NCBI RefSeq assembly: GCF_001017655.1
Contig: NZ_CP010904.1
Location: 870,001 to 902,000 of the forward strand
Origin: Kiritimatiella glycovorans
Lineage (GTDB): Bacteria; Verrucomicrobiota; Kiritimatiellia; Kiritimatiellales; Kiritimatiellaceae
Direction: 5' to 3'
Length of the DNA stretch: 32,000 bases
The notes beneath the pieces were generated by a model. That model was not told where the DNA came from and ran no database searches. It saw nothing but the letters and a program-made list of their open reading frames with translations. Numbering within the stretch: the stretch's first letter is position 1; every line of letters starts with the position of its first letter. Made by a program: the position numbers and the translations under genes. Below, one piece after another: positions 1 to 32,000 of the stretch.

Positions 1-1
1 G

Positions 2-1267
2 GCGGAACGGACGGTGGAAGTGAATATGCCGCAGTTCCCGGAGCCGTTCGAATTTTTCTTCCGTTCGCCGTTTGAAGGACGCGGCGGACCGCAGCAGCAG
101 CCCCGCTCCCGGGAGTACCGCCAGAGGGGACAGGGCAGCGGATTCATTATCACGGAGGACGGCTATATCCTTACGAATTCCCATGTGGTGAAGGACGCCG
201 AGAGCATAACCGTGACCATGCGCGACGGCAGTGAGCTCGAAGCGGAACTGATCGGCGCCGATACCAAGACCGAAGTGGCGCTGATCAAGGTCGACGGAAA
301 AGACCTCCCGGTACTCGAACTCGGCGACTCCGATGCCATCAGGATCGGTGAATGGGTGCTCGCCGTAGGCAGCCCCTTCGGCCTCACCGAAACCGTGACC
401 GCGGGTATCGTCAGTGCCAAAGGCCGGAGCAACATGGGCATCACCGATTACGAGTATTTCATTCAGACCGATGCCGCGATCAATCCCGGCAATTCCGGCG
501 GTCCGCTGCTGAACATCGACGGCGAGGTGGTCGGCATCAATACCGCGATCTACAGCCGCAGCGGCGGTTACATGGGCATCGGGTTCGCCGTGCCGATCAA
601 CATGGCCAAGATCGTCAAACAGCAGCTCATCGAGGAGGGCGAGGTCACCCGCAGCTACCTCGGGGTCTACATTCAGCCGGTCGACGAGACACTCGCGGAA
701 TCCTTCGGACTCGACGAGGCCCGCGGCATCCTGATCTCGCAGGTCGAAGAGGGGTCCGCGGCCGATGAGGCGGGCCTCGAGCAGGGCGACATCATCCTCG
801 AATTCAACGGCCGGTCGGTCGAGGATATGGGGTCGTTCCGGAACGAGGTCGCCACCACGCCCCCCGGCACGACGATCGAGCTGCGCATCAACCGCGACGG
901 CAGGATGAAAAAGGTCAAGGCGACCCTGCAGCGGCTCGAAGAAGAGGAAATGGCCGCGGCGGATACGGAGCAGATGGTGGAAGACCTCGGAATCGCCGTG
1001 ACGGAACTGACCCCGGAAATGGCCGAGGAACTCGGATACGAGGATCTCGGTCGCGGCGTCGTGGTCGAACGCGTGGCCCAGGGAAGCCGGGCATGGCGCC
1101 ACGGAATCCGGCGCGGACACCTCATCCTCGAGGTAAACCGTCAGCCAGTGGAAGGCGTGGGCGATTTCAAAAAGGCGCTGCGTCAGTCCGAGGAGAGCGG
1201 GCTCGTGCTCCTGCTGGTCCGCGGTCCGCGCGGCACGCGTTATGTCCCGCTGAAGCTCGAGGACTGA
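2..1267 (+). CDS. htrA: HtrA/DegP-family periplasmic serine endoprotease; 5' end probably lies outside the window
   Basis: The frame of ORF 14..1267 stays open back to base 2. Trypsin-like motifs are present (ILTNSHVV His region, GNSGGPLL Ser region), followed by two PDZ-like segments. Confidence 0.9.
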   Translation, partial: AERTVEVNMPQFPEPFEFFFRSPFEGRGGPQQQPRSREYRQRGQGSGFIITEDGYILTNSHVVKDAESITVTMRDGSELEAELIGADTKTEVALIKVDGKDLPVLELGDSDAIRIGEWVLAVGSPFGLTETVTAGIVSAKGRSNMGITDYEYFIQTDAAINPGNSGGPLLNIDGEVVGINTAIYSRSGGYMGIGFAVPINMAKIVKQQLIEEGEVTRSYLGVYIQPVDETLAESFGLDEARGILISQVEEGSAADEAGLEQGDIILEFNGRSVEDMGSFRNEVATTPPGTTIELRINRDGRMKKVKATLQRLEEEEMAAADTEQMVEDLGIAVTELTPEMAEELGYEDLGRGVVVERVAQGSRAWRHGIRRGHLILEVNRQPVEGVGDFKKALRQSEESGLVLLLVRGPRGTRYVPLKLED

Positions 1268-1704
1268 GGGTCCCGTGCGAGGAGGTAGAGCGCGAGGGCG
1301 CGATACAGGGCGGTGCACGTGAGGATCGCGCAGTGGAGGTGGTCGCCCGGGATGCCGTCCAGTTCGCCGAGCAGCATACGGGGATGGATGCGGAGGGCCT
1401 CGAGGACGGCGAGGCCCTCGGCCTTCGAACAGGCCAGCGAGCCGCAGGCGTAGGTCGCCGCGCAGCCGTCCGTCTCGAAGCGCGCCCGGCGGAGCACTCC
1501 CTCCGCGATGTCCAGGTCGATCGTCATCGCGTCGCCGCACGGCCCCTTCACCGTCGCCGTCGCCGACGGATCTTCGATCCGCCCGCACCAGTCGCGGACG
1601 CGCGCCCAGCGGATGTACCCGGAGTCCTCGTAGGGGGCGTCCGTGACCACCTCGTCCCGGCGTCCCGTCAGCACGGATTTGAATGCCCTGCTGAAGCTGT
1701 TCAT
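1240..1704 (-). CDS. NifU/IscU N-terminal-domain-like Fe-S cluster scaffold protein
   Basis: 154-aa ORF with the three scaffold Cys contexts (GPCGDAM, ETDGCAAT, DHLHCAIL). AAGGGGGGAG Shine-Dalgarno lies just upstream of the ATG at 1704. The 3' end overlaps htrA convergently by 28 nt. Confidence 0.7.
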   Translation of the reverse strand: MNSFSRAFKSVLTGRRDEVVTDAPYEDSGYIRWARVRDWCGRIEDPSATATVKGPCGDAMTIDLDIAEGVLRRARFETDGCAATYACGSLACSKAEGLAVLEALRIHPRMLLGELDGIPGDHLHCAILTCTALYRALALYLLARDPQSSSFSGT

Positions 1705-1714
1705 GTCTCCCCCC

Positions 1715-3982
1715 TTAAAAGATGCGTTTCACCCATGAGCGCAGCGCGCCGGGGGCCTTTACGATCACCGCGGGCGTCTCGGTGCGGAACGCCACCTGCT
1801 CGGGAACCGACGGGCCGGTCATGCGGCGCAGCAGCGGTTCGCGCGTGCAGCCGATGACGATCAGGTCGTACTGCCGGCTCTCTTCGAGAAGGGTCTCCAC
1901 GACATCCTGCCCGGAGCGGGTCAGGCATTGGACGCGCCGGGCGAACGGGCCGAGGCGTTTGTTCTGTTCGCCTACGAAGCTCTCCAGCGAAAAGGGGCGC
2001 CGTCCCGTATCGACCGTCATCGCCGTGATTTGGCCCTCCTCGGGGTCCGCCAGGATGGCGGCGATCTCGAGCGCGAAGGCGCTGTTGCCTCCGCCGGCCA
2101 CGGGGACCAGGACGTTGCGGTAACGCTGGTCGCCGCAGTTCTTCATGACGACCACGCGGGAGGGGGAGCGCTCGATGACGGGATCGATGGTGCGTCCGAA
2201 CGAGAACAGCCGGCGGCGCGGGCGTCCGTGCCAGCCCATGATCAGCATATCCGCCCGGTGCTGGCGCACGGCGCTCACCAGCCCGCGGGCGATGTTGCGG
2301 CAGTAGCGGATCGTCGTGCCTACGGGGAAGATCTGCGTCAGGTAGAGCATCGCCTCCACGATGCCCTCGCGGCCCTCGTCGGCGAAATTCGGCACGTCCC
2401 GCAGCGGCACGTAATCGGAGACGGGGATCATGTGGATCAGTTCCACCCGCGCCTCCCTGGCCTGGCAGATGCGGTACGTATTGCGCATCAGGGGCAGCAC
2501 ATTGTCGGGGTTGGCGACGCTGAGCATGATCCGGTATCCCTTGCCGGGCGGCGCCTTTTCCTCCTCGACCACGGTGATTTCCTCTTCCGTCCCCCGCGCG
2601 TGGGACCGGCCGTAGAACTCGTAGAAGAGCCAGCCGAGCAGAATCCAGGAGGGGGCCACGATCCAGGCCGCGTGACTCACATGGCGCAGGCCCGCCGCCA
2701 GAATGACCTGCGTAATGATGGCGGCGATGGGGAAAAAGGGAAACAGCGGCATGAGGTATCCGTAGGACAGCTCGTCGCCCATCTCCTGCCTTATGCGGAT
2801 CGCGCACAGGTTCACGAGGAAAAACAGAAAGAGGAACATGATGCTGGCGCTGGAGGCGACGTCCATGGTGGGCAGGAACAGCGCCACCAGCAGCACGATG
2901 ACGCCGGTGGCGCACAGGGCGAGGTAGGGCGTGCGCCGGCGGGCCGAGACGCGGGCGAGGGCGGGGGGGAGCATCCCGTCGCGGCCGAGCGCGTATGAGG
3001 CGCGCGTGGCGGAGTAAATCGTGGCGTTGAGCGCGGACGTCGCCGCGCAGATCACCGTCACCGTGACCAGCAGGTCGGCGAACGGCATCAGCCGGCTGAC
3101 CGCCTCTCCGAATCCCCGCTCCCCGAACTGTGCGATCCACGCCCAGACGGGGGTCTCGCCGACCCCGGGCGAGCCGGCTTTGACGGCCACGACGGTCGCG
3201 AACCCGACGAGCACGTAGGTGAGGGTCACGAAAAAGACCGAGTAGAGCATCGCCTTGGGGATCGTACGTTTGGGGTCGATGGACTCGTCACCCGCCTGCG
3301 CAATCACTTCAAACCCCTCGAAGGCCACGTAGGTGAACCCCATGGTGAGCAGGATTTTAGACCAGCCCTCGGGGAGAAACGGATCGAAGTTCTGGAGCCG
3401 CGAAGGGTCTTTGAGCGCCACCCAGATCCCCGCGGCGCCGATAAAGAGGAGGATCGCCATCTGGCCGAGGGTGAAAAAGGCGCCCACCTTTCCGGTTTCG
3501 GATGCGCCCCGGAAATTGATGTAGAGGAAGAAGAGGACCGTGATCGCCGCCACGCCTTTGACTAGGAGCGGATGTTCGGACGACAGGCCCCCGAGCAGTC
3601 CGAGGGTCTCCAGGTAGCGGAGCAGGTAGATGGCGAGTGTGAGGGCGTAGACGCTGCCCGCGACACTGGACGCGAACCACTCCATCCAGCCGGCGATAAA
3701 GCTCGCGCGCCGCCCGAAGCCCAGGCGCGCGAAGTTGTACGCGCCCCCTGCGCGGGGGATCGCGGAGCTGAGTTCGGCATAGGACATGGCGCTGAACAGC
3801 GCCACTAGGCCGTTGAGCGCGAAGGTCAGCAGCACCGCGCCGGGGCCGGCCATTCGGATCGTATTGCCCACGCCCAGGAAGACCCCGGCCCCGATCATCA
3901 TGCCGAGCCCCATCAGGGTGACGTGAAAGAGCTTCAGGTCGCGCGAGAGTTCGGAGGTCACGCCTCCCGGACGCTCACTCAT
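1715..3982 (-). CDS. APC-superfamily amino-acid permease fused to C-terminal tandem universal-stress-protein (USP) domains
   Basis: 755-aa ORF. The N-terminal half is multi-TM with an APC-type start (LFHVTLMGLGMMIGAGVFLGVGN). About 270 C-terminal soluble residues have two USP-like alpha/beta units (YRIMLSVANP..., YRNVLVPVAGGGNS...). Confidence 0.85.
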   Translation of the reverse strand: MSERPGGVTSELSRDLKLFHVTLMGLGMMIGAGVFLGVGNTIRMAGPGAVLLTFALNGLVALFSAMSYAELSSAIPRAGGAYNFARLGFGRRASFIAGWMEWFASSVAGSVYALTLAIYLLRYLETLGLLGGLSSEHPLLVKGVAAITVLFFLYINFRGASETGKVGAFFTLGQMAILLFIGAAGIWVALKDPSRLQNFDPFLPEGWSKILLTMGFTYVAFEGFEVIAQAGDESIDPKRTIPKAMLYSVFFVTLTYVLVGFATVVAVKAGSPGVGETPVWAWIAQFGERGFGEAVSRLMPFADLLVTVTVICAATSALNATIYSATRASYALGRDGMLPPALARVSARRRTPYLALCATGVIVLLVALFLPTMDVASSASIMFLFLFFLVNLCAIRIRQEMGDELSYGYLMPLFPFFPIAAIITQVILAAGLRHVSHAAWIVAPSWILLGWLFYEFYGRSHARGTEEEITVVEEEKAPPGKGYRIMLSVANPDNVLPLMRNTYRICQAREARVELIHMIPVSDYVPLRDVPNFADEGREGIVEAMLYLTQIFPVGTTIRYCRNIARGLVSAVRQHRADMLIMGWHGRPRRRLFSFGRTIDPVIERSPSRVVVMKNCGDQRYRNVLVPVAGGGNSAFALEIAAILADPEEGQITAMTVDTGRRPFSLESFVGEQNKRLGPFARRVQCLTRSGQDVVETLLEESRQYDLIVIGCTREPLLRRMTGPSVPEQVAFRTETPAVIVKAPGALRSWVKRIF

Positions 3983-4130
3983 CCCGGTCTCCCTTCTCGA
4001 TCTCGCGCGCGGAAGCGAGCCCGCTGCCGGCGATGCGGTCGATGCGGCGCCGGCTCCACACCGTCAGCAGCGTCAGAAGTGTGATCGCCGCAGCCAGCAC
4101 GCCCATTCCGATTAGCGTGTCCATGTGCAT
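3975..4130 (-). CDS. Candidate 51-aa single-pass membrane peptide translationally coupled to the APC permease
   Basis: Hand translation gives MHMDTLIGMGVLAAAITLLTLLTVWSRRRIDRIAGSGLASAREIEKGDRDE. It has one hydrophobic helix followed by RRR. Its TGA overlaps the permease ATG region (GATGAGTGA). It is below the ORF-track size cut-off and has no clear SD. Confidence 0.3.
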   Translation of the reverse strand: MHMDTLIGMGVLAAAITLLTLLTVWSRRRIDRIAGSGLASAREIEKGDRDE

Positions 4131-4227
4131 CCGATATTTATGGAGCAGTGGAAAAAAGCTGAAAAGCGCAAAAATCGGTTCCGATGACGGGGTGAGCGCA
4201 GCGAGGAGCCGACGGCCGCGGGGTAGC

Positions 4228-5187
4228 TCAGACCCGCTCGTCCCCTTCGCGGGTGCGGACCGAGAGATCGCCCGGCCGGCGGGTGACCAGACTGTCCGGA
4301 GGCACGCTCTTCACCAGGAACACGTTACCGCCGACGATCGATCGCGCGCCGATTACCGTTTCTCCGCCCAGGATGGTCGCGTTGGCGTAGATCACGACCT
4401 CGTCCTCCACGGTGGGGTGACGCTTGATATGCTTGACCGGGTGTCCCTCGGCATCCAGCGGGAAACTCTTCGCGCCGAGGGTGACCCCCTGGTAGAGCTT
4501 GACGCGCTCGCCGATCTCCGTGGTCTCACCGATCACGACCCCCGTTCCGTGGTCGATGAAGAAGCCGCGTCCGATCCGCGCGCCGGGATGGATGTCGATC
4601 CCGGAGTGGCCGTGCACATGTTCGCTCATGATCCGGGGAATCACGGGCACGCCCAGCCTGTACAGCTCGTGCGCGAGGCGGTGCGAGGTGATGGCCAGGA
4701 CGCCGGGATACGAGAGCTTGACCTCCGCGTAGCTCAGTGCGGCGGGATCGCCGTTATAGGCCGCGCGGATGTCGTCGACCACCAGCTTCCGGACGTCCGG
4801 CAGGCGCTGCAGGAACTGCTCGAAAATCCCCGCGCTCCGGCGGCGGTCGGCGGTTTGCCGTTCGGCGCCCTCGCTGCGCGCGGCGGCGCCGAGCCATTGA
4901 AACGGGAGCGCCAGTTCGATCTCGGGCAGCAGCAGTTCGGAAGCGCTTCGCAGCTTCTCGGCAAAGAAGGGGGAGAGCACATGCCCGCGCCGGCCGGCTT
5001 CGAAACTGCGTCCCGGGAGCATCACGGTGATCAGAAGTTCCTGCGCCGCGATCACCTGGTCGGTGTTGGGGGCCGAAGCCATGACGCCGTCCGGGCGGTC
5101 CTCCACGCCGTGGGCGTACAGCGGCGCCAGATCCTCCGCGGCATGCGCGATGGATTGTTCGATCTCCTGCATGGCATCATCATTCAT
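4228..5187 (-). CDS. cysE: Serine O-acetyltransferase
   Basis: 319-aa ORF with the left-handed beta-helix hexapeptide region ([44 protein letters not shown]) and the N-terminal helical SATase domain. Confidence 0.9.
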
Positions 5188-5235
5188 GAAGCCATGGTGA
5201 AAGCGCGGCGGGGCAAAGTCAAGCGGACTGGAAGA

Positions 5236-5312
5236 TGGTCGGGGCGACTGGATTCGAACCAGCGACTTCTACAACCCCATTGTAGCGCTCTGCCAGGCTG
5301 AGCTACGCCCCG
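5236..5312 (-). tRNA. tRNA-Pro, anticodon GGG, CCA encoded
   Basis: Hand-folded cloverleaf: acceptor CGGGGCG/CGCCCCG, D stem GCTC/GAGC, anticodon stem CTACA/TGTAG with loop ATGGGGT (G37), T arm GCTGG-TTCGAAT-CCAGT, discriminator A plus CCA. Confidence 0.9.
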
Positions 5313-5358
5313 ACCGGAAGCATGAAGCCCACCTTTGTAAGACAGCGGCGAATCCCGT

Positions 5359-6555
5359 TCAAGAAGATTTCCTCCGGCGTGTCCTCCGGCGATAGAGACG
5401 CTCCGTGAAGCCGCCCTCCCGCTCAAAGGCGGCTGCCTGTGCCCTGAGCTGCCGGTCCAGCAGATAGAGGCACACATTCAGCAGCGAGAGCGCCCCGTTC
5501 GCCGCGTAGACCGCGGCGAACTTCTCGCGCGACAGGGGGGACACGGACACACGGACGGTCACGGACTCACACTGACTCTCACGGAGAGGATCTCCGCTTC
5601 CGGACTGTCCCGTCCGTGATGGTTGCTGGTGGCCCGCGCTCGGAAACCGCATCTGGTCCTCACGGAGAGTTTCGGACTGTCCCGTCCGTGATGGTTGCTG
5701 GTGGCCCGCGCTCGGAAACCGCATCTGGTCCTCACGGAGAGTTTCGGACTGTCCCGTCCGTGATGGTTGCTGGTGGCCCGCGCTCGGAAACCGCATCTGG
5801 TCCTCACGGAGAGTTTCGGACTGTCCCGTCCGTGATGGTTGCTGGTGGCCCGCGCTCGGAAACCGCATCTGGTCCTCACGGAGAGTTTCGGACTGTCCCG
5901 TCCGTGATGGTTGCTGGTGGCCCGCGCTCGGCAACCGCATCTGGTCCTCACGGAGAGTTTCGGACTGTCCCGTCCGTGATGGTTGCTGGTGGCCCGCGCT
6001 CGGAAACCGCATCTGGTCCTCACGGAGAGTTTCGGACTGTCCCGTCCGTGGTGGTCTGTGTCTGTCCGTGACTGTCCGTGTGTCCGTGTCCCCCGTGTCT
6101 GTCCGTGTGTCCGTGTCCCCCGTCTCGCGCGTGGCTTCCTTCTTCCGCGCTCGTTTTTCTCTTTGCCATTCGTCCGCGATCCAGTCGCGGAATTCCTGCA
6201 GACTTGCGCACCGGAGATCCCTGAAGCGCAGCAGGGCGGGGTGGTCGGGCGGCCAGGCCGGAAGGTCCCGCTGACGGAGGAAGTCTTCGAAGTCGAGCTT
6301 GAGTTCCGCGAGACTTCCGCGCGCCACGCCCGTCAGCTTCAGCTCGCTCTTTTTCGACGTCGCGGAGTCCACGCTCCCTTCGGCGATGTTCTGCCGACCG
6401 CTTCGCGCGGCCTGGATCATCTGTTCGCGCATCCGGCGCTCCGGGCGCAGAAAACGGTCGCAGAAAAGCGTGGTGACATCATAAATGACCCCGGCGAGCC
6501 GGAAGGTCTTGAGCCGGCGGTAGCCGCCGTGCGCAGGGATTAAGGAATCATTCAT
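5359..6555 (-). CDS. Four-helix-bundle protein (23S rRNA intervening-sequence protein / Avd-like family, with suffix-type C-terminus) carrying a 200-codon repeat-rich insertion
   Basis: Start is placed at MNDSLIPAHGGYRRLKTF (ATG 6555) because the longer ORF-track start (6696) overlaps the acnA 3' end. The N-terminal part has QAARSGRQNIAEGS and SLAELKLDFEDFLRQR. The C-terminal part has ANGALSLLNVCLYLLDRQLRAQAAAFEREGGFTERLYRRR. In between lie TDTRTD low complexity and six 24-aa repeats. Confidence 0.8.
   Translation of the reverse strand: MNDSLIPAHGGYRRLKTFRLAGVIYDVTTLFCDRFLRPERRMREQMIQAARSGRQNIAEGSVDSATSKKSELKLTGVARGSLAELKLDFEDFLRQRDLPAWPPDHPALLRFRDLRCASLQEFRDWIADEWQREKRARKKEATRETGDTDTRTDTGDTDTRTVTDRHRPPRTGQSETLREDQMRFPSAGHQQPSRTGQSETLREDQMRLPSAGHQQPSRTGQSETLREDQMRFPSAGHQQPSRTGQSETLREDQMRFPSAGHQQPSRTGQSETLREDQMRFPSAGHQQPSRTGQSETLREDQMRFPSAGHQQPSRTGQSGSGDPLRESQCESVTVRVSVSPLSREKFAAVYAANGALSLLNVCLYLLDRQLRAQAAAFEREGGFTERLYRRRTRRRKSS
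5532..6123. mobile_element. Candidate non-autonomous (MITE-like) insertion with inverted termini and an 8-bp flanking direct repeat, carrying an internal satellite
   Basis: CTCGCGCG occurs at 5524-5531 and 6124-6131. The inner termini are 5532-5556 ACAGGGGGGACACGGACACACGGAC and the reverse complement of 6101-6123, ACGGGGGACACGGACACACGGAC. The extended arm 5535-5566 matches the reverse complement of 6064-6095 at 30/32. The right arm is tandemly duplicated. Confidence 0.5.
5578..6050. repeat. 72-bp tandem repeat, about 6.5 copies, near-perfect
   Basis: The GTGATGG landmark recurs at 5616, 5688, 5760, 5832, 5904 and 5976 (GTGGTGG at 6048). By eye there is one substitution among full copies (c at about 5932). 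The first copy is diverged and 9 nt longer. Confidence 0.95.
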
Positions 6556-6607
6556 GCCCGCGCGGCACAGCGGGACACAAAAAAGTTCGGCCCGGATAAG
6601 TCCGCGG

Positions 6608-9271
6608 TTAGTCTTCCGTGTTGAGCATCTTCCGCAACACGTATCGAAGCACGCCGCCGTGGCGGATGTATTCGCGCTCCAGGTCGGTGTCGACACGCGA
6701 GACCGCGGTAAAGCGGAGTTCCCCGCCGCCGGGCGGCCGGGCGACCACCTCGACGTCGCCGCCGGGTTTCAGGCGCGCCAGCCCTTCGATCGTGATCCGC
6801 TCCCGCCCGCTGAGTCCGAGCGTTTGCGCGGTTTCGCCCTCGCGGAACTGGAACGGTATGACGCCCATGCCTACGAGATTCGAGCGGTGAATGCGCTCGA
6901 AGCTCTCGGCGATCACGGCACGCACGCCGAGCAGCGCCGGGCCCTTGGCCGCCCAGTCGCGGGAGGATCCCGCCCCGTACATCTTGCCGGCCACGACCAC
7001 CATCGGCCGCCCGTCGGCGCGGTAGCGCTCGGAGGCCTCAAAAATGCTGCACTCCTGCTCCGAACCGTCCCCGCCCAGGTATTTTGTCCACCCGCCCTCG
7101 CGCTCGACCAGTCGATTGCGAATACGGATGTTGGCGAACGTGCCGCGCATCATGACTTCGTGATTGCCGCGGCGCGAACCGAAGCTGTTGAAGTCGGCGT
7201 CGTCGACCCCGTGCCCGCGCAGGTACGCCGCCGCAGGGCCGTCTTTCGGGATTTCGCCCGCGGGCGAGATGTGGTCGGTGGTGATGAAATCCCCCAGCAG
7301 CGCGAGGATCGCCGCTTCGCGTACATCGTCGAGTTTTCCGGCAGGCTGCCCGCAGCCTTCAAAGAACGGCGGTTCGCGCACGTAGGTGGAATCGGCTTCC
7401 CATTCGAAGACCGCGCCCCCGGGCGCCGCGAGACGATTCCACTCCGGATTGACCCGGTCCTGATCGCCGTATTGCGCGCGGTACGACGCAGGATCGGCGG
7501 TCATCGGACGGTATTGCGCGAGTTCTTCTTCAGTGAACCAAAGGTCGCGCAGGTAGACCGGCTGCCCGTCGCGGTCGTGGCCGACCGGTTCTGCGCTCAG
7601 ATCGATGTCCACCCGTCCCGCGAGCGCATAGGCGATCACCAGCGGGGGGGAGCAGAGATAATTGGCCCGCGTGAGAGGCGAGACGCGTCCCTCGAAATTG
7701 CGGTTGCCCGAGAGGACGGCGGCCACGTTCAGTCCGTGCTCGCGTACGGCCTGGTCGACGGCGGCGGGGCAGGGGCCGCTGTTGCCGATGCACGTCGCGC
7801 AGCCGTAGGCGGCGACCTGGAAGCCGAGCGCATCGAAGGCGTCCATCAGGCCGGCCTTTTCGAGGTAATCGCGGACCACGCGCGAGCCGGGCGCAAACGA
7901 GGTGCGCGTATAGTACGGGGGGCGCAGACCGCGTTCCGCCGCCTTGCGGGCGACGAGTGCGGCGCCGATCATCAGGTCCGGGTTGGAGGTGTTGGTGCAG
8001 CTCGTTACGGAGGCGATAATCACCGCGCCGTCCCGCAGCGTTCCGTAGTCGGGCACGTCCGCTTCGCGGGGTCCGGACTCCCGGCCGAAGTCTTCCCCGA
8101 ACTCTTCCGGCAGCCCGGAAAGGGTCATCTGTTCGTGCGGCTTGCGCGGACCCGCGATCGCGGATTCCACCTCGCCGAGATCAAGTTCCAGCGTGTCGTC
8201 GTAACCGGGTGCGGCGGCACCGGGCTCGCGCCACAGTCCCTGCGCCCGGCAGTATTGCTCGACCAGTTCGCAGTGTTCCTCCGTACGGCCGGTCTCGCGC
8301 AGGTATTCGATCGTGCGGCCGTCCACCGGGAAGAACCCCGTCGTCGCCCCGTATTCAGGCGCCATGTTCGCCACCGGACAGCGGTCCGCGAGACTCAGCG
8401 CCTCCACCCCGTCGCCGAAGAATTCGACGAAGTGTCCGACGACCCCTTTTTCGCGCAGCATGCGCACGACGGTCAGCGCCAGGTCGGTTGCCGTGACCCC
8501 CTCGCGCAGACGGCCGGTGAACCGGAAACCGACCACCCGGGGCGAGAGCATCGGCATCGGCTGGCCCAGCAGTGCGGCCTCGGCCTCGATGCCGCCCACG
8601 CCCCAGCCGAGTACGCCCAGGCAGTTGATCGTGGTCGTGTGTGAATCCGTGCCGACGAGCGTGTCCGGGCAGGCCAGCCCGTCTTCGCGCACCGAGACGA
8701 CATCGGCGAGGTGTTCCATGTTCACCTGGTGGCAGATGCCGAGGCCGGGCGGGAGCACGTTGAGCGTGTCAAAGGCGTTCTGTCCCCACTTGAGAAAGCG
8801 ATACCGCTCCGCGTTGCGGCGGAATTCGATCTCCATGTTGTGCTGCAGCGCGCAGGCGGTGCCGGTTTCGTCGAGCTGCACGGAGTGGTCGATGACGAGA
8901 TCGGTGCGCAGCATGGGTTCGATGCGGGCGGGGTCGGCGCCGGCGCGGGTGGAGGCGGAACGCAGCGCCGCGAGGTCGACGACGCAGGGTACGCCGGTGA
9001 AATCCTGCAGCAGGATACGTCCGGGCAGAAACGGGAGTTCGCTGCGCGTCCCGCCCGGGGTCCAGGCGGACAGTGCGTCGAGATGTGCCGGCGCGAACCC
9101 CGGTTCGCCCTGACGGCGGGCGACGGATTCGAGCAGGATGCGTACGGAATAGGGGAGACCGTCCAGATCTATTCCGGCCGATTCGGCCAGGACCGGCAGA
9201 CTCATGTAGTCCACTTGGCGTCCCGTCGAGAGCGTCAGGGTTTCACGGGGGTGTTTCAGGTTTTGCGCCAT
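6608..9271 (-). CDS. acnA: Aconitate hydratase A (IRP-like monomeric aconitase)
   Basis: About 887-aa ORF with aconitase signatures (ATCIGNSGP, LSGNRNFEGRV, swivel-domain C-terminus). Start is chosen at MAQNLK (ATG 9271), preceded by GGAGGAGAG. The ORF track extends to a TTG at 9301. Confidence 0.95.
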   Translation of the reverse strand: MAQNLKHPRETLTLSTGRQVDYMSLPVLAESAGIDLDGLPYSVRILLESVARRQGEPGFAPAHLDALSAWTPGGTRSELPFLPGRILLQDFTGVPCVVDLAALRSASTRAGADPARIEPMLRTDLVIDHSVQLDETGTACALQHNMEIEFRRNAERYRFLKWGQNAFDTLNVLPPGLGICHQVNMEHLADVVSVREDGLACPDTLVGTDSHTTTINCLGVLGWGVGGIEAEAALLGQPMPMLSPRVVGFRFTGRLREGVTATDLALTVVRMLREKGVVGHFVEFFGDGVEALSLADRCPVANMAPEYGATTGFFPVDGRTIEYLRETGRTEEHCELVEQYCRAQGLWREPGAAAPGYDDTLELDLGEVESAIAGPRKPHEQMTLSGLPEEFGEDFGRESGPREADVPDYGTLRDGAVIIASVTSCTNTSNPDLMIGAALVARKAAERGLRPPYYTRTSFAPGSRVVRDYLEKAGLMDAFDALGFQVAAYGCATCIGNSGPCPAAVDQAVREHGLNVAAVLSGNRNFEGRVSPLTRANYLCSPPLVIAYALAGRVDIDLSAEPVGHDRDGQPVYLRDLWFTEEELAQYRPMTADPASYRAQYGDQDRVNPEWNRLAAPGGAVFEWEADSTYVREPPFFEGCGQPAGKLDDVREAAILALLGDFITTDHISPAGEIPKDGPAAAYLRGHGVDDADFNSFGSRRGNHEVMMRGTFANIRIRNRLVEREGGWTKYLGGDGSEQECSIFEASERYRADGRPMVVVAGKMYGAGSSRDWAAKGPALLGVRAVIAESFERIHRSNLVGMGVIPFQFREGETAQTLGLSGRERITIEGLARLKPGGDVEVVARPPGGGELRFTAVSRVDTDLEREYIRHGGVLRYVLRKMLNTED

Positions 9272-9375
9272 AGCTCTCTCCTCCGGTACATTGTCGTGCA
9301 AAGCGGAAGAGTGTACGCAAAAGCCCGCTTAAGGCAAAGGAATCCCTCGGGCTTCGAGCCCGGCCCGCTCCGGAA

Positions 9376-10773
9376 TCAGTCTCCCGTCCAGCAGTACGTG
9401 CAGAGGCGCTCGCGGGGCAGGCCGACGGCCTCGACCAGGTCCTCAAGGCGCTGGTAGCGCAGCGAGGTGAGATTGAGGCGCCTGCGGATCGTGTCGATCA
9501 TCGCCCGGTGAGCCTCGCCGTCCGGGTCCACGTAAGCGGACGGATCGCCGTCCTCACGGCCCTCGAGTTCTATCATCGCCTTGCGCGTGGCGAGGTCGAG
9601 TTCGGGCTTCGAACGGGAGAAGTTCAGATAAGGGCAGCCGAAGAGGAGCGGGGGGCAGGCCGCGCGCATGTGAAGTTCGCGCGCGCCGTAATCGCTGTAC
9701 AGCCGGGCCAGCGTATCCTGCAGCTGTGTGCCCCGTACGATCGAATCCTCGCAGAAGAGCAGACGCCGGTTTTCGATCAGCGAACGTATCGGGATCAGCT
9801 TCATGCGCGCGACCAGATCGCGCACCTGCTGGTCCTGGGGCATGAAGCTGCGCGGCCAGGTCGGGGTGTACTTGACGAACGGCCGCGAATAGGGGGTCCC
9901 GGATTGATTGCTGTACCCGACGGCATGCCCGGTCCCCGAGTCGGGAATCCCGCAGACGGAATCGATGTCCGCATCGTCGCGCCGCGCCAGCGCGCGGCCG
10001 CAGCGATAGCGGGTTTGTTCGACGTTGATGCCCGCGTAGGACGAGGCGGGGTAGCCGTAATAGACCCAGAGAAAAGTGCAGATCTGCTCCCTGTCGCCGG
10101 GCGGCATCAGCGTCTCGGCGCCTTCGGGCGTGCAGCGGACGACTTCACCGGGGCCGAGGTCGCGTACCGTCTCGAATCCCAGGTTGGGGAAGGCACAGGT
10201 CTCAAGCGTTACCGCCATCGTGTCCTTGCGGGCGCCGAGAATGACGGGGGTGCGTCCGAGACGGTCGCGTGCGGCATACAGCGCGTCGCGGGTCAGCAGC
10301 AGGATGGAAGCCGATCCCTCCACCCGCTCCTGGGCATGACGCAGCCCCTCTGCAAACGTCGCGCCGCGGTTGATGAGCATCGCAATGATTTCGGTGGGAT
10401 TGATGTGCTGGCCGCTCATCTCGCTGAAATGCGTCCCGCGGTCCATCGCCTCCCGGCGGAGTTCGTCGATATTGCACACCGCGCCGACGGTGGCGATCGC
10501 GTAATTGCCGAGATGGGAGCCGATGATCAGCGGCTGATCTTCGAAGTCGCTGATCACTCCGATCGCACTGCGCCCTTCGAGTTCCGCGAGTTCATGGTCG
10601 AACTTCGACCGGAACGGGCTGTTGGTGATGTCGTGGATGCTGTGTACCAGCCCGGCGTGATTGCTTACGGCCATGCCGCCGCGAAGCGTGCCCAGATGAG
10701 AATGATAGTCCGTGCCGAAAAAGACGTCGCGTACGCATTCATGCTTCGACGTCACCCCGAAAAAACCGCTCAT
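9376..10773 (-). CDS. Amidophosphoribosyltransferase (PurF)-like protein: Ntn-amidotransferase fold plus type-I PRTase domain, with Ser instead of Cys at position 2
   Basis: 465-aa ORF starting MSGFFGVTSKHECVRDVFFGTDYHSHLGT. PRPP-binding loop LLFCEDSIVRGTQL. C-terminal Cys pairs (CPPLLFGCPY, CTYCWTG). GGGGGAGG SD upstream of the ATG. Confidence 0.8.
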   Translation of the reverse strand: MSGFFGVTSKHECVRDVFFGTDYHSHLGTLRGGMAVSNHAGLVHSIHDITNSPFRSKFDHELAELEGRSAIGVISDFEDQPLIIGSHLGNYAIATVGAVCNIDELRREAMDRGTHFSEMSGQHINPTEIIAMLINRGATFAEGLRHAQERVEGSASILLLTRDALYAARDRLGRTPVILGARKDTMAVTLETCAFPNLGFETVRDLGPGEVVRCTPEGAETLMPPGDREQICTFLWVYYGYPASSYAGINVEQTRYRCGRALARRDDADIDSVCGIPDSGTGHAVGYSNQSGTPYSRPFVKYTPTWPRSFMPQDQQVRDLVARMKLIPIRSLIENRRLLFCEDSIVRGTQLQDTLARLYSDYGARELHMRAACPPLLFGCPYLNFSRSKPELDLATRKAMIELEGREDGDPSAYVDPDGEAHRAMIDTIRRRLNLTSLRYQRLEDLVEAVGLPRERLCTYCWTGD

Positions 10774-10846
10774 GCGCCTCCCCCATCCTGATTTCTGAAA
10801 CTGTGAGCGCTACGTTAGCGACTCGCGTCGTTCGTGTCGAGGGAGT

Positions 10847-10990
10847 CAGCAGTTCTCATTATGGCCGCATTCCGACCGCGGACGGCGTGGCAGCCGTCCC
10901 TCCCGAGTCGATATCCGACGCATTTTCGGGCACTGGGAGGGTCGGGTGCCACCCCGACCGAAAAGGGTGAAGCCATAATGAGAATCGCTG
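10847..10990. mobile_element. Candidate 144-bp MITE-like palindromic element or structured RNA (closing stem plus three hairpins)
   Basis: Inverted termini are CAGCAGTTCTCATTATGGC (10847-10865) and GCCATAATGAGAATCGCTG (10972-10990), 17/19 with a 13-bp perfect core. They are directly flanked by CGAGGGAGT at 10838-10846 and 10991-10999. Internal 7-bp-stem hairpins lie at 10880-10899 and 10940-10959. Confidence 0.45.
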
Positions 10991-11094
10991 CGAGGGAGTG
11001 GATGAGGGGACTGTCAGAGTCAGGGAGAGCGGGAAGCCCGAGATGCGGAATCGGTGTAAGGGCGAATCGAAATCGAACCGCCATCCCGGGAAAA

Positions 11095-11169
11095 TGGTAC
11101 GCCCGCCGGGAGTCGAACCCAGATCTTCGGCTCCGGAGGCCGGCGTTCTATCCATTGAACTACGGGCGC
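11095..11169 (-). tRNA. tRNA-Arg, anticodon CCG, CCA encoded
   Basis: Hand-folded: acceptor GCGCCCG/CGGGCGT (G1-U72 wobble), D arm GTTC-AATGGATA-GAAC, anticodon loop CTCCGGA, 4-nt variable loop, T arm CTGGG-TTCGACT-CCCGG, A plus CCA. It closely resembles E. coli tRNA-Arg(CCG). Confidence 0.9.
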
Positions 11170-11281
11170 ACACTGAAAACCGGAATCCGCGTTTATCCTA
11201 AAACGGGCCTCTGAATGCACGAAAAAAATGGAAGTTCAATCATGCCCTCTCTCCCGATCTCTTCTGAGCCCCCTTGCGGCT

Positions 11282-13129
11282 CTATTCGACGGTTACGCTC
11301 TTCGCGAGGTTGCGCGGCTTATCGATGTCGGTCCCGCGGGCCTGGGCGGCGTAGTAGGCGAGGAGCTGGAGGGCGACGACGTTGATCACGGGCGAAAGCT
11401 CGTCGAGGGTGGGCGGTACGGCGATCAGGTCTTCCGCCAGGCGCGACGCATTTTCGTCCCCTTCGGTGACCAGCGCGATGATCCGCCCGTTGCGGGCTTC
11501 GACCTCCTTGAGGTTGGAGACGACCTTGTCGTACACCTCGTCGCGCGTTTGCGTGCATATGCAGATTACGGGGAGATATTCGTTAATCAGCGCGATCGGG
11601 CCGTGCTTCATCTCGCCCGCGGCGTAGCCCTCGGCATGCTGGTAGGAGATCTCCTTGTTTTTCAGCGCGCCCTCGAGCGCCGTCGGGTAATTGAATTTGC
11701 GCCCGAGATACAGCGAGCTGGCGCCGTCGTGATGTTTCTCGGCGATCGCCCTGATTGCATCCTGGCGTTCGAGCACGTAGTGGATCGCGTCCGGAATGCG
11801 GCGGAGGGCCTCGACCAGCTCCGCGCTGCGCTCGGGCTCGACTTCATCCCGGAGCCGGGCGGCATACAGGGCGAGCAGGATGAAGGCGGTCTGCTGGGCG
11901 GTGTAGGCCTTGGTCGAGGCGACCCCGATCTCGAGGCCGGCGTCGGTGAAGAGGACGCCGTCGCTTTCACGCACGATGCTGCTGCCGGGCACGTTGCAGA
12001 TCGAAAGCACGGGGCAGCCGATTTCGCGCGCCATCCGGATCGAGGCGAGGGTGTCGGCGGTTTCTCCGGACTGGGAGACGGCGATCACGAGGGTGTCGCC
12101 GGAGATTTTGGGATTGCGGTAGCGGAATTCGCTGGCGAGGTCGGTTTCCACGGCGAGACCGGTCAGGTTCTCGAGCAGCAGGCGGCCGTACATGCCGGCA
12201 TGATAGGCCGTGCCGCAGGCCACGATCATGATCCGGTCGAGGGTGCGGAAAAACTCGCGGTCCCAGGGGAGGTCGGCCAGTTCGATCCGGCCGGCCGCGT
12301 CGAGATGGCGGTCGAGAAGACCGCGGATCACGCGCGGCTGTTCGTGGATCTCCTTGAGCATGAAGGTTTCGAACCCGGCCTTTTCCGCATCTTCAGAGCG
12401 CAGCTCGACCTTTTTGCGGTCCTCTTCCACCGGCTCCCCGTCGAGTGTTTCAATGGCGATGCCGTGCTCCGGATGCAGGGTGGCGATCTGGCCCTCGTCG
12501 AGATAGATCACCTCGTCGATGCGGTTGAGAATCGCGGGCACATCGCTGGCGAGGTAGTACTCGCCCTTTGCGCGGCCGATGCCGATGATCAGCGGACTTC
12601 CCTGGCGCGCGGCGTACACGGTCTGGGGGTCCTCGGCGGCGACCACCCCCAGCGCGTAGGCGCCGCGTGCTCGCTGCAGGGCTGCACGCAGGGCTTCGCG
12701 GAACGATTCGTGCCGCGGGCGCTCATCTTCGATGAGATGGGGGAGGACTTCCGTGTCGGTTTCGGAGAGAAAAACGTGGCCCTCAGCCTCGAGTTCCCGG
12801 CGCAGTTGCAGGTAGTTCTCGATGATCCCGTTATGCACCACCGCGATAGAGCCGTCGCCGCTGAGGTGGGGGTGGGCATTGAGTTCGGAGGGGTCGCCGT
12901 GCGTCGCCCATCGGGTGTGGGCGATGCCGGGGCTGCCGTCTACGGGCCGGGCGCGGCAGGCTTCCTCCAGACCCGCAAGACGCCCGGGCGTTTTGCGGGT
13001 CTGGATGCGCCCGCCCGAAAGGACCGCCAGGCCCGCCGAATCGTAGCCGCGGTATTCCAGCCTGCGCAGTCCCTCGAGCAGGACGGGGGTGACGTGATCG
13101 ACTCCGGTACAACCGATGATTCCACACAT
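11282..13129 (-). CDS. glmS: Glutamine--fructose-6-phosphate aminotransferase (isomerizing)
   Basis: 615-aa ORF. It has the MCGIIG Cys1 Ntn-amidotransferase start, two SIS domains and the canonical C-terminus NLAKSVTVE. Confidence 0.97.
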   Translation of the reverse strand: MCGIIGCTGVDHVTPVLLEGLRRLEYRGYDSAGLAVLSGGRIQTRKTPGRLAGLEEACRARPVDGSPGIAHTRWATHGDPSELNAHPHLSGDGSIAVVHNGIIENYLQLRRELEAEGHVFLSETDTEVLPHLIEDERPRHESFREALRAALQRARGAYALGVVAAEDPQTVYAARQGSPLIIGIGRAKGEYYLASDVPAILNRIDEVIYLDEGQIATLHPEHGIAIETLDGEPVEEDRKKVELRSEDAEKAGFETFMLKEIHEQPRVIRGLLDRHLDAAGRIELADLPWDREFFRTLDRIMIVACGTAYHAGMYGRLLLENLTGLAVETDLASEFRYRNPKISGDTLVIAVSQSGETADTLASIRMAREIGCPVLSICNVPGSSIVRESDGVLFTDAGLEIGVASTKAYTAQQTAFILLALYAARLRDEVEPERSAELVEALRRIPDAIHYVLERQDAIRAIAEKHHDGASSLYLGRKFNYPTALEGALKNKEISYQHAEGYAAGEMKHGPIALINEYLPVICICTQTRDEVYDKVVSNLKEVEARNGRIIALVTEGDENASRLAEDLIAVPPTLDELSPVINVVALQLLAYYAAQARGTDIDKPRNLAKSVTVE

Positions 13130-13164
13130 AAAAAACCTCCGCCGGAGAATGTATCCGGCGGAGG
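13130..13164 (-). terminator. Intrinsic terminator of the upstream prepilin-like gene, overlapping the glmS ribosome-binding site
   Basis: On the minus strand an 11-bp perfect stem CCTCCGCCGGA/TCCGGCGGAGG with a 7-nt loop is followed by TTTTTT and then directly by the glmS ATG. The 3' arm contains GGAGG. Confidence 0.7.
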
Positions 13165-13189
13165 CGGCTGATAAAGCAAAAAATTCAGC

Positions 13190-13894
13190 TCAGGGGTTCA
13201 TGACCTGATGCGTCAGGGCCGCATTGTTGGTGGGATTGCGCACGTCGAACAGACGCGTAAACGCTTCCTCTTTCAGGTCCTGATCCAACAGCGCGTAGGA
13301 CTGACCGCCCTTGGTCACGAAACAGAGCGCATCCGCGCCGAACGGCTGCTTGAAGTCCGCGTTATCTCCCATAAGCTCGCGGGGATTCACGTCGTTGGCC
13401 GCGGAGAGGGTGTCGATGCCGAGGTTTCGCGTGAAAAACAGCGGGGCCGTTTCGGGCAGGCTGATATTATTGGCCGAGTTCTCCACGGCGCTCCAGGCAT
13501 TGTAGTTCCCCGTGTCGTCGGTCTGGCCGCCGCCGCTGCGGAATTCCTGCAGGTCTTCCGCCACCGGAACGCCCGGTGCGGCGAAATAGGAGACCGAGAC
13601 ATTCAGCACATTGCTCTCGACCATGTCGGCGAAATAATCGGTGCTCGAGGACCAGTCGTCGGGATTGGGCCAGATCGCGGCGGTGGTCGTGTAAATGCTC
13701 TTGGTCTGCTGGGCGACGAGTGCCTGGTGCAGGCCGCGGCCGTTGGTGGCGACTTTCAGCGCCTTACCGCGAAGCAGCGCGTCCTGAATGGCGGGCATGA
13801 GAATCGAAGCGAGAATACCGATGATCGCGATGACGACCAGCAGCTCAACAAGCGTAAAACCGCGTTTCCCGATAATGCGACGGAACATTTTCAT
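13190..13894 (-). CDS. Prepilin-type N-terminal cleavage/methylation-domain protein (pseudopilin / type IV pilin-like)
   Basis: Start is chosen at MKMFRRIIGKRGFTLVELLVVIAIIGILASILMPA (ATG 13894, AAGGAGAGG SD 7 nt upstream). It has the classic G|FTLxE prepilin peptidase motif plus a hydrophobic helix. The ORF-track start at 14005 adds an unlikely leader. Confidence 0.85.
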   Translation of the reverse strand: MKMFRRIIGKRGFTLVELLVVIAIIGILASILMPAIQDALLRGKALKVATNGRGLHQALVAQQTKSIYTTTAAIWPNPDDWSSSTDYFADMVESNVLNVSVSYFAAPGVPVAEDLQEFRSGGGQTDDTGNYNAWSAVENSANNISLPETAPLFFTRNLGIDTLSAANDVNPRELMGDNADFKQPFGADALCFVTKGGQSYALLDQDLKEEAFTRLFDVRNPTNNAALTHQVMNP

Positions 13895-14117
13895 CCTAAC
13901 CTCTCCTTGGCCTGTGAACCCCACCTGCGAGAATCCCCTGCAACCCATACAGCAGCGGGACGCAATGCGAGTCATGGAACCAGAAATCGACTGAACTGTC
14001 CACATAAAAAATAAATGTAAGACCGTTTTGAATACTGCATAACTCTATTATTGCGCCTGGCTGGCCGCCGGCCGGCGTGTTGCGGAGGCCAGACCCCTCG
14101 TCGATGTTCAGCGTTCG

Positions 14118-14336
14118 TCACGATGACGGCTTTGCTCCTGCGGCGAGGGCCGAGAAGGCAGAGACACAGGCAAACCCAGCCAGAGCGGGATGGGCGCTAC
14201 CCAGGAACCCGAGAAAGCCCAGAAATCCAAGGAAGCCGAGACAGGCCTTCTTCCTGGAATCAACAGGGATCATCACCCTTGACTCGTCAAAGGGGATCAG
14301 GACGAGCAGCGAGGCCAGCGAAAGAACCGAGAGCAT
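14118..14336 (-). CDS. Candidate small two-helix membrane protein with an (LGF)n glycine-rich repeat
   Basis: ORF 14118..14360, first ATG at 14336. The sequence is hydrophobic (MLSVLSLASLLVLIPF..., CLGFLGFLGFLGFLGSAHPALAGFACVSAF). The LGF repeat is encoded by non-identical synonymous codons. No SD was recognised. Confidence 0.3.
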   Translation of the reverse strand: MLSVLSLASLLVLIPFDESRVMIPVDSRKKACLGFLGFLGFLGFLGSAHPALAGFACVSAFSALAAGAKPSS

Positions 14337-14650
14337 CGCGAGCTTCGCGAGATCGATCAAGCTTTGCGGCGGCTGTAATCCTTACGCAGCAGAGCGGTGG
14401 TCCCGATAGCGGAGCCAGTTTTTTCGAACTTTAAGTCAGCATCAGGTCTCCCGCTTCCAGCGAGTATTCTGCCACATCTCCGGCGAGTTGTCCATAGCCT
14501 GCGGCTCGCCAGCCCCTGGTCGTCCGTGCGCAGTGAACGTTTGATTTGTTTGCCACCCCGTTTGATGATGGCGTACTATCTGCCCGACACGTCAGAGGTG
14601 ATCGGTTCAGGGATGGACGTGACAGGGTTATATCGAAATAACGATATACC

Positions 14651-14687
14651 TAACAACTTAACAACTAACAACTAACAACTTATAACT
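14651..14687. repeat. Heptamer microsatellite (TAACAAC[T]) x4 plus one degenerate unit, abutting the tRNA 5' end
   Basis: Read directly: TAACAACT TAACAAC TAACAAC TAACAACT TATAACT. It ends 4 nt before tRNA-Arg(UCU) and is preceded by an AT-rich hairpin TATATCG-AAATAA-CGATATA at 14629-14648. Confidence 0.8.
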
Positions 14688-14691
14688 CATC

Positions 14692-14767
<76 letters not shown>

Positions 14768-14793
14768 GATCGTATTCCGGCCGGAGCGGAGGA

Positions 14794-17094
14794 TCAGTGC
14801 CGCTGGCGGAGCAGTACCTTGAGCGGGTGCCGACCGTTCGCGTCCGGTCTCGGGTCCCGCCAGATCACGTATACCCCCCGCTCCGCGGCGGTAATCTCGT
14901 CTTCGTCGACCTCGTTGTCGCGGTCGATGTCGCGAACGCTGCGGGCGGCGGCGAGAATCGTGAAGAGGTTCTGGCGGACGGAGATCAGCCGGGCGAAACG
15001 ACCCGTCAGGGTGTCGGCGGCGCGTTTGGAATGCACGCCGGTCGCGCGGTACAGGTCCTCGTATTCAAAGGCGCGCAGGCGCCCGAATAGATTGCTGGCG
15101 CTCCCCGAGGTCCCGGCCGCGACCCAGGCTTCGGCGATCCGGCCAGCGGTCTGCTCGTCCACTTGAAGCGGGTATTCGTACGACCAGCGGTCGCGGCTGG
15201 GGTGGTAGGAACAGCCGGCGACGCCTCCGAACGTCGCCTCCCTCAGGGCGGCGGCGAAAACCTCAGGATAGGGTGTGCAGGCGTGCACTCGACCCCGGCC
15301 GCGTGCGGGTTCCGTCGTACCGGTTTCTTCAGGAGGTACGACCCGGAAGTACTCGAAGACCGGAAAGGCGCCGGTGCCGATCAGCGGCACCGTATGCCAT
15401 GGGCGTTCGGGATCATAAACGAACCCTCCGATCTCCGCCGCGCTTTCCATCACCGGCCCGCGCACGTCGCCCGGCCCGCAGCGGAACGAAGGCTTGAAGC
15501 TCATGGACCGGTCGGCATGCGTGCCCGGCGTCTCATGGACACGACCGAGGGTGTGACGGCCCTCCGTCCGCTTCCACTGCCGGGAGAGGTCCCAGTTCAG
15601 CCGCGGGTCGCGGGCCTGATAAGCGACGGTCTTTTCCGTGCCGGGTTCCGTCGCGACCAGGGAGTGGAGAGGACAGGCAAGCCGCGCCGCATGCCGTCCT
15701 GCCAGGGCCCCGAACGCCGCGTCGACAATTCCGTCCCCCTGAAGAAGCAACAGCCGGTCGATGACCAGGGTCCGGTCACCGGAAAACCCGTCGGTCGATC
15801 CCAGTTCAAGAGGCAGGGAAGCGGTCACGCAGGGTCGGCCGCTTCCCCATCCCTCGAATGCGCCGGCGGCGGTGCGCAGAGGCGTCGACACAGAACACGG
15901 GTCCGTCGTCCCGCCCTCCGTATAGAGTTGTAGTTCCGCACGCAAAGGCGGCGGATCGCCGCCCGCGGGCTCATAGCACCCCGTGTAGTCGCGCTCGAAG
16001 GGGTAATGCAATTCGATCTCGATCGTGAGCCGGCACACCGACGGTCCGTTGGATGCGATGCACCGGCTCCGGAATACCAGTTCGTTGAGCATCGGACGAT
16101 GAAATACGGGCGCAAACAGCCAGGCCTTTTCGCCGGGTGAGGAAAGAGCTTCGTCCATCGGCTGGGGAGGCAGGGCGCGGACGGCGTCGAGCTGGTAATG
16201 TACGAGCTGACGCGCGAGCAGATCGGCGGCGAGGTCGAGGTCCAGGCCCGGGCGCGGGCGCCCGCGTTCAAGCATCGCCCGGAAGGCGCGCCGGACCTGC
16301 GCTTCGCCGTCGTCCGCGGCCAGCCAGGCCGCGCAGCGTGATCGCTCCGGGGTCCGGGTCCGGGGCGTGCGCCGCTGGTCGAGCACGGCGGCGCACGAGG
16401 CATAACACCCGTTGGTGGGAAAAAGCGAAAACGCCGCCAGATAAGGAGCGGCGGGCCAGTCCCACGCCCGTGCGCCGTCGAGCGCCGCCCGCACTTCGGC
16501 GGTACTCTCGAATCGCCGCCACGGAAAAGCGCGCGCCTCCAGCAGCCGGTCGCGCGCTTTTCCCGAAGGCAGCCGGATTTCTCCCGCAAACCGACCCGAC
16601 GCACGCGGCCGCCTGTGCACGGCGTTCAGGTCCAGGCATCCGGAGCAGTCGTACGCCGCCCACGCGGTCTGTCCGACGAGTTCTCCTCCGGCATATTGAG
16701 GAGTCCATCCGGCGGGGCCGGGATACGGGAGGATTTCCGGCACGTGATCCATCTCGGGCGCCATGCCGAGCCGGGCGTCTCCCGCGCCTCCCGAAACCCA
16801 GAGTTCGAAATCCGGAAAATAGATCTCCCCCGCGGTCATGTGTGTGTCGATCGCCGTCCACGCATCCGCCAGCGCGGTTTCGAGCAGGTGATACGCCCGC
16901 TCGTATTCGAGGGCGGCATGGCCGGCCAGTCGCCCGGTGCGCGTGATGGAACTGAATGACACGGCCAGCACGCTCACGAGCGCGAGACAGGAGAGCACGA
17001 GAAGCAGCGCGATGCCTGCACGCGATGGCCGCCTTTCCCGTCCTCCGCCCGGGGATGGCCCCAGAACGCGGAATGACCGGGAACGCGTGGACAT
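14794..17094 (-). CDS. Large secreted or membrane-anchored hypothetical protein with a GspK-like (minor pseudopilin) N-terminal anchor
   Basis: 793-aa ORF; start preferred at MSTRSRSF (ATG 17094). The N-terminus RAGIALLLVLSCLALVSVLAVSF resembles the non-cleaved GspK-type anchor. The C-terminal region (VRQNLFTILAAARSV) resembles GspK-like tails. The rest has no family I can name. Confidence 0.7.
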   Translation of the reverse strand: MSTRSRSFRVLGPSPGGGRERRPSRAGIALLLVLSCLALVSVLAVSFSSITRTGRLAGHAALEYERAYHLLETALADAWTAIDTHMTAGEIYFPDFELWVSGGAGDARLGMAPEMDHVPEILPYPGPAGWTPQYAGGELVGQTAWAAYDCSGCLDLNAVHRRPRASGRFAGEIRLPSGKARDRLLEARAFPWRRFESTAEVRAALDGARAWDWPAAPYLAAFSLFPTNGCYASCAAVLDQRRTPRTRTPERSRCAAWLAADDGEAQVRRAFRAMLERGRPRPGLDLDLAADLLARQLVHYQLDAVRALPPQPMDEALSSPGEKAWLFAPVFHRPMLNELVFRSRCIASNGPSVCRLTIEIELHYPFERDYTGCYEPAGGDPPPLRAELQLYTEGGTTDPCSVSTPLRTAAGAFEGWGSGRPCVTASLPLELGSTDGFSGDRTLVIDRLLLLQGDGIVDAAFGALAGRHAARLACPLHSLVATEPGTEKTVAYQARDPRLNWDLSRQWKRTEGRHTLGRVHETPGTHADRSMSFKPSFRCGPGDVRGPVMESAAEIGGFVYDPERPWHTVPLIGTGAFPVFEYFRVVPPEETGTTEPARGRGRVHACTPYPEVFAAALREATFGGVAGCSYHPSRDRWSYEYPLQVDEQTAGRIAEAWVAAGTSGSASNLFGRLRAFEYEDLYRATGVHSKRAADTLTGRFARLISVRQNLFTILAAARSVRDIDRDNEVDEDEITAAERGVYVIWRDPRPDANGRHPLKVLLRQRH

Positions 17095-17363
17095 TCCCTG
17101 ACCTGTTGCGCCGGAGGGTTCAGGCGGGATGAGCGGCGGGTGAGAATACTGTGATTCGGCGGCCCCCTTGTGCAAACCGCCGGGCCCCGGGGCAGGGCGT
17201 TCGCCGGATCACCGCCGGTCATGGCCCGCCCCTGCGCACGTGTCAAAAAAGATTTCGCTCCGGATCCGTCCCGTCCCGCCGCGATGCCGGGTGCAGCCTG
17301 CTTTTCACGCGGAAACGCGGATGATAAAATCAGCCCAGGCAAGGAGGAGGGAGATCGTCCGCG

Positions 17364-17987
17364 ATGAAACACACACGCGAGATCATGATGGAGCGTCACC
17401 TCAAAGGCCGCGGGATACGTCATCCCGCCGTGCTGCGGGCGATGGAGGAGACTGCGCGGGAGGCGTTTGTCTCGGACGAACTGCACGGCCGGGCCTACGA
17501 CGACCGTCCCCTGCCGATCGGAAACGGGCAGACCATCTCGCAGCCCTACATCGTGGCGTACATGACCGAGCAGCTCGACCCGAACCCCGGTGACCGGGTA
17601 CTGGAAATCGGAGCGGGTTCCGGTTACCAGGCGGCGGTGCTGGCCCGCATCGTGCGCGAGGTGATTACGGTGGAGATCATACCCTCGCTCGCCGAACAGG
17701 CCCGGGAAACTCTCGCGAAGCTCGGGATCACCAACGTCACCGTGCACGAGGGCGACGGGAACGAGGGGTGGATCGAAGAGGCGCCGTACGACGGGATCAT
17801 CGCGACCGCCGCGCCGGAACGCATCCCCCCGGCACTCAGGGAGCAGCTTGCGCGGGGCGGGCGGATGATCCTGCCCGTGGGACCGGCGGGGGGCATTCAG
17901 GTGCTGAAACTGCTTCGCCGCGATGAACGCGGTGCGCTGCACGAGCGGGAACTGCTGGAGGTGCGGTTCGTGCCCATGACCCGCTGA
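17364..17987 (+). CDS. pcm: Protein-L-isoaspartate O-methyltransferase
   Basis: 207-aa ORF with GQTISQPYIVAYM and the SAM-binding VLEIGAGSGYQAAVLA motif. AGGAGGAGGGAG lies upstream of the ATG. Confidence 0.9.
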   Translation: MKHTREIMMERHLKGRGIRHPAVLRAMEETAREAFVSDELHGRAYDDRPLPIGNGQTISQPYIVAYMTEQLDPNPGDRVLEIGAGSGYQAAVLARIVREVITVEIIPSLAEQARETLAKLGITNVTVHEGDGNEGWIEEAPYDGIIATAAPERIPPALREQLARGGRMILPVGPAGGIQVLKLLRRDERGALHERELLEVRFVPMTR

Positions 17988-17994
17988 GCCCTGA

Positions 17995-20900
17995 TTATCG
18001 CCGAAATCTCTCCGCGAGCGAGTCGGCGAGCGAGTAGAGCACGGGAACCAGGACAAGCGTCAGGACGGTCGAGACCGCGAGACCGAAGATGACGGCGATC
18101 GCCATCGGCGCCCAGAACGACGACGTCGCTCCGCCCTCCACGAGCATCGGCGGGAAGCGGTGTACCTCGAAACTGTAGCCGACCGCCATCGGGATCAGGC
18201 CGAGGATCGTCGTCGCCGCGGTCAGCAGCACCGGACGCAGCCGGAGCGTGCCCGCGCGCACGATCGCTTCGGTGACCGGCTTTTCGCTGCGCTGCTGGTT
18301 GATGCAGTCGATCAGCACGATCGCGTTGTTCACCACGATCCCGGCCAGGCTTATGATGCCCACGCCGGTCATGATAATGCTGAAGTACTCGCGGGTGATC
18401 AGCAGCCCCCAGCACACGCCGATCGTGGAGAGGGCCACGGTCAGCATGATGATGAACGGGAGCACGGCGGAGTTGAACTGAATGACGAGGATAACGACGA
18501 TACCGGCGAGCGCCATGCCGAAAGCCTTGCTGAGAAACGCGCCGGATTCCTGCTGATCCTCTTTCTCCCCGGTGTACCGCACGGAGTAGCCCGACGGGAA
18601 ATTCATGTCGTCGACGATCGGAATGATGTCCTGCAGGATCGCCTCGGATTCGCGGCCCTCGTTCTCGCCCGTGATGGTGATCACGCGGTCGAGGTCCTTG
18701 CGCCGGATGATTCCCTGGCCCGCGGTATACTCGAAGCGCCCGAGCGAACTGAGCGGCACGGGAGGGCGATCGGGGCGCGGGACGTAGATCCGGTCGAGGT
18801 AGTCGAACGCATCGCGCTGGTCCTCGGGCATGCGCACGGTGATTTCGTATTCGTCCTCGTCCGCGCGGAATTCATTTCGCAGCTCGATCCCGTAGAGCGA
18901 GGAACGCAGGAACGTGCCCACGCCGCGCGTATCCAGCTCCAGCAGCCGGGCGCGCTGGCGGTCCACCCGAAACCGGAATTCGGGCAGCGCGTCCTCGTAG
19001 TCCATGCGCAGGTCGACCAGCCCGGGCACGCTGGAGATACGGCGCCGGACGTCGCGCGCCAGGCTGGATAGCAGGTCGAGGTCTTCCCCGGAGAGTTCGA
19101 TGCTGACCGGCGGCTCGCGCGGCGGCCCGGCCTGCTCGCCCGTGACCTTGAGGTCCATCCCGGGAGCCCTGGGGATCCGTCCGCGAATGCGGTCGACGAG
19201 CAGGTTCGTGTCCGTCGTCCGCTCCTCCTCGTCCACGAACTCGATGTAGAGCGAGCCGAGGTGGGTGCCCTCACTCTCGCCGCCGATCACCTCGCCCGTG
19301 CCCTGGCCGGCATTGGACAGAATGAACTCGATGTCGGGCAGATCCTTCACCAGCCCTTCAATCCTGCGCAGGGTGGCGTCGGTCTTCTCGATCTGCGTCC
19401 CCTCGGGGTACTTGACCTCCACCTGCGCGAAGCGCGGCTCGACATCCGGGAAGAGGATGATCCCGCGGCCGTAGCGTTCGTAGAGCTGGACGCTGAGCAC
19501 GAGGAAGAGCAGCCCCGTCACGACCACCGGCGCACGGCAGCGCAGCGCCTTGCGGAGCAGATGTTCGTAGCCCAGCACGAACGGATGTCGCCGGGCCTCC
19601 TGATGCGGGTCGCGCCGCCCGTCGGCCTTGATGAACACCGAGCAGACGGCGGGATTGATGATCAGCGCCACGAACAGCGAGGACGCCAGGGTGATGATCA
19701 GCGTCTGCGGCATGAACTTCATGAACTCGCCGATGATGTCCGGCCAGAAGAGCAGGGGGGAGAACGCCGCCAGCGTGGTCAGGGTCGACGTCGCCACCGG
19801 CCAGGCCACCTCCGACGCGCCCCGCCGTGCGGCCTCGAGCCGCGAGAGGCCCTCGCAGTGCAGGCGGTAGATGTTTTCGACGATGACGATGCCGTTGTCG
19901 ACCAGCATGCCCACGGCGAGGATCAGCGCAAAGAGCACCACCATGTTGAGCGTCAGCCCGAGCAGCGCCATGATCATGAACGTGAGCAGCATCGACATGG
20001 GGATGGCCGCGCCGACGAAGACGCTGTTGCGCCCGCCCATGAACAGGCACAGCACGATGATCACCAGCAGAAAGCCGGAGCCGATATTGTTCTCCAGTTC
20101 GCTGAGCATGTCGTGGATGTGCTCGGAGTCGTCCTGCACCACCGTGACCTCGAGGTCGGGGGGCAGCGTGTAGGTCTCCAGTACGTGCTGGACTTCTTCG
20201 ATAAGCCCGACGGTATTCTCGCCGGCGCGCTTGGTGATCTCGATCGAGACCGCGGGCTTCCCGTTGAGCCGTGCGATGGAGGTGCGGTCCTTGTAGGTAT
20301 CGCGGACCTCCGCGATGTCGTGCAGAAAGACGGGCCGCCCGCGCACGGTCTTCAAGATGAGTTCTTCGATCCGTGAAGGCAGCTCGAACTCTCCCGGGAC
20401 GCGGACCTGGAACTTGTGACCGGCGACCTCCAGGTTGCCGGCGGAGATGGTGACGTTCTCGCCTTCGATGCGCTCGAAGACCGTACCGATGCCGACCCCC
20501 AAAACCGCCATCCGGGCCGGATCGAACTCGACGCGGATCTCGCGCTCCCGCGCGCCGGTGATCCGCGCCTCGTGCAGCGCGGGAATGCGCTCCAGTTCCT
20601 CCTGCAGGTGTTCCGCCACGCTCTTCAGACGCGCGAGATCGTCGTCGCCCGAGAGCGCGAAACGCATCACCGGCACATCCGTACTGAGATTGAACCCCTC
20701 CACGACCGGTTCGTCCAGATCGTCGGGAAGATCCGGCCGGGCGAGGTCGATCTTGTCCTTCACCCGCTGGATCGCGGTGTCGATATCCACGTCGGGCAGG
20801 AACTCGATCACGATCGTCGAGACGCTGTCGGCGGAGACGGACTGGATCTCCTTCACGTTGCCCAGCTCGTCGAGCTTCTTTTCGACCGGGATGGTGATCA

Positions 20901-21084
20901 GGTCCTCCATGTCGGCCGGGGCCGTACCTTCGTAGACGGCGGTGACGAAGACCTGCGAGATGGTGATATCCGGATAGCCCTCGCGGGGGAGGGTCACGTA
21001 ACTGACCGCTCCGAGCGCGACGAGCACGACGATGAAGACGAACACCGCCGTCCGGAACTTGATGGCGTAATTGGAGAGGATCAT
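17995..21084 (-). CDS. RND-family efflux transporter, inner-membrane permease subunit (AcrB/HAE-type)
   Basis: 1029-aa ORF with 12-TM pseudo-duplicated architecture, two large periplasmic loops and a typical N-terminus (AIKFRTAVFVFIVVLVALGAVSY). Confidence 0.95.
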   Translation of the reverse strand: MILSNYAIKFRTAVFVFIVVLVALGAVSYVTLPREGYPDITISQVFVTAVYEGTAPADMEDLITIPVEKKLDELGNVKEIQSVSADSVSTIVIEFLPDVDIDTAIQRVKDKIDLARPDLPDDLDEPVVEGFNLSTDVPVMRFALSGDDDLARLKSVAEHLQEELERIPALHEARITGAREREIRVEFDPARMAVLGVGIGTVFERIEGENVTISAGNLEVAGHKFQVRVPGEFELPSRIEELILKTVRGRPVFLHDIAEVRDTYKDRTSIARLNGKPAVSIEITKRAGENTVGLIEEVQHVLETYTLPPDLEVTVVQDDSEHIHDMLSELENNIGSGFLLVIIVLCLFMGGRNSVFVGAAIPMSMLLTFMIMALLGLTLNMVVLFALILAVGMLVDNGIVIVENIYRLHCEGLSRLEAARRGASEVAWPVATSTLTTLAAFSPLLFWPDIIGEFMKFMPQTLIITLASSLFVALIINPAVCSVFIKADGRRDPHQEARRHPFVLGYEHLLRKALRCRAPVVVTGLLFLVLSVQLYERYGRGIILFPDVEPRFAQVEVKYPEGTQIEKTDATLRRIEGLVKDLPDIEFILSNAGQGTGEVIGGESEGTHLGSLYIEFVDEEERTTDTNLLVDRIRGRIPRAPGMDLKVTGEQAGPPREPPVSIELSGEDLDLLSSLARDVRRRISSVPGLVDLRMDYEDALPEFRFRVDRQRARLLELDTRGVGTFLRSSLYGIELRNEFRADEDEYEITVRMPEDQRDAFDYLDRIYVPRPDRPPVPLSSLGRFEYTAGQGIIRRKDLDRVITITGENEGRESEAILQDIIPIVDDMNFPSGYSVRYTGEKEDQQESGAFLSKAFGMALAGIVVILVIQFNSAVLPFIIMLTVALSTIGVCWGLLITREYFSIIMTGVGIISLAGIVVNNAIVLIDCINQQRSEKPVTEAIVRAGTLRLRPVLLTAATTILGLIPMAVGYSFEVHRFPPMLVEGGATSSFWAPMAIAVIFGLAVSTVLTLVLVPVLYSLADSLAERFRR

Positions 21085-22169
21085 GGGACCTTTTCCGTGG
21101 ACGGCGGTGCGTTGGTCCGGGTGACGCGGACGGGCTGGCCGTCGGACAGGGTGCGGTGGCCCTCGACGGCGACGAGCGCGCCGTCGGGTATGCCGGTGGT
21201 GATCAGTGCGTAGCGGTCCGAGGTGGCCTCGACCCGCACGCGGCTCCGCCGCGCGATCTCATCTTCGATCAGATAGACGATGTGTTCCCCCTGGGAGGGG
21301 ATGACCGCGGTCAGCGGCAGGAGCGCGGTGTCCGGGAGCGTTCCGCGCACGAAGCCGATTTCGGCGATCATTCCGCCGCGCAGGGTTTCGGTCGGTTCAC
21401 GGATGGTGCACTCCACCCTATACGCGTGGTGGTCATCACTCATCTGTTCGGCGACGAAATCCACACGCGCCGTGTAGACCGTGTCTCCGAGAGAGGAGAT
21501 GCGGAAGGTCACGGGTTCGCCATTCCGCACCGCGGGCACATCGCGTTCGGGGACATCGAACACGAGCTTCATCGGCCGGTTGTCGAGCACCCGGAAGAGC
21601 GGGGTGCCCGGCGAGACGTATTCGCCTTTCTCCACCATCCGGTCATTGACGAAGCCGTCGAAGGGGGCGGCGACCCGGCACTGGTCGACGCGCGTTTTCG
21701 CTTCCTGCAGCGCGGCGGCCGCTTCATCGTGCGCGCGTTCCGCGCGGTCGAGCTGCTCTTCCGAGACGGCGCCGGTTGTGCGCAGCTCGCGGGTGCGTTC
21801 CAGGGTGCGGCCCGTCTCGCGCTCCGCGGCTTCCGCGCGCATCAGCGCCGCGCGCTGAATACGGTCGTCGATCTGCAGCAGCAGGTCCCCGCGCTTCACC
21901 CGGTCCCCGCGATCGACCCTGAGTTTCGTGATCGTACCCGCCTGCTCGGCCGCCAGCACGGCGTCGGCGTCGGGCATGACCACGCCCGGGAGCGGGGCGC
22001 GGTCGGGGGCCTCCTGCAGCCGTACCGGCATGACGGCCACGCTCGCCGGGTCGGGTTTCACGGGCGGCGGGGCCGCTTCCTCGGGCTGGAAGATGGAAAG
22101 CAGGGCGATGAGCACTGCAATCGCGACGGGCACGCCCCAGAGCAGCCGCTGTTTATTCTTCGGATTCAT
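21081..22169 (-). CDS. Efflux RND periplasmic adaptor (membrane fusion protein, HlyD/AcrA family)
   Basis: Start is chosen at MNPKNKQRLLWGVPVAIAVLIAL (ATG 22169). It has a lipoyl/hairpin/beta-barrel layout with a coiled-coil segment (RAALMRAEAAERE...LDRAERAHDEAAAALQEAK). ATGA overlap with the RND gene. Confidence 0.9.
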   Translation of the reverse strand: MNPKNKQRLLWGVPVAIAVLIALLSIFQPEEAAPPPVKPDPASVAVMPVRLQEAPDRAPLPGVVMPDADAVLAAEQAGTITKLRVDRGDRVKRGDLLLQIDDRIQRAALMRAEAAERETGRTLERTRELRTTGAVSEEQLDRAERAHDEAAAALQEAKTRVDQCRVAAPFDGFVNDRMVEKGEYVSPGTPLFRVLDNRPMKLVFDVPERDVPAVRNGEPVTFRISSLGDTVYTARVDFVAEQMSDDHHAYRVECTIREPTETLRGGMIAEIGFVRGTLPDTALLPLTAVIPSQGEHIVYLIEDEIARRSRVRVEATSDRYALITTGIPDGALVAVEGHRTLSDGQPVRVTRTNAPPSTEKVP

Positions 22170-23457
22170 CGGAACGCTCCTTGCGGGTAAGTCCTGCGGC
22201 GTAGCGGAGCCGCGCTTCGGCATCGGCGTAATCGCGCAGCGCCTCGACATGCTGGAGCCGGGCGGTGCTGAGGTCGAGATTCGCCTGCGTGTATTCGAGC
22301 TGGGTGCCGCGGCCGGCGCGGTAGCGCGTACGGGCGATCTCGAGGGCGCGTTCGGCGCGGGTGACGTTCTTTGCGGTGCTGTCGATGAGCGACTCGGCGC
22401 GCTTGAGTTCGAGCCACTGGGTCCGCACCTCGAGTTCGACCTGCCGGCGCAGGTCGCGCAGGGTATCTTCGGCTTTGGTGACTTCGAGTCTGCGCTGCGC
22501 GATCCGCGCGCGACGGCTCAACCCCGTGAAGATCGGCCACTCGGCCGAAAGCGTCAGCGTCCAGCTGTCCTCCCATCCCCCGCGGTCGGACAGGAAGAAA
22601 GAATAGGGATCGGGCTTCTGGAACAGGTAGTTTCCGCCGGCCGTGATCTCCGGGAAGTACTCGCTGCGGGCGTGGGCCACATCGGCCTCGCGCAGGCGGA
22701 TCGTGTCCTCCTGACGCCGCAGCTCGGGCCGCCGAGCGTCGATTCCGGAGAGCAGTTCGTGATACTCGTAGGGGAACGGCCGGTAGGCGAGTTCGCCCCG
22801 GAGCCGGAACGTTTCGGGTTCCAGATACACGAGATCGCGGAACCGCCGCTTCGCCGTCTCGAGCCGGTTGCGCGCATCGATCAGCGCCGGGCGTTCGTTG
22901 GCCAGCCGTACTTCGGCGCTGAGCTGATCGAATTCCGAGGCGGCGCCCGCGCGATAGGCGGCGGTGGCGTCTTCGACAAAATCGCGCAGCGTGGCGACGG
23001 ACTGTTCCCGGACCTCCACCTGTTCGCGGGCGAGCAGCACGCCGTGGAACCCGAGCCGGATGTCGCGGATCAGCGAGGCGCGGGAGAGGTCGACGCCGTC
23101 GGAAACCAGTCCGCGGTAGGCCCGGGCCGCGCGCACGGCGGAGCGGACCCGCCCGCCGGCGAACAGGAGCTGTTCCAGCCGGCCGCTGACCGTCCGGTTT
23201 TCCCGGCCGGCGAGGGTGGCCTCGTCCAGGCGTTCATACTGTGCGGAGAGCGAGGCCTGCGGCAGGGCGGCGGCCCGCGCCTCGGTGATCCCCGCCTCGG
23301 CGATTTCGACATCGCGCCGTGCGTTGCGCATCCGGATCGCCTGTTCCAGCCCGAGGTCGATGCACTCCTCGAGCGTGTAGACCGGCGCATGAGTGTCTGC
23401 CGCGCGGGCGGTGTACGCTGTGGCCAGGAGGACCGCGATGACCCCCAGGCGCTTCAC
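22153..23457 (-). CDS. TolC-family outer-membrane efflux protein
   Basis: 434-aa ORF with a signal peptide (MKRLGVIAVLLATAYTARA) and two TolC-type repeat halves. GTG start overlaps the marR stop (GTGA). The 3' end overlaps the MFP start by 17 nt. Confidence 0.9.
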   Translation of the reverse strand: MKRLGVIAVLLATAYTARAADTHAPVYTLEECIDLGLEQAIRMRNARRDVEIAEAGITEARAAALPQASLSAQYERLDEATLAGRENRTVSGRLEQLLFAGGRVRSAVRAARAYRGLVSDGVDLSRASLIRDIRLGFHGVLLAREQVEVREQSVATLRDFVEDATAAYRAGAASEFDQLSAEVRLANERPALIDARNRLETAKRRFRDLVYLEPETFRLRGELAYRPFPYEYHELLSGIDARRPELRRQEDTIRLREADVAHARSEYFPEITAGGNYLFQKPDPYSFFLSDRGGWEDSWTLTLSAEWPIFTGLSRRARIAQRRLEVTKAEDTLRDLRRQVELEVRTQWLELKRAESLIDSTAKNVTRAERALEIARTRYRAGRGTQLEYTQANLDLSTARLQHVEALRDYADAEARLRYAAGLTRKERSDESEE

Positions 23458-23885
23458 TGGTCCTCCAGGGTGCGGGCCATGAGCCGGGTGTAGGTTTCGC
23501 GCTCCTCGGCATTGAGCGGACGGAAGATCTCTTTGATGCTCTCGCGCTGCTCATCGAAGATCTTCTCCACTGTCCGACGGCCCTTCGCCGTGAGCTTCAG
23601 ATGCACTACGCGCCGGTCCTCGCGGCTGCGCTCGCGCACGATATACTTCGCGTGTACGAGCCGGTCGATCAGCTCGGAAGCCGAGGAGAAGCTGAGATTC
23701 AGATGCTCCGCCAGACTGTGCACGGGGCAGGGGGCCTGTTTGTGGAGATGATAGAGGGCCCAGAACTGCGGCAGTGAGAGATCGCCGCGGGCGACCGCGT
23801 GGCGCGTACGCCGCATCATCAGCAGATGCATCTCCGGCATCAGCTCAATCATGCGTTCCGCGAAGGTGTCGATTGATAAACCCAT
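23454..23885 (-). CDS. MarR-family transcriptional regulator, first gene of the efflux operon
   Basis: Winged-helix region LSLPQFWALYHLHKQAPCPVHSLAEHLNLSFSSASELIDRLVHAKYIVRERSREDRRVVHLKLT. Start is set at MGLSID (ATG 23885, giving 143 aa). Upstream in-frame starts up to 24008 cannot be excluded. Confidence 0.85.
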   Translation of the reverse strand: MGLSIDTFAERMIELMPEMHLLMMRRTRHAVARGDLSLPQFWALYHLHKQAPCPVHSLAEHLNLSFSSASELIDRLVHAKYIVRERSREDRRVVHLKLTAKGRRTVEKIFDEQRESIKEIFRPLNAEERETYTRLMARTLEDQ

Positions 23886-23902
23886 ATCCGAATAATTCGT
23901 AT
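23886..23902. promoter_or_regulatory. Candidate MarR operator palindrome
   Basis: ATCCGAAT-A-ATTCGTAT (perfect 5-1-5 core CGAAT-A-ATTCG, 7/8 per extended arm) abuts the proposed marR start, in the marR/sulfatase divergent intergenic region. Confidence 0.3.
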
Positions 23903-24075
23903 AGCGAACTAATGATCCGGTGTCAAGCGCCGTCGCTGAACGGACCCTCCTCATCGGAGCCATCCTTGAAATCCGTAGTTGAATCCCGCCACGGCGATGA
24001 CGAATCATATTTCAAACTCGACATGATGTTTCGCAATGTATAGAGAAAGAGAAAGGTGTGGCACGGGAGGACGGC

Positions 24076-25731
24076 ATGGAAGGATCGCGCAGGGTATTTA
24101 TTCAGGGGCTCGCCGCCGGTGTTCCGGCATGGATGGCGAGTCCGGGTTGTGCTGCGGCGGCCGGAAGAAAGCGCCCGAATATCGTATTTATTATGAGCGA
24201 CGATTCGGGGTATTCCGATCCGGGGTTCTGCGGCGGTGAGATCGAAACGCCGAATCTCGACCGGCTGGCGCGGGGCGGAATGAAGTGGACACAGTTCTAC
24301 AACGCTGCGCGCTGCAGCCCGACGCGCGCCGCCGTTATGACCGGTCGCTGGCCGCAGGAGGTCGGCATGGGCGATCTGGCGGGGTTCAAGTTTGACGCGG
24401 GTGTATCGTGTTACCGCGGGATCGTCGATCAGAGCGTGCCGATGATCCCTGAAATTCTCGGCCCCGCGGGCTACCACACGATGATGGCCGGAAAATGGCA
24501 CCTCGGAGGTCAGAAGATCAAAGCCCAGGGCGCCGGCTGGCAGGCGTACTATCCCGGCCGGGAACTCACGCCGGAAATTCGGGAGTTCTACTTCAACGGG
24601 ATGCCGAAACAGCGCGGCTTCGATCGCTTCTTCGGGCTCCTGGGCGGCGAGTGGCATTACTTCGTCAATCCCCCGCCCAACAAACAGTATTACGAGGGCA
24701 ATGAGCTGGCCGTCATCGACGAGCCCCACTGGTACTCGACGCGCGGGTGTACGGACAAGGCTATCGAGTATCTACGTGAGGCGAGGCGGCAGGATGACCG
24801 GCCGTTCTTCCTCTATCTTCCCTACCAGGCGCCGCATCATCCCCTGGAAGCGCCGAAGGCGGTGGTGGAGAAGTACCGCGCTCTCTATTTCAACACCGAC
24901 CCGCATCAGCTTGAAGAACGGCGCGTGGAGCGGATGAAGCGCATGGGGATTCTGCCGGAGGATGCGGACTACACGCCCCGGCTGGCGGGACCCCGCAACG
25001 GGTTTCCTTCTGAAGAGAAGCGCACGGAGTGGCTCGAGCAGGTATGCGTTCATGCAGCGATGCAGGAAGTGATGGATGGCGAGATCGGAAGGGTGGTCGA
25101 AACCCTGCGCGAGATGGGTGAACTCGAACACACCCTGATCTGTTACTGCTCGGACAACGGGGCCGCGGGCAAGATGGGGCACTTGGGCAATACGCCGTTC
25201 CAGGGCTCGAAGGCCCTCCTCTGGGAGGGCGGATCACGGAGCCCCCTGATCGCTCATTGGCCGGGGGTCATTCCTGCGGGGACGACAAATCATACCGCGG
25301 CGTCGGTGCTCGACCTGATGCCCACTTTTCTGGATGCGGCCGGGGTTTCATACCCGGCGTCCTTCCGGGGGAACCGGCTCGATACGCCGCCGGGCCGCAG
25401 CCTCATGCCTGCGTTCCGCGGCGGGAGCGTGGACGCGCCGGAATACCTCCACTGGGACCTCTACGGACAGAAGGCCGTGGTCTACCGGGGGCGTTGGAAG
25501 CTGCTCATCAATCCCGGGTGGTGGGTGCACATCAAGGATAACGAAGAGCCGGTACTCGAACTCTACGATCTCGACCGGGATCCCGCCGAGACGCGCAACC
25601 TCGCTTCCTCGCGCCCCGAACTCGTTGAGCAGCTCCGCAGAGCACAGCGGGCATGGGAAGACCGGTACGAGGTGACCCCCTACGGTGAGGCGATCGAAAA
25701 GGGCCTCGGGCGAAAAGCGGAGTGGAAGTAA
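24076..25731 (+). CDS. Cys-type (formylglycine-dependent) sulfatase with Tat-like signal
   Basis: Start at MEGSRRVFIQGLAAG (ATG 24076, GGGAGGA SD). It has IVFIMSDDSGY and the CSPTRAAVMTGR formylglycine motif, plus a sulfatase C-terminal domain. Confidence 0.9.
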   Translation: MEGSRRVFIQGLAAGVPAWMASPGCAAAAGRKRPNIVFIMSDDSGYSDPGFCGGEIETPNLDRLARGGMKWTQFYNAARCSPTRAAVMTGRWPQEVGMGDLAGFKFDAGVSCYRGIVDQSVPMIPEILGPAGYHTMMAGKWHLGGQKIKAQGAGWQAYYPGRELTPEIREFYFNGMPKQRGFDRFFGLLGGEWHYFVNPPPNKQYYEGNELAVIDEPHWYSTRGCTDKAIEYLREARRQDDRPFFLYLPYQAPHHPLEAPKAVVEKYRALYFNTDPHQLEERRVERMKRMGILPEDADYTPRLAGPRNGFPSEEKRTEWLEQVCVHAAMQEVMDGEIGRVVETLREMGELEHTLICYCSDNGAAGKMGHLGNTPFQGSKALLWEGGSRSPLIAHWPGVIPAGTTNHTAASVLDLMPTFLDAAGVSYPASFRGNRLDTPPGRSLMPAFRGGSVDAPEYLHWDLYGQKAVVYRGRWKLLINPGWWVHIKDNEEPVLELYDLDRDPAETRNLASSRPELVEQLRRAQRAWEDRYEVTPYGEAIEKGLGRKAEWK

Positions 25732-25754
25732 ATAAATCGAGTGAGAGACCCGAG

Positions 25755-25788
25755 CAGGAGATGAAGCCTGTCCCCGCAGTCAGTTTTC
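25755..25788. repeat. 34-bp perfect direct repeat, copy 1
   Basis: CAGGAGATGAAGCCTGTCCCCGCAGTCAGTTTTC, 24 nt after the sulfatase stop and identical to 26116-26149. Confidence 0.95.
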
Positions 25789-25982
25789 CTGACTTCAACA
25801 TTGCCCGAAGAAGCGCTCGAATCCCCCTGTGAACATTGAAGTGAGTTTTGAATCAGGGTGTCCCGGCGGAAAAAGGGTTATTCGTGGATTTTTATGGAAG
25901 GGTTCCCGGGAAAGGTGGGATGCGGCAGATCGGAGGGGAGAGAGAACCATGAAGAACATGAAGGTTGGTTGAGGAGGGGGAC

Positions 25983-26089
25983 ATATACTCGTACTCGTAC
26001 GCGTACTCGGAGCGCCGAAGGCGCGATCCCATCCATCGATTCAAGGAATTCGAGTACGAGTACCGCTTCGCTGAGTACGAGTACGATAT
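25983..26089. other. About 107-nt extended imperfect hairpin built from inverted hexamer arrays (GTACTC)n / (GAGTAC)n
   Basis: The left array ATATACTCGTACTCGTACGCGTACTCGG (25983-26010) pairs with CGAGTACGAGTACCGC (26051-26066) and GAGTACGAGTACGATAT (26073-26089). The apical region includes the GC hairpin GCGCC-GAA-GGCGC (26012-26024). Confidence 0.6.
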
Positions 26090-26115
26090 TCCCCCGGGTG
26101 TCCCCATGTTGAACT

Positions 26116-26149
26116 CAGGAGATGAAGCCTGTCCCCGCAGTCAGTTTTC
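26116..26149. repeat. 34-bp perfect direct repeat, copy 2
   Basis: Identical to 25755-25788; ends 18 nt before the clpB stop codon. Confidence 0.95.
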
Positions 26150-26167
26150 AGGTCTCACACTCAGGTC

Positions 26168-28831
26168 TCAGCTGTCTCTCTCAGTACCGTCTCTTTCGCC
26201 GCTCCGGAACGTGAGTACATCCCGTTCGATATCGGCGCACACAGTCGAGTCCTCCCGGATGTCGCCGGCGATCAGGCTGCGTGCGAGTTTGGTCTCGAAT
26301 TCGCGCTGAATGAGCCGCTTGAGAGGCCGGGCCCCGTATACCGGATCATAGCCTTCGCGGGCCAGATGCTTACGCGCCTCCCCGGTCACCTGCAGGTCGA
26401 TCTTGCGGTCGCTGAGCCGAGCGAGAAGCTCGTCGATCTGCAGATCCACGATCCGCTCAATCTCCGGCTCGCTCAACGGGGTGAACAGGACGGTCTCATC
26501 GAGACGGTTGAGGAATTCGGGCCTGAAGTGTCCCCGGACCATCGTCATCACCTGCTCGCGGGTGCTCTCGTCGAGTACCGTGACGGGCGACGGTGCGGCT
26601 TCGCCTTCACTTTCCCGTTCGAGTCCTTCGAGGATCGCCGTCGATCCCAGGTTGCTGGTCATGATCAGGATCGTGTTCTTGAAGTCGACGGTATGTCCGT
26701 GGGCGTCGGTCAGGCGGCCCTCATCCATGATCTGCAGCAGGATATTGAAGACGTCATGGTGTGCCTTCTCGATCTCGTCGAGCAGGATCACGCTGTAGGG
26801 CTTGCGGCGGACGGCCTCGGTGAGCTGGCCTCCCTCCTCGTATCCGACGTAGCCCGGCGGCGCGCCGACCAGTCTCGATACGGTGTGCCGCTCCATGTAC
26901 TCGCTCATGTCGAGACGCACCATCTGCTCCTCGGAATCGAAGAGCGCCTCGGCGAGGCTGCGGGCGAGTTCCGTCTTGCCCACGCCCGTGGGACCGAGGA
27001 AGAGGAACGCGCCGATCGGACGGCGGGGATCCTTGACCCCCGCGCGGGCGCGGATGACGGCGTCGGAGACGACCTTGACCGCCTCGTCCTGCCCGACGAC
27101 CCGGTGGTGAAGGACGTCCTCCAGCTTCAGCAGCTTCTCGCGCTCGCCTTCGAGCAGGCGTGTCAGCGGGATGCCGCTCCAGCGCGAGACGACCTCCGCG
27201 ATCTCTTCCTCGGTGACCTCCTCGCGCAGCAGCGGGAGCTGATCCCGGCCGTCTTTCATCCGCTCCTCACACTCGGCGAGCTGTCTTTCGAGTTCCGGAA
27301 GGGTGCCGTGGCGCAGCTCGGCGACACGCTCAAGGTTGTACTCGCGCTCGGCCTCCTCGGCGCGGTGGCGTGCGGCTTCCAGCGCCTCGCGCAGCTCGCG
27401 GACGCGGTCGAGCTCCTGTTTCTCGTTCTCCCAGCGCGCCCGCATCTCGTCGGCCTTTGCCCGCAGATCCGCCAGCTCCTGCTGCAGCTTTTCGAGGCGT
27501 TCCTTCGACGCCGGGTCGCTCTCTTTCCTGAGCGCCGTCTCCTCGATTTCCAGCCGCATTACCTGCCGCGTAATGTCGTCGAGTTCGGCCGGCATCGAGT
27601 CGATCTCGGTACGTATCGAGGCGCACGCCTCGTCCATCAGGTCAATCGCCTTGTCCGGCAGAAACCGGTCGGTGATATAGCGGTCGGACAGGGTGGCGGC
27701 GGAGACGAGTGCGGCATCCTGAATGCGCACGCCGTGATGCAGCTCGAACCGCTCGCGGAGACCGCGCAGGATCGCCAGTGTATCGTCGACCGAAGGGGCG
27801 TCGACCAGCACGGGCTGGAACCGCCGCTCCAGCGCGGCGTCCTTCTCGATATGGCGGCGGTGTTCGTCGAGCGTCGTCGCGCCGATGCAGTGCAGTTCGC
27901 CGCGCGCGAGCATGGGCTTGAGGATGTTGCCTGCGTCGGTGGAGCCCTCCGTGCGGCCCGCTCCGACGATGTTGTGTACCTCGTCGATGAAGAGAATGAT
28001 GTTCCCCTCGGATTCCCTGATCTCGTTCAGTACGGCTTTCAGCCGCTCCTCGAATTCGCCGCGGTACTTCGCCCCGGCCATGAGCGAGGTGAGATCGAGC
28101 GCGAAGATCGTCTTCTCGCGAAGCCCCTCGGGCACGTCGCCGCGCACGATCCGGTGCGCGAGCCCTTCGACGATCGCCGTCTTGCCGACTCCGGGATCGC
28201 CGATCAGCACGGGATTGTTCTTCGTCTTGCGCGAGAGGATGCGGATCACCGAACGGATCTCCGCATCGCGCCCGATGACCGGATCGAGCTTCCCGGAACG
28301 CGCCATGGCCACGAGATCGGTGCCGTACTTTTCCAGCGCCTCGTACTGGCCCTCGGGGTTGTCGCTGGTCACGCGCTGATGGCCGCGGATCGACTGCAGC
28401 GCGTCGAGCAGCCCGTTGCGCGTGATACCCTGTTCGTCGAACAGCTTCCCCGCCGCGGTGTCACGACCCTCGTCCGCGAACGCGAGAAGAAAGTGTTCCA
28501 CCGAGATATACTCGTCGTTCAGCTTTTTCGCCTCCTCCGAAGCCGCGGCAAGCAGCCTGTTCATCCGCTGCGTGATGTAGACCTTGCCCGCCTCCTGCGA
28601 AGCGTTCGACGCGGAGGCCCTGCCGCCGAGATCTTCTTCGAGCCGCGCGAGCAGCGTCGGTACGGAAAGCTCCATCCGCTCCATGATGCGCGGCGCCAGG
28701 CCTTCCTCCTGCTTGAGCATTGCATGCAGCACATGCTCGCCGTCGAGTTCCGTGTGTCCCCGGCGCGCCGCCTCCGCCTGCGCAAACTGAAACGCTTCCC
28801 TTACCTTCTGCGTGGTCCTGTTCATGTCCAT
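26168..28831 (-). CDS. clpB: ATP-dependent chaperone/disaggregase ClpB
   Basis: It has a Clp N-domain, two AAA+ modules (Walker A GDPGVGKT and GPTGVGKT) and a long coiled-coil M-domain between them. Start is chosen at MDMNRTTQK (ATG 28831), preceded by GGAGGAAG. The ORF track extends to 28888. Confidence 0.97.
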
Positions 28832-29159
28832 GTCGCGTCTTCCTCCATAAAATCGTTCCGTTGTACCCACCTTAGAAGCAACGGGCATGCCATATGTTCA
28901 AAGCAGTTGTGATAATATCGTAAAAGTTTCACAATGAATAAGATGCGAATCGAAATCTTTTTTATGAAAGTGACATAAGGGCGCGTTCAAAATATCCGGA
29001 AAGGGTAATAATGGCTCAGTCAGGTTGTCTGTAGCTATTTGCGGGAAAGAGAACATCCGGTCCCTCACCCCAAAAATACACGAATAACCGTTGACATAAG
29101 CCGCGGATTGCGCACCATGCTCTGCTTTTGACGCGAAGCAATCAGGAGCGATTTGCATT

Positions 29160-29426
29160 ATGCCGAATTTGAAGGGTGCCAAAAAGCGGATGCGTTCTTC
29201 CCTGCGGAAGCGGGAGCAGAACAAGGGCGTGAGCAGCAAGGTGAAGACGTTGCGCCGCGAGGCGATGGAGACGCTTGAGTCCGGTACGGATGAGAAGCGT
29301 GACGAGGTTTACCGCGCGTACTGTTCCGCGCTCGACCGGGCCGCCAAGAAGGGCGTCATCAAGAAGAACACCGCTTCGAGGCGCAAGCGCCGCATGGCTG
29401 AACGGATTCGGCGGGTCGGCGCGTAA
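29160..29426 (+). CDS. rpsT: 30S ribosomal protein S20
   Basis: 88-aa basic ORF, MPNLKGAKKRMRSSLRKREQNKGVSSKVKT..., typical bS20. Confidence 0.95.
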   Translation: MPNLKGAKKRMRSSLRKREQNKGVSSKVKTLRREAMETLESGTDEKRDEVYRAYCSALDRAAKKGVIKKNTASRRKRRMAERIRRVGA

Positions 29427-29439
29427 CCGCGGATCCGAT

Positions 29440-29458
29440 ACGGGCTTTGGCCCGTTTG
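29440..29458 (+). terminator. Possible intrinsic terminator after rpsT
   Basis: ACGGGC-TTTG-GCCCGT hairpin followed by TTT, 14 nt after the rpsT stop, between convergent genes. Confidence 0.45.
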
Positions 29459-29495
29459 AAGAGTCTCCCGGACGATCGTTCCGATCGCGGTGGGA

Positions 29496-30053
29496 TTACC
29501 ACCGTTCGACGACGGCGTCGATGATGTTCTCCGCAAGATCCTGCGCGGCCGGTATCAGTCCGATGCGTTTGGAGGAGGGCAGATCGATCCCGCCTAGGGG
29601 GGCGTTCACAAAGAAATCGCTCTCGCCGAGCACCCCGGCACGTTCGGCAATCACGGCGCCGCTTTCCGTACGGCGCAGCGTGACATCCGCCCGGATCTTC
29701 ATCCGGTACTCGCGCGTCCGGGCCTCCTCGACGTCCTCGTAGGCGAGAGGCTGCAGGCGGTAGTCCCGCAATACGATTTCGAGTCGAGCATCGGCGCCGG
29801 ACTCGGAGGCCAGCGCGAAGGTCCCGTCCTGTTGCAGTTCGCGGGTGATTTCGTGCATAATCCGTGACTCGATCATCGGTTCCCCGCTGCGATTCACCGG
29901 GGGTGCTATGTAGACGGTCTTGACGCCTTCGGGGGGGCGGGTTCCCACCTGGTACCCCGCGCATCCGCTGAACAGGGCGGAGGCGGCCGCCAGCAGGACG
30001 AGGCCGATCCCTGCAATAACGTGCTTATTGGGGCGTTTCGGGCTTGTCATCAT
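29496..30053 (-). CDS. LptE-like outer-membrane lipoprotein
   Basis: 185-aa ORF with a lipobox (LFSGC). Size and pattern resemble LptE (VYIAPPVNRSGEP..., REYRMKIRADVTL). It sits directly downstream of the BamD-like gene, overlapping it by 29 nt. Confidence 0.5.
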   Translation of the reverse strand: MMTSPKRPNKHVIAGIGLVLLAAASALFSGCAGYQVGTRPPEGVKTVYIAPPVNRSGEPMIESRIMHEITRELQQDGTFALASESGADARLEIVLRDYRLQPLAYEDVEEARTREYRMKIRADVTLRRTESGAVIAERAGVLGESDFFVNAPLGGIDLPSSKRIGLIPAAQDLAENIIDAVVERW

Positions 30054-31011
30054 CGGCCTCCAGTTCAGCGATCCGCTTCCGGGCGTCTTCCGCCCGTTCC
30101 AGGTTGGGAAACTCGTCCAGCAGGCGGCGGTAATAGATCAGTGCGGAATCCGGCTGATGGGAGATCTTATCATAGAACACCGCCCGCTCATACAGTGCTT
30201 CGGCCCGGGCTTCCGTCAATTCCGCGCGCAGTTCGCGGACTTCGTCGGCGTGACCGGATTGCGGATAGGTTTCGACGAACATCCGGCAGGCTGTGAGCGC
30301 TTTTTCTCGCAGACCGCTGCTGTAAGGGGTTTCACGGCTCAGGTTCACGAGCGTGTGCACCCGTCGGTAGGCCGCCTTCTCCGCGTACTCGGATCGGGGA
30401 TAGCGGTATTCCGTTTTGGCGTAGGCGGCGATCGCCTCTTCCGGCTTGTTCTGTCCCTCGTGGATTTTTCCGATCATGAACTGCGCCTCCGGCGCGCGGT
30501 CCCAGTTCGGTCCGTACTTGAGAATCGCCTCCAGTGCGGGGAGGGCCGCCTCCGGAGTCTTGAACCCGCCGAAGACCCAGTTGAATCGGCGGCGATTCCC
30601 GGCGTCCGTCGCCAGCTCGAAAAGCGACTGGAGCGCGTTCTCGGTGGAAATCTGGTTCCCATATTCCCTGAGCAGTTCGACGTATTCCTCCCGGGCGCGG
30701 CGTTTCTTGCCTTGTTCGCGGAGAAGGTCGGCGCGAAACTGCTGCGCGCGGGCCGCATAAGGACTCGCGGGCCATTTTTTCGCGATCAGGGAGTAGAGTT
30801 TCAGCGCCCGGCCGGTCTGCCCGTTCTCGCGGGCCTGCTGCGCCTGTCCCCAGACTTCGCCGGGTTCTTGGCCCCCTCCGGTGAAGGGTATGCCCGGCAG
30901 GGTGAATGCAAGCACGCCACCTCCCTGGGAGCCCGCGGTAACCGGGACACCGGAGAAGCACAGAAGGCAGGCGAGCGAACACAGCGATAAAAGAAAATGT
31001 CGAGTAATCAT
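30025..31011 (-). CDS. TPR-repeat outer-membrane assembly lipoprotein, BamD/YfiO-like
   Basis: 328-aa ORF with a signal sequence (MITRHFLLSLCSLACLLCFSG) and repeated TPR-like helices with YP-S-YA motifs (KWPASPYAARAQ, RYPRSEYAEKAAY, TYPQSGHADEV, EFPNLERAEDA). Confidence 0.5.
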   Translation of the reverse strand: MITRHFLLSLCSLACLLCFSGVPVTAGSQGGGVLAFTLPGIPFTGGGQEPGEVWGQAQQARENGQTGRALKLYSLIAKKWPASPYAARAQQFRADLLREQGKKRRAREEYVELLREYGNQISTENALQSLFELATDAGNRRRFNWVFGGFKTPEAALPALEAILKYGPNWDRAPEAQFMIGKIHEGQNKPEEAIAAYAKTEYRYPRSEYAEKAAYRRVHTLVNLSRETPYSSGLREKALTACRMFVETYPQSGHADEVRELRAELTEARAEALYERAVFYDKISHQPDSALIYYRRLLDEFPNLERAEDARKRIAELEADDDKPETPQ

Positions 31012-31189
31012 GGTCGACCCAGCGTAGTAAGGCCCGCCGCAGGGGTCAAGTTTGTTTGTCGTTGCACGAAAGGCTCTGATCTAATAAACGGATAAAAGAT
31101 TGCTTCCCGGTTTTGCCTTGTGTTTCATGAAGAAAATCAGGTGCCCTAATAAGGGTGCGGCTATCTTAGAAAAGTCAGGGGGGTACACC

Positions 31190-32000
31190 ATGCATTCCAT
31201 AAACCGACGGGAGTTTATCACACGGACCGGCGCCGCGGGGGCGGGGCTCTGGGCTCTGGGGAGCGAAGCGGCCGCGCAGCGGCGTGCCGGCTCAAAACCG
31301 AATATTGTCCTGATCTACGCCGACGATCTCGGCTGGGGTGATGTGAGCTGCTATGCGGCCCGGGACTTTCAGACCCCGCACATCGACTCGATTGCGCGGC
31401 GCGGGGCGAAATTTTTCGAGGGCTACTCCACCTGCCCGATCTGCGGGCCAAGCCGGGCGGCTCTGATGTCCGGGCGCTACCAGCAGCGCTTCGGATTCGA
31501 GACGAATCCGACGCCGGGATACGTGGCCTGGGACGAGGATCTCGGGCTGCCCACCGATGTCGAGATCATGCCGGAGATGCTCAAGCGGGCCGGGTACGCC
31601 ACGGGCTGTGTCGGCAAGTGGCACCTCGGAATCCGGCCGCGATTTCACCCCAACAACCGCGGCTTCGACTACTTCTACGGCTTCGCCGGCGGGATGCATT
31701 CCTACTACATGAAGCACGACTTCTGGTATAACTGGGGCAATGAAATCGAGGAGAACGGGGAACCGGTCGATTCCTGGGATTATTTATCGGACGAGTTCGC
31801 CCGCCGGGGCGACGAGTTCATCCGGCGCCATCGCGACGGACCGTTTTTCCTCTACCTCGCGTTCAACGCGCCGCACGGGCCCATCCAGGCGACGCAGAAG
31901 TATCTCGACCGCGCCGCGAAACTCGACGAGGACGCCCGCCGCGAATACGCCGCAGTGATGTTCGGGCTCGACGAGGGGGTGGGGCGCATCCTCGATACCC
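31190..32000 (+). CDS. Cys-type sulfatase with Tat-like signal; 3' end outside the window
   Basis: Hand-translated frame open from ATG 31190 to the window end: MHSINRREFITRTGAAGAGLWALG..., IVLIYADDLGWGD, CPICGPSRAALMSGR, GKWHLG. It is absent from the ORF track because it has no stop in the window. Confidence 0.9.
   Translation, partial: MHSINRREFITRTGAAGAGLWALGSEAAAQRRAGSKPNIVLIYADDLGWGDVSCYAARDFQTPHIDSIARRGAKFFEGYSTCPICGPSRAALMSGRYQQRFGFETNPTPGYVAWDEDLGLPTDVEIMPEMLKRAGYATGCVGKWHLGIRPRFHPNNRGFDYFYGFAGGMHSYYMKHDFWYNWGNEIEENGEPVDSWDYLSDEFARRGDEFIRRHRDGPFFLYLAFNAPHGPIQATQKYLDRAAKLDEDARREYAAVMFGLDEGVGRILDT

Follow-up and report, generated by a model that had tools for sequence, protein, structure and literature searches.

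A four-helix-bundle gene of Kiritimatiella glycovorans carries, in a single loop, a DNA palindrome whose center holds a tandem array of near-identical 72-bp repeats. The gene lies within the 32,000-nt stretch of DNA analyzed here, which we call the window and whose positions are used throughout. We favor the reading, at a probability of about three in four, that the palindrome is inherited, of type A and in frame, and that its center was recently inflated by the 72-bp repeat, which is private to this organism. A resident palindrome would then encode the loop that joins the N-terminal bundle to the suffix helix, with ~10-bp-periodic CACGGAC units in one arm facing GTCCGTG units in the other, and both arms translated. 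A 72-bp (24-codon) segment including the hairpin apex would have been amplified, recently and only in K. glycovorans, to 6.3 near-identical copies, and one arm would have undergone a smaller 27-bp duplication, also confined to K. glycovorans. The original prediction had seen in the same structure a 592-bp transposon-like element, inserted in frame and bounded by an 8-bp target-site duplication; its "terminal inverted repeats" would be the inherited arms.

Judged by its sequence, the window gene is an intact type-A member of the "four helix bundle suffix" proteins, related to PF05635 (23S rRNA IVS protein/Avd-like fold). Its product is GenBank AKJ64027.1 from K. glycovorans, by exact sequence match in a public collection. 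Two NCBIfam models score above their cut-offs, TIGR02436 (30.1 bits, cut-off 24) and TIGR04258 (62.5 bits, cut-off 40, residues 350-396), the second downstream of the N-terminal part recognized by the first, as the suffix architecture requires; the Pfam model PF05635, at 26.9 bits, is sub-threshold (gathering score 33.8). The AF2 model has helices at residues 16-35, 41-61, 68-95, 106-114, and 119-144 in the N-terminal part, where ten-residue block means are mostly >90 and fall to 63 at residues 61-70, and at residues 343-380 and 383-397 in the C-terminal part, with block pLDDT of 81-97. Searched with Foldseek, this model best matches 2GSC (probability 1.00; 85 columns aligned at rmsd 1.8, TM-score on target 0.67) and 2RLD (probability 0.99); the E-values are weak, at 0.05-0.8, an effect of the disorder in half of the model. 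These relatives were found by fold search only, and a PDB sequence search with the window protein gave no match. All 56 family-invariant residues are intact, 39 of them in the N-terminal part.

The public annotations of the gene disagree. GenBank annotates the full 398 aa, under a misleading topoisomerase name, and the RefSeq gene model has 67 aa only, starting at a GTG inside the 3' arm, and is named four helix bundle suffix. The neighbors of the gene are acnA and tRNA-Pro(GGG), the latter on the same strand and 46 bp downstream of the stop codon. At gathering thresholds, Rfam finds three tRNAs only in the window and hence no 23S rRNA around the gene, a location that membership in the four-helix-bundle family does not need. 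A Pfam scan of ten large window ORFs found no transposase and no reverse transcriptase.

The anatomy of the palindrome is as the original prediction described it, and all of its coordinates and counts for the inverted arms, the octamer CTCGCGCG and the match between the arms are confirmed. The two copies of CTCGCGCG are spaced exactly 600 bp apart, and 30 of the 32 positions of 5535-5566 agree with the reverse complement of 6064-6095. A 21-nt core, GTCCGTGTGTCCGTGTCCCCC, is present in three copies, at 5536-5556 (minus strand) and at 6074-6094 and 6101-6121 (plus strand), where shuffles expect 0, and is absent from the rest of the 32-kb window. Longer arms can be drawn at 5526-5564 and 6093-6131 (39 nt, 90% complementary) or at 5531-5590 and 6040-6099 (60 nt, 83% complementary), and both pairs qualify as MITE-type terminal inverted repeats. 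The unit of the arm arrays can be written as (CACGGACNNN)n. The right arm had been said to occur twice in tandem, and the sense-strand 5' arm does hold a 27-bp unit in 2.1 copies (6066-6123, 96% matches). Predicted folding energies are -297 kcal/mol for the sense-strand RNA (z = -5.7) and -163.8 kcal/mol for the DNA (z = -13.1); the outer stem dominates both folds, and the centroid structures retain it. The proposal that the symmetry is a property of the nucleic acid rather than of the protein is supported in spirit. From 5532 to 6131, the sense frame is open for 600 nt, or 200 codons, as had been stated. Three other frames carry only one stop each over this span, so that the open frame is weak evidence for translation of the insert, a caution already voiced in the original prediction and one with which we agree.

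Table 1. Features of the palindrome-bearing gene and its surroundings, in window positions
Feature	Positions	Strand	Content and basis
Whole gene, 398-aa four-helix-bundle-suffix protein	5359-6555	-	ORF and translation; stop codon at 5359-5361
N-terminal bundle part, aa 1-144	6124-6555	-	3 bundle helices and 2 more; AF2, Foldseek
Right 8-bp direct repeat CTCGCGCG	6124-6131		encodes ..TRE, aa 142-144
Sense-strand 5' arm	6040-6131	-	CACGGAC arrays, translated TGDTDTRTDTGDTDTRTVTDRH; homologous to NTDxHGxTRT of relatives
72-bp tandem array, 6.3 copies	5601-6055	-	24-aa units SRTGQSETLREDQMRFPSAGHQQP; TRF score 896
Sense-strand 3' arm	5526-5590	-	GTCCGTG arrays, translated ...LRESQCESVTVRVSVSPLSRE; aligns with VRESPCxSV of relatives
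Left 8-bp direct repeat CTCGCGCG	5524-5531		encodes ..RE just before KFAAVY
'4helix_suffix' domain, aa 350-396	5368-5508	-	last long bundle helix; TIGR04258, AF2
tRNA-Pro(GGG)	5236-5312	-	context only, outside the element; ARAGORN, Rfam tRNA 59.7 bits

Repeat peptides of 24 aa were mentioned in the original prediction only in passing, with neither their period nor their copy number nor their positions. TRF reports a period of 72 with 99% matches and 0% indels, and the array makes up 455 of the 592 bp of the proposed element. Of the six full copies (5601-6032), five are identical and the sixth differs by a single A>C at 5932; partial copies bound the array on the left (CTCACGGAGAG, 5577-5587) and on the right (CGGACTGTCCCGTCCGTG, 6033-6050). 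This array is young and private to K. glycovorans. The 72-bp unit has 0 exact matches in the metagenome contigs, neither it nor the element termini have a second copy within the 32-kb window, and no other protein covers the 24-aa repeat in a search of 5.8 billion clusters. By our own count, with the definition applied to its relatives, the window linker is 224 aa long, against a median of 49 aa (range, 31 to 96) in the relatives, and no protein among the 150 best cluster representatives exceeds 329 aa, compared to 398 aa in the window. Smaller tandem repeats do occur in the linkers of relatives, with 11 aa repeated 4 times in P0040, 12 aa repeated 3 times in P0056, and another case in P0023.

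The expansion probably arose when replication slipped, or when short direct repeats recombined unequally, at a palindrome that would hinder replication. The array edges, with partial copies on both sides, fit slippage, which we infer to be the mechanism. The ORF would have stayed open because the unit length is divisible by three and its sense frame lacks a stop; indeed, the 72-bp unit leaves the frame open whatever the copy number. AF2 predicts no secondary structure for residues 145-342, with pLDDT mostly <50 across residues 155-337, and the helices that flank the insert have block pLDDT of at least 90. The insert looks tolerated by the protein, since it is predicted to be unstructured and all of the invariant residues are in place. 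The product would be a bundle with ~200 residues of predicted disorder tethering its last helix, and the 398-aa protein is probably still made and functional.

Could the expansion instead have inactivated the gene, with the ORF open by chance and recency and fragments expressed at most? We consider this cryptic disruption unlikely. A RefSeq model that keeps only the last 67 aa would suit it, but GenBank annotates the gene at full length. An open sense frame is not improbable when three other frames have one stop each, and the array is very young (99% identity), therefore leaving no time for decay; however, invariant residues on both sides of the insert are intact without exception (56/56). Similarly, a linker 2.3 times the longest among 109 relatives might be expected to disrupt, but it lies in a loop that naturally varies between 31 and 96 aa, and the bundle is still predicted to form.

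An inherited palindrome also has to be weighed against a 592-bp MITE-like element with an 8-bp target-site duplication, recently transposed into an uninterrupted 198-aa gene. The inverted arms and flanking direct repeat are there, and the insert-free protein would be of plausible length, type-B members having ~180 to 195 aa. However, the closest homologs (P0002 to P0009) and more than 100 others, 58 to 67% identical over the aligned protein, all have a homologous linker at this position, in which the N side (NTDxHGxTRT) uses CACGGAC-type codons and the C side (VRESPCxSV) uses those of GTCCGTG type. This is the outcome that the original prediction named as refuting it, and it argues against a discrete element newly inserted in the window gene. 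In homologs from many phyla, ~10-bp-periodic CACGGAC/GTCCGTG arrays encode NTDxHGQTRT…VRxSPCxSV, and they sit between the bundle and the suffix helix, as in the window gene; both the N-side and the C-side motif are found in 82 of the 109 type-A relatives that were parsed. Relatives show (K/R)E ahead of the N-side arm (e.g., KRENTD in P0006 and P0007), and the closest ones show P(R/Q)E after the C-side arm (e.g., PREQLGAVL in P0004). The ortholog alignment suggested as a check of the insertion has no indel boundaries at 5532 or 6123 and runs through both, pairing the window's ...GDPLRESQCESVTVRVSVSPLSREKFAAVYAANGAL with ...PDVRESPCQSVS..PSVLAANGAL. Empty sites are absent from the type-A relatives, whose linkers have a minimum of 31 aa, and none of the proteins is as short as 198 aa.

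When nearest neighbors are chosen by the flanking, non-linker parts of the protein, 54 of 58 have the same linker type. By these sequence comparisons, the linker type is inherited with the gene, and the arms are an inherited resident palindrome, not the ends of a fresh insertion. The supposed target-site duplication does not hold up either, as CTCGCGCG is about as frequent as expected by chance (12 observed in the 32-kb window versus 10.4 expected). Of its eight bases, six form a self-complementary CGCGCG that closes the foot of the stem and belongs to the inverted repeat. With the termini also lacking a second copy in these 32 kb, we regard a recent transposition into this gene as quite improbable.

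What stands of the MITE-like description is the dispersal of such palindromes in many genomes, in frame in other genes as well. At least 120 metagenome contigs have this inverted-array hairpin, in most cases with no four-helix-bundle gene (of the first 81 loci, 7 at most are inside one). By crude ORF classes, 60 of 122 hairpins from these contigs are at an ORF end, 31 are inside a long ORF, 9 are spanned by none, and 22 are near a contig end. The arm family thus behaves in metagenomes like the dispersed, mostly extragenic palindromes of the REP/REPIN kind, a result that concerns metagenomes, the view of K. glycovorans being the 32-kb window and its single copy. At one locus (L188), the hairpin is in frame and encodes the T-C linker of an NRPS (PP-binding, 355-418; Condensation, 450-882), while two other T-C junctions of that ORF have no hairpin; this is the behavior of Rickettsia palindromic elements, which sit in frame in unrelated proteins where insertion is tolerated. 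A single repeat type is dispersed over environmental genomes, phage contigs, and linkers of unrelated proteins. ORF clustering over 860 kb around 120 hairpins yielded no RAYT or recurrent transposase, and the sole recurrent family linked to the element was the four-helix-bundle-suffix gene itself.

In the dispersed hairpins, the variable 3-nt spacers have a complementarity of 0.442, versus 0.331 ± 0.013 with shuffled partners. Because this complementarity is only partial, the heptamers, not perfect pairing, look like the conserved feature. Rfam in E-value mode gave only sub-threshold generic miRNA-precursor hairpins for 15 hairpin loci. A peptide search with the array-encoded NTDKHGQTRT... returned 4 candidates, none usable, and yields no census of in-frame copies. 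In all, "exonized MITE/REP-like element" is a fair description of the ancient origin of the linker, not of a recent event. The old linker palindrome may have been replaced by a newer copy of the dispersed family.

The 24-aa repeats might also be a protein-level adaptation, for instance a spacer or binding-repeat domain under selection, and not just a by-product of unstable DNA. The length of their unit is exactly divisible by three, its frame is open, and their composition is hydrophilic, but they have no homolog in the 5.8 billion protein clusters, match no Pfam or NCBIfam family, and are predicted to be disordered. Moreover, near-identical copies carry no selection signal, and the sole substitution among full copies, the A>C at 5932, is non-synonymous (F>L); we find such an adaptation very hard to credit. 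Least probable of all, to the point of being negligible, is a concatemer made by a reverse transcriptase and then integrated, with the Avd-like protein as accessory factor, after the model of DRT2/Neo, in which a reverse transcriptase reportedly copies a hairpin-closed template by rolling circle: the likeness is a formal one (stop-free tandem units within a stem, beside an Avd-fold protein), but the ten scanned ORFs include no reverse transcriptase, PADLOC finds no defense-system family for the window protein, and the array edges resemble ordinary slippage products.

The inherited palindrome with its inflated center is one instance of a pattern that extends across the four-helix-bundle-suffix family, which comprises ~3,000 sequence clusters from more than 15 phyla. 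The family always has short in-frame DNA repeats at one fixed loop and also in the flanks. In other subfamilies, this site and the two gene flanks hold short-period arrays of a different kind, and these are conserved even at synonymous positions. In a shuffle test, linker hairpins reach z >= 3 at 37 of 75 loci, compared to 4 of 75 coding controls; with that proportion, we rejected the stronger statement that a significant hairpin is present in almost every linker. We also rejected a universal CGGAC motif for every subfamily, as type C has several codon solutions. Mismatches in the linker stems (G:U, 21; A:C, 39; other, 130) do not support selection on the sense transcript specifically. Linkage to tRNA genes is not the rule, with a tRNA within 1.5 kb at 6 of 60 related loci, a mild enrichment only. 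The conserved neighbors of related loci are limited to hsdS/hsdR (5 to 6 loci) and secA (4 loci), with no transposase found among them, and Rfam at gathering thresholds found only tRNAs at 20 related loci. Our literature search returned no relevant paper on four helix bundle suffix proteins or on the heptamer words.

For K. glycovorans, the outcome is a small one: a translated palindrome of unstable length would have tripled the loop of one small protein. The family-wide repeat pattern outweighs this single-genome result. It is conceivable, though still doubtful, that PF05635 genes, including the suffix type, are the coding core of small selfish cassettes with cis-acting short-period arrays. 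The cis sites would then be the arrays of 7 to 10 bp located 5' of the gene, in the loop between helix 3 and the suffix, and 3' of the gene, often inverted. The protein would bind these arrays, and some subfamilies would carry a topoisomerase-type zinc ribbon. The hundreds of solo hairpins in genomes and phages would be non-autonomous derivatives, as REPINs are to RAYTs, and the classical ORF-containing 23S rRNA intervening sequence would be one special case. If so, the long-enigmatic IVS-protein/Avd-like family would gain a function outside diversity-generating retroelements (DGRs). Array binding is a testable idea for the role of PF05635/IVS proteins.

Several known systems resemble parts of this arrangement. 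In-frame VNTRs of bacterial genes share with the window array its recent, near-identical copies, a unit that is a multiple of three, and partial-copy edges, but a conserved palindrome encloses the window array in its loop. The intervening sequences of 23S rRNA with a PF05635 ORF have the same fold beside a long inverted-repeat hairpin, and at some related loci (L003 and L239), the whole ORF is enclosed by inverted arrays in an IVS-like manner; L239 and L243 make up a pair of filled and empty sites. In contrast, the window gene is outside any rRNA gene, and its palindrome is inside the ORF, not around it. PF05635 has been linked to Avd of DGRs (PMC10053308). Avd and the window protein share the four-helix-bundle fold family but differ in the suffix-domain architecture with its long insertion before the last helix, and the adjacent reverse transcriptase that marks a DGR Avd is missing among the ten large ORFs scanned.

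REP, BIME, and REPIN elements of proteobacteria are many-copy imperfect palindromes, mostly at gene ends or in intergenic regions, without an internal transposase, and any mobilization would be in trans. The dispersed hairpins are likewise many-copy imperfect palindromes without an internal transposase. They differ in that no RAYT or recurrent transposase accompanies the 120 loci, in that heptamers recur periodically along their arms, set apart by variable 3-nt spacers, and in that in-frame copies occur. BOX elements of Streptococcus pneumoniae are modular (boxA-boxB(n)-boxC) and intergenic, with boxB part of the element family. They too have partly complementary end modules around a variable number of tandem internal units; however, their sequence is unrelated, and the window array is a private, intragenic expansion. 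Rickettsia palindromic elements (RPEs) are short palindromes that are dispersed and also lie in frame inside unrelated ORFs (PMC10969869, which also names BOX elements). The RPEs and the palindromes described here share in-frame insertion tolerated in surface loops or linkers, with the two arms translated into unrelated peptides. By their descriptions, the two are set apart in sequence and hosts, and the arms here are heptamer arrays with a ~10-bp period. Moreover, the palindrome here would be ancestral, fixed in position, and carried with its gene across phyla. It would be a second, independent case of selfish palindromes in genes, after that of Rickettsia.

The best explanation of this segment, to which we assign a probability of about three in four, is a translated palindrome resident in the gene family, in which a private 72-bp tandem repeat has recently enlarged the centre. 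The original prediction was a 592-bp MITE-like transposon inserted in a four-helix-bundle gene, and every number in it proved correct on recount. These include the direct repeats and inverted arms listed in the table, a tandem duplication of the right arm (2.1 copies of a 27-bp unit), a 21-nt core with three copies here and none elsewhere in the 32 kb, and 600 nt (insert plus one direct repeat) free of stop codons in the sense frame. The outer stem dominates the predicted folds (z = -5.7 for RNA, -13.1 for DNA) and is kept in centroid structures, with the start of the 72-bp unit at the apex of the hairpin (CGGAC-gggaca-GTCCG on the sense strand). Five of the six full 72-bp copies are identical, and the other has a single A>C at 5932 that changes F to L. 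The 24-aa repeat peptides that these copies would encode had at first been mentioned only in passing and left uncharacterised.

Coordinates of features in the window and in related loci
Sequence	Feature	Position	Strand	Remarks
Window	Four-helix-bundle-suffix gene	5359-6555	minus	ATG at 6555, stop 5359-5361; 398 aa
Window	tRNA-Pro	5236-5312	minus	Same strand as the four-helix-bundle gene, ~50 nt or less past it
Window	8-bp direct repeat	5524-5531 and 6124-6131		CTCGCGCG; spacing 600 bp
Window	Inverted arms	5535-5566 and 6064-6095		30/32 matches
Window	72-bp tandem repeat	5601-6055		6.3 copies, 99% identity; most of the interior
Window	Partial copy, left of array	5577-5587		11 nt from the end of the unit
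Window	Partial copy, right of array	6033-6050		18 nt from the start of the unit
L239 (Kiritimatiellales MAG)	PF05635 gene	7652-8159		Region with a classic-type gene (123 aa) directly after acnA
L243	Gene order of L239 without cassette	6161-6467		
L005	tRNA-Ser	2246-2333		Same strand, within ~50 nt after its four-helix-bundle gene
L188	Type-A hairpin	3939-4021		In frame in a 3742-aa NRPS ORF
L141	Nested dispersed hairpin	3620-3830		

In NCBIfam, the N-terminal part of the host protein matches TIGR02436 (four helix bundle protein; 30.1 bits, cut-off 24) and residues 350-396 match TIGR04258 (four helix bundle suffix domain; 62.5 bits, cut-off 40); the match to PF05635 is under the Pfam gathering score. 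An AlphaFold model, made from an alignment of 61 sequences, has confident helices at residues 16-35, 41-61, 68-95, 106-114, 119-144, 343-380 and 383-397. Residues 145-342 are modelled without secondary structure (pLDDT mostly <50), and the closest folds in Foldseek are 2GSC and 2RLD, PF05635 members of solved structure. The public gene models conflict: GenBank AKJ64027.1 covers the whole ORF under the product name "DNA topoisomerase type IA Zn finger protein", and RefSeq WP_236682497.1 covers only the last 67 aa (suffix protein), from a GTG start within the 3' arm. The surrounding genes are housekeeping genes (HtrA-like protease, NifU, permease, CysE-like, tRNA-Pro, AcnA, GlmS, AcrB), and the adjoining aconitase matches Kiritimatiella glycovorans AcnA (2.95-Mb record) at 100% identity. 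No transposase or reverse transcriptase was found in the ten ORFs of the window scanned. For GC3 the gene has values of 0.77 (N part), 0.69 (insert) and 0.66 (suffix), lower than the 0.81-0.89 of neighbouring housekeeping genes, as would fit a foreign origin or a difference in constraints. A tRNA also follows the related gene in L005, and of 60 related loci 6 have a tRNA no more than 1.5 kb away.

Relatives of the protein indicate how the arms came to be in the gene. A search of 5.8 billion protein clusters returned 4,773 relatives, and an exhaustive HMMER search returned 3,065 clusters at 50% identity. The closest, from Kiritimatiellae, Verrucomicrobia, Lentisphaerae, Planctomycetes, Nitrospirae, Hydrogenedentes and Anaerolineae, are 58-67% identical across the aligned protein. 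All of them carry a linker at the identical position, of the form ...(K/R)E-NTDxHGxTRT...loop...VRxSPCxSV(F/S)..., followed at once by the suffix helix. In its DNA, the N side is built of CACGGAC units and the C side of GTCCGTG units, commonly at 10-bp spacing; HGQTRTDTDR is the translation of (CACGGACAGA)3, which therefore explains the linker peptide. The window segments ...VTDRH... and ...LRESQCESVTVRVSVSP... align with the NTDxHGxTRT- and VRxSPCxSV-type segments of the relatives. Linker length is 31-96 aa (median 49) in 109 parsed type-A relatives and 224 aa in the window. Linker type goes with the phylogeny of the protein outside the linker, being shared with the nearest neighbour in 54 of 58 cases. 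On these comparisons, the arms appear to be an inheritance, not a fresh insertion.

The 72-bp array is another matter. The metagenome collection contains no exact match to it, and in the search of 5.8 billion protein clusters no other protein covered the repeat part of the query. Partial copies lie at both edges of the array, as is usual after slippage or unequal exchange, and smaller tandem repeats occupy the same loop in three homologous proteins (P0040, P0056, P0023). The array would thus be a recent local expansion within an intrinsically unstable palindrome, and it may have been tolerated because its unit amounts to 24 codons and sits in a loop that naturally varies in length. In the putative 398-aa product all 56 family-invariant residues are intact, but the event is too recent for decay to have become visible. 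The sole full-length match to the query, the NCBI-derived protein P0001 (384 aa), has its entire N-terminal domain tandemly duplicated with the junction at an NTxRHG repeat, as would be expected from unequal exchange between a 5' array and the linker array.

Short-period repeats are not confined to the window gene. The 80 genome loci compared, from >15 phyla, have them at three positions: directly 5' of the gene, in the loop ahead of the suffix, and directly 3' of the gene (or ahead of an extra C-terminal zinc ribbon). Their sequence differs by subfamily: 10-bp CACGGAC arrays in type A, that of the window gene; 9-bp TATAGGWCC units in type B (core CCTATAGG, itself palindromic; peptide (D/N)RSYxTYRTY); 9-bp GTCnGAC units in type C (SDxSDxSD); and GATCCGACC-like units in type D (TDPTDP). 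A resemblance to the linker at z >= 5 was seen for the 5' flank in 31 of 75 loci and for the 3' flank in 24 of 74, compared with 1 of 71 and 0 of 71 distant control segments, and the linker held an inverted repeat with z >= 3 in 37 of 75 loci versus 4 of 75 coding controls. Stem mismatches were G:U in 21 cases and A:C in 39, so sense-RNA pairing is not favoured. Codon sharing was compared in 30 fixed-length type-B genes among L009-L076 (Acidobacteria, Bacteroidetes, Chloroflexi, Clostridia, Deltaproteobacteria and others; linker codons 104-113 of the alignment). Pairs sharing an amino acid used the same codon in ~20-60% of cases over most of the gene and in 80-93% at most repeat codons (AAT AGG, three TAT, one ACC), with a few at 50-66%. 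The N-R-S-Y-x-T-Y-R-T-Y codons are near-fixed between phyla, including the rare AGG at the first Arg position (0.80) and TAT for Tyr (0.87-0.93). The pattern shows that selection, or else homogenisation, acts on the type-B linker repeats at the nucleotide level.

Types C and D often terminate in a topoisomerase-type C4 zinc ribbon (PF01396), with another copy of the short repeat array between suffix helix and ribbon (L015, L032, L045, L047, L055, L056, L060, L064, L066-L068, L072, L073, L077 and L078; assigned by Pfam in the L068 protein, 3.5e-11, and by the CPxCG…FWGC motif in the others). They are probably the source of the GenBank topoisomerase name, which is unfitting here because Pfam finds no zinc ribbon in the window protein. 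In L017, L053, L057, L071 and L079 the type-C gene is part of a type I restriction-modification operon, with hsdS on one side and hsdR on the other, and the adjacent HsdR has an in-frame SDxSDxSD array in L057, L071 and L079 and none in L017.

Some related loci have cassette-like layouts. In L239 the PF05635 gene, of another subtype (33% identity over 42 aa) and next to acnA as in the window, is flanked by inverted 7-bp arrays, (GTTCAGN)4 and (CCTGAAC)4-6, whose 30-nt arms are 83% complementary; on one side these arrays adjoin the stop codon of acnA, and on the other they run into the beginning of the following gene. The cassette is absent from L243, where the spacer has other short repeats (GTTTCAACG), and from L241, L244 and L245. 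In L003, a 2281-nt Nitrospiraceae MAG locus, a type-A gene with the minimal linker ENTCPSVF sits between long inverted arrays of 10-bp period, with (GTCCGTGnnn)x11 on its upstream side and (CACGGACnnn)x6 on its downstream side (score 80, z 23.5); a second GTCCGTG array lies past the downstream one. This ORF-in-a-hairpin layout resembles the 23S rRNA intervening sequence (IVS).

The type-A palindrome also occurs away from the family. The pattern CACGGACNNNCACGGAC-N8-38-GTCCGTGNNNGTCCGTG is present in at least 120 metagenome contigs, and a four-helix-bundle-suffix linker holds the hairpin in at most 7 of the first 81 loci. Among the matches listed, 122 hairpins fell at an ORF end (60), inside a long ORF (31), in no ORF (9) or near a contig end (22) by a crude ORF criterion, and the ORFs around 120 of them included no recurrent transposase. 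The arms have 2-4 in-register units, with partial complementarity of the spacers (0.442 vs 0.331 for shuffled partners). In L188 the hairpin forms a PP-binding (carrier)/Condensation linker; the other two T-C junctions have ordinary linkers without it. In L141 it is nested in a far longer near-perfect palindrome with ~40 nt of unique sequence beyond the arrays on each side, which suggests duplication of the foldback type or some larger element. In 37 IMG/VR viral contigs (L081-L117) there are (CACGGACNNN)3-5 arrays of a single orientation, with no four-helix-bundle gene near them; several are inside long ORFs, and both orientations are found. Since such palindromes are dispersed, and in frame in L188, an exonised MITE-like element is reasonable as the ancient history of the linker, not as a recent event, and the original interpretation is borne out in part. 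Similarity to the relatives runs on past both proposed ends of the insertion. The supposed target-site duplication is not persuasive; its 8-mer occurs 12 times in the window versus 10.4 expected, its CGCGCG is a self-complementary stretch of the inverted repeat, and both copies encode "RE", which relatives also tend to have at both stem bases. Together with the homologous linker at this site in relatives, these results argue against the insertion originally proposed and are what the prediction itself had named as its refutation.

The PF05635-type family first came to light in 23S rRNA intervening sequences. It is related to Avd of diversity-generating retroelements (PMC10053308) and is still called functionally uncharacterised (bioRxiv 10.1101/2024.02.27.582315). 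We found no description of the linker palindromes, flanking arrays or heptamer hairpin family in the searchable literature, which does not in itself prove novelty. The repeat architecture merits follow-up as family-wide, conserved at the nucleotide level and possibly linked to PF05635 gene function or mobility. The window feature combines known kinds, namely in-frame palindromic repeats and VNTRs. REP/REPIN elements are extragenic palindromes, and BOX elements have end modules around variable tandem units. Rickettsia palindromic elements lie in frame within many genes (PMC10969869). These and REP/REPIN-type palindromes are the nearest analogues, and BOX elements resemble the window insert in having ends and a variable tandem core.
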